A model generated the notes under the pieces. The model had not been told where the DNA came from. It searched no databases and saw only the letters and a list, made by a program, of their open reading frames with translations. Positions 1 to 64,000 of a stretch of 64,000 bases of DNA are shown in pieces (position 1 is the stretch's first letter; the number at the start of each line of letters is the position of its first letter). The position numbers and the translations under genes were made by a program. The DNA is taken from assembly GCA_016700155.1 (NCBI GenBank), contig CP065001.1:2746659-2810658 (forward strand). The letters are read 5' to 3'. The stretch comes from Ignavibacteriales bacterium. GTDB lineage: Bacteria; Bacteroidota; Ignavibacteria; Ignavibacteriales; Ignavibacteriaceae.

Positions 1-1
1 A

Positions 2-931
2 CCGGAAAAAGCTAATGACGGACTTGGTTATTATGATGGCGATCCTAATGCGAGATGGGCTTCAGAACCCATGCCCGAGTGGATTCAATTTGATCTGGGA
101 ACATCACGTGAAATTTGTCTTGCCCGACTTTCATTCTATAACTTTCAGTCAGGAAGAATTTATGAATTCACACTTCAGTCATCTATTGACGGCAACAGCT
201 GGTCACCAATACTGAATAATATTTTTTCTGTTGAAGAAGAATGGACTGTTGTTCAGTTTGCGCAAACTACTGCCAGGTATTTACGAATAATTTTTAACGG
301 AAATAATCAAAATACTTGGGCTAATCTGTGGGAAGGCGAAATGTGGGGACCTGATGGTGTATTCCCGGTTGAGTTATCATCGTTTACTGCTCAACTGCTA
401 CATAACAAAGTACAGCTTGATTGGTCAACGTCAACAGAAACGAATAACTATGGTTTCGAGATTCAAAGGAAAAATTCAGTTGATGAAAATTCCGACTGGG
501 TAAAGATAGGATTTGTCGAAGGCGCTGGCAACAGCAACAGTCTGAAAGTTTATTCGTTTGTTGATAATACACTATTACCAGGAACTTCTTACTACAGATT
601 GAAACAAGTCGACACAGACGGAAAATTTTCTTATACCGAGGAAATTGAAATCGTTAACGACATCCCATTGAGTTTTGAATTAAATCAGAATTATCCAAAT
701 CCTTTTAATCCATCTACTATAATAAAATTCTCTCTTCCTCAGGATATAGTTGTTAAACTAAGTGTATATAATATTCTTGGCGAATTGGTACAAACACTTG
801 TTGATCAACAAATGAAAGCGGGATATCATGAAATTACATTCAATGCTTCCGGACTTTCTTCAGGACATTATTTCTACAGAATAGAAACTGACCAATATGT
901 TGAAATTAAAAAGATGGTCCTGATCAAATAA
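2..931 (+). CDS. 5'-truncated secreted protein with an F5/8 type C (discoidin)-like N-terminal region and a T9SS (Por) C-terminal sorting domain
   Basis: The reading frame is open back to the window start, so the gene begins upstream. The motif 'WIQFDLG' is typical of discoidin domains. The C-terminal ~80 aa carry the 'NYPNPFNPST..KF' T9SS CTD signature. A hairpin terminator follows. Confidence 0.75.
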   Translation, partial: PEKANDGLGYYDGDPNARWASEPMPEWIQFDLGTSREICLARLSFYNFQSGRIYEFTLQSSIDGNSWSPILNNIFSVEEEWTVVQFAQTTARYLRIIFNGNNQNTWANLWEGEMWGPDGVFPVELSSFTAQLLHNKVQLDWSTSTETNNYGFEIQRKNSVDENSDWVKIGFVEGAGNSNSLKVYSFVDNTLLPGTSYYRLKQVDTDGKFSYTEEIEIVNDIPLSFELNQNYPNPFNPSTIIKFSLPQDIVVKLSVYNILGELVQTLVDQQMKAGYHEITFNASGLSSGHYFYRIETDQYVEIKKMVLIK

Positions 932-965
932 GCAACCAGTTACCGTGGTTGTTAGTGTAAAAAAA

Positions 966-991
966 GGCTGGATTGGATCCAGCCTTTTTTT
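966..991 (+). terminator. Rho-independent terminator (GGCTGGAT-tgg-ATCCAGCC followed by T7), preceded by an A-run, so potentially bidirectional
   Basis: Perfect 8-bp stem and a T-tract directly after the stop of the upstream CDS, read from the sequence. Confidence 0.7.
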
Positions 992-1475
992 ACATGTGGC
1001 TAATATTATTCAGAGTAATTTTTACAAAACCGGTAATTGTTATAGGAAATATTGAGTAATTCAGAGCTTTTTGGTCAATTATGCAGTGGCACGTTTATTA
1101 TGACTAATACAATGAAAGTATTGTAAACTGGACTAAACTTTCAAATACTTCTTTCGATAATGAATATGGAATAACGTATTCAGCGAGTCACCAAAATTAA
1201 ATAATGGTTAACTTAGGGAGTGTGCAAAATGTTAAACGTAAACAAAGTCCAGGCAGTTCAAAGCAGTCATCTTTTCAATTCAAATATACTTGCTGATTCA
1301 GCGATTGAACAAAACATAACAGGTTTTGAAGAGTATCGCCCATTTAGTTTGAGCCACCGAAAGCTTAGTTCAAAAGCAAAATTCAATTTCAGTATAGCTT
1401 ACTTCGTAGCTTTAACAGCAATGATATTTTTACTGTTTGCCTGAAAAAATAATTCGAGTAGTATTAGTATTCTGA

Positions 1476-1943
1476 TTAAAGTTTTTTAATTACTTTGGCT
1501 GGCACTCCGGCAACGATAGTATTGGCTGGAACACTCTTGGTCACAACAGCTCCCGCACCAACAATCGCATTTTCTCCAACCGTAACACCACACAAGATTG
1601 TAGAAGAAGATCCTATAGATGCACCTTTTTTTATGAAAGTTTCTTCAACTTTCCAATCAGATTCTGTCTGCATAGAACCATCAAGATTTGTGGCTCGCGG
1701 ATATTTGTCATTTATGAAAGTAACATTGTGTCCTATGAAAACATTATCTTCTATATGAACACCTTCACATATAAAAGTGTGAGAGGATATTTTACAATTC
1801 TTTCCAACGGTAGAGTTTTTTTGAATCTCTACAAAAGTTCCGACCTTTGAATAATCATCAATGGAACATCCATAAAGATTTACAAAATCAAATATTTTAA
1901 CTTCCTTACCTAATTTAACGTTGTTTATATTCTTTTTTTCCAC
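1476..1943 (-). CDS. Hexapeptide-repeat (left-handed beta-helix) sugar N-acetyltransferase, WbpD/PglD-like
   Basis: Repeated [LIV]GxxxxI hexapeptide pattern over ~155 aa. It sits next to a Gfo/Idh/MocA dehydrogenase and a phosphoglycosyltransferase. Confidence 0.7.
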   Translation of the reverse strand: MEKKNINNVKLGKEVKIFDFVNLYGCSIDDYSKVGTFVEIQKNSTVGKNCKISSHTFICEGVHIEDNVFIGHNVTFINDKYPRATNLDGSMQTESDWKVEETFIKKGASIGSSSTILCGVTVGENAIVGAGAVVTKSVPANTIVAGVPAKVIKKL

Positions 1944-2483
1944 TTAGTCTCCTGTAACAATATGTTGAGTATTAACTGTAATCTCTGAAAAAGATTTTCC
2001 GGTAAGTATAGTTCTTATCTCACCTTTAAAGTTCCATTCCAGAATTGGTTCTGATTTAAATGGTTTTGTCGATTTAATTCTTATTCGCCCTAGTTTCTTT
2101 GATGAAGTTGTTATCATTTCATTACCAGGAAATGAACCGAACGCAATTAATGGCAAGTCACCTGAACCATCAAAACTAAAAGCTGCATTTGGCAGAAGAG
2201 ATATTTCGGAACTGCCTTCTACATATGAACACGATAAAGAATCCGTTTCTTTCAATCTCTCCCAGACATAAAGAGCGCATTGATAAGATGTCAGTTCAAA
2301 TGAATCTTCATATGCTTGGATTAATAGATCGAATTCAAAAGTGTTTTGATCAACCAGTGAGGAGTTTGTAACAGACACACGATATTCAGGTTTTTGATCC
2401 TGGCTTTCAGAAAAAATTATTATTCCTGAAACCAGTCCGATTAATACTATGGTACTGAATATCAGGAGAAATTTATGCTTCAC
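1944..2483 (-). CDS. Hypothetical protein with N-terminal signal/anchor helix
   Basis: ORF with a hydrophobic N-terminus (LLIFSTIVLIGLVSGIIIF) and no recognisable motif. It lies within the sugar-modification module. Confidence 0.4.
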   Translation of the reverse strand: MKHKFLLIFSTIVLIGLVSGIIIFSESQDQKPEYRVSVTNSSLVDQNTFEFDLLIQAYEDSFELTSYQCALYVWERLKETDSLSCSYVEGSSEISLLPNAAFSFDGSGDLPLIAFGSFPGNEMITTSSKKLGRIRIKSTKPFKSEPILEWNFKGEIRTILTGKSFSEITVNTQHIVTGD

Positions 2484-2529
2484 TATAAAACCGGATATTA
2501 CGATTTGAATTATTTACCTGGTTAAATTT

Positions 2530-3549
2530 TTAGATAGAAACAAAATCAGAATTTATTTCTACCAGTTCACCTTTGTTCTTAATTGAAATATTACTCGCCT
2601 CCAGGATCTTTACAACCATAAGTCCGTCAACTCCGCTTGTCATCGGTTGTCTGTTCTCATCGATTGACTTGATGAATTCATCTGCAGCAAGAGCCAGAGC
2701 TTCTGTCTGAGCCACTTTTGGAGAATGCATATCCCCTATCCGATATTGAACTAATGCATCATATTTTTTTTCATCAGTATTAATTTCAACACCGGAGTCA
2801 TATACTTTTATCTTTTCAAAATTTTCCATGTCATCGAAGACTAACATTTTTTTGTCACCACCAATCATCATTCTTCTGATCTTGACAGGTGATGTCCAGT
2901 TAACATGAAAATGAGCGAAGCAGTTATCATCAAAGTAAACTGAAAGATGCGCAATATTTTCGTGTCCATTATAATTAGCTATTCCGGTTGCACAAACTCC
3001 TGTTACTTTATGATCGCTGATTACATAATTCATGATGGAGAGATCGTGAGGTGCCAGATCCCACATAACATTTACATCATTCTGAAATAATCCGAGATTA
3101 ACTCTGACGGAATCAAAGTAGAGTACTTTTCCGAGTTCGCCGCTTGAAACCAATTGTTTCATTTTTCTAACCGCGCCTGTGTAAATAAACGTGTGATCAA
3201 CAAAGATCTTCAGATTTTTTTTATCAGCGAGTTCAATCAGTTCTTCTGCCTGACGGGAGTTTGATGTAAATGGTTTCTCAACCCAGATATGTTTTCCGGA
3301 TTCAAGTGCTTTTTTTGCAAAATTGAAATGCGAATCAACAGGTGTTGCGATTACGATTGCATCTGCATCACCTTCAAATAATTCTGAACAATTATTTGTT
3401 AATTCTGTACTTGGAAATTTATCCTTAATAAATTTTAGTCTTTCGGGTCTTTGATCGCACCCAATTACTTTGGTTACATTTTTTTGTGCTAAAAAATTCC
3501 GCACAAGGTTCGGTCCCCAATAACCTAATCCCAGTACTCCAATTTTCAT
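2530..3549 (-). CDS. Gfo/Idh/MocA-family NAD(P)-dependent oxidoreductase (UDP-sugar dehydrogenase-like, WbpB-like)
   Basis: N-terminal Rossmann motif 'MKIGVLGLGYWGPN'. The 339-aa size and the acetyltransferase neighbour fit this family. Confidence 0.7.
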   Translation of the reverse strand: MKIGVLGLGYWGPNLVRNFLAQKNVTKVIGCDQRPERLKFIKDKFPSTELTNNCSELFEGDADAIVIATPVDSHFNFAKKALESGKHIWVEKPFTSNSRQAEELIELADKKNLKIFVDHTFIYTGAVRKMKQLVSSGELGKVLYFDSVRVNLGLFQNDVNVMWDLAPHDLSIMNYVISDHKVTGVCATGIANYNGHENIAHLSVYFDDNCFAHFHVNWTSPVKIRRMMIGGDKKMLVFDDMENFEKIKVYDSGVEINTDEKKYDALVQYRIGDMHSPKVAQTEALALAADEFIKSIDENRQPMTSGVDGLMVVKILEASNISIKNKGELVEINSDFVSI

Positions 3550-3612
3550 TTCCGCTTCTCCTTAATCCGCATATAATTATTGAAAATCATTCTGTGTATA
3601 CTTTTATAAAAT

Positions 3613-5067
3613 CTATTTACCGCCACGTGAAAAAAACATAGTTGGAATAGTTTGAAGTATCAATTGTAAATCAAACCAGGGCGACATATTATTTATGTAG
3701 TACAGATCCAGTACTACAGAATCTTTAAATGATACTGAACTGCGACCCCAAACCTGCCATACACCGGTACATCCGGGAATCACACTTACTCTTCGCTTTT
3801 GCCATTCGTCATAATTTTCATATTCGTAAGGTAAACATGGTCGCGGACCGACAAGACTCATATCGCCTTTTACTACGTTAAACAACTGAGGCAGTTCATC
3901 GAGTGAAGTCTTACGTATAAATTTTCCAATCCAGGTTATTCTGTTTGTGTTAATAATCTTTGAACCCTCGGCTGCAGAGTCGCCATTTTTCATAAACTCT
4001 AACATCTTCTTCATCCGTTCCTCGTCTTCGCCTTTACACACTGTCATAGAACGGAATTTATAAAACTTAAATGGCTTTCCATTTCTTCCTATACGTGTTT
4101 GAGAAAAGAAAACAGGTCCTGCTGAAGTTGTTTTGATAATCAGTGTAAGCATAATGAAAAGCGGGGAAAGAATTATCAAACCAATAATTGAAGCGAGAAT
4201 ATCACTCGCCCTTTTCATACCAAGTGTCAAACTATTATTATAATGCGGTGCTACATCAAGAACAGGAATATCCGCGTACTTTTCAGTTGAAACCTTGCGT
4301 GCAACAATGTCAAACATTTCTGAGGTAAGCCGAACTGTGACGTTAAGAGTTTTACAAAGGTCAAGTGTTTCTAGTAATTTGTCATAACCATCATTATCAA
4401 TTGCGACTAAAATCTCATCGATATTGTGCTCTTTTATAATTTCTCTTATTTCACTTATTCTTCCAAGAACCTTTTTGCCGCTTACAATTTCTTCTGCAAC
4501 TTCTTTATCATCATCAACAAAACCTATGATTTCCAAACCTATCGGATTTTCAAATAATAATTTTGTTGCTAATAACTTGCCGGCTTTTCCATCACCAATG
4601 ATTACAACATTCCTTTTAAACTGGTTGTTCTTTAACCTGATATACAAACCGCGAAGCAATTCGACGCGTACCAGATAAAGGAATGGAAGAGCAATTAGTA
4701 AAAATGTAAAAATGATTAATCTTGAATCAATTATGTTAGATGATTTGATAAGAAAAGAAACAAGAACAATATTTAATGCACCATAGTAAAGTGCTTTTAT
4801 TATTCCGGTAAAGTGTGAAGCTCTTGTAAGTATAACATTTATTCGGTAAAGACTGTTGAACTGAAAGATAAAAAGAAAAATGAATGATAAGAGCAGGCAA
4901 ATAAACAAGATTGGTTGTGAGACACTTAAGAAATCAACGAAAGAAAGATGTTCATCCATCCTTAGTAGATAAATCGAAATTACAAAAGAAAGAAAGATGA
5001 CGATAACATCCGCAATACTAAAAAAGTATTTATACTTAGGCGTTTTTTTCATGTTGATTATCTGCAT
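3613..5067 (-). CDS. Polyprenyl-phosphate sugar-1-phosphate transferase (WbaP/EpsB-type initiating phosphoglycosyltransferase)
   Basis: Five N-terminal TM helices and a central CoA-binding-like region. The C-terminal 'bacterial sugar transferase' signature reads 'KRASDI..SPLF..IK..SAGPVFFSQTRIGRNGKPFKFYKFRSM'. Confidence 0.8.
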   Translation of the reverse strand: MQIINMKKTPKYKYFFSIADVIVIFLSFVISIYLLRMDEHLSFVDFLSVSQPILFICLLLSFIFLFIFQFNSLYRINVILTRASHFTGIIKALYYGALNIVLVSFLIKSSNIIDSRLIIFTFLLIALPFLYLVRVELLRGLYIRLKNNQFKRNVVIIGDGKAGKLLATKLLFENPIGLEIIGFVDDDKEVAEEIVSGKKVLGRISEIREIIKEHNIDEILVAIDNDGYDKLLETLDLCKTLNVTVRLTSEMFDIVARKVSTEKYADIPVLDVAPHYNNSLTLGMKRASDILASIIGLIILSPLFIMLTLIIKTTSAGPVFFSQTRIGRNGKPFKFYKFRSMTVCKGEDEERMKKMLEFMKNGDSAAEGSKIINTNRITWIGKFIRKTSLDELPQLFNVVKGDMSLVGPRPCLPYEYENYDEWQKRRVSVIPGCTGVWQVWGRSSVSFKDSVVLDLYYINNMSPWFDLQLILQTIPTMFFSRGGK

Positions 5068-5644
5068 AGTTATTGTCTATTCACTTTAATTAAGAGCAAA
5101 AGATGTTGATTTGATTAAGACTAAAACTATGCCACACCAAAAGCATAACTGGCTGCGAATTAAACTAAAATTTATTTTAAATGTCAGTTCCATATTGAGA
5201 TTAGTTTCTTAAAAGAATCATTATATGACACGATTTTGTAACATTTTGTTAACTTTTTTTATATCAAATTAAAACTTTGAAGAAGAACAAAAATCCAAAA
5301 CTATAACATGACACTCATCGGATCATAACACAACAATCAGCATTCTCACTACGGAAACATCAACCAATCATTTTCTTTTATTTTTTTTGCGATGACTTCT
5401 AACTTGCCCACGCAAATTTAGAAAAGTTTTCTGAAATTAACTTATCATTTCAGTGTTAACGCAAAAAAAAAGTATCATTAATAAATTATTAAATCAAGCT
5501 TCCAATCGGACTTTCGATTTATACATGCATTTTTTGAATGTAGTAATTATGTGTACAATCAATACAGATATAAACTTGATTCTTTAAACCTCTTCGGTTA
5601 CGTTTAACGCATCATTTTTACAAAATTTTATTCAAGGCACTAAC

Positions 5645-6142
5645 ATGGCACAAAACCATTCCTTTGATATAGTATCAGAAATTGACCTGCAGGAAGCAGA
5701 TAATGCAGTTAACCAGGCTATCAAAGAAATACAACAGCGTTATGATTTAAAGGATTCTCTAACTGAAATAGAACTCAACAAAAAAGACAAACTCATAAAT
5801 ATTAATACCAAAGATGACTATTCTCTGAAAGCAAGTATTGATATACTTCAGACAAAATTTATTCGCAGAGGAATTTCCATCAAAGCACTTAAACTCGAAG
5901 AACCTGAAACCGCTGCTGGCGGAAGAATAAAACAAAGAATAACTCTTGTCAGCGGTATCTCAAAAGAAAACGCAAAACTGATCACCAAAATGATCAAAGA
6001 TTCAAAACTAAAAGTCAACGCACAAATTCAAGATGAACAGGTTCGCGTTCAAGCTCCAAAAATCGATGACCTTCAAGCTGTAATAAAACTTGTCAAAGAA
6101 GCTGAACTGAATTTTCCTACTCAGTTTGTAAACATGAAATAA
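5645..6142 (+). CDS. yajQ: YajQ-family (UPF0234) nucleotide / cyclic-di-GMP-binding protein
   Basis: The 165-aa length and the N-terminus 'MAQNHSFDIVSEIDLQEADNAVNQA' match the YajQ family. Confidence 0.75.
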   Translation: MAQNHSFDIVSEIDLQEADNAVNQAIKEIQQRYDLKDSLTEIELNKKDKLININTKDDYSLKASIDILQTKFIRRGISIKALKLEEPETAAGGRIKQRITLVSGISKENAKLITKMIKDSKLKVNAQIQDEQVRVQAPKIDDLQAVIKLVKEAELNFPTQFVNMK

Positions 6143-6450
6143 CTATGTGATCAATTGTCTACTGAAAGAACTTCACAATTCAAATAATTGAATAGCACTT
6201 CTCAGTTTTCAATTTCGCCTGAAAATGAATTCGTAGTATAGAATACATTTAGTGAACATTTGTTCACTACATATTTATTACTTTCCTGATTCAGATGCAA
6301 TAGCCACTCATTATTTATAAGAAATTAATTTTATCCAATATCGATTCGAATTAATCACTCCTGATGAATTTGAGTAAAGTGACGATTTCTAAATTGACTT
6401 ATTGCCAAAGTATTATAAATTTTGTTCTGAAAATATTTCATATAGTTATA

Positions 6451-6645
6451 ATGAGAACCGACGACGAAATGATCTGGAAGTGCCAGTACTGCGGTCGTGA
6501 AAACAGTGTTTGGATCGATTTAACAGTTAATGGAAAACAGGACTTTATAGAAGACTGTAGAATATGCTGCCGCCCCAACAGGGTAATAGTCACTGTTGAT
6601 GTTGATGATAATGTATTTATCGAATCCAGGTTAAGCGACGAATAA
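6451..6645 (+). CDS. Small CPxCG-motif cysteine-rich (zinc-ribbon) protein
   Basis: 'CQYCGRENSVWIDL...IEDCRICCRPNRV' gives a CxxC...CxxCC arrangement typical of the CPXCG small-protein family. The likely ATG is at 6451, inside the longer ORF-track entry 6364..6645. Confidence 0.55.
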   Translation: MRTDDEMIWKCQYCGRENSVWIDLTVNGKQDFIEDCRICCRPNRVIVTVDVDDNVFIESRLSDE

Positions 6646-6900
6646 TTCAATCGGCACTTCAACACACCGGATAAATAAAGGTGGATGATTTCAGCTATAC
6701 GAGCTGATTTGGAGAAACCTTTACATCATCTTTGGAATGTGCGGCAGTTAAAACCGCCCAGACTCCAATAAGCAAATTAAAAACGACTACCACAATAAAA
6801 AAGAGTCCAAGTAATTCTAAGAAGTTCATAAATACTCCTTTAGATTATTATATAGGTTACTTAATCCTGAACAACATATATCGAACTGTAAATAAAATTT

Positions 6901-8175
6901 TTAATCCATTATCATTCTTAAAAAGGAAGAACTGTCCTCTTCAAAGCTGTCTTCTTCCTCTTTCTTTTTTGCTTTTTCCCGCGACCAGCCATAACGTGAT
7001 GCATCAGGATTGAATCCGGTTTTAGGTGTTTCATCCTGATTTTCATCCAGCGATTGTTTTGGTAGTTTCACCCTGATAATTGTTGGCACATCCAGATTAT
7101 CTTTATCAACATCTTTTGCATCACCAAAATCAAAACCACCGTTGATTATATAACTGTCATTCGATTTTACAGTCTGCGGTTTAGAGTTCTTGGATGAATA
7201 AATCTGTTGTGTACCATCAAACCCTGTTGCAATAACAGTGTATGAAACGTAATCATTCATTTCTTCTTTTCTAACGCATCCGAAAATTACATTGGCTTCT
7301 TCTCCGGCAGCTTCAAAGATTACATTGTTACCTTCATTAATTTCCTGCATCGTAAGATTGTTCGAGCCGGTAACATTCAGCAATACACTCTTTGCGCCTT
7401 TAATGTTTATACCTTCAAGCAACGGACTTGAGATAGCTTTTTGGGCTGCTTCAATTGCTCTGTTCTCACCGCTTGCTATTCCGCATCCCATTAAGGCTTC
7501 ACCGCTCTGGTTCATAACCGAACGCACATCAGCGAAATCTACATTAATCAATCCTTCCACAGTGATGATATCAGCTATACCACGTGTTGCTTCGTAAAGA
7601 ACTTCATTTGGTTTATCGAAAGCTGTAAATGCATTAGTGTTTTTGTCAAGAATGCTTAACAGTCTTTCATTAGGAATAACAATTAAGCTATCAACATATT
7701 GCTTAAACTCCTGTATTCCCTGCTCAGCATTAAGCATTCTCTTTTTACCTTCCCAACGGAAAGGTTTTGTAACAATACCCACAACAAGAGAACCGATACT
7801 TTTTGCTATTGACGCTACAACAGGTGCACCGCCTGTTCCGGTACCGCCGCCCATACCGGCGGTTACGAAAACCATGTCGCTGCCCGCAAGTGCGTCAGCT
7901 ATACGTTCCCTGTCTTCTTCAATTGATTTTTTCCCAACATTAGGATCCGCACCGGCACCCAAACCTCTTGTTATTCCCGCGCCACATTGAATTTTATGTG
8001 TTGCGCTGCTGCTATTTAAAACCTGCGCATCAGTATTCACGGCAATGTACTCAACACCGGTGAGTCCGCGTGCAATCATACTTTCAATTGCATTGCATCC
8101 ACCGCCACCAACGCCAACAACTTTTAGTACAGCAGAAGATGGTCTCTCTCGGTCTATAGTTGCAAATCGCGACAT
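6901..8175 (-). CDS. ftsZ: Cell division GTPase FtsZ
   Basis: Tubulin signature 'VVGVGGGGCNAIESM' and 'GGGTGTG' motifs. A long disordered C-terminal linker ends in a conserved acidic tail. It is the last gene of the dcw cluster. Confidence 0.95.
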   Translation of the reverse strand: MSRFATIDRERPSSAVLKVVGVGGGGCNAIESMIARGLTGVEYIAVNTDAQVLNSSSATHKIQCGAGITRGLGAGADPNVGKKSIEEDRERIADALAGSDMVFVTAGMGGGTGTGGAPVVASIAKSIGSLVVGIVTKPFRWEGKKRMLNAEQGIQEFKQYVDSLIVIPNERLLSILDKNTNAFTAFDKPNEVLYEATRGIADIITVEGLINVDFADVRSVMNQSGEALMGCGIASGENRAIEAAQKAISSPLLEGINIKGAKSVLLNVTGSNNLTMQEINEGNNVIFEAAGEEANVIFGCVRKEEMNDYVSYTVIATGFDGTQQIYSSKNSKPQTVKSNDSYIINGGFDFGDAKDVDKDNLDVPTIIRVKLPKQSLDENQDETPKTGFNPDASRYGWSREKAKKKEEEDSFEEDSSSFLRMIMD

Positions 8176-8199
8176 AGGTCCTCCTTGTAATGGGTTTTA

Positions 8200-9450
8200 T
8201 TATAATTCATCAAAAAACTGTCTTACTTTTTTCATGACAAGTGAAAATTTGTTTTTACTTTTCGACTTGCTTTTCTTTATCAATATCTGGTAGTCACTTG
8301 ATTTACCGCCCGGTATACCGCGAATCAATCCGGCTACGGTAGCAAACTCAGGACTTTCAATTTCATTTGATAATCCTGTTCCAAGTTCCTGCGGCACACC
8401 AATCCGTGTGGGCAGTCCAAAAACATCTTCGGCAAGTTCCGTGCATCCTTTTAACAAAGAACCACCGCCCGTTAAAACTATTCCTGCTTTAATTTTGTTT
8501 TTGAATCCTGCACTTCGTATTTCATTATCAACTAAACTAAAAAGTTCCCGCATCCTTAAACTTATTATTTGAGTTAATAGGCTGATAGGAATTTTAGTAT
8601 TACCTCTCGCACCTACGCCTCTTATCAATATGTCTTCTTCTTTTATGATCGCACTTTCAGAAGCATAACCATATTCCTTTTTCAACATTTCTGCTTCATC
8701 AGTCACAACTCCGAGTGACTCACGTATATCATTAGTTACCTGGTTACCGGCAACGCCTATTACTTTTGAGTGTTTGATAGCTTTGTTGTGAAATATTGCA
8801 ATGTCAGTTGTTCCGCCGCCAATATCAATTAAAGCAACACCTAAATCTTTTTCACTCTCTTCAAGAACCGACGAGCTTGATGCAATTGGTTGAAGTATAT
8901 AATCTTTTACTTGAAGTCCCGCGCGCTCAACAGATTTTTTTATATTCTGGATTGCAGGTATAGAAGCAAGGACAATATGATTAGTTGCTTCGAGTCTTGA
9001 ACCTGACATCCCTATCGGGCTTTCAATACCTCCCTGGTGATCTACAGAATATTCTTCAGGAATTATGTGAAGTATTTGTCTGTCTGATGGAATTCTTATC
9101 GTTCTTACATCGGCTTCAAGTCTGTCAAGATCAGCTTTAGTAATTTCTTTATCTTCACTGCTTATGGTTACATAATTTCTGTGACGGATACTTGTTATAT
9201 GTTCACCGGCAACACCAACATTTACAACATTGATATCGAACCCGGCTCTGTTTGATGCGATTGATACTGCGGACTTAATTGCTTCGGCAGTTTTGCCTAT
9301 GTTGGCAACCAATCCTTTGTGCAAGCCTTCGGACGGCGCAACTCCGAATCCAAGAATATCTATTCTGTTTTGCTCATCATTTTTTTCTGCAATGACTGCA
9401 CAAACTTTTGTTGTTCCTAAATCAAGTCCGACCATTATCTCTTTTTTCAT
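8200..9450 (-). CDS. ftsA: Cell division protein FtsA
   Basis: Actin-fold N-terminus 'MVGLDLGTTKVCAVIAE', located between ftsQ and ftsZ. Confidence 0.9.
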   Translation of the reverse strand: MKKEIMVGLDLGTTKVCAVIAEKNDEQNRIDILGFGVAPSEGLHKGLVANIGKTAEAIKSAVSIASNRAGFDINVVNVGVAGEHITSIRHRNYVTISSEDKEITKADLDRLEADVRTIRIPSDRQILHIIPEEYSVDHQGGIESPIGMSGSRLEATNHIVLASIPAIQNIKKSVERAGLQVKDYILQPIASSSSVLEESEKDLGVALIDIGGGTTDIAIFHNKAIKHSKVIGVAGNQVTNDIRESLGVVTDEAEMLKKEYGYASESAIIKEEDILIRGVGARGNTKIPISLLTQIISLRMRELFSLVDNEIRSAGFKNKIKAGIVLTGGGSLLKGCTELAEDVFGLPTRIGVPQELGTGLSNEIESPEFATVAGLIRGIPGGKSSDYQILIKKSKSKSKNKFSLVMKKVRQFFDEL

Positions 9451-10223
9451 TCAACTGATTCCATATTATGTGACGCACCCAGATAAACAGCATTATCAAA
9501 TCTGAAATCCAGATACTCACTAACTGCAACAATATCCTGGTTGAGTGTACTCATAATAGCTTTAAGCGCCAGGATCTTTTTTGCTTCTTTGCCTCTTCCA
9601 AAAATTACAGGACTATTCAAACCACTAAAGGACAGTATAATATCGCCGCCTTTTCTAAGATTTATCTCCGAAAGTTTTTTTACAAGGTTATGATCTGTCA
9701 ACGCTGCTGCATCAATAATTTTAAATGCTTCAATTAATTCTTCAGTTCTTACAATTGCCTGTGGTTTTATTCCTTCATCATATTTCATATTATTTATAAC
9801 CGGCAGATCAACCGCTCTTGTGTTTACAAGTATCGGAAGAAGTTCAAACCTGTTTGTAATAAGAAACGGATCACTCCCGCCAATCAATAATGCTTTGATA
9901 GATTTTTCCTGAACATACGCTTTGATTTTTTTTGTGCCCTCAAATAATACATCCGCATTCTGTATGTACGGATGTTTTTCAAGCCTGTCTTTTACAATTG
10001 CTGGAGTAATATTTTTAAGCCTGCTCAATTCATTCAGTTTTGCAAAAGCGAGATAATCATTTTCTGAAAGAAGATTACAACCGGTTAACTCAATCACTTC
10101 TGCTTTTCCCTCATACTCTTTTTTTGCCGGAGATACTATCAAAATTATTAATAGCAAAATTAATACAGAAAGGATAACTCTTCCTAATTTTGATGAATTT
10201 CTTTTTTCGTTTTTATCTGTCAT
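9447..10223 (-). CDS. ftsQ: Cell division protein FtsQ/DivIB (POTRA domain)
   Basis: Single N-terminal TM helix, about 250 aa, located between murC and ftsA. Confidence 0.7.
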   Translation of the reverse strand: MTDKNEKRNSSKLGRVILSVLILLLIILIVSPAKKEYEGKAEVIELTGCNLLSENDYLAFAKLNELSRLKNITPAIVKDRLEKHPYIQNADVLFEGTKKIKAYVQEKSIKALLIGGSDPFLITNRFELLPILVNTRAVDLPVINNMKYDEGIKPQAIVRTEELIEAFKIIDAAALTDHNLVKKLSEINLRKGGDIILSFSGLNSPVIFGRGKEAKKILALKAIMSTLNQDIVAVSEYLDFRFDNAVYLGASHNMESVE

Positions 10224-11596
10224 TAATTTTCACTTAACATTTTTACAAACTGCATTCCGAATTTCCAGATATCTCCTGCACCCATTGTAACAAAAATATC
10301 ACCGTCTTTTTTAATCTCATTTAGAACCTGCGGAACTGAGTTTTTGTCTTTTACATAGATAACGTTCTTATGTCCGAACCTCTTTGCAGCCTCTGAAATC
10401 AGCTCTCCGGTGACTCCTTCAATCGGCAGTTCCCTTGCCGGATAAATATCTGTACAAATAAAAATATCTGAATTAAGAAATGATCTGCCGAACTCCTGGT
10501 AAAAATCTTTTGTCCTGCTGTAAAGATGCGGCTGAAATATTGCGACCAATCTTCTGTCCCAGCCTGATCTAATTCCAGCAAGCGTTGCACTTGTTTCAGT
10601 CGGGTGATGTGCGTAATCATCGATCACTAGAACTTCCTTGTTGTACTTAACTTCGAACCTTCTGTACACACCAGTGAATGATTCAAGAGCTTTTTTAATT
10701 ACAGAAAAATCTATTCCTAGTTCTTTAGCGATGCATACAGCAACCAATGCATTCTTTACATTGTGAACCCCGGGAATTTTAAGTGTGATCTTCCCGAGTT
10801 CTTTCCCAAGATATTTTACAGTGAATGAACTTGTAAATTCGTTGTGAACAATATCAACCGCTCTTATATCTGCCTGAGTAGTTAATCCATAAGTAAAAAT
10901 TCTTTTGTTGATCTGCGGGATTATATCCTGCAGCGCCGGCTCATCAAGACAAAGAACAACAAATCCATAGAACGGAACTTTATTTGCAAATTCAATGAAA
11001 GCAGATTTTATATCATCAAGATCTTTATATGTATCAAGATGCTCACTTTCAAGAGTAGTGATAGCCGCAATTGTCGGAGTAAGCTTTAAAAATGTTCTGT
11101 CGAATTCATCCGCCTCAACAACAATAAACTCGCCGTTGCCAAGTCTTGCGTTTGTTCCACCGAGTCCGCTTAACTTGCCGCCAACAATTATTGTAGGATC
11201 AATTCCGCTTTCAGTCAATGTTAATCCAACCATTGATGTGGTTGTTGTTTTTCCGTGCGTACCTGCAATGCCGATCCCGTATTTCATTCTCATTGTTTCA
11301 GCTAACATTTCTGAGCGTTTAATGATCGGGATCTTTTTTTCAATTGCAGCTTTTACTTCCGGGTTATCGGTTGTTACTGCGGATGAGTACACAAGCACAT
11401 CAACATCATGAAGATTTTCAGGTGAATGACCTTCAAATATTTCGATGCCAAGATCACTTAACCTGTCTGTTATTTCGGATAATGATTTATCGGAACCGGA
11501 TATTCTGAATCCCTGGCTTAAAAGAATTTCTGCAATACCGCTCATTCCGATTCCGCCGATACCAACAAAGTGAACTTTTTTAATATTCTTAAACAT
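10223..11596 (-). CDS. murC: UDP-N-acetylmuramate--L-alanine ligase
   Basis: 'VHFVGIGGIGMSGIAEIL' N-terminal motif and a Mur ligase 'GTHGKTTTT' P-loop. Confidence 0.9.
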   Translation of the reverse strand: MFKNIKKVHFVGIGGIGMSGIAEILLSQGFRISGSDKSLSEITDRLSDLGIEIFEGHSPENLHDVDVLVYSSAVTTDNPEVKAAIEKKIPIIKRSEMLAETMRMKYGIGIAGTHGKTTTTSMVGLTLTESGIDPTIIVGGKLSGLGGTNARLGNGEFIVVEADEFDRTFLKLTPTIAAITTLESEHLDTYKDLDDIKSAFIEFANKVPFYGFVVLCLDEPALQDIIPQINKRIFTYGLTTQADIRAVDIVHNEFTSSFTVKYLGKELGKITLKIPGVHNVKNALVAVCIAKELGIDFSVIKKALESFTGVYRRFEVKYNKEVLVIDDYAHHPTETSATLAGIRSGWDRRLVAIFQPHLYSRTKDFYQEFGRSFLNSDIFICTDIYPARELPIEGVTGELISEAAKRFGHKNVIYVKDKNSVPQVLNEIKKDGDIFVTMGAGDIWKFGMQFVKMLSEN

Positions 11597-11600
11597 GATT

Positions 11601-12080
11601 TTAGCTTCGTTTTAAATTCTGCATTGTTTCGATCAACAGGTTTTCATTTTCATAATCATATGGTCTTAAGATAATCGGTCTGCGTCTGTTAATAAGTTTT
11701 ATCCTTATTAATCTGAAAGCTCTGTTCCCGTTCTGTCTTTTCGCTGCCGAAATTTTAATATTTGATATATCCTTCAAATTAAATTTCCTTGTTCTGAACC
11801 TGTTGACAAAAGCTATACTATCCGTATTTATTTCCAGATGTTTATTCTTATATAAGTTATAAAGCAATGAGATTATTGAAATCAAAACTATAAACGCGAA
11901 GAAATAAATTATAGGATCTTTAAATACCAGTTTGAATGAATCTTCGACAAACTCACCTCTGATCACCATATAAATTATCGCAGCAACAAAATAGATTATT
12001 GTTGATTGATAGTAGATCGACATATTGTATCTGAAAATTTTAATATTTGTATCAGCATCACTCATATTATGCTTCTGCAA
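11601..12080 (-). CDS. Small membrane protein (two TM helices plus a bPH/DUF304-like cytoplasmic domain?) inserted between murG and murC
   Basis: 159-aa ORF overlapping the murG stop by 14 nt. It has two hydrophobic helices and no Mur-family motif. It occupies the position where murB or ddl often sit. Confidence 0.45.
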   Translation of the reverse strand: MQKHNMSDADTNIKIFRYNMSIYYQSTIIYFVAAIIYMVIRGEFVEDSFKLVFKDPIIYFFAFIVLISIISLLYNLYKNKHLEINTDSIAFVNRFRTRKFNLKDISNIKISAAKRQNGNRAFRLIRIKLINRRRPIILRPYDYENENLLIETMQNLKRS

Positions 12081-13167
12081 GTTTTATTGCGTTGTCCGCT
12101 ATTATATCCGCGGCTTCAGGCTTTGCAAGCAGCAGCGAATTATTTTTCAGTTCATCAAGTTTGTGATTATCGTTAATCAGCTTTGACACTACTAACAAAA
12201 TCTTTTCATGTATTTCAGCATCTTTAATCAGCAATGCCGCATTTCTAAATTCCAAAGACTTTGCATTATAGTACTGATGGTTCTCAGCAACATTTGGAGA
12301 AGGCACAAGTACCGATGGAAGTCCGAGTACAGTCAGCTCTGAGATTGTTGTTGCGCCGGCACGGGCAAGTACAAGATCACACGCAGAGTAAGCAAGATCC
12401 ATTCTTTCTATAAACGCACTTATGAAATTCATTGATGTTGCAAGATTTTTATTCTGTTCAAAATAATTTTTACCTGTTTGCCAGATAACCTGAATCCCCT
12501 CTTTCTCAAAATCGGTAAGTGAAGCCGCGATCGCTGAATTTATCGATGCCGCTCCCAGGCTTCCTCCAAGTACAAGTAAGGTTTTTTTAGTATCTATTAA
12601 ACCAAAGTATTTAAGCGCGTCAGTCCTGTTACTTAAAACCAGTGAATGCCTGACAGGATTACCGGTTGATCTTAACTTTTCTTTATTCTTAAAATATTTT
12701 TTTGAATCATCAAAAGTGATATGTATATCATTAGCATATCTTTCAAGGATTCTTGTTGTTACTCCCGGGTAACTATTCTGCTCAAGCAATATTACTTTTG
12801 ATCCGGTAACTTTAGCGCCAAACACGGCTGGTCCGGCAACGTAACCGCCTGAACCTATTACAACTTTTGGCTTGAATTTCAGGCTGATCAGTATTGATTG
12901 AAATACTGATACTACAACCTTTAACGGGAACAATAAATTTTCAATTGTCATTTTTCTTGAAAATCCTTTTATCCAGATTGATTTAAATTTATAACCGAGT
13001 TCCGGTATCACTTTTCCTTCTATCCTGGTTTTTGTTCCGACGAATAAAATTTCCGCTTCGGGTTTTTTTAATTTAATTTTTTCTGCAACTGCAACTGCGG
13101 GAAACAAGTGTCCGCCTGTTCCGCCGCCTGCTAATAAAAATCTATATGGGTTGCTCAACCGCGCCAA
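12067..13167 (-). CDS. murG: UDP-GlcNAc:undecaprenyl-PP-MurNAc-pentapeptide GlcNAc transferase
   Basis: 'LLAGGGTGGHLFPAVAVAE' N-terminal glycosyltransferase-28 motif. Confidence 0.9.
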   Translation of the reverse strand: MARLSNPYRFLLAGGGTGGHLFPAVAVAEKIKLKKPEAEILFVGTKTRIEGKVIPELGYKFKSIWIKGFSRKMTIENLLFPLKVVVSVFQSILISLKFKPKVVIGSGGYVAGPAVFGAKVTGSKVILLEQNSYPGVTTRILERYANDIHITFDDSKKYFKNKEKLRSTGNPVRHSLVLSNRTDALKYFGLIDTKKTLLVLGGSLGAASINSAIAASLTDFEKEGIQVIWQTGKNYFEQNKNLATSMNFISAFIERMDLAYSACDLVLARAGATTISELTVLGLPSVLVPSPNVAENHQYYNAKSLEFRNAALLIKDAEIHEKILLVVSKLINDNHKLDELKNNSLLLAKPEAADIIADNAIKLAEA

Positions 13168-14275
13168 CTGCTAATCCGTCTGTTTTGTTCTGTTCAATTG
13201 AATTTGCAATCGCAATATTCAGTAAAATGCCGACACCTATACATTGAAAAATTAATGATGTGCCGCCATAACTAATAAATGGTAAAGGCAACCCTGTAGT
13301 TGGAACCAATCCTGTTGCTACAGCTATGTTTATAAACGCATTCAGAATAATTGAAAAAGTTATACCGAATGCCAGCAACTGTCCAAACCTGTCTTTAGCT
13401 TTTTTTGCGATGAGAATTCCGGCAACAAAAAGAACAAGATAACTAAGAATAATTACCACAGCTCCGATAAATCCCATTTCCTCTCCAAGAATCGCAAAAA
13501 TAAAATCACCATAAGCTTCCGGAAGGAACAGGTTGCTTTGTTTACTGTGTCCCATACCTATTCCGAAAAGTCCACCGCTTCCTAATCCGAGTAAAGCCTG
13601 CTTTACCTGGATATTAATATCACCGCCGTTATGCAAACTATTTATATAAGTAAAAATTCTTTTTTGTGAATGCGGGAAGAGTAACGCGGCTGTTAATCCT
13701 GTTCCGATTGCTCCTAATGCTGAAAAGATAATATGTTTTAATCTTGCACCGCCGACGAACAATACAGTCAATCCAGTCAACATCAGGATAACTGCATTAC
13801 TAATGTTGGGCTGAATCAGCACTAAACCGGAAATGATAATTATCCAGAAGAATAAATGAATAAATGATTCCTTATAACTTGCGACCAGTTCTTTACGTGT
13901 TTCAATTAAAACAGCAAGATGAATTATCAATACTAATTTAGCCATATCCGCAGGCTGGAATGTTATGAAGCCAAGATTTATCCATCTGCCGGCACCCTTG
14001 ATTGTAGGGGCTACAAACAGGGTCATCAAAAGTAAAACTGTCATACCAATTATTGCAGGTTTACTTACGCTTTTGTAAATCTCATAAGGTATGAATGCGA
14101 AAAGCACCATAAATCCAAAACCAAGTAAAACTTTGCCGAGATGTGAATTAAATAAATGATATAGACTTTCAAATTTGAAAATACTATATGAACTGCTTGC
14201 ACTCATCACAATTGCCAGACCAAGCAGCATCAATAATACAACATCAAAGAAAACTGTGAGTGCCAATTTTTTCAT
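13142..14275 (-). CDS. ftsW: SEDS-family peptidoglycan polymerase FtsW
   Basis: About 10 TM helices, located between murD and murG. Confidence 0.85.
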   Translation of the reverse strand: MKKLALTVFFDVVLLMLLGLAIVMSASSSYSIFKFESLYHLFNSHLGKVLLGFGFMVLFAFIPYEIYKSVSKPAIIGMTVLLLMTLFVAPTIKGAGRWINLGFITFQPADMAKLVLIIHLAVLIETRKELVASYKESFIHLFFWIIIISGLVLIQPNISNAVILMLTGLTVLFVGGARLKHIIFSALGAIGTGLTAALLFPHSQKRIFTYINSLHNGGDINIQVKQALLGLGSGGLFGIGMGHSKQSNLFLPEAYGDFIFAILGEEMGFIGAVVIILSYLVLFVAGILIAKKAKDRFGQLLAFGITFSIILNAFINIAVATGLVPTTGLPLPFISYGGTSLIFQCIGVGILLNIAIANSIEQNKTDGLAVGAVEQPI

Positions 14276-15622
14276 TTATAATTCATTCACTGCTTTTTTA
14301 AAAACTTGTCCACGGTGCTCATAGTTATCAAACATATCGAAGCTTGCGCAGGCTGGCGAAAGTAGTACAATCTCATTTTCCCTTGCTTCATTAACAGCGC
14401 TGACTACTATTTCTTCCATGGATTTTTTTATTTCTACTTTAACAAGACTATGAAAAAAGTTAAATACTTTTTCAGCAGAAGAACCGATTGCGTATATCTT
14501 CTGAACTTTTTCGACTACAAGATCTTTTATCTGGTTATAGTCATTCCCTTTATCCTGTCCACCGAGTATAAGAAAAATCGGGGCGTTAAAACTTCTTAGT
14601 GCATACCATACTGAATCCACATTGGTTGCTTTGGAATCATTAATAAACTTGACACCATCAATTTCCCTTACCAGTTCAAGCCGGTGTTCAACGCCTTTGA
14701 AAGTTTTCAGTCCCTCTAGGATTTTCTCATTCTCAAAACCAAATACTTTTGCCGCACAGATTACTGCCATTGCATTAGCAACATTATGCTCGCCACGAAT
14801 AAATATATCATCAGTCGTACAGGAAAAATCAGTATTTCCGTTTCTGTTGTAAACGACTGTTTCACCTGTCAATCCGCAGCCATCCTTTATTTCATCTTTC
14901 AATGAAAAATACAGGTCACGGCTTTTATGTTGACCTACAGCATCCATAAGACTTTCACTGTCTCTGTTCAATATCAGGAAATCGTTTTCATCCTGGTTTT
15001 TATAAATATTCAGTTTTGAAGCGATATAGTTTTCAAATTTATTTTCATACCTGTTAAGATGATCAGGTGTTATGTTGAGTATCATAGCGACAGCAGGTTT
15101 GAATTTATCTATCAGGTCTAATTGAAAGCTTGAAACTTCAAGCGATACAAATTCATTTTCTTTAACATCCGGTGCTATTTCTGAAAAAGCCAGTCCTATA
15201 TTCCCCGCTGTATAAGTTTTGGCTCCGCATACATTAAACAAATGTGAACACAAACTTGTTGTGGTTGTTTTTCCGTTTGTTCCGGTTATAGCAATAATTT
15301 TTCCTTTGCAATACCACGAAGCAAATTCAAGTTCACTGACTACTTTTATTTTTTTTGAGATAGCATTCTTTAATACCGGCGCATCTGATGGAACACCGGG
15401 ACTAACAACCATCAAGTCACATTCATAAACTTTTTCAGAGTGCTGTCCGATCTCAAATGAAATATTTTCTTTCTTCAACTGCTCAACGGATTTTCTTACT
15501 TTGTCATTATCGGATGAATCACTCACGAACGGGACAGCATCAAATCTCTTTGCGAGTTTAGCCGCACCAACACCGCTTCTGAATGCGCCGACAATTGATA
15601 TTTTCTTTCCGTTTATTTTCAT
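14276..15622 (-). CDS. murD: UDP-N-acetylmuramoylalanine--D-glutamate ligase
   Basis: Mur ligase P-loop 'GTNGKTTTTS', located between mraY and ftsW. Confidence 0.9.
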   Translation of the reverse strand: MKINGKKISIVGAFRSGVGAAKLAKRFDAVPFVSDSSDNDKVRKSVEQLKKENISFEIGQHSEKVYECDLMVVSPGVPSDAPVLKNAISKKIKVVSELEFASWYCKGKIIAITGTNGKTTTTSLCSHLFNVCGAKTYTAGNIGLAFSEIAPDVKENEFVSLEVSSFQLDLIDKFKPAVAMILNITPDHLNRYENKFENYIASKLNIYKNQDENDFLILNRDSESLMDAVGQHKSRDLYFSLKDEIKDGCGLTGETVVYNRNGNTDFSCTTDDIFIRGEHNVANAMAVICAAKVFGFENEKILEGLKTFKGVEHRLELVREIDGVKFINDSKATNVDSVWYALRSFNAPIFLILGGQDKGNDYNQIKDLVVEKVQKIYAIGSSAEKVFNFFHSLVKVEIKKSMEEIVVSAVNEARENEIVLLSPACASFDMFDNYEHRGQVFKKAVNEL

Positions 15623-16731
15623 TAACGAATCTTAAATGAAGTTAAGCTAACAATAGCAAGAATTATTGCTATGATATAAAACCTTACTACTATTTTCGGC
15701 TCGGGCCATCCAAGCATTTCAAAATGATGATGGATAGGTGCCATCTTAAACACTCTTCTTCCCTCTCCGTATTTTTTCTTTGTGTACTTGAAATACAATC
15801 TTTGAACTATAACTGAAATTGTTTCCATAAAGAACACACCGCCTAAAATCGGTATCAGCAATTCCTTTTTTACAAGTACAGCGAGTATTCCAAACGCACC
15901 GCCAAGTGCAAGTGAACCGGTATCACCCATAAAAACCTGAGCCGGATAAGAGTTGAACCAAAGGAATCCAAGTGAAGCTCCTATCATCGCTGCAATAAAA
16001 ACAGTAAGCTCACCGGAGCCGGGCAGAAAAATTATGTTCAGGTAATTTGAATAAATCGCGTTACCGCTTACATACGCGATAACCGCAAGCGCAAGCATAA
16101 CTATAGTAGTTATTCCGATTGCCAATCCATCCAATCCATCAGTCAGGTTAACAGCATTGGAAGTTGCGGTTATTATGAATACAACAACCGGTATATACAA
16201 GTATGAAAAATCAAAATTCACATCTTTAAGGAACGGAACAGTTGTAACGGAATTAATTCCTTCAAACTGCGGCGAGAAGTAAATGACGGAACCCACTATA
16301 AGCCCGATTACAATCTGACCTAATAGTTTATATCTTGCTATCAATCCGTTGGGGAATTTTTTTACAACTTTTAAATAATCATCAAGAAAACCTACGAGAC
16401 TTAACCAGAGTGTTCCGGTGAGTATTAATATTATATAAGTACTGTTTATATCAGCCCAAAGCAGAACCGGGATTGCAACAGAAAGTACAACGATTATTCC
16501 ACCCATAGTTGGTGTTCCGGCTTTTGACCAATGAAATTTTGGTCCGTCAGCTTTTTTTGCTTCACCTATCTGATACTTTTGTAACACGCGGATTATTCTC
16601 GGTCCTAAATAGAGTGATAGAAATAATCCGGTTATCGCTGCCAGTGCGGATCTGAAAGTGAGGAACCGGAAAATATCAAACCCCGGAGGACTGAAAGTTT
16701 TGTTTATATATTCAAATAGATAGTAAAGCAT
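15622..16731 (-). CDS. mraY: Phospho-N-acetylmuramoyl-pentapeptide transferase
   Basis: Polytopic membrane protein with 'NAVNLTDGLDGLA' and 'HHHFE' MraY motifs. Confidence 0.9.
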   Translation of the reverse strand: MLYYLFEYINKTFSPPGFDIFRFLTFRSALAAITGLFLSLYLGPRIIRVLQKYQIGEAKKADGPKFHWSKAGTPTMGGIIVVLSVAIPVLLWADINSTYIILILTGTLWLSLVGFLDDYLKVVKKFPNGLIARYKLLGQIVIGLIVGSVIYFSPQFEGINSVTTVPFLKDVNFDFSYLYIPVVVFIITATSNAVNLTDGLDGLAIGITTIVMLALAVIAYVSGNAIYSNYLNIIFLPGSGELTVFIAAMIGASLGFLWFNSYPAQVFMGDTGSLALGGAFGILAVLVKKELLIPILGGVFFMETISVIVQRLYFKYTKKKYGEGRRVFKMAPIHHHFEMLGWPEPKIVVRFYIIAIILAIVSLTSFKIR

Positions 16732-18122
16732 TATCTGGTGAATCTTTCCTCAATAACTTTTACGAATTCTTCCATCTTCATACCGCGCGATCCCTTGAAC
16801 AGGATGACTGTTTCATGAAGATCCAGTCCACTAAGAAACATTGCTAGTTTATTTCTGTTCGGAAAATGTCTTTCAGTTAACTGCTTACCTTTCAGTTGTG
16901 AATGAACATTCTTCATCAAAGTACCGGTTGTATAGACAGCATCTATATTATTAGAGATAAGAGTATCAGCAAGCTTTGTATGAAGCTTAACACCATCTTT
17001 GCCGAGTTCAAACATATCTCCGAGTACCGCAATTTTTGTCTTCTGTTTATCCATCAATGAAAGAAGTTCAATTGAATGATTCATCGATTCAGGGTTTGCA
17101 TTATATGTATCGTCGATTAAAACAGTACTATTATATTTTTTAATCGCTAATCTCTTATCAACGTTTTTAAATTTCTTCAGTGCGATTGAAATTTGTTTTG
17201 GTGTTATACCAAGCTCAAGCGCTATAGCCGCGGCAGAAAGAAAATTTTTGGCTCCCTGTTTTCCGGCTAAAGGCAGTTCATATATGAACGACTTATTTCC
17301 GAAAACTAATTCTGTTATTGGACATCCGGTGCTGTTATATCCCAAAATATTTCCTTTTATATCAGGGTTATTCTCGAATCCAAAAGTTCTTTTTGATTTA
17401 TAACTTCTGCCTTCCTTTTTTAAAAGCGGATCATCGGTATTAATAAAGATTTTACCGCCTTTGTTATTTGTGATTTTCAACAGCGCAGCTTTTTCTTTAA
17501 GAACACCTTCTTTGTTTCTGAAAAATTCGATATGTGAGTGACCAATATTTGTTATCATACCATAATCAGGTTGTGCAATTGCTGCTGTATATTCAATCTC
17601 GCCGAAGTGATTTGTTCCGTGTTCGAGTATCACCACTTCATGATTATGATTCGCTTTTAATAAAGTCAGCGGTACACCGATATGATTATTATTGTTGGCT
17701 TCTGTCTTTACGGTTCTGTACTTCTGACTTAACATTGCTTCAAGCAGTTCTTTAGTTGTGGTTTTACCGGCACTTCCGGTAAGTGAAACGATCCTGGCTT
17801 TAAGTTTCGAACGCCAGATTCTGGCTACATCGCCAAGTGCAATTGTTGTATCCTGAACTGAAATCATCGGCAGTTCAAGATTCATAAAGTCTTTTGCTCT
17901 GTTTTCTGTTATCATAACTGCTGATGCACCTTTTTTAATTGCTTCGTTAATAAAATTATGTCCATCAAATTTATTTCCCTTTATTGCAATAAAGAGACTC
18001 TTCTTATTAATCTTTCTTGTATCGATTGATACAGCCTCAACCGGGTCATAATCATCCGGGTTGTATATCCTTGCTGTCGGCAAATCGAACATATCCTTAA
18101 GTGAAAGAACAATTTTTTTCAT
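16731..18122 (-). CDS. murF: UDP-MurNAc-tripeptide--D-Ala-D-Ala ligase
   Basis: Mur ligase motif 'SLTGSAGKTTTKE', between murE and mraY. Confidence 0.9.
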   Translation of the reverse strand: MKKIVLSLKDMFDLPTARIYNPDDYDPVEAVSIDTRKINKKSLFIAIKGNKFDGHNFINEAIKKGASAVMITENRAKDFMNLELPMISVQDTTIALGDVARIWRSKLKARIVSLTGSAGKTTTKELLEAMLSQKYRTVKTEANNNNHIGVPLTLLKANHNHEVVILEHGTNHFGEIEYTAAIAQPDYGMITNIGHSHIEFFRNKEGVLKEKAALLKITNNKGGKIFINTDDPLLKKEGRSYKSKRTFGFENNPDIKGNILGYNSTGCPITELVFGNKSFIYELPLAGKQGAKNFLSAAAIALELGITPKQISIALKKFKNVDKRLAIKKYNSTVLIDDTYNANPESMNHSIELLSLMDKQKTKIAVLGDMFELGKDGVKLHTKLADTLISNNIDAVYTTGTLMKNVHSQLKGKQLTERHFPNRNKLAMFLSGLDLHETVILFKGSRGMKMEEFVKVIEERFTR

Positions 18123-19588
18123 ATCCCCAGGTACTTTTGAGCGATTTCTTTATCAGAGAAATGTGAACGCTTTCCTTTTATTTCCTGGTAAGTTTCGTGT
18201 CCTTTACCTGCAATCAAAATAACTGCATTATCTTCAGAAGATTCGATTGCAGATTTTATTGCCTCTTCCCTGTTTTCAATTACTCTAAAATTATTTTTTG
18301 AAATTCCCTTTTTTATCTCATCGATTATTGCAAGTGGTTCTTCATCACGAGGATTATCCGATGTAATAAAAATTTTATCACTCAACTCCGAAGCAACTTT
18401 ACCCATCAAAGGTCTTTTGCTTTTATCCCTGTTACCACCGCATCCGAAGACTGTATAAACAGGTTGATCACTCCCGACAATTTTTCTAACTGCCTGAAGA
18501 GCTTTTCTTAAACTATCTTCAGTATGTGAGTAGTCAATTATAACTGTCTTTAAATTTTTACTTACTACTTGGAATCTGCCAGGTACTTGTGGAGTCGTTT
18601 TAATGCCTTCAACTGCCTGCTCAGGAGTTATACCTGAAACAATAGTTGATGCAAAAGCGGCTGTCGCGTTATATGCGTTAAACTCTCCTACCAGACCGGT
18701 ATGGAGCGTGTAAACATCGCCTGAATATTTAAGATTAAATGTTGTTCCCTTCAGATCATATTTTATATCTGATATTTTGAAATCAGAATTTTCGGCACAG
18801 CCGTATGAAAATAGTTTTGCGCGGGTATCCGCTATTATCGCCTTGGAATTCCGATCATCAATATTATAAACACAATTAGATGATACTGACAGGGTATCAA
18901 ATAAAATCTTTTTTGCAGTAAGATAGTTTTCAAACGTATTATGAAAATCCAGGTGATCAGAAGTAATGTTACTGAAAACTGCAGTTGAAAATTCCAACTT
19001 ATGGACTCTCTTCAACTCTAATGAATGAGATGATACTTCCATCACAGCCGCTGAGCAGCCTTCATTTATCATATCATAAAACAATCGGTTAAGATCATTT
19101 GATTCCGGAGTTGTGAGTGAAGACGGTATAACTGTATCACCTATAATAGTTGAAATTGTTCCGATCAATCCTGTTTTGTTTCCGGCTTTCTCTAAAATAT
19201 TTTTTATAAAGTATGATGTAGTTGTTTTTCCGTTTGTACCGGTTATTCCTATCAGGTTCAATCTTGAAGATGGTTTTCTGTAGAATGAATCTGATAATTC
19301 GGCTAATGCTATTCTGCTGTCTCTTACAAGTATCTTCGCTGCGTTTGTGTGATTGTAGATTTCATCCGGAATCACATCGTTAACTTCTGTAACAACTGCC
19401 AATGCGCCTTTATTAAGGGCATCAAGAATGAATTTGTGTCCGTCACTTTTATATCCTTTTATGGCAACGAAAACAGAATTCTTAATTACTTTCCTGGAAT
19501 CGTAAACGATATCGGCAACATCTTTCCGTTGAACTTCGCCAACTACCTGTATAGCACTTACATCATCAAGCAAACGTGTTAATTCCAT
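18119..19588 (-). CDS. murE: UDP-MurNAc-L-Ala-D-Glu--2,6-diaminopimelate (or L-Lys) ligase
   Basis: Mur ligase motif 'GITGTNGKTTTSY', between ftsI and murF. Confidence 0.9.
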   Translation of the reverse strand: MELTRLLDDVSAIQVVGEVQRKDVADIVYDSRKVIKNSVFVAIKGYKSDGHKFILDALNKGALAVVTEVNDVIPDEIYNHTNAAKILVRDSRIALAELSDSFYRKPSSRLNLIGITGTNGKTTTSYFIKNILEKAGNKTGLIGTISTIIGDTVIPSSLTTPESNDLNRLFYDMINEGCSAAVMEVSSHSLELKRVHKLEFSTAVFSNITSDHLDFHNTFENYLTAKKILFDTLSVSSNCVYNIDDRNSKAIIADTRAKLFSYGCAENSDFKISDIKYDLKGTTFNLKYSGDVYTLHTGLVGEFNAYNATAAFASTIVSGITPEQAVEGIKTTPQVPGRFQVVSKNLKTVIIDYSHTEDSLRKALQAVRKIVGSDQPVYTVFGCGGNRDKSKRPLMGKVASELSDKIFITSDNPRDEEPLAIIDEIKKGISKNNFRVIENREEAIKSAIESSEDNAVILIAGKGHETYQEIKGKRSHFSDKEIAQKYLGI

Positions 19589-21565
19589 TTAATAAACTGC
19601 AGCTCCTTCAATTGATACTTCAGCACATTGAAGAAAACAAATCATTCCCTTCTTAATTTTTTCTCCTGGTATGATGCTCTGTGTTGAGATAATTCCCGAA
19701 CCGGTAACCTTATAATTTATTCCGAGTTCAGTTAATGCTGTTATTGCATCACGCAGTGTAGCACCATTAAGGTCGGGCATAATGTTTTTGTTTGTGATTG
19801 TCACCTTTTTGTATTTCTTTGGTGAAAATGTTTGCTCACTGTTTTTTGTAAAGACCATTTTAATATCAGCATCGTTTTCCTTGTTCACTTCCGGCGCTTG
19901 AAAATCTTTGAGATTGGAAGTGATAATTCGGTCAACAATATTTTTGAAAATCGGTGCTGCTACATATCCGCCGTACTTACCTACTTTAGGAGAATTCACA
20001 AGAACCAGGCAAACTACTTTTGGATTGTCTGCTGGGAAAAATCCAACGAAGGAAGAGTTATACTCTGTTTTTGAATACTTGCCGTTCACCAGTTTTTGTG
20101 ATGTTCCTGTTTTACCACCGACATGAATAAGTTCCGACTTAGCATTTTTTCCGGTTCCTTTTTCCACAACTGAAGCAAGAATTTTTTTCATTTTCTCAGA
20201 CGTACCGGCAGAAATAATTCTTCTTACTTCCTTAGGCTGATTTTCATAAATGATGTTTCCGTCAGCGCCAATTTCTTTTTTAATAAGCTGAGGTTGATAT
20301 AAGATTCCGCCATTCACTATTGCACAATAAGCAGCTGCCATTTGAATTGGAGTGACTGAAATTTCATAACCGAATGAAACAAATGCTTTTGTTATATCAT
20401 TCCACTCAGTTGGTTTTTTCAATCTTCCCTTTACTTCTCCCGGAAGATTTATTGAAGTATAATTACCAAACCCGAAACCGCGGATATATTTATAAAAAAT
20501 CTCTTCATCAAGTTTTTGTGCAAGTTTTGCCATACCGATGTTACTCGATTGCTCCATAACTCCTGAAGGATTTAACCAGCCATTTTCATGCGTATCGGTT
20601 ATGTTAACATTTTTGTATCTGTATTTTCCATTTTCACCAAACACCAGTGTTTTATCATTTACAAGATTTTGATCAATCAGAGCTGACATTGATATCGCTT
20701 TGAAGGTAGAACCTGGCTCATATGTATCTGTTATAACTTTGTTTCGTCTTTCGGAATCGGAATAGTCCCAATATTTATTTGGATCAAAATCACCAATGCT
20801 GGAGAGTGCGATTATCTCACCAGTGTTTGGGTCCATCATTACTCCTACTGCATCACTTCCCTCGTAGAGTTCAATACCTCTTTTGAGTTCTTCTTCAAGA
20901 ATGTTCTGGTATGATTTGCTGATTGTAAGAACTATGTTATTTCCATTGACCGGTCTCCTCGTTTCTTCTTCGGAGATTGTGATCATCTGGTCAATTGCAT
21001 TTCTCTCAACAAGTCGGATACCTTCAGTACCAGTTAAATTTTTATCGAAGAATTTTTCAATTCCGTTCACGGAAACATTTTCATTATTCACATAGCCAAG
21101 TACATGTGAAGCAAAATTTTCATAGTGATAAACACGGGTTGGATCCTCAGCATAAAAGAGTCCATTAACTTTGAATTGTTTTAACTGCAGGGCTGTTTCT
21201 GATGCTACCTTCTTTTCGATACAAATATTTTTCCCTGTGCCTGACATTAAATCGAGATAGTGCGATTTGTTCTTCTTAAAAATTTTACTGAATCGTTCAG
21301 CGATTTTTTGCTTATCAGCCTTTTTTGTCATTCTTAGATCGACAAAAAATGAAACATCATTCTTGTTATAAACAAGTAAGGTATTGTCACGATCGAAAAT
21401 GAATCCGCGTTCGGGATTTATTTTTTCGACTCTGGTCTGCTGTTTTTCTGCGAAGTATCTTAATTCTTCACCCTTAACAAGCTGAATATCCACAAGCTTA
21501 ACAACCAATGCTACAAAAAAGAGAAATATCAATGCTATTACGACCAGCGCTCTGGAATTATTCAT
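19589..21565 (-). CDS. ftsI: Penicillin-binding protein 3 / FtsI transpeptidase
   Basis: N-terminal TM helix and dimerisation domain, then a transpeptidase with the STFK, SSN and KTGT motifs. Confidence 0.9.
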   Translation of the reverse strand: MNNSRALVVIALIFLFFVALVVKLVDIQLVKGEELRYFAEKQQTRVEKINPERGFIFDRDNTLLVYNKNDVSFFVDLRMTKKADKQKIAERFSKIFKKNKSHYLDLMSGTGKNICIEKKVASETALQLKQFKVNGLFYAEDPTRVYHYENFASHVLGYVNNENVSVNGIEKFFDKNLTGTEGIRLVERNAIDQMITISEEETRRPVNGNNIVLTISKSYQNILEEELKRGIELYEGSDAVGVMMDPNTGEIIALSSIGDFDPNKYWDYSDSERRNKVITDTYEPGSTFKAISMSALIDQNLVNDKTLVFGENGKYRYKNVNITDTHENGWLNPSGVMEQSSNIGMAKLAQKLDEEIFYKYIRGFGFGNYTSINLPGEVKGRLKKPTEWNDITKAFVSFGYEISVTPIQMAAAYCAIVNGGILYQPQLIKKEIGADGNIIYENQPKEVRRIISAGTSEKMKKILASVVEKGTGKNAKSELIHVGGKTGTSQKLVNGKYSKTEYNSSFVGFFPADNPKVVCLVLVNSPKVGKYGGYVAAPIFKNIVDRIITSNLKDFQAPEVNKENDADIKMVFTKNSEQTFSPKKYKKVTITNKNIMPDLNGATLRDAITALTELGINYKVTGSGIISTQSIIPGEKIKKGMICFLQCAEVSIEGAAVY

Positions 21566-21887
21566 ACTTTTCTAATAAAAAATTTTCAAGGTCTTCAACT
21601 TTTGATTTATCTATTGTAATGCTGATAACCTGAGCAGTTCTTCCTACCATTTGAAGTTCAGATTCAGCAATGGGTACGATTCTTTCTTCAGACATCAGGT
21701 ACTGAACTTCAGCGAACAGATTAACTTGTTTATTGTTTACCGTAACCAATTCCTCTTCCGCCAGCACTTTTTGTTTCGCAAGTTGTTCGCATTCTAGTTT
21801 AAGACTCACGTAGCCAACAATGACAAATCCTGTAACAACGAGAACAAATAATGAAAATACTATTGTTGGTTTTACACTTTTTTTCAC
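21558..21887 (-). CDS. ftsL: FtsL-like cell-division protein (single TM plus coiled coil)
   Basis: 109 aa, between rsmH and ftsI. N-terminal TM helix followed by a heptad-like region. Confidence 0.6.
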   Translation of the reverse strand: MKKSVKPTIVFSLFVLVVTGFVIVGYVSLKLECEQLAKQKVLAEEELVTVNNKQVNLFAEVQYLMSEERIVPIAESELQMVGRTAQVISITIDKSKVEDLENFLLEKYE

Positions 21888-22807
21888 ACAGCCTCTGCAA
21901 CTCGTAATTTTGCGCTTCGTGCTCGTCTGTTTTTTTGAATTTCAGAAATACCAGGAGTAATCGGTTTCCTAGTAATTATTTTTAACCTTGGCGTTTTTTC
22001 GCATTTGCATATCGGATATTCTTTTGGACAAATGCAGTCAAGAGTCTCATACTTAAAAACTTCTTTTACAATCCGGTCTTCAAGGGAATGATATGTGAGA
22101 ATTGCTATTCTACCGCCTGATCTGAGCAAGGTAATTGACTTGTCGAGAAACGATTTGAGTTTGCCCAATTCATCATTAACATAAATTCTTAAAGCCTGGA
22201 ATACTCTTGATAAAGTTTTGCTCAAATAATTCGGCGGAGTCAATTTTTCAATTATAGAACTGAGTTCAATGGTTGTTTCAATTTTTTTCTCTGCACGTGC
22301 TTCACAAATTTTTTTTGCGATCTGTCTTGATTTTTTTTCCTCACCGAATTCAAATAATATTTTAGAGATACTCTCTTCGCTAAAAGTATTAACTATATCA
22401 GAAGCATTTAGTTTTTTCGTTTTGTCCATTCGCAAATCAAGTTGCGCGGATGATCGGTAAGTAAATCCTGATGATGCATTATCAAGTTGAAAAGAAGAGA
22501 CACCTAGATCAGCGAAGATTCCATCGAATTTATCGATTGACTCTATCTTCGAAATTGTATCTATTTCTGAAAAATTATAGTTGTACAATTTTACTCTTTT
22601 ATCATCTTTAAATTTGTTATAAGAAAAATTGAAGGCATCCGTATCAACATCCGTTGCAATTAAAACTCCGTTAGTGCTTAAATGTTTCAGAATACCTTCC
22701 GTGTGACTTCCGAATCCTACCGTGCCATCAAAATAAAAACCATCACTTCTGGTTATCAGATGAGTTATACTTTCATCCAACAGTACAGGAGTATGATGAT
22801 CACTCAT
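21884..22807 (-). CDS. rsmH: 16S rRNA (cytosine1402-N4)-methyltransferase
   Basis: 'DGTVGFGSHTEGIL' SAM-binding motif, located after mraZ. Confidence 0.9.
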   Translation of the reverse strand: MSDHHTPVLLDESITHLITRSDGFYFDGTVGFGSHTEGILKHLSTNGVLIATDVDTDAFNFSYNKFKDDKRVKLYNYNFSEIDTISKIESIDKFDGIFADLGVSSFQLDNASSGFTYRSSAQLDLRMDKTKKLNASDIVNTFSEESISKILFEFGEEKKSRQIAKKICEARAEKKIETTIELSSIIEKLTPPNYLSKTLSRVFQALRIYVNDELGKLKSFLDKSITLLRSGGRIAILTYHSLEDRIVKEVFKYETLDCICPKEYPICKCEKTPRLKIITRKPITPGISEIQKNRRARSAKLRVAEAV

Positions 22808-23271
22808 TTAATTGTCATAACCTTTGCAGCTATTTGCTCATAGCTTTCTTTAGTTTGACTTATATAATTCTGGTAAATCTGCGGGTTCCAGATTTCAATT
22901 TTTTTCAACACACCAAGTATCAAAACATCTTTATCAATTTTAGCGTACTCTATTAATGGTTGAGGGATTAGGATCCTCGATTGTGAGTCCATAGTATCTT
23001 CAGTAGCATGCTGAAGCATCATCCGGATAAAAAGAGAATCATCAGGTGTGAATGAATTTAATTTCAACAGTCTTTCTTCAATTTGCTGCCATTCATTTAA
23101 CGGGTAAATATCGATGCAAGTACCCGTGCCTTGAGTTATAACAAACGAATCATTTGCCTCAGGAGATATCTGCTTGCGGAGCTTAGCTGGTATGCTAATT
23201 CTGCCTTTAGTATCTATTGAATATGTAAATTGTCCTCTAAACAAATTGACCTCTTTGGGTTTTTCCTCCAC
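22804..23271 (-). CDS. mraZ: Transcriptional regulator MraZ
   Basis: 155 aa and first gene of the dcw operon. Tandem MraZ half-domains are present. Confidence 0.85.
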   Translation of the reverse strand: MEEKPKEVNLFRGQFTYSIDTKGRISIPAKLRKQISPEANDSFVITQGTGTCIDIYPLNEWQQIEERLLKLNSFTPDDSLFIRMMLQHATEDTMDSQSRILIPQPLIEYAKIDKDVLILGVLKKIEIWNPQIYQNYISQTKESYEQIAAKVMTIK

Positions 23272-23402
23272 TATTCCCCACTGCTACCCAAAATAATGGA
23301 TTTTTTTCTGAAATGTCAAGAAAAATCTATAGGTATTCCCACAATTTTTTTGAGCCGACGGGATTAAGAAGTCTGATTAGTAAGTGGATTTAAAATGGAA
23401 AG

Positions 23403-23475
23403 AGCCAACTGCCGGAATCGAACCGGCGACCTACTCATTACGAATGAGTTGCTCTACCAGCTGAGCTAAGTTGGC
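23403..23475 (-). tRNA. tRNA-Thr (anticodon CGT)
   Basis: Hand-folded as a 73-nt cloverleaf: acceptor GCCAACT/AGTTGGC, D-arm GCTC..GAGC, anticodon stem ACTCA/TGAGT with loop TTCGTAA, T-arm GCCGG-TTCGATT-CCGGC, discriminator U. No CCA is encoded. Confidence 0.85.
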
Positions 23476-23508
23476 TTCTTGTAGAAATGATTTAATTAGA
23501 AAAAACTA

Positions 23509-23604
23509 CTATCTAAGTTTCTTTTTATGACGGTTCTTTCTTAGTCTTTTCTTTCTTTTATGTGTAGACATTTTATGTCTTTTGCGTTTTTTTCCGCAAG
23601 GCAT
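23509..23604 (-). CDS. 31-aa highly basic peptide resembling ribosomal protein bS22
   Basis: The minus-strand translation gives 'MPCGKKRKRHKMSTHKRKKRLRKNRHKKKLR', which resembles actinobacterial/Bacteroidetes bS22 (…[20 protein letters not shown]…). A GGAGAT Shine-Dalgarno sits 4 nt upstream. It is absent from the ORF track because it is shorter than 60 aa. Confidence 0.5.
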   Translation of the reverse strand: MPCGKKRKRHKMSTHKRKKRLRKNRHKKKLR

Positions 23605-23629
23605 TTTTATCTCCTTGTTAATTAATTAT

Positions 23630-24535
23630 TTAATGTGACTTTAATAATTCCTGCGCTCTCTTACCTACTTCATTATTAGGATTTAGGTTGAATGCTTTTG
23701 TCAGCCATTCCTTTGATTTAGCAAGATTTCCCGCGCTTAAATTTACAATACCAAGATTGAGATGTGCTATTTGATGATCAGGCTTATAAGATAAAGCTTT
23801 TGTCATTTCTGAAATTGCATTTTCATAATCCTGCAGATTGTAATAACAGACTCCCATATCAACTCTTGCATCAGCATCATCTGGTTTTACTGTTAAATAT
23901 TTTTTGTAATTACTGATTGCCTTTTCAAACATCCGGGAGTCATTTTGTAAATGAGCTAATTCCAGTAAAGATGCAAGATCAGTTGAATCGGCATCAACCT
24001 TTTTCTGTAATTCATTAATCAGATTTAATGAAGTAAGGTCAACACCCTGTGACTGTGTCGAAAAATTATTGCTTAATGTTACCGCAGCAGGTTCAGTTTG
24101 AAAAGCCCCGGTCAAAATTAAAATCACTAAGAGTATGATTACAACCCCGGCTGTGGCTAATAAAAAATTATTTGCACCAAGTGATTTCGGAGAATCATTA
24201 ATTTGTTTACCGGATTTATTTTGATGCTGCAGATTTACTTTATTCGATGTCTGCTTTTTGGTTTCTTTGATCTTCGGTTGATCACGTCTAGCTGTTGTAG
24301 TGGAAATACCTTTGCTGCCTTCTAATTTTACTCCACAACTTTCACACACTGCATTTTGCTCTGAATTTTCTTCACCGCAATTATCACATATTATAATGTT
24401 AGTAGCTTCAACTTGTGGAAGTGTTGATGGCTTTGGTTCTTTTTCTTCTTCAGCTTTCAATTGATAACCACAGAAGGGACAAAACTTAAATTCTCTTTCT
24501 AACTTAGAACCACACCCTGGACAAAAATTTGACAT
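23630..24535 (-). CDS. Zinc-ribbon / TPR-repeat membrane protein
   Basis: Two N-terminal CxxC…CxxC zinc ribbons ('CPGCGSKL..CPFCGYQL', 'CDNCGEEN..CESCG'), one TM helix and C-terminal TPR-like repeats. Confidence 0.6.
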   Translation of the reverse strand: MSNFCPGCGSKLEREFKFCPFCGYQLKAEEEKEPKPSTLPQVEATNIIICDNCGEENSEQNAVCESCGVKLEGSKGISTTTARRDQPKIKETKKQTSNKVNLQHQNKSGKQINDSPKSLGANNFLLATAGVVIILLVILILTGAFQTEPAAVTLSNNFSTQSQGVDLTSLNLINELQKKVDADSTDLASLLELAHLQNDSRMFEKAISNYKKYLTVKPDDADARVDMGVCYYNLQDYENAISEMTKALSYKPDHQIAHLNLGIVNLSAGNLAKSKEWLTKAFNLNPNNEVGKRAQELLKSH

Positions 24536-24536
24536 C

Positions 24537-24833
24537 TTAACCTTTCTTTTCCTTCATACCTTTATCAACTAAATCCTTAAAGTCCTTTGAGAATTTGAAG
24601 GTCGGAACAAAATGTTCAGGAACGAATACCTGTGCACCTGTTTTAGGATTCCTTGCCTGGCGAGCATTTTTCTTTTTCACTTTATAACTTCCAAATCCGC
24701 GAATTTCTATACCATGACCTTCCTTCAGTGCTTCAATCACAGTTTTAAAAAATCCTTCAATAATTGCTTCGGTCTCCAATTTAGTGAGCCCGGTTCCCGA
24801 TGCAACCTTATCGACTATGTCTGCTTTAGTCAT
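24537..24833 (-). CDS. HU/IHF-family DNA-binding protein
   Basis: 'MTKADIVDKVA...GFGSYKVKKKNARQARNPKTGAQVFVPEHFVPTFK' is the HU arm signature. The ORF track allows an alternative start at 24848. Confidence 0.8.
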   Translation of the reverse strand: MTKADIVDKVASGTGLTKLETEAIIEGFFKTVIEALKEGHGIEIRGFGSYKVKKKNARQARNPKTGAQVFVPEHFVPTFKFSKDFKDLVDKGMKEKKG

Positions 24834-25107
24834 GTTCCACCTTTTCAATCATTAAAAAATTTTATAACTCTTTGTAAATTAAAGGTTTAAATTATCAAAC
24901 AATGTCCGAAAAAACAAACTTTGCTTTGCGTATTTATGAAAAAGGTTGTAGACTGCCTCTGCATTTTTTAACATCTCTCTTAATCTCAAATTGATAAAAT
25001 TCTCGGTTTTAGTTTTGTGAATATGCGATCCTATTCAATTATTTAGATTATTTGAATGGTATAATTATTGGAAATTTGTAAATGTTTTCTGCTTAATTGA
25101 GGGTGCT

Positions 25108-25458
25108 ATGGAACTATTAGATATTATTATCATTGCTCTAAGTATTGTACTTGTCCTTCTTTTGATATTATTACTATTCTCCTTTATAATCTATAAGGTT
25201 AAAGGAAAGGATAGTTATTTGTTACTTAGAGATAATTCTGATTCGTTATTGTTCGGTCAAAAGGAATATCTGCACGAAGTAGTAAAACCGCGCAAACCTC
25301 AGCTTTATAAAGTTGTTAATGAAAACACAGAGCTAATAACTGTTAAAGCAACTGATTCCAAAATAAAAATCAATGATAGATTTGTAGTTTATAATTTTTC
25401 AGGTAAGGATTTTAATTCTCCTAAAAGACGAAAAAGATTTACAAGCTGGTCTGAATAA
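25108..25458 (+). CDS. Hypothetical small membrane protein
   Basis: 116-aa ORF with an N-terminal TM helix and no recognisable motif. Confidence 0.35.
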   Translation: MELLDIIIIALSIVLVLLLILLLFSFIIYKVKGKDSYLLLRDNSDSLLFGQKEYLHEVVKPRKPQLYKVVNENTELITVKATDSKIKINDRFVVYNFSGKDFNSPKRRKRFTSWSE

Positions 25459-25460
25459 AT

Positions 25461-26477
25461 TTAAATTTTGGGCAGCCTTTCTAAATATGAACTGTTGCTT
25501 AGAATAGCATATGATTCTGTCCGTCTTAACTCATCAAGATTAATACTGTTCATATAACTCATTGCGCTCCGTAAGCCATCTGAAATTCCATCGATAACAT
25601 TTTTTACAGCTCCTTTATACGCCACCATTGTTTCTTCACCCTCAATAAATTCGTTTCGCATTTTCACACCAAAAGAAGCTGAACCGCGATATTTTTTCCA
25701 CAACTGTCCATTGTATTTAATAACCTCCCCGGGTGTTTCCCTGGTTCCGGATAACATTCTGCCAAGCATTACTACATCAGCACCGAGTGAGATTGCCTTT
25801 GCAATATCACCTGAACTTTTAATTCCGCCGTCGGCTATTATTTTGATCTTCATTTTTTTATGATTGCGTTGTGATACGACGTTGAGTAAGGACGATACTT
25901 GTCCGATTCCTATGCCTGTCTGAATTGACGTGCTGCAGACTGAACCATTTCCGATTCCAACACGCACGGCATCTGCACCAGAATTTTCTAACTGATCAAG
26001 CGTTGAGAAATGTGCAATATTTCCAACAATTACTTTCACATTGTACTTCTTCTTAATTGTTTCTGTCTTGTTAAGTACTTCTTTATTATTTGCATTTGCT
26101 GTATCTATACAGATCAGATATCCCCGCTCAACTAATTTTTCTATATCTTTTTCCGGAGTGTTAAGTGCGATAGAAACTGCACTGACAAGATTTCCATGAC
26201 CATTTGAATTCATTATTGAAGATAGTGATGAATCAAACCTGTTAAGTATTCCAATACAGCCAAGCCTTGAAAGTTCTTCTGCCATATCAATTCCTGTTAC
26301 AGTATCCATTGGACTTGACAGAACCGGTAATAACAATTTCTTTTCCAGAAAATTACATGTTGTATCTGCTTCGGTTCTGGATTTAATCCTGGATATTTCG
26401 GTTGGGATAAGACTTATATCATCATAAGTGAGAGACATATGATACTCATTCAATTCTCTCTTGGAATAGATCTTCAT
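25461..26477 (-). CDS. IMP dehydrogenase / GMP reductase family TIM-barrel enzyme without a CBS pair (GMP reductase-like)
   Basis: 'IADGGIKSSGDIAKAISLGADVVMLG' and a 'GIGNGSVCST' catalytic Cys loop. The 338-aa length with no CBS insertion fits the GMP reductase branch. Confidence 0.6.
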   Translation of the reverse strand: MKIYSKRELNEYHMSLTYDDISLIPTEISRIKSRTEADTTCNFLEKKLLLPVLSSPMDTVTGIDMAEELSRLGCIGILNRFDSSLSSIMNSNGHGNLVSAVSIALNTPEKDIEKLVERGYLICIDTANANNKEVLNKTETIKKKYNVKVIVGNIAHFSTLDQLENSGADAVRVGIGNGSVCSTSIQTGIGIGQVSSLLNVVSQRNHKKMKIKIIADGGIKSSGDIAKAISLGADVVMLGRMLSGTRETPGEVIKYNGQLWKKYRGSASFGVKMRNEFIEGEETMVAYKGAVKNVIDGISDGLRSAMSYMNSINLDELRRTESYAILSNSSYLERLPKI

Positions 26478-26527
26478 TTTTGTGCCTTAGTGTTTTTTTC
26501 TTTTTAGAATCGTAAAAATAGTTGGCG

Positions 26528-28369
26528 TTATAATTCCAGTTCATCAAGTAGCAGGTTCATTTTTGCAGCAACAGCCTGCACCGGTGTACTGGAACTCATA
26601 TCTACACCAGCATCGCGTAGTATGTTAATTGAATAATCCGAATTACCGGCCTTAAGAAAGTTTAAATACTTTTCAACAGCCTGTTCTCCGCTTAACTTAA
26701 TTTTATTTGATAAAACTTCAGAAGCTGCGAACCCTGTTGCGTATTGAAAAACATAAAAGTTATAATAGAAATGTGGAATCCTTGCCCAACTGTATGACTC
26801 TTCTTCATCAACGACCATTGATTCACCCCAGTATTTTTTAAACAGCCTGCTATAAATGCCACATAAATCCTGAGCCGTTAAAGCTTCGCCTGCTTCAGTT
26901 TTTTCATATACGACTTTTTCAAATTCAGCGAACATTACCTGCCTGTAAAATGTTGAAGTAATGTTGTTCAGATATTTTTCAACCAGGAATAATTTTTCGT
27001 GTTTTGATTTTGTATTAGTGATTAAATATTCAAGCAGCAAGGCTTCATTAAATGTTGATGCTACTTCAGCAAGAAATATTGAATAGTTTGCGTAGATATA
27101 AGGCTGAGTTTGTCCTGTATAGTAAGAATGCATATTGTGACCCATCTCATGCGTAAGTGTAAACACATCATTCAAAAGATCCGTCCAATTAAGTAAAACA
27201 TAAGGATGAACACCAAACGTGGTGCCGGATGAATAAGCACCGCTTCGCTTGGATGGAGTTTCATACACATCAATCCACCTGTTATTAAATGCTTTTTTGA
27301 TTGAAGCAAGATAATCATTACCCAAAGGTTTTAAGGATTCCAGTACAATTCCTTTTGCTTCATCAAATGAATATTTTTTTTCTTTGTCAACTGAAAAGAG
27401 TGTGACATAAACATCGTAAGGGTGCAATTCATCCAACCCAAGAATTTTCTTTTTTATTTCTGCCCATCGGTGCAGAGGTTTAAGATTTTCATTTACAGTC
27501 TTAATAAGATTTTCATATACACTTACCGGAATATTATTCCGGCTGAGAGATGTTTCCAGCGCTGAGCTATAGTTCCTTGCCCGTGCATTAAATACATTCG
27601 CTTTAAGGTTGCCATTAAATAACGACATGAAAGTGTTATTGAATTCTGTGTAAGGTTTAAGATAGTTTTTAAATGCGCGTTCCCTGTATTCCCTATCCTT
27701 GGAATACATTGCGGCGTAATATCTGCCGTGAGTTATCTCAATATCATTTCCGCAATCATCCTGGATAACAGGGAATTTAAGATCGGCATTGGTCATCATT
27801 GAAAACACATTATAAGGTGTCATCGAAAGTTCACCTGATAGTGCCAGAATTTTTTCTCCTTCTTCGCTCAGGGTATGAGCTTTGAATCTTGAAAGATCAT
27901 CAAGATAATGCGCATAAACATTAAGATCCTGATTTGTTGCAATCATTTCTCTAAGTGTGTCCGAAGGAATATTTAATATCTCAGGTTTTATGAATGAAGA
28001 TTCGGCTGAGAGTTTTACTGATAGTGATTTAATACGCTCATCCATTGACTGATAAACCGGGACTTTCATATCACTATCTTTGGAAAGCATTGCGTAGAGA
28101 TAAAGTCGTTCCAGTTTGATTCCTATTGAATCATCAAACTGAAGACACTTCAAGAGATTTTCAGAATCCTGTCCGACTAATCCTTTAAACTTTTTGTATC
28201 CTGCGAGATTGTTTTCAACCCATTTAAAATCATTTTCCCAATCAGCATCTGTTTTATAGATATGAGATAAATCCCATTTGTATTTATCATCAATATCACT
28301 TCTCTTTAACAATGATGCCTGTTCCGTTTGAATTTCCTGATTACTGTTTAGTATAGAATTATATGACAT
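26528..28369 (-). CDS. pepF: Oligoendopeptidase F (M3B metallopeptidase)
   Basis: HEXXH zinc motif 'HEMGHNMH' in a protein of about 610 aa. Confidence 0.8.
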   Translation of the reverse strand: MSYNSILNSNQEIQTEQASLLKRSDIDDKYKWDLSHIYKTDADWENDFKWVENNLAGYKKFKGLVGQDSENLLKCLQFDDSIGIKLERLYLYAMLSKDSDMKVPVYQSMDERIKSLSVKLSAESSFIKPEILNIPSDTLREMIATNQDLNVYAHYLDDLSRFKAHTLSEEGEKILALSGELSMTPYNVFSMMTNADLKFPVIQDDCGNDIEITHGRYYAAMYSKDREYRERAFKNYLKPYTEFNNTFMSLFNGNLKANVFNARARNYSSALETSLSRNNIPVSVYENLIKTVNENLKPLHRWAEIKKKILGLDELHPYDVYVTLFSVDKEKKYSFDEAKGIVLESLKPLGNDYLASIKKAFNNRWIDVYETPSKRSGAYSSGTTFGVHPYVLLNWTDLLNDVFTLTHEMGHNMHSYYTGQTQPYIYANYSIFLAEVASTFNEALLLEYLITNTKSKHEKLFLVEKYLNNITSTFYRQVMFAEFEKVVYEKTEAGEALTAQDLCGIYSRLFKKYWGESMVVDEEESYSWARIPHFYYNFYVFQYATGFAASEVLSNKIKLSGEQAVEKYLNFLKAGNSDYSINILRDAGVDMSSSTPVQAVAAKMNLLLDELEL

Positions 28370-28497
28370 AAACTTCCTTCTGCCCGGAGCCGGGGATAAT
28401 TATTTTTTTCTTATTTAAAAATAATAAAATTTTTGTTGATTAAATCTTAGCTTTTCAGAAACCTTAATGTTCGTTAGTTACTAATCCATAACCGTTA

Positions 28498-29631
28498 TCA
28501 TTTAATAAAGATCATTTTCTTGGTAATGCTGTTGATCCCTCCGGCAGAACTACCTGAATTAATTTCAAGTCTGTAGAAATAAATTCCGCTCGTCAGATTT
28601 AGTTCATCTTTTCCATTCTGTAAAGGAAATTCAGTTTCATAAGTACCGGGAGATTTATTTTCATTTACAAGTATCTGTACAAGGTTACCAAGAACATCAT
28701 ACACAGATAACTTAATATCAGAATGATCTGCAACAGTATATTTGATTTTTGTTTTTGGATTAAATGGATTCGGATAATTCTGTTCAAGTTTAAAATCTAT
28801 TTCATCCGGTAACAACTCAGATACATCAGTCGGCGGAGTTAAAATTTCTGCAGTGTATCCAGGAATTGTAAATACCGAGAAATTAAGTACGGACAAATCA
28901 ATAACTGTCGATGGAGCAAATTCCTTTACAATCCAGTTTGATGGCGCAATCCAAACGGAATCATTAAAAGATAAAATAGGTACAGCAACAGGTGGAAATG
29001 GTGGTATTGTTACAACATAACTTATAACATTACTCATTACAAATTTTTTGCAATTAAATTCCCCGATGGCTGTCTGCAGATTTTCATCGCTTAACCGATT
29101 GCCACTGAAAGTAAATCTCAATGGAAGTGTAATTGAATCATATGTTATCGAAGTATCGTATGAAAAAATTGTGTAGCTGGTATTAATGTTTGATCCCATC
29201 CTGTATTTTGAATACCATCCTTTGAATGACTGGAACAAATTCACAAAACTGAATGAACTGTCCAATTCAAGTGAATCAAGAAGATTTAAAACACCTGAGA
29301 AGCCTCCGTTCCTGTAATATTCAAAAGCTTCTGAGCCTGATAAATTCAGAAAGATTGAATCACTGTATGGCAATGAAGGAAGAATTTGTTCCGCTCCTGT
29401 TTTTGAAACAACATATTTCGCTTCCCTGCCGAAATAGTCAGCAGTGGTTGCGAATGAATCCACTTTGAATGTAATAGCAGAAGGAACCGGCTGGTTAAGC
29501 GAATCAAGCAGGGTCAGCTTATAATTCCACTTATGACCTGATGAACCGGGGAAATAATCTGATGCCTGTTGTGAATAAATTAATCCTGAACTAAAAATAA
29601 TTATTAAAAGAAGTAAGATATTTTTTTTCAT
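28498..29631 (-). CDS. Secreted protein with a T9SS C-terminal sorting domain
   Basis: Signal peptide and the C-terminal 'NYPNPFNPKTKIKY…' CTD signature, the same family as the 5'-partial gene at 2..931. Confidence 0.7.
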   Translation of the reverse strand: MKKNILLLLIIIFSSGLIYSQQASDYFPGSSGHKWNYKLTLLDSLNQPVPSAITFKVDSFATTADYFGREAKYVVSKTGAEQILPSLPYSDSIFLNLSGSEAFEYYRNGGFSGVLNLLDSLELDSSFSFVNLFQSFKGWYSKYRMGSNINTSYTIFSYDTSITYDSITLPLRFTFSGNRLSDENLQTAIGEFNCKKFVMSNVISYVVTIPPFPPVAVPILSFNDSVWIAPSNWIVKEFAPSTVIDLSVLNFSVFTIPGYTAEILTPPTDVSELLPDEIDFKLEQNYPNPFNPKTKIKYTVADHSDIKLSVYDVLGNLVQILVNENKSPGTYETEFPLQNGKDELNLTSGIYFYRLEINSGSSAGGINSITKKMIFIK

Positions 29632-29650
29632 TTAGAATTCTCCCGTTTCT

Positions 29651-30730
29651 TTAAAACCATTTTTTCTTTCTGAACACAATGAAAAGACCGACCGCAATAA
29701 TCACCATCAAAAACATTACGAATACATAACCATACTTCCAGTTCAGTTCCGGCATATTTAAGGGACCGGCATTAGTATTAAAATTCATTCCATAAATTCC
29801 TACGATAAATGTAAGCGGGATGAATATCGTCGAAATTATCGTCAGTACTTTTACAACCTGATTCAACTTAAAACTTGAGTTTGAAATATAGATCTCGTGC
29901 ATACCATTAATTATTTCGCGGTAGTTCTCCAGAGATTCCATAACCTGTTTAACATGGTCATTCAGGTCCCTTAAAAATAACAATGTGGATTTATGTATCA
30001 TCTCTTTCGGTTCTTTTTCCAGCGAATAAATTATTTCTCTTAACGGCGCTGCAGCACGCCGGATCTTCATCAGGTCTTTTCTTAACTCGTGAATTGATTC
30101 AAGAACATTCTGATCAGGGTTATCGAGTAAATTATCTTCAATTGATTCAATTTTTTCATCAAGATGTTCAAGCACTAACATATAATTATCTGTTAAAGCA
30201 TCTAACAACCGGTACAACAAATAATCTTCGCCTGATTTTCTTACTCTTCCTTTATTTTCACGTATCCTTACTCTAAGGAAATCAAAAACATCATAAGCGT
30301 CTTCCTGAAAAGTCAGCAAATAATTTTTACCGAGAATGAAACTTACCTGCTCAATTTTAATGCATTCCTGTTTTTTATCATAATCAATCATCTTGGTAAC
30401 AATGAACAGATAGTGGTCATAGTCCTCTATTTTGGGACTTTGATTGACATTAACAATATCCTCAAGCACTAAAGGATGAAGATTAAATATCACCCCGATT
30501 TTTTCAATAGCAGCTATATCGTGTATACCACTTATGTTTATCCAGTTTACCCGTTTATCAAAACTAAGCTTGTCCAGTTCATCAATATTTTTTATTTCTT
30601 TCTCAACAAAATCGGAGGAACTATAATCAAATAAACTGATCCTTATGTTATCAATCTTCTGCCTGCCGGTGAATATGGGCGTCCCCGGAGATGTTCCCTT
30701 CTTTTTTCTTATACTGTGCCGTTTGTACAT
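29651..30730 (-). CDS. corA: Magnesium/cobalt transporter CorA
   Basis: Two C-terminal TM helices and the 'YGMNF' signature. Confidence 0.85.
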   Translation of the reverse strand: MYKRHSIRKKKGTSPGTPIFTGRQKIDNIRISLFDYSSSDFVEKEIKNIDELDKLSFDKRVNWINISGIHDIAAIEKIGVIFNLHPLVLEDIVNVNQSPKIEDYDHYLFIVTKMIDYDKKQECIKIEQVSFILGKNYLLTFQEDAYDVFDFLRVRIRENKGRVRKSGEDYLLYRLLDALTDNYMLVLEHLDEKIESIEDNLLDNPDQNVLESIHELRKDLMKIRRAAAPLREIIYSLEKEPKEMIHKSTLLFLRDLNDHVKQVMESLENYREIINGMHEIYISNSSFKLNQVVKVLTIISTIFIPLTFIVGIYGMNFNTNAGPLNMPELNWKYGYVFVMFLMVIIAVGLFIVFRKKKWF

Positions 30731-30992
30731 AAGTTGAAAGTTTATGATTGAATATCTTGATTATAATTTGGGAAAGATATTCGAAACAATCAAAACACTT
30801 AACAGTTACATCGGCGCAATAGTTCAATAAATAAGCTGAGTTCACTGGTAGCATCAATTGTCAGTTAGTAATTGAACATTGAATTTTTTTCATATAATTT
30901 TGGTATGTGAATATGATTATTGTTTTGATTTAGTCTGTTTCATTTTCTGTGATTGAGTTCTGCGCTGAATGATCTTTTACTAACCTTAAAAA

Positions 30993-32996
30993 ATGGGAGA
31001 AGTCATGGAAAATGAACCCGCCGTTGTACAAGTTTCATTTCTTATAGTCGCAATAATAATTGCGGCATTCACATTACTGCTGATAATATTTAAATCACTA
31101 AAGAGCATTGGTCCTACCGAAATCGGTTTGGTGAATAAGAGATTTTCATTTTCTAAACTTGGCGATGATAACCCGATAGCGTTTAATGGTGAAGCAGGAT
31201 ACCAGGAAGAGCTATTAATGCCGGGCTTACGTTTTAAATTCTGGCCGGTATTTTATATTGAAAAACATCCGTGGGTACAGGTGCCCGCAGGTGAAATAGG
31301 TGTTGTTATTGCTCAGGTTGGAAAGCCTCTTCCAATGGGTGCCAAATCCGCGGTGTATAAAAAAGAGTTCGGGAATTTTTTGAATATAAAAGAATTTATT
31401 TCACTCGGCGGACAGAAAGGTGTTCAGCGTCCCGTATTGCCTCCCGGTTCACTTGTACCGATTCACCCGGTTGGATTTTTGGTGATAACCAAAAAACAAG
31501 TTTACGGATTACCCGTTGCACCGGAGATACGTGACCTTGCAATAAAGCGGAACGGAGTTCTTACACCTGAAGCATTTGGTTTAAAACCAAACCAGCTTGA
31601 TGTTGTTTATATCGAACCGCAGAATGATTCAGACGGAAGAGTACAGGATGTTGTTGGAATTGTTACGGTGAACGACGGCGATCCGTTATCATCCGGAGAT
31701 ATTGCAAGCAGGCTTGGCGGGTTTGAGGATATTTCGCAGCTTGAAAACACAGCCAACACATCAGACATGCACCTGATGGAAACGATACTCGGAAATAAAA
31801 ATACAGTTCATAACAACTACCAGGACTTCCAGTCATTCATTGATAACGGCGGAAGAATCGGTCTGCAGCATGATCCATTGCTTTATGGTATGTACAACCT
31901 GAATCCATTCCTTGTTAATGTTGAAATAGCACCGATGCTGGTTATTGAACAAGGTGAAGTAGCAGTAATAAAATCTTATGTCGGTCTGCCTTCACAGGAT
32001 ACTTCCGGAACAGAATTTAAGTTTGGTTCCATTGTAAGACCGGGACACAGAGGTATATGGAGAGAAGCTTTACGCACGGGCAAGTATCCTTTAAACCCTC
32101 ATTGCTACAAAGCTGAAATTGTTCCGACTGCAATATTAAATCTTAACTGGGCAGAAGCTTCGTCACAGGCGCACAATCTTGACCAGAGTCTTAAGCAGAT
32201 TGTCGCAAAGTCGCGTGAAGGATTTGTGTTCAGGATTGATCTGCAGGTGCAGATACATATTCCGGATACACAGGCATCAAAAGTTATTTCGATGGTCGGT
32301 TCGGTGAGAAATCTTGTTAATGAAGTTTTACAGGCGGCAGTGGGAAATCACTTCCGTGATAAACTTCAGTCAATGCCGGCTATTTCGTTTATCGAAAGAA
32401 GAAATGAAATACAAACCGCGGCAACAGAATATATTGAAGCAAAGCTAAGAGATTATGTTGTTGAAACACGCGGCGTGTATATACAGGATGTTATTCTTCC
32501 TGAAGAGTTAGTGATGGTCCTTACACAAAGGGAAATTGCCAACCAGGAAATACAAACGTATAAGAAAAAAGAAGAAGCACAGCAGCAGAGGATATCAACT
32601 GAAAAAGCAAAAGGTACGGCAGATATGCAGGCGGAACTTGCAAAGTCCGCTGTTAATGTTGATATAAAAAAGAATGAAGCGGCGCAGGTAAAGATCCAGG
32701 CTGAAGCTTATCAATATAAAAAAGAAGCTGAGGGTCGCGGTGATTCCTTCTATGTAAATGAAACCGGTAGAGCAAAAGGCGCGGAGATTGAAGCTGTGGG
32801 ACTTGCAAGAGCAAAAGCCGCAGAGGAATTGCGCAAAGCTGTCGGTGAGCAAGGAACGACTCTCGTTAACGTAATTGACGCTGTAATGAAAGGTGATAAA
32901 AAGATAATGCCCGATATACTTGTTGCAGGCGGCGGCACCGGCGGCTCACTCGACGGACTTGCAGCAACGTTAATGAAATTTTTACAGACGAAGTAA
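30993..32996 (+). CDS. Flotillin-like SPFH/Band-7 domain membrane protein
   Basis: N-terminal TM helix and an SPFH domain, followed by a long Ala/Glu/Lys/Gln-rich coiled-coil 'flotillin' tail. Confidence 0.7.
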   Translation: MGEVMENEPAVVQVSFLIVAIIIAAFTLLLIIFKSLKSIGPTEIGLVNKRFSFSKLGDDNPIAFNGEAGYQEELLMPGLRFKFWPVFYIEKHPWVQVPAGEIGVVIAQVGKPLPMGAKSAVYKKEFGNFLNIKEFISLGGQKGVQRPVLPPGSLVPIHPVGFLVITKKQVYGLPVAPEIRDLAIKRNGVLTPEAFGLKPNQLDVVYIEPQNDSDGRVQDVVGIVTVNDGDPLSSGDIASRLGGFEDISQLENTANTSDMHLMETILGNKNTVHNNYQDFQSFIDNGGRIGLQHDPLLYGMYNLNPFLVNVEIAPMLVIEQGEVAVIKSYVGLPSQDTSGTEFKFGSIVRPGHRGIWREALRTGKYPLNPHCYKAEIVPTAILNLNWAEASSQAHNLDQSLKQIVAKSREGFVFRIDLQVQIHIPDTQASKVISMVGSVRNLVNEVLQAAVGNHFRDKLQSMPAISFIERRNEIQTAATEYIEAKLRDYVVETRGVYIQDVILPEELVMVLTQREIANQEIQTYKKKEEAQQQRISTEKAKGTADMQAELAKSAVNVDIKKNEAAQVKIQAEAYQYKKEAEGRGDSFYVNETGRAKGAEIEAVGLARAKAAEELRKAVGEQGTTLVNVIDAVMKGDKKIMPDILVAGGGTGGSLDGLAATLMKFLQTK

Positions 32997-33368
32997 GAAC
33001 ACTTAACATATCGATTCCCTCAGAGCAATTCCGTTTTGAGGGAATAGATTTTACTGATGATGGATATTGATGCTGGATACTGGATACTGGATGCTTGCTC
33101 TCTGATGCCGGATAATTCCTAAATCACAAATCGTTGATCTTCATTCGTTAATCATTCCTAAGTAATCCTATTCGTCTTTACCTCTGTATTCTGCTGCGTA
33201 ATAGTACACTGAACCGCATTCAATCAACAATTCTTTATGATGATTATGATTTTGACAGATAAACCCACAAAAAAACTACTGACTATTGTTTGAGTTCTTC
33301 TGTTTGAACTATTTGTCTATTTATCAGCTACAGGTGGAATCGTTAATCATATATGATAATGGTTCAGT

Positions 33369-33655
33369 TTGAGTGCATTTCTCATCACGTTTAGCATATT
33401 CCCGTTCACATTGAGTACATTCCCGTTCTCGTTTAGTACATTTCTGTTCACGTTAAGTACATTTCTGTTCACGTTGAGTACATTTCTGTTCACGTTTAAT
33501 ACATCCCGATTCACATTAAGTACATTTCAGTTCACATTAAGTACATTTCAGTTCACATTAAGTACACTTCCGTTCAAGTTAAGTACATTTCTATTCACGT
33601 TAAGTACATTTCCGTTCACATTAAGTACATTCCTGTTCACGTTTAGTACATTCCT
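33369..33655. repeat. Tandem array of about 13.7 copies of a 21-bp unit (consensus ttaagtacatttctgttcacg)
   Basis: Copies were read directly from the sequence. Because the 21-nt period is a multiple of three, an artefactual 106-aa ORF (FTLSTFL heptads, TTG start) runs through the array. Confidence 0.9.
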
Positions 33656-33705
33656 AAGAGAATTTTATTTGTTTTTGTTAAATAAATGAGGAAAAAGGTT
33701 GAGTT

Positions 33706-34101
33706 ATGTTAAAGTTTAATTTCAAGTCTGTGTTCGCTGCACGCGGGATTCAGAGTCCAACAGGGTTTTTAAGAAGGGCTGGGTTTTCTCCGCATACTGC
33801 TTCTTATATAGCAACGGGTAAGGTTGAGAAGTTGAATTTAAAGTTGTTAGAGAGGTTGTGCATTTTACTTAATTGCACTCCGCACGATTTGCTTGAGTGG
33901 GTTCCGGACACTAAGCTGGCTGACCCAGGCAGGTTTGAGTTGAGCAAGTTGGCTGGTGAGAGGAAAGTACATTCGCTGCAGGATGATTTGAGCGAACTGA
34001 CGCTGGGGAAGGTGGAGGAGGTGAAGAGGTTTATTGAGGAGAAGAGGAAAGAAACAACCTCACCCCCGCCCCCTCTCCTTGGTAAGGAGAGGGGTGAGTG
34101 A
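33706..34101 (+). CDS. XRE/Cro-C1-type helix-turn-helix DNA-binding protein
   Basis: '…ATGKVEKLNLKLLERLCILLNCTPHDLLEW' is an HTH_26-like motif. The last ~15 codons ('TTSPPPPLLGKERGE') are encoded by a GC-rich hairpin, so the true C-terminus may be altered. Confidence 0.65.
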   Translation: MLKFNFKSVFAARGIQSPTGFLRRAGFSPHTASYIATGKVEKLNLKLLERLCILLNCTPHDLLEWVPDTKLADPGRFELSKLAGERKVHSLQDDLSELTLGKVEEVKRFIEEKRKETTSPPPPLLGKERGE

Positions 34102-34204
34102 TGAGAAGATTTTTTTATTTAAATTTACGGCGGTAATTGTTGTTCACCGGGACGCCTTGAACAACATCTGCAGAATTACCGACCCCCAGCCCGGTGACGT
34201 TCCT

Positions 34205-34231
34205 GCCCGGCGTCCCGGGCGTTTTTATTTT
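34205..34231 (+). terminator. Rho-independent terminator (GCCCGG-cgtc-CCGGGC plus TTTTTATTTT)
   Basis: A 6-bp GC stem with a T-tract closes a roughly 130-nt GC-rich, hairpin-dense segment (34060-34235) downstream of the HTH gene. Confidence 0.65.
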
Positions 34232-34451
34232 AAATATTGAAAGTACTTATGAATTAATATAAGTTGGAATTGATTTTATACGCCCCTTTAGAATCCTTTA
34301 AATCCCGGGGCAGTGCTTTGAGGCAGTTGTACAGGTTTGGCTTGTATGTGGAAAGCGGATCGGGAGAAAAAATAGTTAAGAGTTTAAAATTATGAGTTAT
34401 GAATTGAAGGACAATTGGAACATATATCCACCTAAGGCGGACAAGTATGCA

Positions 34452-34487
34452 GCCGCGTGCGGGTCTATGTTCTTTATTTAACTAATT
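34452..34487 (+). promoter_or_regulatory. Copy 1 of the conserved island intergenic motif (CCGCgtGCGG palindrome, then GTTCTTTAtTTAAcTAAtt)
   Basis: The sequence is shared with copies at 35461..35504 and 36390..36447. It lies 40 nt upstream of the 34528 CDS. Confidence 0.5.
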
Positions 34488-34527
34488 CACGCAGGTTAAT
34501 TATAAGTTATATTACTAAGAGGAATCA

Positions 34528-35397
34528 ATGCAAGAAGAAAAAATTAAAAAAGGTTTTACGATAAACCAAAAATGGATATTCGCAATCGTATTCAATATCC
34601 TTTTATTGTTGATTGGATACAAAATAGTATTTGCAGATTATCTTATTGATTTAACAAAATTTACATTTTCAGATTTTCTTGCACTATTTCTAGCGCTTTT
34701 CTCAATTGCTATTTCAGTAGCCTTCTATTTTAAAGCAACAGATTCTAGCAGTCGCTTTTATGATAATACATATAAATTCACAAAAGACATTGCAGAATTA
34801 CTGGTTAAAATCGAAAGTAGTTTTGGGGAAAGATTAAAACATCTTGATGAGGGATATACAAGTATTAGGGATAAGTTTGATAAAATACCAAGTTCGACTA
34901 TTACTAAAGAAAAGGTTCAAACTCAAGAAGAGTTAGATGAGGTAAAAAAAGAATTTGAAAAGAAATTGAAAGAGAAAGAGACATTATTAAATGATACTCT
35001 ACAAAAAGCACATTCAAATGAAAAGGATAGAAAGTTTATAATAAATCAACTTAACAAAAAAGAAGTTGAGCTACAGCTTGAGAAAGAGAAAGTTGAATTA
35101 TTAGAAGAAAAATTGATGAGTTATAATAATTTGGAAAGAGAAAGAAGCAGAAAGTTTATTCCACCATCAACGAAAATGTTATGGATGCACTCGATTTTAA
35201 TCCCCTTAGGAGAAAAATTTATTAAAAATGCTTCTTATACTGAATTAAATAAAAAATTTCAAGAAAATTTAAAAAACTTTTCAGAGAAAGCACTTCTAGA
35301 TGTATACAGATATGGAATGATGGATAAAGATAAAAATTTAACCGAAGAAGGTTTTCATTATTTAAAAGAACTAGCAAATAATACTGGCGTAATATAA
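34528..35397 (+). CDS. Hypothetical membrane protein: two N-terminal TM helices and a long cytoplasmic coiled coil
   Basis: Hydrophobic segments at about aa 15-35 and 48-68, then a K/E-rich heptad region ('LEKEKVELLEEKL'). No catalytic motif was recognised. Confidence 0.5.
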   Translation: MQEEKIKKGFTINQKWIFAIVFNILLLLIGYKIVFADYLIDLTKFTFSDFLALFLALFSIAISVAFYFKATDSSSRFYDNTYKFTKDIAELLVKIESSFGERLKHLDEGYTSIRDKFDKIPSSTITKEKVQTQEELDEVKKEFEKKLKEKETLLNDTLQKAHSNEKDRKFIINQLNKKEVELQLEKEKVELLEEKLMSYNNLERERSRKFIPPSTKMLWMHSILIPLGEKFIKNASYTELNKKFQENLKNFSEKALLDVYRYGMMDKDKNLTEEGFHYLKELANNTGVI

Positions 35398-35460
35398 CAA
35401 GTGCTTCAACCCGACAGCGTTTTCGCATTTGGTTTTTTTATAATTTTAGCGTTTAGTGCT

Positions 35461-35504
35461 CCGTTTCGGGTAACTTGTTCAAAGTGTTCTTACTAAATTA
35501 ATTT
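35461..35504 (+). promoter_or_regulatory. Copy 2 of the conserved island intergenic motif (…gtttcgggtaACTTGTTCAAAGTgTTCTTactAAATTAAttt)
   Basis: Shares the 'ttcgggt…acttgttcaaagt…tcttta.t.aattaa' core with copy 3. A perfect 13-bp palindrome follows at 35509..35546. Confidence 0.5.
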
Positions 35505-35508
35505 ACTT

Positions 35509-35546
35509 GCAAACCGTGCTTGCAAAGAAAGATAAGCACGGTTTGC
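35509..35546. repeat. Perfect 13-bp inverted repeat (GCAAACCGTGCTT … AAGCACGGTTTGC) with a 12-nt loop
   Basis: Read directly. It lies in the intergenic region between island genes 34528 and 35640. Confidence 0.85.
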
Positions 35547-35639
35547 TAAATCATCGGCAGTTGTAGTTTTATTTGGCAGTCTTGTTCTGGGCTGCGGGTT
35601 AAGCACAAAGCCGTTAGCAAGCTTAAAGAGCATATATAA

Positions 35640-36335
35640 ATGGAAACTATAATTGCAGTTACAATAGCAGTATTTGGTTGGTTGACAAATCATTTCCTTA
35701 CTTTGAGAGCCCAAAGGAAATCCTTTATGGATCATTTGATCAATAATGCAAGAATAGAAATATGTAATGGAATCCGTGACTATATAGATTGGTTGAATAA
35801 ACTTGTTCAACATAATGCTACAATAAGCTTAATTATTGATTTCCCCGGTCAAATTGATAAACTTGAAAAGCCCTATAAATTTTATATTATCGAAATTAGA
35901 AAAACACTTAAAGAAGTATTTCTTGATCCAAGATTTATAACATTACTAAGTGAATATGAAACACTATTTCCTGAAACAAAACAAATAAACTCATATATAC
36001 ATAGAAAGCATATTGCATTATACATAAATATTGAAAGTGCAATTATGTTTGAAAACGAAAATGAGATTGACAAAAATAATTTTTTAAAGGCCATAAAAAA
36101 ATTAGATTTTAATCTTGTTGGAGCTCAACAAGCAGCAGTTAGAGATTTATTAATTGTTTTACAAAACTTAACCTTAGGAAAAATTAAAAAGTATAAAAAA
36201 GAATTTTCTGCATATCCAATGACAAAGCATCCAAGAATATTGTTGGATAAAAATCGGAATATCAAAATAGTTCAATATGGCGAAAAAGATTATCCAATTA
36301 ATGCTGAATTAGATAAATTATTAGAAAATAAATAG
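35640..36335 (+). CDS. Hypothetical protein with an N-terminal TM anchor
   Basis: 'ETIIAVTIAVFGWLTNHFL' hydrophobic helix followed by a roughly 200-aa soluble domain with no known motif. Confidence 0.45.
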   Translation: METIIAVTIAVFGWLTNHFLTLRAQRKSFMDHLINNARIEICNGIRDYIDWLNKLVQHNATISLIIDFPGQIDKLEKPYKFYIIEIRKTLKEVFLDPRFITLLSEYETLFPETKQINSYIHRKHIALYINIESAIMFENENEIDKNNFLKAIKKLDFNLVGAQQAAVRDLLIVLQNLTLGKIKKYKKEFSAYPMTKHPRILLDKNRNIKIVQYGEKDYPINAELDKLLENK

Positions 36336-36389
36336 CTTGCTAACCTGTTGCTCAACGCCGACCGCTTCGCTTTAGCGGTGGTTTTCAAG

Positions 36390-36447
36390 TTTTCGGGTTG
36401 GTTCTTTTTAGCTGGTTACTTGTTCAAAGTTCTTTAGTTAATTAACC
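36390..36447 (+). promoter_or_regulatory. Copy 3 of the conserved island intergenic motif (ttttcgggt…ttACTTGTTCAAAGTTCTTTAgtTAATTAAcc), preceded by the ACCGC…GCGGT palindrome at 36361-36379
   Basis: Aligned by eye to copies 1 and 2. It lies 95 nt upstream of the 36542 CDS. Confidence 0.5.
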
Positions 36448-36541
36448 GTTTTTTTAATTTTAATTGTGGTGCTTTTCGGCTGCTTTCAAGTTATGGGCGG
36501 CGCGTTAGCAGCCACGCCGTTATAAATAAAAGGATTTGTAA

Positions 36542-37918
36542 ATGGAGTTTAAATATCCTAAGGACTTAATAAAAATTTTAAAAGAAAGATGGTTTAATTT
36601 TCAAAAAACGTTAGATACACCTTCGAAGAAGTTTAAAAAACAAAAGGATAAAGATTTTCCTAATGATAGAAATTTAAAAACGATATTGAATGTCATTTAC
36701 CATGCGTCATTTTTAACCGAGGAAAGTCGAAGGATTGCTTATAGAATAGGTTATGTGTCACCAGAAAAATGTGAACAAAAAATATCTGATATTAATATGA
36801 TTAGTGAGCCAATAAAATTATTAATTCCAGTTCCATTCACAGTTCAAGAGATATTAAAAATAGCACCTTCTGTTAATCCAAATCAGTCTCTAGTATTAAT
36901 TTCTGAAGGGGATAAAATTCAAACTAACTTAGAAAATAGTGAATTGTATATATGGGGAATACTTGATTTAGGTTCTGAATGGTGGGAAGTTGTCTCTGGT
37001 TTATCATCTGCTGCGATGTGTCCGCCAAATATTTTGACTGTAAGTTCCACTTCACCTGGAAATATTACGGTCACTACAATTGGTTCTGTATTGTTTCGGC
37101 TTTCAGCTGGTAAAATCTTGGGAACACCTTTAGAAGATTTAAGTTTGGGCTTAATTGGTGGATTTTTAGATAATAGCGCGAAGGCATTATATAGTGATTC
37201 GGTAAAAAGAATTAAAGTGGAAAAATATGATGAAAGAGAGGATTCAGATAAATACCCATACCAGACTTATTATCAAACATTCAACAGTATTCTGAATTTT
37301 GCAAAAGATAAATTACATGGAGCCACATTTATCGTAATTCCAGACGAAATAAATTACAATGATACTCGTTTAACAGATCGAATTAATATAAAATATATTT
37401 TCGATAAAGATATCATATGGGATAAGTTAATAGACTTATGTGAAGCCAATTATTTTTATTACAAGACATTATTTTATGATAAATTCAAAATGATTCTTGA
37501 TAAAAGGAAAGCATCACCGAAAGAATTAAAGGATCTAATTAAATGGGAAAATTCCAAACAGCAGCTTGAAAAAAAAATAATTGATATTGAAAAATTTATT
37601 GCTCAGTTATCTTGTGTTGATGGCGCTGTTGTTCTTACATCTAAATTAAGAATAATTGGTTATGGAGGTGAAATACTAGCTCAATCTTCTAGTTTGACCT
37701 CAATAAAATCTGCAAATGATCCGGATGCCAAATCTTATATAGAAGTAGATATAAATAATTTTGGAACTCGACATCGTTCAGCATTCAGAATGTGTTCAAG
37801 TTTTGATAATTGTGTCGCTTTTGTAATTTCCCAAGATGGAGGTATCAAGGCAGTTAAACGAAATGGACCCAATTTAATTTTGTGGAATAATGTTAATCTT
37901 GGAGAGACTAGTATTTAG
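36542..37918 (+). CDS. Diadenylate-cyclase (DAC/DisA_N)-like domain protein with an uncharacterised ~250-aa N-terminal domain
   Basis: The C-terminal half carries the three DAC hallmark motifs. They read 'HGATFIVIPDE' (cf. RHGALIVIE), 'DGAVVLTSKLRIIGYGG' (cf. HDGAVIxxxxRIxAAGC) and 'GTRHRSAF…VAFVISQDGG' (cf. GTRHRAA…VSEETG). An insertion of about 80 aa separates the first two motifs. The N-terminal region has no recognisable motif. Confidence 0.6.
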   Translation: MEFKYPKDLIKILKERWFNFQKTLDTPSKKFKKQKDKDFPNDRNLKTILNVIYHASFLTEESRRIAYRIGYVSPEKCEQKISDINMISEPIKLLIPVPFTVQEILKIAPSVNPNQSLVLISEGDKIQTNLENSELYIWGILDLGSEWWEVVSGLSSAAMCPPNILTVSSTSPGNITVTTIGSVLFRLSAGKILGTPLEDLSLGLIGGFLDNSAKALYSDSVKRIKVEKYDEREDSDKYPYQTYYQTFNSILNFAKDKLHGATFIVIPDEINYNDTRLTDRINIKYIFDKDIIWDKLIDLCEANYFYYKTLFYDKFKMILDKRKASPKELKDLIKWENSKQQLEKKIIDIEKFIAQLSCVDGAVVLTSKLRIIGYGGEILAQSSSLTSIKSANDPDAKSYIEVDINNFGTRHRSAFRMCSSFDNCVAFVISQDGGIKAVKRNGPNLILWNNVNLGETSI

Positions 37919-38026
37919 GTATCACCTCTTTAATCCGTCAAGACCGGACAAGTAAGTAAAGAGTCCATAAAGTGGCAAGCAATGGTACAAACAGTAAAAG
38001 TATATCAGTCCGAATAATTTAATTTT

Positions 38027-39148
38027 ATGAGCAAATTATTTTTAACTCTTGTTGTATTAGTGATTGTTACATCGCTCTCAGTTCCTTCATGCACATTTTC
38101 AAAGATAATATGGCATAACTTTTCTTCTATTGACGATTATAAAATTTTTGATAATGCTGAGCTAAGTCCTTCCAGCAAACCTTTTCATTTTTATGAATCT
38201 GATAAAAGTGAATTGATAACTGAATTAATTAAAAACGAAATATTAAAAACTGATATCGACAGCCTGCTGAGTTCAAACTCAACCACGGCTTTTTTAGTGA
38301 TAAAGAACGACACTATTATTTTTGAAAAATATTATAATGAATACAATGACAGTTCTCTTTCTTTATCTTTTTCAATGGCAAAGTCTTTTTTGTCAATGTT
38401 AACCGGCTGTGCAATTGACGACGGTTATATTAAATCAGTTGAACAGCCTGTTACAGATTTTGTCCCTGAACTTACTTCAAAGGGATTTGACAAAGTAAAG
38501 ATCAAACACCTGTTACAAATGACATCAGGAATGGACTATAGTGAGTCGGATAATCCTTTCGGGATTCATCCTCACTTTTACTATGGTTCTGATCTTGAGA
38601 AAAAACTACTCTCGCTTGAACTGGCAACAGAACCGGGAAAGGAGTTCCGTTATAAAAGCGGAGAAGCGCAGTTACTGGGGCTGGTACTAAGCAGAGCACT
38701 GAAATCAAAATCCATTACCGAATACACACAACAAAGGATATGGAACCCTCTTGGAATGGAGTACGGCGGGTTGTGGAGTGTTGATGATGAAGAGAATAAA
38801 CTGGAAAAAGTTTTCTGCTGCCTGAGTGCAAGAGCTAAGGACTTCGCTAAAATCGGCAGGCTTTATTTATTTAATGGCAACTGGAATGGAACCCAGATAG
38901 TATCACAAAGCTGGGTTGAGCAATCAACCAAGATAGATACCAGTGAAGGCAGTGCCTGGTTCTACCAGTATATGTGGTGGTTAGTATCAGCGGATGAAAA
39001 AGATTTTATGGCAGTGGGTCATCTTGGACAGTATATATTTGTTTCACCTGAAAAGAATTTGGTGATTGTGAGACTCGGTGAGAGTGAAGGAAGTTTGACA
39101 CGGAAAGATTGGACCAGGATTTTTAATGCGTTAAAAAAAGTCATCTGA
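38027..39148 (+). CDS. Serine hydrolase of the beta-lactamase / PBP4-like esterase family, secreted or lipoprotein
   Basis: Signal peptide ('…SLSVPSC') and the S-x-x-K motif 'SMAKSF', in a protein of about 370 aa. Confidence 0.65.
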   Translation: MSKLFLTLVVLVIVTSLSVPSCTFSKIIWHNFSSIDDYKIFDNAELSPSSKPFHFYESDKSELITELIKNEILKTDIDSLLSSNSTTAFLVIKNDTIIFEKYYNEYNDSSLSLSFSMAKSFLSMLTGCAIDDGYIKSVEQPVTDFVPELTSKGFDKVKIKHLLQMTSGMDYSESDNPFGIHPHFYYGSDLEKKLLSLELATEPGKEFRYKSGEAQLLGLVLSRALKSKSITEYTQQRIWNPLGMEYGGLWSVDDEENKLEKVFCCLSARAKDFAKIGRLYLFNGNWNGTQIVSQSWVEQSTKIDTSEGSAWFYQYMWWLVSADEKDFMAVGHLGQYIFVSPEKNLVIVRLGESEGSLTRKDWTRIFNALKKVI

Positions 39149-39222
39149 CAAAACGGAAACATCAGAAAATAAATTTTATTATGGATTGATCTATTCGATG
39201 ACGGATGAGTGTTGATTTACTA

Positions 39223-39250
39223 TTCTGGTCGGGATTAATCCCGACCAGAA
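39223..39250. repeat. 13-bp perfect palindrome TTCTGGTCGGGAT-ta-ATCCCGACCAGAA between convergent genes
   Basis: Read directly. The hairpin is GC-rich and lacks a flanking U-tract on either strand. Confidence 0.8.
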
Positions 39251-39266
39251 CCCACAAACAAAAATA

Positions 39267-41348
39267 TCAGTTTACACTCTGCAATAAATTTATATTCTTT
39301 ACTTCACCGGCAATTAAAAGTGTGTCATCAATTTTTATAACGTAGTCAGGATTAGGAATTGCGTTAATCCTTTCACCTTTCTTCTCCTTGGTTTTGATCG
39401 AGAGAACATCAACCCCATATTCCTTACGGATATTTAATTGGCGGATCGATCTGCCGATAAAAGATGCGGGAGGTTTTATTTCAACTATTGAATACCCTTC
39501 CATAAACCTGTGGTGATGTTCATCATCCTTCATACTTATGCTGCTGGCAAGTGTTGAGGTGATGTCGCGGTTTTCAATTTCTTTCTGGTATGCGTCCTGT
39601 ATATCCTTACGCCAAAGCATACCGAGTATTTTTTTGCTTCCGGGTGATTCAACTACCGGGATTCCTTCGTAGTCATGTTTTTTCATTTTGTCCAAAGCTG
39701 CCTGGCAGTTCTCATCAGGAAAGGCTGTGTTAAAAACGGGGTCGGCAAAATCACCGGCGATGAGTAAATCCTTCAATGATTCTTTTTCAAAAAGATGTTC
39801 TTTGATATCATAGATAGATATCATTCCTTTTATTTCATCTTCTGAATTCAAGACGGGAAATTCAGGACTTTTACTTCTCAACACCCTGTTAACAACAAGG
39901 TTGAAATTTTCGTGTTCTCTTATCACATCAAATTCTTTTGAAAAAACATCACGCACATAAATAGATTCCATCACATTTATTTCAGCGCCTTCTCTTATCC
40001 CTATATTCTTCAGCAATAGTTTAAGAGTATAAATTGATTCGCGCGAAAGTTTGGATGAAACAAGTGTACTGATGATACATGTCACCATCAAAGGAAGGAT
40101 TATCCTGTAATCATTTGTAAGTTCAAACACGATGATGATGGCGGTTAACGGGGCTCTTGCGGTTCCGGCGACAAGTCCGCCCATTGCAACAACAGCGTAA
40201 GCGCCTGCGGGCGCTGTAATGTCGGGGAACAGATTATTGGACAGAACACCAAACGCATAGCCAAGCATCGCGCCCATATAAAGTGAAGGTGCAAATATAC
40301 CTCCAGATCCTCCTGAGCCAAGTGTAATAGACGTGGCGATGATCTTAACAAAAATTAATATGAATGCCGTATGCCACAACAGGTTTCCGTAAAAAGCATC
40401 ATCCATAGTTTCATAACCAACGCCCATAATCTGAGGATAGAGTAAAGCGATTAACCCGATTGCCAAACCGCCAAGTACAGGTTTTAAGTATTCCTGCATC
40501 TGAATTTTGTTGTCAAAAAAATCCTCAAAGAAATAAAGCACTTTTATAAAGAGGTAGGAAACCAAACCACTTGCGAGTCCCAGCACTAAGTAAATAATTA
40601 TTTCATAAGGCGAATAAAGATGAAACTGCGGAACAAGGAACGCAGCAAAGTTTCCTTCAAAGGTGTGTGAGATTAGTGTGGCCACAACCGCGGAAATAAT
40701 TATCGGCGCGAATTGAACAACGGCATAATCCATCAGTATAATTTCAACAGCGAATAACGCTCCGGCTATCGGCGCATTGAATGCAGCCGCAATACCGGCA
40801 GCGGCACCGCATCCGACAAATGTTTTTAATCTTTTACTTGATATGCGAAGGAACTGTCCGACTAATGAACCAAGGCTTGAACCGATCTGAATTATCGGTC
40901 CTTCCCTGCCAACCGATCCGCCGGTTCCGATTGTAATTGCAGATGATATCGTTTTAATGAATGCAACTCTTCCGCGGATCTTTCCGCCTTTCAAAAGAAT
41001 TGCCTGCATTACTTCGGGTACTCCGTGACCTTTTGCTTCAGGAGCAAAAAAATGTATCATCGGTCCGACAATTAATCCGCCGATCATAGGAACAAGAAGG
41101 ATTATATACCACGCGGAGTTTGTAACATCCTGGAGAAAATTTCCTTCACCGGGGAATGCTATATCCGCAACGAAGTGGATCATCAAGCGGATAAGCACTG
41201 CGGCAAATCCGGCAAGCACACCAATGATAACTGAAATACTTATCATAAATGTGTATTCAGTCATCTTCAGTTTTTCTATTGAATCAGCAACTGAGCGGGA
41301 GAACTTTGTGTATAACTTTGTAAGACTTTTCATAAACAAAAAAAACAA
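39267..41348 (-). CDS. ClC-family chloride channel/antiporter with a C-terminal CBS pair and an RCK_C (TrkA-C) domain
   Basis: 'GSVGREGP' and 'GGSGGIFAPSL' selectivity-filter motifs. The 693-aa protein has cytoplasmic regulatory domains. Confidence 0.8.
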   Translation of the reverse strand: MFFLFMKSLTKLYTKFSRSVADSIEKLKMTEYTFMISISVIIGVLAGFAAVLIRLMIHFVADIAFPGEGNFLQDVTNSAWYIILLVPMIGGLIVGPMIHFFAPEAKGHGVPEVMQAILLKGGKIRGRVAFIKTISSAITIGTGGSVGREGPIIQIGSSLGSLVGQFLRISSKRLKTFVGCGAAAGIAAAFNAPIAGALFAVEIILMDYAVVQFAPIIISAVVATLISHTFEGNFAAFLVPQFHLYSPYEIIIYLVLGLASGLVSYLFIKVLYFFEDFFDNKIQMQEYLKPVLGGLAIGLIALLYPQIMGVGYETMDDAFYGNLLWHTAFILIFVKIIATSITLGSGGSGGIFAPSLYMGAMLGYAFGVLSNNLFPDITAPAGAYAVVAMGGLVAGTARAPLTAIIIVFELTNDYRIILPLMVTCIISTLVSSKLSRESIYTLKLLLKNIGIREGAEINVMESIYVRDVFSKEFDVIREHENFNLVVNRVLRSKSPEFPVLNSEDEIKGMISIYDIKEHLFEKESLKDLLIAGDFADPVFNTAFPDENCQAALDKMKKHDYEGIPVVESPGSKKILGMLWRKDIQDAYQKEIENRDITSTLASSISMKDDEHHHRFMEGYSIVEIKPPASFIGRSIRQLNIRKEYGVDVLSIKTKEKKGERINAIPNPDYVIKIDDTLLIAGEVKNINLLQSVN

Positions 41349-41472
41349 GCAGTCCGAAGTAAAGAAGATTAAATTAATCCGCCCCGAACATTTTGTTCAT
41401 CGTAATCAATATAAATTTTTCACGTGTAAACTTAAGATTATAATAAGTGCACGGCAAGTTCAGATGATTTTT

Positions 41473-42324
41473 TTATGAACCAAATTTTGTTATGCCGCAT
41501 AACTTCAGACTCTCATTCCACAGCCTGTCAGTTGTATTCTGGTCATAACTTGACATTGAAGTCTCTTCAACTTTTTTATTGGCAAAATATTTTCCGGATA
41601 TATTTTTCACTTCATCTGAAGTCGCAAGATATAAAGGAGTTTCCGCTCCTTTCTCAGGATTATCATTTTTAAGTTTGTGAATGAATCCGAGTGCTCGCGG
41701 TTTTCCCTGGAAGTCACTTAGCAGGTTTGTTGCAACGACTCCGGGACTGAGAGCGTTTACTGTTATTCCTGTCCCGTTCAATTCTTTTGCAAGTTTGTAA
41801 GTGAATAAAATTTGCGAAAGTTTTGTCATACTATAAACGCGGAGGTATTGATAGTCTTTTTCGGAGTGCAGATCATTAAAATTTATTCCCACTCCCCTGT
41901 GCGCGCCTGATGAAACATTTATTATTCTTGATGGTGATGCTTTCAATAATAAGTCCATCAGCAAGTGGATAAGCAAAACATTTGACAGATAGTTTGCAGC
42001 AAACTGGTATTCATAGCCATCAACTGTCACCTGGCGCTGATGAAGAATAATTCCAGCATTATTTATAAGAACATCTATCTTGCTGAACTTATTATGTATC
42101 TCTTCAGAAAGTTTTTTTATTTCATTCATTGAAGAAAGGTCAGCGACGAGCAGATGGACCAATTCATTTTTAGTTTGTTTGATGATCTGCCGTTTAGCTT
42201 CTTCGCCTTTTTCTTTATTGCGGCAAATCATTATTACTTCAGCGCCAAGTGATGCTAATCCTGCGGCAGTTGCTTTTCCAATTCCGGTGTTTGCGCCGGT
42301 TACTATACAAATTTTATTTTTCAT
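41473..42324 (-). CDS. Short-chain dehydrogenase/reductase (SDR)
   Basis: 'CIVTGANTGIGKATA' Rossmann motif and a Yx3K active site. Confidence 0.8.
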   Translation of the reverse strand: MKNKICIVTGANTGIGKATAAGLASLGAEVIMICRNKEKGEEAKRQIIKQTKNELVHLLVADLSSMNEIKKLSEEIHNKFSKIDVLINNAGIILHQRQVTVDGYEYQFAANYLSNVLLIHLLMDLLLKASPSRIINVSSGAHRGVGINFNDLHSEKDYQYLRVYSMTKLSQILFTYKLAKELNGTGITVNALSPGVVATNLLSDFQGKPRALGFIHKLKNDNPEKGAETPLYLATSDEVKNISGKYFANKKVEETSMSSYDQNTTDRLWNESLKLCGITKFGS

Positions 42325-42395
42325 TTAATTTTTTTGTTTTTAAAAGATGACATCTTTCAACAAAGATGTCATCTTTTTTTTATTTGTAACATAGA

Positions 42396-43250
42396 TTAAA
42401 AATCAAAATCAGATTTCCAGAATTTTATTTCATCAAATCTTGCAGTAAGATCGCCAACTCCTTTATTGTAGCTGAATGAGTAAACAATAATTCCTGCCTG
42501 AAGTTTTGCGGGAAGATCAGGTCTTTCATAAGTTTCCATAACCTGCCATTCTTCAGCAGAATTTTTTCTTGCCATCATATAAAACAAATTGTCTTTGCGG
42601 CTGATCCTTACTTCAGCATCACCTGTTGGCCAGTCAATTCCGATCACGTCACTTTTATCATCTTTAGTGCTCTTCACTTCAACCTGAAGTTTTGAACCGC
42701 GATAACCGACGACAATAAAAACATAATTCTCCCCTTTCGATTCTTCATCAGAAGAAGGGGCACGAAGTATTATACCGCCGAACTGCCAGAGTTTATCAGG
42801 GTACGATGTTGTATCACTCGCCTTACGCGTTTCCACCTTTGTTGAGAAACTAAAATCACCTTCAACATTTTTATAAAACATCGGTCCCTGGTCTTTCATC
42901 CACCAGACTGATTCGATATTAGGCGTGAGAATTAATTTCCCGCCTGCCTGATTCATATCAAGCATATCATCATTAAATTTTGTCCATTCGGTACTTAGTG
43001 AATCAGAATTAAAATCATCGTTCAAATAACTAAGAGGATTTTCCTGGGAGAAATTTTCAACTCCAAGATATTCAGGAAAAATTCTTGCTTTAATTCCTTG
43101 TGGTATATAGCGGATTGAGTATAAGGCAACCATCAGCAATGCAGACATAACAATAAAATACTTTGCTGATTTGCCTTTTTTTAGCAGCAGGTAAAACGAA
43201 AAAATAATACTCACAGCTAACAATATTATTAGTACTGATCTCATTATCAT
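42396..43250 (-). CDS. Hypothetical membrane-anchored protein
   Basis: N-terminal TM helices plus a roughly 200-aa beta-rich domain with no recognised motif. Confidence 0.4.
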   Translation of the reverse strand: MIMRSVLIILLAVSIIFSFYLLLKKGKSAKYFIVMSALLMVALYSIRYIPQGIKARIFPEYLGVENFSQENPLSYLNDDFNSDSLSTEWTKFNDDMLDMNQAGGKLILTPNIESVWWMKDQGPMFYKNVEGDFSFSTKVETRKASDTTSYPDKLWQFGGIILRAPSSDEESKGENYVFIVVGYRGSKLQVEVKSTKDDKSDVIGIDWPTGDAEVRISRKDNLFYMMARKNSAEEWQVMETYERPDLPAKLQAGIIVYSFSYNKGVGDLTARFDEIKFWKSDFDF

Positions 43251-43349
43251 CCTTGAATTGTTGGAGAAGATTATTTTGGCGGTTCAATATAAAAAACTGC
43301 CGCTAAATATTATATGCGGAATGTGAAAACCCGGTCGCAGCCGAAAAAT

Positions 43350-44060
43350 TTATTTGTCCTTTACTCCAAATACGGAGTCCGGAATTCCCTCGTTTATTTT
43401 ATAGTTGGAGTAATAAATAAATACCTGTCCGATTGTTGTTGGGCTTGAATCTTTCTTTTCCTTTTTCTTGCCAAGATCACCGCTCCAGGTTTTGGGAATA
43501 TTCATCTTGTCGAGGTTAAAAGAAAATACCATTTCAGTCGGCAGGTTAAAGCCATTTGAAGGTCCGTCGTATTTTAATTCAATGGTAAATGTACCATTTG
43601 TTTTTGTTGTTGATTCAACCTTAACAACAACATTCTTTTTTGTATCAACCCAGAATGTGGATAAAATAATTTCTGTTTCATCCTCAAGAGGAATAATTTT
43701 TATCGAAGTCGTTTTGATACCGTTTATGATTTCTTCTTTATCAAAAATTGCGGTGTGTTTCTTCTTTAGTAAACCTACCGGCGAAAAATTTATTCCTTCT
43801 TTGGGCAGCATAGCAAACCCTTCTGATTCAATGTGGGTTTTATCCGGCTGCTTAAAAAATATTTTTGCTTTGGATTCAGGAACTTTTATAAACTCAACAT
43901 CAACTTTAATGCGTACATCAACCTGGTAGTCTTCAATTTTTAAGAACTCATCCTGCACCCTTTTAAGTATTTTTTCGGGTTCATCCTGTTGAGCAAATAA
44001 TAAACTGGATATGGTGAGTAAAATGAGAAAAATCTTTTTCATTCTTAATCCTTGAATCAT
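43350..44060 (-). CDS. Periplasmic LolA-like (outer-membrane lipoprotein-sorting fold) protein
   Basis: Signal peptide, 236 aa, and position immediately upstream of an ABC-2 permease/ATPase pair. The fold assignment is inference. Confidence 0.4.
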   Translation of the reverse strand: MIQGLRMKKIFLILLTISSLLFAQQDEPEKILKRVQDEFLKIEDYQVDVRIKVDVEFIKVPESKAKIFFKQPDKTHIESEGFAMLPKEGINFSPVGLLKKKHTAIFDKEEIINGIKTTSIKIIPLEDETEIILSTFWVDTKKNVVVKVESTTKTNGTFTIELKYDGPSNGFNLPTEMVFSFNLDKMNIPKTWSGDLGKKKEKKDSSPTTIGQVFIYYSNYKINEGIPDSVFGVKDK

Positions 44061-44062
44061 AG

Positions 44063-44902
44063 TTATGTAAGAATATCTTTTTTTCTGAATAAATAAACTG
44101 TAAGTGAGAACAATCCCACAATGTGCCCCACAAGCACAAGTACTGATTGCAGAATATCATTGTAGTCTACCGGGTCATCAAAAAATGATCGCCAGCTTGA
44201 CATATAAGTTGTGAACAGATATGGTTGAATCGTTTGAAATATATCAATCTGAATTGCTGAAATAATCAGGAAGACTATTATTATCGCCATCGTTGTAACT
44301 ATAGGTCCGATCGCGTTTTCAACTAAAGAAGAAAAGAGAAAAGCAAGAGCGGTGACAACTGTCATACTTAATGTTGCAAAAGCGTAGCCAAACAGAAATC
44401 TCCAAATTATATCATCCGTCGCAAAAATAATTATTGTATTGTTGCTCAGCACCAACAATTCACCTGTACCAAAAATCAATGTGCCTAAACCAAGGCTCAT
44501 CACAGCAAGAAACAGGATCAGCATTGCGGTGTAGATCATTCCCGCAATAAATTTTGATGCAACTATTCTGAACCTTGAAACGGGGCGCGTGATTAATAAT
44601 CTGTAGGTTCCTGCAGTAGCTTCTCCAGCTAAAAGATCACCGGCTACAAGCGTTATCAGAAAAGGAATATGCACGGCAAGCGCACCAAGAATAAGATATG
44701 AAACGAAGTACCCGTTCAACAGGTTTCCGACAAACAAGAATGACTGCTGAATATTTCTTGTCATAAACTTTAGTGAGTTTGAACCTTCAAGCGCCATAGC
44801 AAGCTGAATAACACCAACCAGCAATCCTATGGCAATAAAACCAATATATGTTCTCCACTTTTTGAAAATCTTAAAAAGTTCAATTCTTATCAGGGTTATC
44901 AT
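44063..44902 (-). CDS. ABC-2 family transporter permease
   Basis: Six TM helices. It is translationally coupled to the ATPase (shared nucleotide at 44902). Confidence 0.7.
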   Translation of the reverse strand: MITLIRIELFKIFKKWRTYIGFIAIGLLVGVIQLAMALEGSNSLKFMTRNIQQSFLFVGNLLNGYFVSYLILGALAVHIPFLITLVAGDLLAGEATAGTYRLLITRPVSRFRIVASKFIAGMIYTAMLILFLAVMSLGLGTLIFGTGELLVLSNNTIIIFATDDIIWRFLFGYAFATLSMTVVTALAFLFSSLVENAIGPIVTTMAIIIVFLIISAIQIDIFQTIQPYLFTTYMSSWRSFFDDPVDYNDILQSVLVLVGHIVGLFSLTVYLFRKKDILT

Positions 44903-45822
44903 TATGATGCCTTTTCTGTTATCTGCAGGAAGTATTCTTCAAGCGAACGGGTTGGAATAACCGCACTCACCATAATATTATTTTCATTAAGATACCTGTT
45001 CAACGGAGCTATATCAGTATCCTGCATCGAAAAAATAAATTTATTATTGGCAACTGATTCCAGTTTACTACTCCACTGGCTATTATTTAAAAGTGACTGG
45101 ACTGAACCGGGGTCACTTACCTCAAAGGTAACACGCAGTTTATTCGAATTAAGAAGTTCATTTACTTCGCCCTCTACTTTAGTCGTACCTTTACTTATTA
45201 TTATCATCCTGTTGGCGACAAGTTCCACTTCATACAAAATGTGAGATGACAGAAAAATTGTTTTCTTTTTTTCATTGCTTAACATCAGGATGAGGTCGCG
45301 TATTTCCTTCATTCCCTGCGGGTCAAGACCTGTTGTCGGTTCATCGAGAATAATTAATTCAGGATCGTGAAGTAATGCCTGCGCAATACCAAGCCTTTGC
45401 TTCATTCCATGTGAATATGTTTTTACTTTACTCTTAAACCTTTTTTCCAGTCCTACCAGTTCGAGCAGTTCAAAAATTTTTTTTCTGGAAACATCCGCAC
45501 CTGAAAGTCTTCCAAGTATCTCAAGATTTTTATATGCAGACAGGTAACCGTAAAAATCAGGCTTCTCTACAATCGCCCCGACTTTTCTTAGAATTTCGTT
45601 GCGGTTTTCATTGAGTGATTTACCAAATATTTTTATCGTACCCTGGTTTGGGCGAATGAGCGATAAAAGCATCCTTATTGTTGTGCTTTTTCCTGCGCCG
45701 TTAGGGCCAAGAAAACCAAAGACATCCCCGCGATGTACCGATAAATTAAGGCTGTCAACCGCTTTAAGGTCTTTAAACTTTTTACTTAACCCCGATACCT
45801 CAATAACTTTTTCGCCTGTCAA
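44902..45822 (-). CDS. ABC transporter ATP-binding protein
   Basis: Walker A 'GPNGAGKST', signature 'YSHGMKQRLGIAQAL' and Walker B 'ILDEPTTGLD'. Confidence 0.85.
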   Translation of the reverse strand: MTGEKVIEVSGLSKKFKDLKAVDSLNLSVHRGDVFGFLGPNGAGKSTTIRMLLSLIRPNQGTIKIFGKSLNENRNEILRKVGAIVEKPDFYGYLSAYKNLEILGRLSGADVSRKKIFELLELVGLEKRFKSKVKTYSHGMKQRLGIAQALLHDPELIILDEPTTGLDPQGMKEIRDLILMLSNEKKKTIFLSSHILYEVELVANRMIIISKGTTKVEGEVNELLNSNKLRVTFEVSDPGSVQSLLNNSQWSSKLESVANNKFIFSMQDTDIAPLNRYLNENNIMVSAVIPTRSLEEYFLQITEKAS

Positions 45823-46341
45823 TGAAATGCCTTTTATACTTGTTTAAAAAATCTGATTTGCAGATGCCTACAATATTTACGGTTGAATTTTAATTAACCG
45901 TGATTATATAATTGAAAACTATTACATAAACGGTAGAATTCAGTTACAGAAATTTAAGATTATCCCGTTAATAAAGTTAAATCTGACGACTGAAATTTTT
46001 TAATGGCTCAGGTGAAAATTTTTATAAAATTAATTTCGGATTAATACAAGTGAATGAACAAAAAAATATTTTTTTCTTCATGCGAAAATTAACTTTGCAT
46101 TTTAGAAAAATTATTACAAATTGAGTCAGAGTTTTTGACAATAAAAATTCGTTCTGAAAAAAATTTTCTGGTGCAATTTTCTTTTTCTACGTTTTTTTTT
46201 AATTTGATTTTAGTCACAACAATTCTAAAAATATATCTGGATGAAAATAATACTAATACCACAGACAGCATTTCAAAATTCATCCAACCAAATATTTAAA
46301 CAACCGATATTAAGCAACACATTATGAAACTGGAGTCATGA

Positions 46342-49300
46342 ATGCAAATTAATAGACTGTTTACTGAGGCTGGTAAGGATCCTCTATCTTCAATGGAGTT
46401 TGAAAAAAGAACATCAGAGATAAAAAATCCTGATGGTTCAACTGTATTTAAGATGGAAGATGTTTACGTGCCGGCACAATGGTCGCAGGTTGCAACAGAC
46501 ATCATCGCGCAAAAATATTTTCGTAAAGCAGGGGTGCCAAAACTCCTGAAAAAAAATAAGGAGAAAGGAATTCCTTCATGGCTTCAGCCTGCAAAAGCTG
46601 ATATTGAGAAACTTGAACAGCTTCCTGAGAAAGAAAGATTTTCATCAGAGACTGACTCACGTCAGGTGTTTCATCGTTTGGCAGGATGCTGGACTTACTG
46701 GGGATGGATTGCAAATTATTTTTCATCCGAAGACGATGCAAAAGCATTCTATGATGAACTGGTTTATATGCTTGCCAACCAGATGGCCGCCCCGAATAGC
46801 CCGCAATGGTTTAATACAGGTTTGAACTGGGCATATGGAATTTCCGGTCCTTCACAGGGACATTATTATGTTGATTACAAAACCGGAGAATTAACTGCAT
46901 CTACTGATGCATACACACATCCCCAGCCTCATGCATGTTTTATTCAATCAGTAAAAGATGACCTTGTTAATGAAGGCGGAATTATGGACCTGTGGGTGCG
47001 TGAAGCCCGCCTGTTCAAATATGGTTCAGGCACCGGTTCAAATTTCTCCGACATAAGAGGTTCACAGGAAACACTTAGCGGCGGCGGAAGATCTTCGGGA
47101 TTAATGTCTTTCCTTAAAATCGGTGACCGGTCTGCGGGTGCAATTAAATCCGGCGGAACAACACGCCGTGCCGCAAAAATGGTTACACTTGATCTCGATC
47201 ACCCGGATATTGAAGAGTACATCAACTGGAAAGTTGTTGAAGAACAGAAAGTTGCAGCTATAGTAGCGGGTTCTAAATTATGTAATATTCATTTGAACAA
47301 AATTATGAAAGCCTGTTATGATGAACACCCGGAAAATGACAGGTTCAATAAAAATGTAAATAAAAGATTAAAGCAGGCTGTACTTGAAGCAAGAAAAGTT
47401 CAGATACCGAATAACTATATTGAACGTGTTATTCATCTTGCAAAACTTGGATTCAAATCGATTGAGTTCCCTGTGTATGATACAGATTGGAACTCTGATT
47501 CCTACGCGACAGTATCAGGACAAAATTCCAACAACTCTATCCGCGTTACAAATGATTTTATGCAGGCTGTACAGAATGACGGCAACTGGAACCTGTACTG
47601 GCGTGTAGAAAAGAAAAAAGCAAGAAATGAGAAACGTTCTCCTAAACCATGCAAAACTCTTAAAGCAAGAGAGTTGTATGATCAGATATCTTATGCTGCA
47701 TGGTCATGCGCCGATCCGGGAATTCAGTTCCACTCTACTATTAATGAATGGCATACCTGCCCGGAAGATGGGGAAATAAAAGCATCCAATCCCTGCAGTG
47801 AATACATGTTCCTTGATGATACGGCTTGTAATCTCGCTTCACTAAACCTTGTTAAGTTTTATAATTCATCCGTTCAAAAATTTGATATAGAAGCTTACCG
47901 GCATGCAACAAAGATCTGGACAATGGTTCTGGAAATAAGTGTACTGATGGCTCAATTTCCTAGTAAGGAAATTGCAAAATACAGTTATGAATTCAGGACT
48001 CTGGGATTGGGTTATGCAAATCTTGGTTCATTACTTATGCTTCAGGGAATTCCTTATGACAGCAGCGAAGCGTTTGCAATCTGCGGAGCTATCACAAGTA
48101 TAATGCATATGAGCTCGTATGCTGCGTCTGCTGAGATTTCTAAGGAGATCGGACCATTCCCCAAATACGACAGAAATAAAAATCATATGCTTCGCGTAAT
48201 CCGCAACCACAGGCGTGCTGCATACAATGTTCCCAAGGAGGAGTATGAAGGGCTTTCTATTTACCCGGTCGGTATTGATCCAAAGCATTGTCCTTCCGAT
48301 CTATTAAAAGCTGCCCGTGAAGACGCTGACAAAGCTCTGGAGCTTGGTTCACAATTCGGATTCAGAAATGCGCAGGTAACTGTAATAGCACCAACCGGTA
48401 CAATAGGTCTGGTGATGGATTGTGATACTACTGGTGTTGAACCTGATTTCGCTCTGGTAAAATTCAAAAAACTTGCCGGTGGCGGTTATTTCAAAATAAT
48501 AAATCAATCAATTCCTCCTGCACTTGAAAGATTAGGATATAATAAAGATCAGATTACTGAAATAGTGAAGTACGCAAAAGGTTCAGGCACATTAGCCGGA
48601 TGTCCTTATATAAATCATGAATCACTAAAAGCAAAAGGGTTCACTCCCGAAGCTCTGACAAAACTTGACAAAGCAATTCCGTCAGCATTCGAATTGAGTT
48701 TTGCTTTCAACAAATTTACTCTGGGTGAAGAATTCCTGACTGCAAAACTTGGAATACCATCAGAGGAAATAAACTCATTCGATTTTAATCTGCTTACGAC
48801 TCTTGGTTTTTCCAAACAGGAGATAGCATCAGCAAATGATTATGTATGCGGTACCATGACGATTGAAGGTGCACCATTCCTTAAACATGAACATTACCCA
48901 GTGTTTGATTGCGCAAACAGGTGCGGTAAAAAAGGAACAAGATTCATCCGTCCGATTGCGCATATAAGAATGATGGCTTCGGCTCAGCCCTTCATTTCAG
49001 GGGCTATATCCAAGACGATTAATCTTCCAAACCAGGCATCAGTTGAAGATGTTAAGGATGCGTATCTGCAGTCATGGAAAATGGGAATCAAAGCAAATGC
49101 TCTATACCGTGACGGTTCAAAACTTTCACAGCCGTTAAACTCCGTAAGTGAAGAAGAACTTGAAGCTTTGATGGATGAAAAAGAACGCAATGATATTGTT
49201 AAAGTAGCGGAAAAAATTATTCATCGTTACATCGCAAAGAGAAGAAGACTTCCGGACAGAAGATCCGGCTATACACAAAAAGCAAAAATTAATGGTCAAT

Positions 49301-49935
49301 CCGTTTACATACGTACAGGTGAATATGAAAACGGTCAGATAGGTGAAATATTTATTGATATGCACCGTGAAGGCGCATCATTCCGAAGCCTGCTTAACTG
49401 TTTTGCAATTTCAATTTCACTTGGATTACAACACGGTGTACCGCTTGAAGAATTCATTGATGCATTTGTGTTCACCAAGTTTGAACCGAGCGGAATGGTA
49501 AGCGGTAACGATAAAATTAAAATGTCCACATCAGTGATTGATTATATCTTCCGCGAACTTGCGGTTACATATCTTGGAAGAAATGATCTGTCTCACGTTG
49601 ACCCTGATGAAATAAAATCTAAAGCTTCTCCCGGAATAGTAAAAAAGTTATCTGAACCTGAATTTATCAGTGAAGAACTGATTAGTGAAAGAGTTGTAGA
49701 ACTGGATGAAGAAAAACTTAGTTCTTACCGCAACAGTATGACGACTGTTGAAAATTCGGGGAAACGTTCCGAAAGCTTTAACAGGTCCGGTTCAAATTTC
49801 TCAAAGACAATCCGGCAGGCAATTGAACGGGGATACACCGGTGATATTTGTACTGAATGCCAAAGTGTGACAATGGTCAGGAACGGAACATGCTTAAAAT
49901 GTATCACCTGCGGTGCTACTTCGGGATGCAGTTGA
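46342..49935 (+). CDS. nrdJ: Adenosylcobalamin-dependent (class II) ribonucleoside-diphosphate/triphosphate reductase
   Basis: Active-site Cys loop '[21 protein letters not shown]' in a 1197-aa protein. The C-terminus ends in a CxxC…CxxC zinc ribbon ('CTECQ…CLKCITCG'). Confidence 0.85.
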
Positions 49936-49957
49936 TTCTAATTCAACACTGAAGATT

Positions 49958-49988
49958 AAAAAGCTGCTATACAAGGCAGCTTTTTTTA
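49958..49988. terminator. Bidirectional Rho-independent terminator (AAAAAGCTGC-tatacaag-GCAGCTTTTTTT) shared by convergent nrdJ and the P-type ATPase
   Basis: Stem with flanking A- and T-tracts, read directly. Confidence 0.7.
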
Positions 49989-52076
49989 TTTGCGCATAAG
50001 TCTTGTTGAATTTATAATGGCAAGCAGGGCGACACCCATATCTGCAAATACGGCTTCCCACATTGATGCGATACCTGCGCTGCCCATAGCTATAAAGATT
50101 GCTTTAACACCCATAGCAAAGAAAATATTCTGCCATACAATTTTACGGGTTTGTTTAGCCACATCAATTGCTTCACCTATCTTTGAAAGACTGTCTGTCA
50201 TAATCACAACATCGGCTGCTTCAATAGCGGCATCGGAACCATACGCGCCCATCGCAATTCCTATATCAGCTCTTGAAAGTACGGGCGCATCGTTTATTCC
50301 GTCACCGACAAATGCAATCTTTCCCGAATGTTTTTTCTCTGAAATAATTTTCTCCAGGTGCGATACTTTTTCTTCAGGCATCAATCCTGAATAAACTTTA
50401 TCAGCGCTGACATTTGAGGCAATCAAGTTCGCTGACTTTTCATTATCGCCTGTAAGTATTATTTGTTCATGAATCCCGGCTTCTTTTAGTTGTTTAAATG
50501 CGTCAGCAGAATCCGGTTTGATTTCATCGGAAACAGAAATGAAACCTGCATACTTATTATTCATCGCAATATGTACAACAGTTTCACTCAACTCACACTT
50601 GTCGTGTTCAATTGATTCTTTGTGAAGTATTCTGTCATTACCCGCTACAATAATTTTATCTCCTGATTCAACTTTTACACCGTGACCCGGAACTTCTTCA
50701 TAATTCTTTATATCAGAATTTTGTATAGTTATTCCGGACTTATCTTTTATTGCAACGGCAATTGGATGATTCGAATTTGATTCAGCTATTGATGCATATC
50801 TGAGCAGTTCATTTTCACTAAAGCCATTTAACGGTTTTACACTTGTGACATCAAATCTTCCCTTTGTTATAGTGCCGGTTTTATCGTAGACAATTGTTTT
50901 TACTTCTGTCAGTGCATCAAGATAATTTGAACCTTTGACAAGAATCCCTCTTCTCGAAGCCGCCCCGATTCCTCCAAAATAACCAAGCGGAATACTTATA
51001 ACTAATGCGCACGGACATGATATTACAAGGATTACCAATGCCCTGTAAATCCACTCTGAATATGTTTCACTGAATGGATAAAGTAGTGGAGGCAGAAAAG
51101 CTATCAATGTCGCGATTGCGACTACAGCGGGTGTATAATACCTGGCAAACTTTGAAATGAATTTTTCCGGTTCAGCTTTTTTGGAGACGGCATTTTCAGC
51201 GAGGTGTAATATTTTTGCAACAGAAGTATCACTAAATAATTTTATTGTTTTAATTTTTAGTAAAGATGATTTATTAATCGTTCCTGCCAGGACTGTGCTT
51301 CCGGGCTTAACAAATTTCGGAATCGATTCGCCTGTTAATGGCATGGTATCAAGATAGGACTCGCCTTCCGTTACAGTACCATCAAGAGGAATCTTTTCAC
51401 CAGGTTTGACAATTATTTCTGATCCAATAGTGATTGCTTCAGGTGAAACTTTGATTACTTCACCATTTATTAACTGATTTGCAGAATCCGGTTTAAATTC
51501 AAGAAGTGATTTGATGGAGTTTCTTGATCGTCTTACAGAAAGCCCCTGAAGGAATTCACCAATATTATAAAAAAGCATTACAGCTACTGCTTCATTTAAT
51601 TCATTAATAGCAATAGCACCAATTGTGGCAATAGCCATTAAAAAATTTTCATCAAATATTTTTCCGCGAAAAATATTCTTTATTGCTTTTAATAATACAG
51701 TCCAGCCGCTGACCAGGTATGCACTAATAAAAAGAAAAATTAAAACCAAAGATCCTGCATCAAAAATTCTTAATGATTCAAAAAGGATTGCACATCCAAA
51801 TAGAATAAGAACCAAAACAATCCTTATTATCTCATTTCTCACCTTTTCATCGTCATCATCTTTCAAACTTTTAAATGAAGCTATCCTTTCAACAACAATA
51901 TTGTCATCAACTTCAGCAATTGCAGCTTTGATCCTATCAAAGTCATCGTAATCAATTTTTAAAACAGATGTAAGTGTGTTGATACTGATATTTCTGACAT
52001 TATCAATTTTGTTCAGTCGGGTTTCAATTTTATGAGCACAAGCCGCACAGTCTAAATTTTTAAGTTTGATTTCCAT
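49986..52076 (-). CDS. Heavy-metal (Cd/Zn/Co-type) translocating P1B-type ATPase
   Basis: N-terminal HMA 'CAAC', membrane 'CPC' motif ('SCPCALVIS'), 'DKTGTIT' phosphorylation site and a 'GDGINDAP' hinge. Confidence 0.85.
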   Translation of the reverse strand: MEIKLKNLDCAACAHKIETRLNKIDNVRNISINTLTSVLKIDYDDFDRIKAAIAEVDDNIVVERIASFKSLKDDDDEKVRNEIIRIVLVLILFGCAILFESLRIFDAGSLVLIFLFISAYLVSGWTVLLKAIKNIFRGKIFDENFLMAIATIGAIAINELNEAVAVMLFYNIGEFLQGLSVRRSRNSIKSLLEFKPDSANQLINGEVIKVSPEAITIGSEIIVKPGEKIPLDGTVTEGESYLDTMPLTGESIPKFVKPGSTVLAGTINKSSLLKIKTIKLFSDTSVAKILHLAENAVSKKAEPEKFISKFARYYTPAVVAIATLIAFLPPLLYPFSETYSEWIYRALVILVISCPCALVISIPLGYFGGIGAASRRGILVKGSNYLDALTEVKTIVYDKTGTITKGRFDVTSVKPLNGFSENELLRYASIAESNSNHPIAVAIKDKSGITIQNSDIKNYEEVPGHGVKVESGDKIIVAGNDRILHKESIEHDKCELSETVVHIAMNNKYAGFISVSDEIKPDSADAFKQLKEAGIHEQIILTGDNEKSANLIASNVSADKVYSGLMPEEKVSHLEKIISEKKHSGKIAFVGDGINDAPVLSRADIGIAMGAYGSDAAIEAADVVIMTDSLSKIGEAIDVAKQTRKIVWQNIFFAMGVKAIFIAMGSAGIASMWEAVFADMGVALLAIINSTRLMRK

Positions 52077-52177
52077 GTCGAAATAATTCTTTTAAGGAAT
52101 TTACTTTTGTTACAATCAACAAAAAAGTTTTTTTAAGTGCAAAAATAGATTAGACTTTGTTAGGATAGAAATACAGA

Positions 52178-52903
52178 TTAGAATGAACCGTTGTTCTCCA
52201 TACGCCGACCTCCCATGAATCTTTTCGAATAGTAATCGAGATCAAGCGATGAAACAATCACACCTTTTTTTGAACTGGCATGTGCAAATAAATTATCCCC
52301 AATATAAATTCCCACATGTCCGGGTTTTACTCTTCTGCGGGTATTAAAAAAAACGAGATCACCAAATTTTAACTCTTCCCTGTTATCAATTTTAGTCCCT
52401 TGTGTATACTGCTCTCTTGCAGATCTCAGAAGCTGGATTGAAAGGGTGTTATTGAAAATAGTCTGTGTAAATGCGGAACAGTCAATTCCTTTTTTTGAAT
52501 TACCGCCATACTTATAAGGTGTGTTGAGATACTCGATTATTTCCATCAAAACTTTTTCCTGCATGTTACTATAGTCAGCAGATATTTGAGAACTATTATC
52601 TGATGGATTAATTTTTCTAACTACTTCAGAAAAAGAGACTGCTGTTTCTTCATCTGGAAATTCATCGGAATCTGAATCATCTACAAGATAGTCCCATTCA
52701 AGCGAATCGGCATCCTCTATATCAACGGGGCTTGTTTGTACTGTATCGACTGAAGTGAACCGGACACTGTTCTCGTAGCGTTCTGAAATTGTCTCGCCGG
52801 ATGATTTATAACGTAATGAATTTGAGGAGGAAGCACAGCCGGAATTGAAACTAATCCCGGCTATGATGATGATTGAAACAAAATATCTTTGAAGTTTAAT
52901 CAT
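52178..52903 (-). CDS. NlpC/P60-family peptidoglycan endopeptidase lipoprotein
   Basis: The lipobox 'FNSGC' follows the signal peptide. The C-terminal catalytic triad context reads 'GIDCSAF…GDLVFF…HVGIY'. Confidence 0.75.
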   Translation of the reverse strand: MIKLQRYFVSIIIIAGISFNSGCASSSNSLRYKSSGETISERYENSVRFTSVDTVQTSPVDIEDADSLEWDYLVDDSDSDEFPDEETAVSFSEVVRKINPSDNSSQISADYSNMQEKVLMEIIEYLNTPYKYGGNSKKGIDCSAFTQTIFNNTLSIQLLRSAREQYTQGTKIDNREELKFGDLVFFNTRRRVKPGHVGIYIGDNLFAHASSKKGVIVSSLDLDYYSKRFMGGRRMENNGSF

Positions 52904-52909
52904 TAAACC

Positions 52910-53764
52910 TCAACCCAGGTAAGTTCTCAGGTTTTTACTTCTGGAAGCGTGTCTGAGTCTGCGGATTGCTTTTTCTTTAATCTGTCTTACGCGTTCACGT
53001 GTTAAATTAAATCTTTCGCCTATTTCTTCAAGAGTAAGTGAGTGTTCTTTATTCAAACCGAAGTATAATTTTATTACCTCGGCTTCTCTTTCTGTTAAAG
53101 TTGAAAGTGCGCGGTCAATTTCTGTTTTAAGCGATTCAGTCATCAGCGTGTGATCCGGTGATGGTTGCTGATCATTCTGAATCACATCAAGAAGCCTGTT
53201 ATCCTCCCCCTGCGCGAATGGCGCATCCATTGAAACATGTCTGCCGGAAATTTTTAAAGTGTCTGCCACTTCACTAACATCCATATCAAGTTCCTGGGCT
53301 AGTTCGGTAGCGCTTGGCTCTCTCTCAAATTCCTGTTCAAGGTTGCTGTACGCTTTTCCTATTTTATTTAAAGCTCCGACTCTGTTTAACGGCAGGCGCA
53401 CTATTCTTGACTGCTCAGCAAGTGCCTGAAGAATAGATTGTCTGATCCACCAAACCGCATAAGAAATAAATTTAAATCCTCTTGTTTCGTCGAATCTTTT
53501 AGCTGCTTTTATTAACCCGAGGTTCCCTTCGTTTATTAAGTCACCGAGAGACAAACCCTGGTTCTGATATTGTTTAGCAACACTTACTACGAAACGAAGA
53601 TTCGCTTTAGTTAACATCTCTAACGCAAGCTGATCACCCTTTTTTATTCGTATCGCAAGTTCTATTTCCTGATCCGGTACAAGAAGATCAACCTTTCCAA
53701 TTTCCTGCAAGTATTTATCAAGAGACTGGCTCTCCCGATTTGTATATTGCTTGGTTATTCTCAC
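52910..53764 (-). CDS. rpoD: Primary-type RNA polymerase sigma-70 factor (RpoD/SigA, compact FCB-group form)
   Basis: Region 2 motif '[35 protein letters not shown]' and a region 4 HTH. The 284-aa length is typical of Bacteroidetes-type SigA. Confidence 0.8.
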
Positions 53765-53785
53765 TAAATCACCTCGTCTTTTCGT

Positions 53786-54061
53786 TCATTGATTTATTGT
53801 ATCTACTATTCCGACTATCGAAGCATCAACCGGGGCAAAATCGACCGGCAGTGGTATTACAGCTTCAGATGCTGTTATATAAAAAATTATTTCACCCGGT
53901 CCCGCACCCACTGTATCAACTGCAATAAGCGGTTCGCCATTATTTTTCTTTTCAGAATTCAAGGGCTGAACAATCAGAAACTTGAAATTCTCTAAAGTTT
54001 CATATTTCCTTGTAGCCCAAACTGTTCCTATAACTTTTCCAAGGAACATCAGGATCTCCAT
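53786..54061 (-). CDS. Bacterial-microcompartment vertex (BMC-P; EutN/CcmL/PduN family) protein, copy 2
   Basis: 'FLGKVIGTVWATRK…IAVDTVGAGPGEIIF' resembles EutN 'VIGTVVSTQK…VAVDLVGAGAGD'. Confidence 0.7.
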   Translation of the reverse strand: MEILMFLGKVIGTVWATRKYETLENFKFLIVQPLNSEKKNNGEPLIAVDTVGAGPGEIIFYITASEAVIPLPVDFAPVDASIVGIVDTINQ

Positions 54062-54153
54062 ATATTGTTTATGGAGTCGTTAAATCTATTGAAAACAGCC
54101 GGAAATTTAACATTAAATGGGCTCAAATAAAAGGTAAAAATCTTGTGAACCAT

Positions 54154-54432
54154 CTATTTTGAGACCTCATTTACATCAATTTTATCAACAATAGCCATAA
54201 TTACTGCGTCTACCGGTTTATTTTTTGTTATCTCAGTCTGACGTGAAGAACTTCCGGTCGCAACCAAAACAATTTCTCCTACACCTGCCCCAACACTATC
54301 CACTGCAACTACGAAGTCAGGTTTTTCAATTAAACTCAGATCTAATCTTTTAACAACAAGAAACTTTGAGCCAACAAGATTTTCATCCTTTTGTGTACTC
54401 CATACTGTTCCAATAACTTTTCCGATAAACAA
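54154..54432 (-). CDS. Bacterial-microcompartment vertex (BMC-P; EutN/CcmL/PduN family) protein, copy 1
   Basis: 'MFIGKVIGTVWSTQKDENLVGSKFLVVKRL…VVAVDSVGAGVGEIVLVATGSSSRQ' aligns along its full length with E. coli EutN. Confidence 0.75.
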   Translation of the reverse strand: MFIGKVIGTVWSTQKDENLVGSKFLVVKRLDLSLIEKPDFVVAVDSVGAGVGEIVLVATGSSSRQTEITKNKPVDAVIMAIVDKIDVNEVSK

Positions 54433-54435
54433 TTG

Positions 54436-54825
54436 TTACCTCTTTGGGATTATTACTTTAACCTGATCGGATACGTTTTTATATTTTTTATTATCCAGAG
54501 TTACAATTTTTAGTTTATTTATTTTTGCCAATACATAAACCAATGCATCCCTGTTTGTTCTTACTTTTTTATTCAGACCAGGAACTGATAAACTATATCT
54601 TGAATTCAATCCCAGTACTTTTAATGAATTTAATAATTGAATTACTGAATCCCTATCCTCAATATTATTCACTGAAAATAAAAGTTCAGAGGCATTAATA
54701 ACGGATGTGTAACATATTCCTTTTTGCATAAACTTTTCCAGCGTCGACTCAGTCGCTTTTGTTTTATGAGTGAGATGCTCAATAAGTATATCAGTTTCAA
54801 TAAGGAATTCCTGAGCTTTTACCAA
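54436..54825 (-). CDS. PIN-domain-like protein (VapC-like?)
   Basis: Acidic residues sit at PIN-like positions ('LIETDILIEHL', '…ASELLF', 'RDALVY…TLDNKK'). The assignment is weak. Confidence 0.35.
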   Translation of the reverse strand: MVKAQEFLIETDILIEHLTHKTKATESTLEKFMQKGICYTSVINASELLFSVNNIEDRDSVIQLLNSLKVLGLNSRYSLSVPGLNKKVRTNRDALVYVLAKINKLKIVTLDNKKYKNVSDQVKVIIPKR

Positions 54826-54827
54826 TT

Positions 54828-55130
54828 TCAGTTTTTAATATTTAATTTTTTGATACTTCCCTTACTCTTATAAAATCCTATCAGCAGTTCATCATTTAAT
54901 GATTGTACTTGTTTTATAAGGCTCTTCTTTCTTTCTGGAATGAGATTCAGCATTTCATCTTCAGTAGAAATCGGAATTACTTCAATCTGAACTTTTTTAA
55001 TCGCATATTGTTTTACATAGTCGACAAAGTCGACTGGCAAACTTTTAAATTGAATCTCATCAACTTTTTCTATCCAGGTAAATTTATTTTTTACTGAATT
55101 TTTATTCATTGAGAAAACTTTTTCCGTCAA
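54828..55130 (-). CDS. Hypothetical 100-aa protein (possible partner of the PIN-like gene)
   Basis: ORF only. It is separated by 2 nt from the downstream PIN-like gene and overlaps the deoB stop. Confidence 0.3.
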   Translation of the reverse strand: MTEKVFSMNKNSVKNKFTWIEKVDEIQFKSLPVDFVDYVKQYAIKKVQIEVIPISTEDEMLNLIPERKKSLIKQVQSLNDELLIGFYKSKGSIKKLNIKN

Positions 55131-56265
55131 GATTATTTTTCACATTATAAAAAGCGGCAACAGTTTTACCGACATCAGCAAATGTACTACGAACACCCAA
55201 ATCTTTTCCGGTTTTGTTTTTACCATAGTACAAAATCGGAACATACTCCCGGCTGTGATCTGTACTTGGTGTAGTAGGATCATTACCATGGTCCGCTGTA
55301 ATAATTAACCTGTCTGATGCATTTAAAGTTTCCAAAAAATCAGGCAAAAATTTATCAAATTGCTCAAGCGCTTTAGCAAATCCTTCTGGATCATTTCTAT
55401 GCCCATAATAGACATCGAAATCCACCAGGTTTGCAAATATCAAACTATCTTTAGCTTTAGACGAATATTCCAAAAGTTTGTTACAACCTTGTTCGTTCGA
55501 TTTTGTGAATTCAGGAGTAACTATGCCCCGATGATTAAACAGGTCATTTATCTTTCCGATAGCAACGGTTTTAATTCCATTGGATTTTAAAACATCCAGA
55601 ACCGTATCCGATGGCGGTGATAGCGAAAAATCTTTCCTGTTTGTAGTTCTTGTAAATCGACCGTCACTTCCAATAAATGGACGAGCTATAACTCTGGCTA
55701 CATTTAATGGTTCAATTAATACTTTGCTTCTTGTTGTCTCACAAATTCTGTACAGTTCTTTTAAAGGAATTATATCCTCGTGCGCAGCAATTTGAAAGAC
55801 AGAATCCGCTGAAGTATAAACAATAGGGTAACCGGTTCTGATATGCTCTTCACCAAGCTGCTGAATTATTTCTGTGCCTGATGCTGCGATGTTTCCAAGG
55901 TATCCTTCAATCTGATTCAAATGCAAAAATTTGTCAATTATGTAGTCCGGAAATCCAGAATGAAAATATGAAAAATCCTTTTCGAGAATTATTCCGCCTA
56001 ATTCCCAATGCCCTGTGGTCGAATCTTTCCCTTTTGAACTTTCAATCATTTTTCCGAAAGATGCTTTCGGCTGTTCGGTTTTATTCACACCTTTAATTCC
56101 CGTGATGTTGCCTAAACCCAGGTTACAAAGGTTTGGAAGGTTTAGTCCGTTCACTGCTTCGGCAATATTGACGAGAGTGTTACTGCCTTCATCATTGTAT
56201 TTTTTAGCATCCGGCAATTCGCCGATACCAACTCCATCAAGTACAATGATAAAGAAATTATTCAA
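55102..56265 (-). CDS. deoB: Phosphopentomutase
   Basis: 'MNNFFIIVLDGVGIGELPDA' alkaline-phosphatase-superfamily N-terminus typical of DeoB, with the 'TADHGNDPT' metal site. Confidence 0.85.
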   Translation of the reverse strand: MNNFFIIVLDGVGIGELPDAKKYNDEGSNTLVNIAEAVNGLNLPNLCNLGLGNITGIKGVNKTEQPKASFGKMIESSKGKDSTTGHWELGGIILEKDFSYFHSGFPDYIIDKFLHLNQIEGYLGNIAASGTEIIQQLGEEHIRTGYPIVYTSADSVFQIAAHEDIIPLKELYRICETTRSKVLIEPLNVARVIARPFIGSDGRFTRTTNRKDFSLSPPSDTVLDVLKSNGIKTVAIGKINDLFNHRGIVTPEFTKSNEQGCNKLLEYSSKAKDSLIFANLVDFDVYYGHRNDPEGFAKALEQFDKFLPDFLETLNASDRLIITADHGNDPTTPSTDHSREYVPILYYGKNKTGKDLGVRSTFADVGKTVAAFYNVKNNLDGKSFLNE

Positions 56266-56292
56266 AGAAATCTTTCTAAGAAATTGTAAGGA

Positions 56293-58167
56293 CTAATTAA
56301 TATTTTTTACTGTATTTCCGCCGCGTTCAACAGCTTTTTGAAGAGCAAGATCTGCATTATGAATGACTTCATCAACATTTAGTTTATTTGTTGTGGATGC
56401 CACTCCGACAGATATAGTATATGTAGTTTGTTTAGTAACAACAGCAATCGGTTTACGTGCAATTTTAACTCGAAGTTTTTCAGCCCATATAAAAACATCT
56501 TTTGTAGTTGAGTTAAAGAAATAAACCGCAAAAACTTTCTCATCAAGTCTGCCGTAGATGTTTAACGGCGTCATTTCTTTGGCAATACTCTCTGAAATTG
56601 TTGAAAGAACTTTTGGAAATGGATTACCATCAAAAAGTGATTCCTGTTCAAGAAAATCATCAATCTTGATTAGGGCAAGAGCGCCGGGAATCTTTAATTG
56701 TTCAGATTTTATAAGATCAGAGCTTAGTCTTTCTTTAAATGTATCTGCATTCAATGCCCTTGTTTCAACATCAAAAGCCAGATAGCTTTGTAAAAGTTTT
56801 TGGGATGAGTATGAGTAAATGACGAACGAAATAATATTCAGTGCGCTTCGCAAAAACTGAACATCTGAATTTGTGAAAGCATTCTTTTTCAAACTTTCAA
56901 AACACAGCACTCCGTAATTCTGATCTTTATAAACCAGCGGCACTGCAAGAAAAGAACCGTCAAAACTTACATCCTCAACCTTGGAAAATCTTTTGAAAGT
57001 TCCATTTGATGTGTCATCAATCTTCACCGGAATACCTGTTACAATAGATTTACCCACAAGTGTTCCGGAAATTTCAATCGTAAGATTCTCACCAATATAT
57101 TTTAATGAAGTGTTGTTAACTATTTTAATTGTCCTGAACTGCTTTTCAATCGGATCATAAAAAACAAATGCGAATGCGTCCCAGGGAATCAGCAAACTAA
57201 CTGATTCATGCAAAGTCCTGATCAGATCTTCCTGACTTTCAAGTTTGTTATCAGGGCCGATTAGATTCAGCAAGGCCTTTAATCTCTGCTGTGAAACCGA
57301 TTCATTATGTTTTTCCTCAAAGATAGTTATCAACATTGTAAGGACACGTACAAATCTTCCAAGTGCATAAATAGTTTCTATTCCAAATGCATCACCGACT
57401 TTTGAATCAACGGCAATTATTGCAATTAATGATTTTTCATAGAACAACGGAACACCAACAAAACTTCTTATACCTTGTGCTGAATCATAGTACCTTATAA
57501 CATCCGCTTCTGCAGCGGGTGAAATATCGCTCAATAATTCTGGTTCACCCCTCTGAACTATCTTGCTGAGTATATCATCTTCCAGGTCAAATTTTCTGTT
57601 TGCTACTTCGGTTGATACAGATTTAAATCTTTCGATTGAAAGTTTTTCCTTATTCCTGTGATACCAGAAAAAGATTGCGGTATGAGCAGAGTAAGCTTCT
57701 TTGATAACGGTGAGCATTTTTTCAAGCACAAAACTAAATTGCCCGTTGTGACCCATTCCTGTTGGAAATGATTCGTTCGCTATTTCATCAAATCTCTCTT
57801 TAAGGTCAGGCGGCTTTAACGTTACTTTTGAAGGTCTGAATTCCGGTCTATAGTTATCAGCAGTTATAACATCAGGGTTCGTCTGACGCGAAATAATTTT
57901 AAAAGATTCATCAACAGGTGTTGGTTTGGATTCAAATCCATCTTCGGAAATATCATCCTCAAAATCTTTGTTGTTAAAATTATCTTCAAAACGGAGTGAG
58001 TCGCGAAGGAATATTATGAAAGCTATATATATCAGCAGCAAAGCAAGTGTAATCACCCTTATTACTGTATCGTCTGTAATAAAAAGGAAAATTGCTAAGA
58101 CAGGAACAACTAAAAAAATGAGGATTCTTTTTTTCTGCCGGCGGTCCATATCCAGAAGTACGCTCAC
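56293..58167 (-). CDS. Membrane-anchored GAF-domain protein with a degenerate C-terminal GGDEF domain
   Basis: Two N-terminal TM helices and GAF-like regions. The C-terminal GGDEF fold keeps 'ALALIKIDDF' and 'YTISVGVA', but its active site reads 'RLDEKVF' rather than GG[DE]EF. Confidence 0.6.
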   Translation of the reverse strand: MSVLLDMDRRQKKRILIFLVVPVLAIFLFITDDTVIRVITLALLLIYIAFIIFLRDSLRFEDNFNNKDFEDDISEDGFESKPTPVDESFKIISRQTNPDVITADNYRPEFRPSKVTLKPPDLKERFDEIANESFPTGMGHNGQFSFVLEKMLTVIKEAYSAHTAIFFWYHRNKEKLSIERFKSVSTEVANRKFDLEDDILSKIVQRGEPELLSDISPAAEADVIRYYDSAQGIRSFVGVPLFYEKSLIAIIAVDSKVGDAFGIETIYALGRFVRVLTMLITIFEEKHNESVSQQRLKALLNLIGPDNKLESQEDLIRTLHESVSLLIPWDAFAFVFYDPIEKQFRTIKIVNNTSLKYIGENLTIEISGTLVGKSIVTGIPVKIDDTSNGTFKRFSKVEDVSFDGSFLAVPLVYKDQNYGVLCFESLKKNAFTNSDVQFLRSALNIISFVIYSYSSQKLLQSYLAFDVETRALNADTFKERLSSDLIKSEQLKIPGALALIKIDDFLEQESLFDGNPFPKVLSTISESIAKEMTPLNIYGRLDEKVFAVYFFNSTTKDVFIWAEKLRVKIARKPIAVVTKQTTYTISVGVASTTNKLNVDEVIHNADLALQKAVERGGNTVKNIN

Positions 58168-58241
58168 AGTTTAATAAATTTGTTGAGAAATATAGGTTTA
58201 CGTTTTTTTAATAGCAAATAAACAAAAGCTATTAAAGTAAT

Positions 58242-58826
58242 TCAATAAAATTTTTTATTAAGCCTGCTAAGAATTTCTTTTCTTCCATTCTTCTTAACGG
58301 CTGAGTATAAAAAAAGGTTTTCGTTGAATTGAAGTCCGGGTATCATCTCTGAAACTACCGACTTTGCTTTATTAAATTCGGATTGCTTTAGTTTATCGGA
58401 TTTAGTAAGCACAACAATGCGATCACAGTTTACTGATAACAGATATTCATTAAGTTTTAGGTCAAGTTCAGTTGGTTTGTGACGGCTGTCTATCAAATGA
58501 AAAGCGAGTACAATTTTTTCTTCTGATTTGATAAAATCCTGAATTAACCTTCCCCAGTATTCTCTTTCTTTCTTACTTGTTTTGGCGTATCCGTAACCCG
58601 GAAGGTCAACTATAAAAAAATTATCATCGATAAGGTAGTAGTTAAGTGAACGTGTTTTACCAGGAGTTGAACTTATTTTTGCCAGATCTTTTCGATTGAA
58701 CAGCGAGTTGATAAAAGAAGATTTCCCTACATTGGATCTTCCGCAAAGTATAACAACAGGATAATTATGTTTGGGTAATCCTTTAAGGTCAAATACTGAT
58801 TGAATGAATTCCTGTTTGTCAAACAT
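58242..58826 (-). CDS. engB: Ribosome-biogenesis GTPase YihA/EngB
   Basis: G1 'GRSNVGKSS' and G3 'DLPGYG' motifs in a 194-aa protein. Confidence 0.85.
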   Translation of the reverse strand: MFDKQEFIQSVFDLKGLPKHNYPVVILCGRSNVGKSSFINSLFNRKDLAKISSTPGKTRSLNYYLIDDNFFIVDLPGYGYAKTSKKEREYWGRLIQDFIKSEEKIVLAFHLIDSRHKPTELDLKLNEYLLSVNCDRIVVLTKSDKLKQSEFNKAKSVVSEMIPGLQFNENLFLYSAVKKNGRKEILSRLNKKFY

Positions 58827-58855
58827 AAAACTGAATTAAGATGGTTGGATATTGT

Positions 58856-58887
58856 TCAAAATAAAAAACCCCGAATTCATCGGGGTT
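58856..58887 (-). terminator. Rho-independent terminator after rplQ (AACCCCGA-tgaat-TCGGGGTT plus U-tract on the minus strand)
   Basis: 8-bp GC-rich stem followed by TTTTATTTT on the transcribed (minus) strand. Confidence 0.7.
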
Positions 58888-58909
58888 TGAATTTTTTCTT
58901 CAGAAAAGA

Positions 58910-59416
58910 TTATTTCTCTTTTTTCTTTCGTTTCGGTTTGGCTTCGGTAGTTTCATCTACAACGACCGCATCCTCAATCTTTTCTTCTTTTTCTTTCTTT
59001 GATTCGGCTTTAGCTTTTCTCTTTTCCTTTTTCTCTTCAGCCTTTTCATTTATTACATCATTATAATCAACAAGCTCAATCAACGCCATTTCAGCAGCAT
59101 CTCCAAGCCTGTTTCCTAGTTTAATGACGCGTGTATAACCACCGGGTCTGTCGCCGACTTTCTGAATTATTTCCGCAAAGAGTTCTTTTACAACTTCTTT
59201 ATCATTCACAACGCTCATTATCTGACGTTTGGCATGGAGGTCGTTTTTCTTTGCTTTGGTAATCAAAGCCTCTACAAATCCTCTTGTCTCCTTTGCTTTT
59301 GCGAGTGTTGTTTTAATTCTTTTATGCTTTAAAAGAGAAGTAGCAAGTGAGTTCATCAATGCTGCACGATGGCTTGCGGTTCTTTTAAGCTTTCTTCCTT
59401 TTACTCTATGTCTCAT
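58910..59416 (-). CDS. rplQ: 50S ribosomal protein L17 with a Lys/Glu-rich C-terminal extension
   Basis: '[24 protein letters not shown]' matches L17. About 50 extra residues of K/E-rich tail follow. Confidence 0.9.
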
Positions 59417-59437
59417 TTAAAACCTTCGTCAAAAAAA

Positions 59438-60433
59438 TTAGTGTGTTTCAGTTTCTTCTTTCAGGTATTTGTCAATATCCATTCCGAATTCCAGTCCAAG
59501 GCTTTCAACTATTTCCATAAGTTCTGCAAGTGATTTTCTTCCAAAATTCCTGAACTTCAACATCTCGGCTTCATCTCTTTTAACAAGCTCGGACAGATTC
59601 TTAATGTTAGCTGCTTTTAAGCAGTTGTGTGACCTGACACTTAATTCCAGATCATCAACACTTGTAAGAAGTATTTTTCTAACTCTTTCAGTCTCGCTGT
59701 CCTTCTGACTTACTGCCTGTTCTTCTTCCTGGTCAATATCAAAGTTGATAAATAACTGTATATGATCCCTGAGAATTTTTGCTGCCTGGGTTAATGCATC
59801 ATCAGGTGTAATTGAACCATCTGTGCCGATTTCTATGGTAAGTTTTTCATAGTCATTCTTATCACCGATACGAACATTTTCAACTTCGTACTTAACGTTT
59901 TTAATCGGTGTGAAGATTGAATCAATTGGAATAACACCAATGGTCTGATCAGGCTGAACATTTTCCGCAGCAGGAATATAACCGGTTCCTTTGCCTACAC
60001 GGACTTCTATATCAAGTTTAACATTTTTATTTATGGTTGCTATGTGAAGATCAGGATTCAGAATTTCAACTTCGTTGCTGTTCTTCTGAATATCTGCTGC
60101 TGTAAATTCACCGGCACCGTTGAATGAAATATCAATTTTATTCGGCTTTTTGCTTAGCAGTTTCATTCTAACCTGTTTAAGGTTAAGAATGATTTCAGCA
60201 ACATCTTCAACTACACCATCAATTGTTGTGAACTCATGAAGCACACCGCTGAATTTAACTGATACAATTGCTGCACCGGGTAATGAGGAAAGCAGTACCC
60301 TGCGAAGAGAGTTTCCTAATGTTACACCATATCCTCTTTCAAGCGGCTGCAGAAAAAATCTACCAAATGTATTCGAATAACTTGCTTCATCAAGTACAAC
60401 TGCTTCGGGCATCTTTAAATATGAAACGCTCAT
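59438..60433 (-). CDS. rpoA: DNA-directed RNA polymerase subunit alpha
   Basis: 331 aa with alpha-NTD and alpha-CTD, in the conserved position between rpsD and rplQ. Confidence 0.9.
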   Translation of the reverse strand: MSVSYLKMPEAVVLDEASYSNTFGRFFLQPLERGYGVTLGNSLRRVLLSSLPGAAIVSVKFSGVLHEFTTIDGVVEDVAEIILNLKQVRMKLLSKKPNKIDISFNGAGEFTAADIQKNSNEVEILNPDLHIATINKNVKLDIEVRVGKGTGYIPAAENVQPDQTIGVIPIDSIFTPIKNVKYEVENVRIGDKNDYEKLTIEIGTDGSITPDDALTQAAKILRDHIQLFINFDIDQEEEQAVSQKDSETERVRKILLTSVDDLELSVRSHNCLKAANIKNLSELVKRDEAEMLKFRNFGRKSLAELMEIVESLGLEFGMDIDKYLKEETETH

Positions 60434-60466
60434 TTATTAATCCTCTAAAATTATTCTTAAAAAATT

Positions 60467-61093
60467 TTATTTTGAATAAAGCTCAACTACCAATTGTTCA
60501 TTGGCATTTAGAGGAACATCAACTCTATCCGGCACCTGAAGAAAAGTTCCGGCAAGTGAGGCTTTATCAATTGAGAGCCACGAATACGTGCTGTCTTTAA
60601 CTCTCTTTAGCGAGCTGTGAATTGCATCGAGCTTTTTACTTTTCTCTTTTATTTTAATTATATCACCGGCAGAGAGTAAAAATGAAGGAACATCAACTAA
60701 TCTTTCATTCACAATAACATGACGATGTTTGATTAGCTGTCTTGCCTGTTTACGTGAAGATGCAAATCCAAGTCTGAAGACTACATTATCAAGTCTGCGT
60801 TCAAGGATTTGGATCAGGTTTTCACCGGTACGTCCTTTTTGTTTATTTGCTTTTTCAAAATAGTTTCTGAACTGTGTTTCCAGTAATCCGTATGATCTTT
60901 TTATTTTTTGTTTCTCTCTCAGCTGAATTCCATATTCAGAAACTTTTGATCTGCGGGATATTCCGTGCTGACCTGGAGGATAGTTCTTAGATTCAATCGG
61001 ACATTTTTCAGTAAAGCATTTTTGTCCTTTCAAGAAAAGTTTTTGTTTTTCTCGTCTACATAATTTGCATACTGAATCTGTATATCTTGCCAT
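60467..61093 (-). CDS. rpsD: 30S ribosomal protein S4
   Basis: 'MARYTDSVCKLCRREKQKLFLKGQKC' zinc-ribbon N-terminus of S4. Confidence 0.9.
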   Translation of the reverse strand: MARYTDSVCKLCRREKQKLFLKGQKCFTEKCPIESKNYPPGQHGISRRSKVSEYGIQLREKQKIKRSYGLLETQFRNYFEKANKQKGRTGENLIQILERRLDNVVFRLGFASSRKQARQLIKHRHVIVNERLVDVPSFLLSAGDIIKIKEKSKKLDAIHSSLKRVKDSTYSWLSIDKASLAGTFLQVPDRVDVPLNANEQLVVELYSK

Positions 61094-61114
61094 TTAGTTA
61101 ACTCTCCGTTAAAA

Positions 61115-61501
61115 TTAAACTCTTCTTTTCTTGGGTGGTCTGCATCCGTTATGTGGTATTGGAGTAACATCTCTTATAGCGCTGATCTCCAAACCTGCAG
61201 TGTGTAATGCTCTGATAGCTGCTTCGCGACCTGAGCCCGGACCTTTGACAAATACTTCAACTTTTCTTAATCCAAGATCATATGCTTCTTTAGCTGCTGC
61301 TTCTGCTGAAACCTGAGCGGCAAATGGTGTGTTTTTTCTTGATCCTTTAAAACCATTTTTGCCTGCAGATGACCATGCAATTGTATTTCCATAAATATCA
61401 GTCAGCGTTACAATAACGTTATTGAACGTAGCTTTTACGTGTGCAACTCCGTTAGCATCAACGTGCGATTTCTTTTTTGCTTTCTTAACTACTTTAGCCA
61501 A
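61115..61501 (-). CDS. rpsK: 30S ribosomal protein S11
   Basis: '…[20 protein letters not shown]…WSSAG' is the S11 signature. Confidence 0.9.
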
Positions 61502-61527
61502 GGGTTAAACCTCCAAGTTTTCAAACT

Positions 61528-61911
61528 TTATTTCTTAGTTGGTGTTTTTTTCTTTCCGGCAACTGTTTTTCTCTTACCTTTTCTTGTACGGGAATTGGTT
61601 CTTGTTCTTTGACCTCTTGCCGGTAAACCTCTTCTGTGTCTTATGCCGCGGTATGAACCAATATCCATCAATCTTTTAATATTCTGCTGAACTTCGGAAC
61701 GAAGGGCTCCTTCAACCTTGTATTCAGCTGTCATAATCGCTCTGATCTGCGCAATTTCTTCATCATTAAGATCAGATACACGTTTGTCAGGATTTACTTT
61801 GGCTTTTTCAAGGATTGCTGCAGATACATGCTCACCAACACCAAAGATGTACTGCAGTCCGTAAAGGACTTTTTTATTTTTAGGTAAATCTACGCCAGCT
61901 ATACGAGCCAA
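61528..61911 (-). CDS. rpsM: 30S ribosomal protein S13
   Basis: '[24 protein letters not shown]' matches S13. Confidence 0.9.
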
Positions 61912-61933
61912 TTCACTTCTCCTTAAATTTTAA

Positions 61934-62047
61934 TTAACCTTGACGTTGCTTGTGTTTAGGGTTTTTGCAAATAACTTTAACAACACCCTTACGTTTTATC
62001 ACTTTGCAATTATCACATATTTTTTTTACTGATGCTCTTACTTTCAT
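61934..62047 (-). CDS. rpmJ: 50S ribosomal protein L36
   Basis: The minus-strand translation gives '[37 protein letters not shown]', the canonical zinc-ribbon L36. It is absent from the ORF track because it is shorter than 60 aa. Confidence 0.9.
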
Positions 62048-62057
62048 ACAAGCTCCG

Positions 62058-62279
62058 CTATTTATATCTGTAGGTGATCCTACCTTTTGTTAAGTCGTAA
62101 GGAGAAAGTTCAATAGAAACTTTATCTCCAACCAGAATTTTGATAAAGTGCATTCTCATTTTTCCTGAGATATGCGCCAGTATTTCATGCCCATTATCAA
62201 GCTTAACTTTAAAATGAGCATTTGGTAATGTTTCAGTTACAATGCCGTCAATTTTTATTGGACCTTGTTTTGCCATCAA
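62058..62279 (-). CDS. infA: Translation initiation factor IF-1
   Basis: '[40 protein letters not shown]' is the S1-like IF-1 fold. The true start is probably the second Met at 62276. Confidence 0.9.
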
Positions 62280-63040
62280 CAGACCGTAAGTATTTCAGGC
62301 TTACCGCCTGATATTAATATTGTATGTTCAAAATGTGCAGATGGAAAAGCATCTGCGGTTCTTACTGTCCATCCGTCCGAATCAGTTTTCACTTTTTCTT
62401 TACCGGCATTTACCATCGGTTCAATTGCCAGGGTCATTCCATTTTTTAATCTGCTTCCGGTTCCTCTTTTTCCGAAGTTCGGGATAGAGGGACTTTCGTG
62501 AAGGTATTTACCGACACCGTGTCCGCACAATTCCCTAACAACAGAGAACCCGTTCAATTCAACAAATTCCTGTATAGCAGCAGAAATATCATGAACCTTG
62601 TTGTCATTAACTGCGTTTTCAATTCCAACGTAGAGTGATTTTTCAGTAACATCCAGAAGCTTTTGTTTTTCTTCTGTTATTGGTCCTACTGCTACTGTAA
62701 GCGCAGCATCACCAAAATATCCGTTCTTTTCAACTCCAACATCGATTGAAATTATTTCACCACTTTTTAGAACTCTTTTTCCCGGTATACCGTGAACAAC
62801 TTCATCCTCTACCGAAGTACAGAGAGCAGCAGGAAAATCAATTGAAGGACCACCTTGCGAGTATCCTTTGAATGCCGCTCTTGCATTGTTGCTGAGTATA
62901 TAATCTTCGGCAATCTGATTTAGCTCCCCGGTAGTTACTCCGGGTCTTACATTACTTTTGACCAGTTGAAGTGTTTCTGCTACAATACGACAACTGGTTT
63001 TTATTAAATCAATTTCTTTCTGTGTCTTAATGTAAATCAC
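62276..63040 (-). CDS. map: Methionine aminopeptidase, type I
   Basis: '[14 protein letters not shown]' N-terminus, metal ligands in the pita-bread fold, and position between secY and infA. Confidence 0.9.
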
Positions 63041-63042
63041 AA

Positions 63043-64000
63043 TTATCTGCGGGCTTTTATTTTACCGCTTTTCATAAAACCATCATAATGCCTCATCAAC
63101 AGGTGTGATTCAATCTGCTGAAGAGTATCGAGTGCAACACCAACCATAATCAATAAACTTGTACCGCCAAAAAACTGTGCAAACTGACCTGAAACTCCCC
63201 ACACAGAAACAAATGCAGGAAGTATCGCAATGATTGCAAGGAATATTGATCCCGGCAGTGTAATCTTTGTCAAAATATTATCAATAAACTCTGATGTTTG
63301 TTTACCCGGGCGAATTCCCGGAATGAATCCTCCCTGCTTCTTCATATTATCCGCAACATCTTTTGGATTGAATGCAATCGCTGTATAGAAGTAAGTGAAG
63401 AAGATAATCATCAATGCATATATGAACGAGTAAACCGGCGATGTATAAACAAAATAACTTGAAAGCGTCTGCAAAAATTCATTGTCAGGGAAGAAACCAA
63501 GAATCGTATTAGGTATAAACATAATCGATTGCGCAAAGATTATAGGCATCACACCAGCCGTATTCACTCTTAACGGAATATACTGGGTAACACCACCGTA
63601 TACTTTTCTTCCGACAACTCTTTTTGCATACTGTACCGGAATTCTTCTTGTTCCCTGTGTTACAAGAACAACACCTGCTATTATAAAAACCATAAACACA
63701 ACTATCACAACTTCAATAACAATACTGCGCAAACCACTTATGATAAGATTTATTTCATCCTGAATCGCAAATGGAAATCTTGCTATAATTCCAATAAAGA
63801 TTATTAGTGAAATACCATTTCCAATTCCTTTATCTGTAATCTGTTCTCCAAGCCACATCATAAAGACGGTACCGGAGGTAAGTATCACTATAGTTGAGAA
63901 TGTCCAGAAAAATCCCTGGACCGGTTCAGGAATTATTGGTAAACCCTGAACATTTAAATTCAATAATCTTACAGTTACACCCCATGCCTGCAATGCAGAG
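63043..64000 (-). CDS. secY: Preprotein translocase SecY (N-terminal third lies beyond the window end)
   Basis: Polytopic membrane protein. The frame stays open to nt 64000. The 316 aa seen here correspond to the C-terminal two-thirds of SecY. Confidence 0.85.
   Translation of the reverse strand, partial: SALQAWGVTVRLLNLNVQGLPIIPEPVQGFFWTFSTIVILTSGTVFMMWLGEQITDKGIGNGISLIIFIGIIARFPFAIQDEINLIISGLRSIVIEVVIVVFMVFIIAGVVLVTQGTRRIPVQYAKRVVGRKVYGGVTQYIPLRVNTAGVMPIIFAQSIMFIPNTILGFFPDNEFLQTLSSYFVYTSPVYSFIYALMIIFFTYFYTAIAFNPKDVADNMKKQGGFIPGIRPGKQTSEFIDNILTKITLPGSIFLAIIAILPAFVSVWGVSGQFAQFFGGTSLLIMVGVALDTLQQIESHLLMRHYDGFMKSGKIKARR

What the first reader, a model, noticed from the sequence alone, without database searches (positions are those of the whole stretch)
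53786..54825. Orphan tandem pair of BMC-vertex (EutN/CcmL) genes with no shell hexamer genes, beside a PIN-like gene and near deoB
Both 91- and 92-aa proteins align end to end with EutN/PduN pentamer proteins (GKVIGTVW…VAVD.VGAG.GEI). No BMC-H or BMC-T shell gene and no signature enzyme (aldehyde dehydrogenase, PduL or similar) appears within the window. The flanks are rpoD upstream and a PIN-like ORF, a 100-aa ORF and phosphopentomutase downstream. Satellite BMC-P genes do occur, but a duplicated pair detached from any shell locus is unusual. It could mean a distal main BMC locus. Sugar-phosphate-utilising BMC types involve deoxyribose-phosphate metabolism, which makes the deoB neighbour suggestive. 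A non-BMC use of the EutN fold is also possible.
Basis: partly seen in the sequence, partly recalled or inferred. Interest (0 to 1): 0.55.

Follow-up and report, generated by a model that had tools for sequence, protein, structure and literature searches.

The report
Satellite microcompartment vertex gene pair
Two adjacent genes for the five-sided corner proteins of a bacterial protein organelle sit far from the other shell genes, which is the usual, already catalogued 'fragmented' layout in Ignavibacteria and related phyla rather than an oddity.

Summary
Two minus-strand genes, 54154-54432 (A) and 53786-54049/54061 (B), are full-length PF03319 EutN/CcmL proteins. The 64-kb window has no BMC-H/T domain, aldehyde dehydrogenase, DERA or RpiB.

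The claim that the pair is unusual does not hold. The same A-then-B pair occurs in 70-75 of 80 related genomes: Ignavibacteria, Kryptonia, Chloroherpeton, Rhodothermales, Calditrichia and KSB1. None of these has a BMC-H within 10 kb; the one locus that does (L078, Deltaproteobacteria) is a shell locus carrying a single A-like gene, not the pair. The flanks are usually housekeeping genes: deoB upstream and an RpoD-like sigma factor downstream.

Sutter et al. 2021 already catalogue this taxon set and layout as the FRAG1 fragmented microcompartment. FRAG1 has a BMC-P triplet, two BMC-H and sometimes PduS/T, spread over up to six places. Axen et al. 2014 noted seven BMC-P genes in five loci in Melioribacter roseus.

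A and B are old paralogues, 46% identical. A groups with the Haliangium shell vertex protein (PDB 5V74). B belongs to a large clade that, in consolidated loci, lies beside a third BMC-P type, sugar-phosphate aldolases, BMC-H and PduS/T.

I could not check the rest of this 4.6-Mb genome. Verdict: ordinary and already known. The conserved deoB link is a modest lead.

The parts
54154..54432 (-). BMC-P paralogue A (92 aa, TTG start). This is the canonical 'GSSxRQT' type, closest to the main-locus vertex proteins of HO/SPU-type shells.
   Evidence: PF03319, E 2.7e-30, full length. Best solved relative is the Haliangium ochraceum shell BMC-P, 5V74 (E 3.6e-22, about 51% identity). It is 63% identical to the BMC-P next to a BMC-H in L078. 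The A+L078+HO clade has 78/100 NJ bootstrap support. Eighty orthologues are 58-82% identical. The interface glycine (PduN G52 equivalent) is invariant. An identical protein is in NCBI as 'EutN/CcmL family microcompartment protein [Ignavibacteriales bacterium]' on a 4,601,368-bp contig.
53786..54049 (-). BMC-P paralogue B (87 aa from the second ATG; the ORF list gives 91 aa from 54061). This is the divergent 'TASEAVIP' type that lacks the GSSAR arginine.
   Evidence: PF03319, E 7.7e-29. GGAG lies 6 nt before ATG 54049. 46% identical to A. Seventy-one orthologues are 41-82% identical. The B clade has 93/100 bootstrap support. E62, I65, P66 and G80 are conserved in B orthologues where A has S, Q, T and A. 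129 of the 150 best 50%-cluster representatives share the x-E-A motif and lack GSSAR. B-like genes lie in BMC loci with BMC-H, BMC-T, AldDH, PduS/T, DeoC or class II aldolase.
54436..54825 (-). PIN-domain gene lying between deoB and paralogue A. It is context, not a shell component, and is probably the toxin half of a VapBC-like pair.
   Evidence: PF01850, E 8.7e-9; weak VapC NCBIfam hits. The acidic residues D12, E47, D93 and D111 can be read directly from the translation. It is present in only 16 of 80 related loci, all Ignavibacteria-like. Its stop codon lies 3 nt before A's start, and A's AGAGG ribosome-binding site is inside its 3' end.
54828..55130 (-). 100-aa ORF with no family match, upstream partner of the PIN gene (possible antitoxin). 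It is context.
   Evidence: No Pfam or NCBIfam hit. Conserved in at least 8 loci, always together with the PIN gene. Called as a 93-aa gene on Logan contigs.
55102..56265 (-). deoB (phosphopentomutase), the conserved same-strand upstream neighbour of the pair.
   Evidence: NCBIfam NF003766, 530 bits, above its cut-off of 256. It lies directly upstream on the same strand in 40 of 70 loci with enough flank: Ignavibacteria-like 32/34, Rhodothermales 5/11, Calditrichia 2/3. Where no PIN gene intervenes, the gap to A is only about 15-90 nt.
52910..53764 (-). RpoD-like sigma-70 factor (284 aa), starting 21 nt after B's stop codon. It is the conserved downstream neighbour.
   Evidence: Sigma70 regions 1.2, 2, 3 and 4. 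RpoD/RpoS NCBIfam hits of about 270-300 bits, below the equivalog cut-offs. Directly downstream in 45 of 70 loci and within 9.5 kb in 57 of 80. No terminator-like site lies between deoB and NlpC outside coding sequence.

Best explanation
The two genes encode two different, anciently diverged BMC-P (vertex pentamer) proteins of a bacterial microcompartment whose shell genes are scattered around the chromosome. This is the FRAG1-type 'fragmented' arrangement already catalogued for Ignavibacteria and allied FCB-group phyla.

Paralogue A is the counterpart of the cap protein that follows BMC-H in consolidated HO/SPU-like loci. It most likely forms homopentamers that close the twelve vertices of a shell built from BMC-H (and sometimes PduT-like BMC-T) proteins encoded elsewhere.

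Paralogue B belongs to the second clade of the widespread 'BMC-P triplet'. Its specific role is unknown even in model systems. The third triplet member is expected elsewhere in the genome.

The pair lies in an operon-like block, deoB-(orf100-PIN)-A-B-sigma-NlpC/P60. This suggests constitutive or housekeeping-linked expression rather than substrate-induced expression.

Shown here: homology, clade membership, conservation and synteny. Inferred: pentamer formation, shell incorporation, co-transcription, and the presence of BMC-H genes in this particular genome.
For: Family membership:
- Both proteins match PF03319 over its full length. Solved BMC-P pentamers are their best PDB relatives.
- A groups with the Haliangium shell vertex protein and with a BMC-P adjacent to BMC-H and BMC-T in L078.

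B's clade elsewhere:
- B's relatives sit inside complete loci. L087 has B-like + BMC-P + DeoC + BMC-H.
- L092 has BMC-Tdp, BMC-H, an A-type P, AldDH, PduS, PduT, a B-type P, a C-type P and an aldolase/DeoC fusion.

Conservation:
- The A-then-B pair occurs in 70-75 of 80 related genomes. Identities of 41-82% across phyla indicate purifying selection on both genes.
- The interface glycine, which cannot be mutated in PduN (PMC9243111), is retained in 100% of A orthologues and 82% of B orthologues.

Literature:
- Sutter et al. 2021 describe FRAG1 as a shell-protein-only type, most prominent in Ignavibacteria and also found in Kryptonia, Bacteroidetes, Chlorobi and Rhodothermaeota. It has a BMC-P triplet plus two BMC-H at up to six genomic places.
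- Their BMC-P tree places FRAG1 Ignavibacteria proteins of 98 and 90 aa beside HO and SPU3 main-locus proteins. This matches where A falls here.
- M. roseus has seven BMC-P genes in five loci, a FRAG1-labelled BMC-T and a MIC4 BMC-H. A MAG labelled M. roseus (L023) carries this same pair in the same synteny.
Against: - No PF00936 gene was seen in this genome. Only 64 kb of about 4.6 Mb was available. Two attempts to find BMC-H/T proteins on pair-bearing contigs by contig-length fingerprint gave no match, but only the top 120 hits are listed, so this is uninformative.
- No BMC-H lies within 10 kb in any of the 79 FCB-group relatives.
- The FRAG1 assignment rests on taxon, layout and clade position. 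I did not match sequences to FRAG1-labelled entries.
- In consolidated loci the usual tandem pair is B-type + C-type, not A + B as here.
- The catalogue's authors found no enzymes or encapsulation peptides for FRAG1, so no organelle has been demonstrated for this type.
Confidence: 0.75

Rival explanations
1. This extends the main explanation. The pair is functionally coupled to deoB, and the FRAG1 compartment handles (deoxy)ribose-phosphate catabolism as SPU compartments do. Phosphopentomutase would supply deoxyribose-5-phosphate to an encapsulated aldolase encoded elsewhere.
For: - deoB lies directly upstream on the same strand in Ignavibacteria-like (32/34), Rhodothermales (5/11) and Calditrichia (2/3) loci, with gaps of about 15-90 nt where no PIN gene intervenes.
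- B-like genes lie next to DeoC, RpiB or aldolase/DeoC fusions in L087, L085 and L092.
- The catalogue notes DeoC next to a BMC-P in FRAG3 (Calditrichaeota, KSB1), and SPU signature enzymes in FRAG5 and FRAG8.
- A's clade in the published tree is named 'mixed-spu'.
- The SPU paper places deoB directly upstream of the presumed SPU substrate (PMC11585597).
Against: - All these lineages belong to one superphylum, so the adjacency may be inherited synteny. The sigma factor is equally conserved as a neighbour (45/70), and no one would link it to the pathway.
- deoB is absent from the neighbourhood in Kryptonia, Chloroherpeton, the other Bacteroidota-labelled loci and the KSB1-labelled loci, and from 7 of the 8 unclassified loci, while the pair persists.
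- No DeoC, RpiB or AldDH occurs in the window or within 10 kb in 80 loci.
- deoB is a general nucleoside-salvage enzyme.
Confidence: 0.3
2. The fold has been repurposed. In these lineages the two EutN-fold proteins work without any shell, for example as a small oligomeric scaffold or regulator tied to housekeeping genes, and no microcompartment is made.
For: - The pair is vertically conserved inside a housekeeping block next to an RpoD-like sigma factor and near the ribosomal protein/rpoA cluster. It is not in a mobile catabolic island.
- No BMC-H lies within 10 kb in 79 FCB-group relatives.
- B has lost the GSSAR arginine.
Against: - The catalogue lists two BMC-H, and often PduS/T, in FRAG1 genomes. 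M. roseus and Caldithrix, both with MAGs that carry this pair (L023, L075), have PF00936 genes listed.
- A keeps every canonical BMC-P motif and is 51-63% identical to shell-locus vertex proteins.
- B's motif is not specific to FCB lineages. It typifies a large clade that sits inside complete BMC loci.
Confidence: 0.1
3. The pair is a decaying remnant of a lost BMC locus and no longer has a function.
For: It is isolated from all other BMC genes in the window.
Against: - Both ORFs are intact, with good ribosome-binding sites.
- Order and sequence are conserved across at least six labelled lineages at 41-82% identity, with invariant motif residues. This is incompatible with neutral decay.
Confidence: 0.02

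Closest known systems
FRAG1 fragmented BMC locus type (Sutter, Melnicki, Schulz, Woyke & Kerfeld 2021, Nat Commun 12:3809, Supplementary Data 2)
   Same: - Same taxon range: Ignavibacteria foremost, then Kryptonia, Bacteroidetes, Chlorobi and Rhodothermaeota.
- Shell-protein-only pieces with no enzymes nearby.
- BMC-P paralogues from different major clades.
- FRAG1 green-clade BMC-P proteins of 98 and 90 aa sit beside HO and SPU3 main-locus proteins in the published tree, which is where paralogue A falls here.
   Different: - Only two of the expected three BMC-P genes are visible in this window, and none of the two BMC-H or PduS/T genes.
- I could not match sequences to FRAG1-labelled UniProt entries or run the authors' HMMs.
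- The catalogue does not mention the conserved deoB and sigma-factor neighbours, as far as I read it.
Haliangium ochraceum (HO) shell BMC-P and the HO type I satellite (two BMC-P plus an aldolase)
   Same: - A's best solved relative is the HO vertex pentamer, 5V74 (E 3.6e-22, about 51% identity).
- HO also splits its BMC-P triplet between a main locus and a satellite.
- B-like + C-type + class II aldolase satellites were found here in L083, L086 and L089.
   Different: - In HO the satellite pair is the two non-green paralogues next to an aldolase, while the green-type cap stays beside BMC-H.
- Here the green-like A is paired with B, no aldolase is adjacent, and there is no main locus in view.
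SPU (sugar-phosphate utilising) metabolosomes (PMC11585597)
   Same: - All SPU loci carry a BMC-P triplet.
- B-like genes lie beside DeoC or RpiB in L087, L085 and L092.
- deoB makes the presumed SPU substrate.
   Different: The SPU signature enzymes DERA (PF01791) and RpiB (PF02502), and the aldehyde dehydrogenase, are absent from the window and from all 80 related loci.
Melioribacter roseus satellite BMC-P loci (Axen, Erbilgin & Kerfeld 2014, PLoS Comput Biol 10:e1003898)
   Same: That paper reports seven BMC-P genes in five loci, four of them satellite or satellite-like. A MAG labelled M. roseus (L023) has deoB-orf100-PIN-A-B-sigma-NlpC, the same order as this window.
   Different: The window's organism is a different Ignavibacteriales species (A's best GTDB-representative match is 81-84% identical). 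I did not see the locus tags of the M. roseus pair.
Alpha-carboxysome CsoS4A/CsoS4B pair
   Same: Two adjacent BMC-P paralogues that always co-occur.
   Different: CsoS4A/B lie inside the carboxysome operon with the shell hexamers and Rubisco. Both window proteins score far below the CsoS4 equivalog cut-offs (34 and 33 bits against 120).

Membership tests
BMC-P / EutN-CcmL vertex protein family (Pfam PF03319) | Full-length match to the PF03319 profile above the gathering score | tested here: met
   A scores 105.1 bits and B 100.5 bits against a cut-off of 25. Both cover profile positions 1-83 of 83.
BMC-P / EutN-CcmL vertex protein family (Pfam PF03319) | Conserved D-x-x-G-A-G-x-G-E loop, including the glycine buried in the pentamer-hexamer interface (PduN G52) | tested here: met
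   A has VDSVGAGVGE and B has VDTVGAGPGE. The G52-equivalent glycine is kept in 100% of 80 A orthologues and 82% of 71 B orthologues. Its immutability in PduN is reported in PMC9243111.
   A keeps it (GSSSRQT; the A-clade consensus is GSSARQT). B does not (TASEAVIP; E62, I65 and P66 are conserved). Loss of this loop is typical of a whole BMC-P clade found inside complete BMC loci, so it does not exclude membership.
BMC-P / EutN-CcmL vertex protein family (Pfam PF03319) | Assembles as a pentamer and caps shell vertices | not testable with these tools
   This can only be inferred from about 51% identity of A to the pentamer in the 5V74 shell, and from B's match to the GrpN chain 4I7A, deposited as five chains.
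BMC-P / EutN-CcmL vertex protein family (Pfam PF03319) | Co-occurs with PF00936 (BMC-H/T) genes in the same genome | not testable with these tools
   PF00936 is absent from the window and from +/-10 kb in 79 FCB-group relatives. Fingerprint attempts were uninformative. The literature lists PF00936 genes for FRAG1 genomes, M. roseus and Caldithrix.
FRAG1 fragmented BMC type (Sutter et al. 2021) | Taxon range: Ignavibacteria, Kryptonia, Bacteroidetes, Chlorobi, Rhodothermaeota | tested here: met
   An identical protein is annotated in an Ignavibacteriales MAG. Orthologous pairs occur in exactly these groups, plus Calditrichia and KSB1.
FRAG1 fragmented BMC type (Sutter et al. 2021) | Shell-protein-only pieces with no BMC enzymes adjacent | tested here: met
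   Neighbours in the window and in 80 loci are deoB, a sigma factor, NlpC/P60, GAF-GGDEF, PCMT, DHPS, Ham1, HtrA and similar genes. There is no AldDH, PTAC, DeoC, RpiB or aldolase.
FRAG1 fragmented BMC type (Sutter et al. 2021) | [quoted passage not shown] | tested here: inconclusive
   Two of the three are present. A is green-like by its position next to HO and L078 main-locus proteins. B belongs to a second clade, and a third (C-type) clade accompanies it in consolidated loci. No C-type gene is in the window. The authors' colour-clade HMMs were not available.
FRAG1 fragmented BMC type (Sutter et al. 2021) | Two BMC-H (one standard, one about 229 aa with a C-terminal domain), and a PduS/T pair in some genomes, elsewhere in the genome | not testable with these tools
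   See the co-occurrence row above. The 229-aa FRAG1 BMC-H sits on a very long branch, so I also ran a profile HMM on the window. It found nothing.
SPU sugar-phosphate metabolosome | DERA (PF01791) and/or RpiB (PF02502), plus an aldehyde dehydrogenase, in the locus | tested here: not met
   tblastn with DeoC and RpiB queries found nothing in the window or in the 80 loci. The Pfam scans found no PF00171.
VapBC-type toxin-antitoxin pair (for the PIN gene and orf100 only) | PIN domain with the four acidic catalytic residues, preceded by a small antitoxin gene | tested here: inconclusive
   PF01850, E 8.7e-9. D12, E47, D93 and D111 are present. The VapC equivalog scores are far below cut-off (19 bits against 140). 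The upstream 100-aa ORF matches no antitoxin family.

The most novel reading that the evidence does not exclude
The pair may be part of an ancient, vertically inherited deoB-A-B operon in the common ancestor of Ignavibacteriota, Rhodothermota and Calditrichota. If so, phosphopentomutase would be the first conserved enzyme linked to the otherwise enzyme-less FRAG1 compartment. That would point to a constitutively expressed organelle for deoxyribose-phosphate (DNA or nucleoside) catabolism. Alternatively, it could point to a shell-independent role for the A/B pentamers in nucleoside metabolism.
Probability: 0.2. Interest if true: 0.55.

Novelty: already known. Interest (0 to 1): 0.2.

Why it matters
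As it stands the finding matters little. The locus is a routine instance of a catalogued arrangement, and the protein is already annotated in NCBI as a microcompartment protein.

It touches two open questions in the field:
- What do the 'fragmented' BMC types do? No enzyme or encapsulation peptide has been found for them.
- Why do so many compartments carry three different vertex paralogues when twelve pentamers are enough?

Two by-products of this check could help specialists:
- In FCB-group genomes the green-like cap gene is paired with only one of the other two paralogues. This pair has stayed next to deoB and an RpoD-like sigma factor across phyla.
- Consolidated loci such as L092 carry the FRAG1 component classes (BMC-P triplet, BMC-H, PduS/T), plus a BMC-Tdp, AldDH and an aldolase/DeoC fusion, in one place. 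They offer a template for predicting the missing enzymes.

Tried and rejected
1. Finding BMC-H/T in the same genome.
- I then searched the protein database with a PduT-like BMC-T and a BMC-H taken from low-GC consolidated loci. I looked for hits whose longest-contig length equalled that of a pair-bearing contig (4,601,368; 3,012,490; 3,503,168 and others). There was no match.
- Only the best 120 of 326 and of at least 7,999 hits are listed, so this says nothing either way.
- The listing of cluster members on ten BMC-T hits returned almost no organism names.

2. The look-up of encoding contigs on the window protein returned only short Logan contigs, not the NCBI genome.

3. Assigning B to the 'grey' or 'orange' clade. 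The published phyloXML is cut at 400k characters and shows only green-clade FRAG1 entries. The supplementary PDF text was not informative.

4. The Sutter 2017 shell-structure paper is not held, so interface residues beyond the PduN G52 equivalent could not be checked.

5. A first bootstrap run timed out. I repeated it on half the loci with a faster distance routine.

6. Rejected: recent duplication (A and B are 46% identical, with separate cross-phylum orthologues); a pseudogene remnant (strong conservation); SPU membership (signature enzymes absent).

7. I did not run structure prediction. The fold is not in doubt at these E-values, and a monomer model would not address pentamer or shell assembly.
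Full report
**1. What is in the sequence**

On the minus strand the region reads, in order of transcription:
- deoB, 55102-56265
- a 100-aa ORF, 54828-55130
- a PIN-domain gene, 54436-54825
- BMC-P paralogue A, 54154-54432
- BMC-P paralogue B, 53786-54061
- an RpoD-like sigma factor, 52910-53764
- an NlpC/P60 peptidase, 52178-52903

A and B each match Pfam PF03319 (EutN_CcmL) across all 83 profile positions, with E 2.7e-30 and 7.7e-29. PIN matches PF01850 at E 8.7e-9. deoB reaches 530 bits on the phosphopentomutase equivalog. The 100-aa ORF matches nothing.

The sequence gives some further detail:
- A's TTG start lies 3 nt after the PIN stop codon, and an AGAGG sits inside the PIN 3' end.
- B most likely starts at the second ATG (54049, 87 aa). 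A GGAG lies 6 nt upstream, and that start gives the family's usual N-terminus.
- The sigma-factor gene starts 21 nt after B's stop codon.

No terminator-like site separates these genes outside coding sequence. The promoter scan is at background level, and it does not cover Bacteroidota-type promoters in any case.

**2. Is the window really free of other microcompartment genes?**

Yes.
- tblastn with PduA, EutM and CcmK2 gave nothing better than E 1.3.
- The published FRAG1 hexamer with a C-terminal extension sits on a very long branch. I therefore built a profile from BMC-H sequences and BMC-T half-domains and ran it with filters off over every stop-to-stop ORF. The best E-value was 1.3.
- tblastn with DeoC, RpiB, a BMC-H and three 'third-type' BMC-P queries found only A and B.
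- Pfam scans of about 46 ORFs show housekeeping content. This includes FtsZ and MraZ at the ends of what gene order suggests is the dcw cluster (about 6.9-23.3 kb; the mur/fts genes between them were not scanned), L17 and RpoA from 58.9 kb, a class II ribonucleotide reductase, a P-type ATPase, CorA, a ClC channel and an ABC transporter.

**3. How common is the arrangement?**

One scan of one genome per GTDB species found at least 163 relatives of A. The best 80 were fetched with 10-kb flanks. They come from Ignavibacteriales, Melioribacteraceae, Kryptonia, Chloroherpetonaceae, Rhodothermales, Calditrichia, KSB1 and several unclassified FCB-group MAGs. One Deltaproteobacterium (L078) is also among them.
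- A second BMC-P follows the first in 75 of 80 loci. The order is A then B in 70.
- None of the 79 FCB-group loci has a PF00936 domain within 10 kb, by phmmer or by profile HMM.
- Neighbours are housekeeping genes. Ignavibacteria have L17, EngB, GAF-GGDEF, deoB, sigma factor, NlpC/P60 and fumarase. Rhodothermales have PCMT, a CdaA-like gene (judged from its N-terminal sequence only) and DHPS. The KSB1-like group has HtrA and Ham1.
- deoB is directly upstream on the same strand in 40 of 70 loci with enough flank: 32/34 Ignavibacteria-like, 5/11 Rhodothermales and 2/3 Calditrichia.
- The sigma factor is directly downstream in 45 of 70 loci, and within 9.5 kb in 57 of 80.
- The PIN gene is present in only 16 loci, all Ignavibacteria-like.

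The pair is therefore the invariant unit inside an old synteny block. It is not an orphan peculiarity of this genome. The identical A protein is already in NCBI as 'EutN/CcmL family microcompartment protein [Ignavibacteriales bacterium]', on a contig of 4,601,368 bp.

**4. The two genes are different, old paralogues**

A and B are 46% identical. A's orthologues are 58-82% identical to it, and B's are 41-82%. In a neighbour-joining tree of 82 sequences the B clade has 93/100 bootstrap support. A, together with L078's BMC-P and the Haliangium ochraceum shell BMC-P, has 78/100.

A's best solved relative is that Haliangium vertex pentamer (5V74, E 3.6e-22, about 51% identity). B's best is GrpN (4I7A, E 8e-16).

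In L078 an A-like gene (63% identical) directly follows a BMC-H and lies about 1 kb downstream of a BMC-T-like gene.

Column by column:
- Both clades keep the N-terminal G-x-x-W-x-T-x-K, the D-x-x-G-A-G-x-G-E loop and the C-terminal P-V-D-A-x-I-x-x-I-V-D.
- The glycine equivalent to PduN G52 is invariant in A and 82% conserved in B. Mills et al. found this glycine buried in the pentamer-hexamer interface and intolerant of substitution (PMC9243111).
- The clades differ most in the G-S-S-A-R-Q-T loop. A keeps it. B has T-A-S-E-A-V-I-P, with E, I and P conserved.

**5. B's clade is a normal part of complete microcompartment loci**

A full HMMER scan of 1.84 billion cluster representatives with B found 1,944 relatives at E <= 1e-3 and 302 at E <= 1e-10. 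Of the best 150, 129 lack G-S-S-A-R, and the ones I read carry an x-E-A motif like B's.

I looked up the genomic context of nine of these; seven gave interpretable contexts and two (P0121, P0124) were on contigs under 1 kb:

| Locus | Gene content |
|---|---|
| L083, L086, L089 | B-like, a third BMC-P type ('C-type', E-G-N-x-x-R-Q loop), class II aldolase |
| L087 | B-like, BMC-P, DeoC, BMC-H |
| L085 | an ORF that reads as RpiB-like (by eye; no family search run), B-like, C-type |
| L088 | BMC-P, AldDH, B-like, C-type, aldolase |
| L090, L091 | AldDH, BMC-T, B-like, C-type |
| L092 | CsoS1D-like BMC-T, BMC-H, A-type BMC-P (56% to A), AldDH, PduS, PduT, B-type (45% to B), C-type, class II aldolase/DeoC fusion |

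This reproduces the published 'BMC-P triplet'. It also shows that A and B correspond to two of its three members. In consolidated loci the tandem pair is B + C, and A sits beside BMC-H. In this window and its relatives the pair is A + B, and C is absent from the neighbourhood.

**6. What the literature already says**

Sutter et al. 2021 (PMC8217296) define 'fragmented' (FRAG) BMC types. Their shell genes lie in up to six genomic places, mostly remote from enzymes, and they share a BMC-P triplet. [quoted passage not shown]

Their Supplementary Data 2 describes FRAG1 (57 loci) as follows:
- a shell-protein-only type, most prominent in Ignavibacteria
- also found in Kryptonia, Bacteroidetes, Chlorobi and Rhodothermaeota
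- a PduS/T pair in 24 of the loci

Their BMC-P tree places FRAG1 Ignavibacteria proteins of 98 and 90 aa in a green sub-clade beside HO, SPU3 and MIC7 main-locus proteins. This is where A falls in my analysis.

[quoted passage not shown] MAGs labelled M. roseus (L023) and Caldithrix abyssi (L075) carry the pair studied here.

Axen et al. 2014 (PMC4207490) had already remarked that M. roseus holds the record of seven BMC-P genes, in five loci, four of them satellites.

The same catalogue notes a DeoC aldolase next to a BMC-P in FRAG3 (Calditrichaeota, KSB1), and SPU signature enzymes in FRAG5 and FRAG8.

**7. Best explanation and its limits**

The pair is a satellite piece of a FRAG1-type fragmented microcompartment. 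A is most likely the vertex cap. [quoted passage not shown] The tight spacing with deoB, PIN and the sigma factor suggests co-transcription with housekeeping genes.

What I could not do is look at the other 4.5 Mb of this genome. Two protein-database searches that looked for PF00936 proteins on pair-bearing contigs were uninformative, because only 120 hits are shown.

The statement 'BMC-H genes exist elsewhere in this genome' therefore rests on the catalogue's description of the type, not on a test made here. I put 0.75 on the main explanation and 0.10 on a shell-independent use of the fold. Pseudogene remnants are essentially excluded by the conservation.

**8. The deoB question**

- The deoB-A-B adjacency, with short same-strand gaps, recurs in three labelled lineages.
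- B-like genes lie beside DeoC or RpiB elsewhere.
- FRAG3, FRAG5 and FRAG8 carry DeoC.
- deoB makes the presumed SPU substrate.

Against it:
- These lineages are related, and the sigma factor is an equally faithful neighbour.
- deoB has left the neighbourhood in Kryptonia, Chloroherpeton, the other Bacteroidota-labelled loci, the KSB1-labelled loci and 7 of the 8 unclassified loci, while the pair stayed.
- No aldolase or aldehyde dehydrogenase is nearby in any of the 80 loci.

I rate a true functional link at about 0.3.

**9. Verdict**

On novelty, this is already known. It is a catalogued fragmented BMC type, and the protein is already annotated as a microcompartment protein. Interest is low (0.2). 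The residual value is the conserved deoB and sigma-factor synteny and the A + B (rather than B + C) pairing, as small leads into the unknown function of FRAG compartments.

Noticed in passing
window 54436-55130 (-): A PIN-domain gene with all four acidic residues, plus an upstream 100-aa ORF with no family, sits exactly between deoB and BMC-P paralogue A. It occurs in 16 of 36 Ignavibacteria-like loci and in no other lineage. It looks like a VapBC-like toxin-antitoxin pair fixed inside the operon-like block. The PIN stop codon and A's start are 3 nt apart.
   Followed up: partly
window 53786-54061 (-): The longest-ORF start of paralogue B (ATG 54061, 91 aa) is probably wrong. The second ATG (54049) has a GGAG 6 nt upstream and gives the family's usual N-terminus. 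A Logan gene call also gives 87 aa.
   Followed up: yes
L092 1852-8339 (Logan SRR14067718 contig, GC 0.41): This consolidated locus holds CsoS1D-like BMC-T, BMC-H, A-type BMC-P, AldDH, PduS, PduT, B-type and C-type BMC-P, and a 426-aa fusion of class II aldolase and DeoC domains. It has the FRAG1 component classes (BMC-P triplet, BMC-H, PduS/T) plus BMC-Tdp and enzymes in one place. The aldolase/DERA fusion is unusual.
   Followed up: partly
proteins P0135 (179 aa), P0146 (121 aa), P0219 (188 aa): Some cluster representatives appear to join two BMC-P domains (A-type and B-type parts) in one ORF. They could be real tandem fusions, or frameshift or gene-call artefacts. They also show that A-type and B-type genes lie next to each other in high-GC organisms outside the FCB group.
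   Followed up: no
window 33300-38000 (+): This is a low-GC stretch (0.31-0.33, against about 0.36 for the window) on the opposite strand. It holds an HTH_26 protein, two ORFs with no family (289 and 231 aa), and a 458-aa protein with a DACNV sensor domain and a diadenylate-cyclase (DAC) domain. It may be an acquired island or a signalling or defence module.
   Followed up: no
window 46342-49935 (+): This is a very long (1,197 aa) class II B12-dependent ribonucleotide reductase. The barrel domain matches in two stretches, and there is a C-terminal TSCPD domain. The length and the split match could mean an insertion or an intein.
   Followed up: no
L064, L073, L075, L080 (Calditrichia), about +540 to +860 from A's start: A conserved ORF of about 106 aa (my cluster c53) lies between paralogue B and the sigma-factor gene, in Calditrichia only. 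It was not scanned against any family library.
   Followed up: no
L044-L061, L072 (Rhodothermales and an unclassified MAG), upstream of deoB: A conserved, membrane-looking protein of about 450 aa with no Pfam match (my cluster c27) always precedes deoB in Rhodothermales. This gives c27-deoB-A-B there, in place of the GAF-GGDEF-deoB-A-B seen in Ignavibacteria.
   Followed up: no
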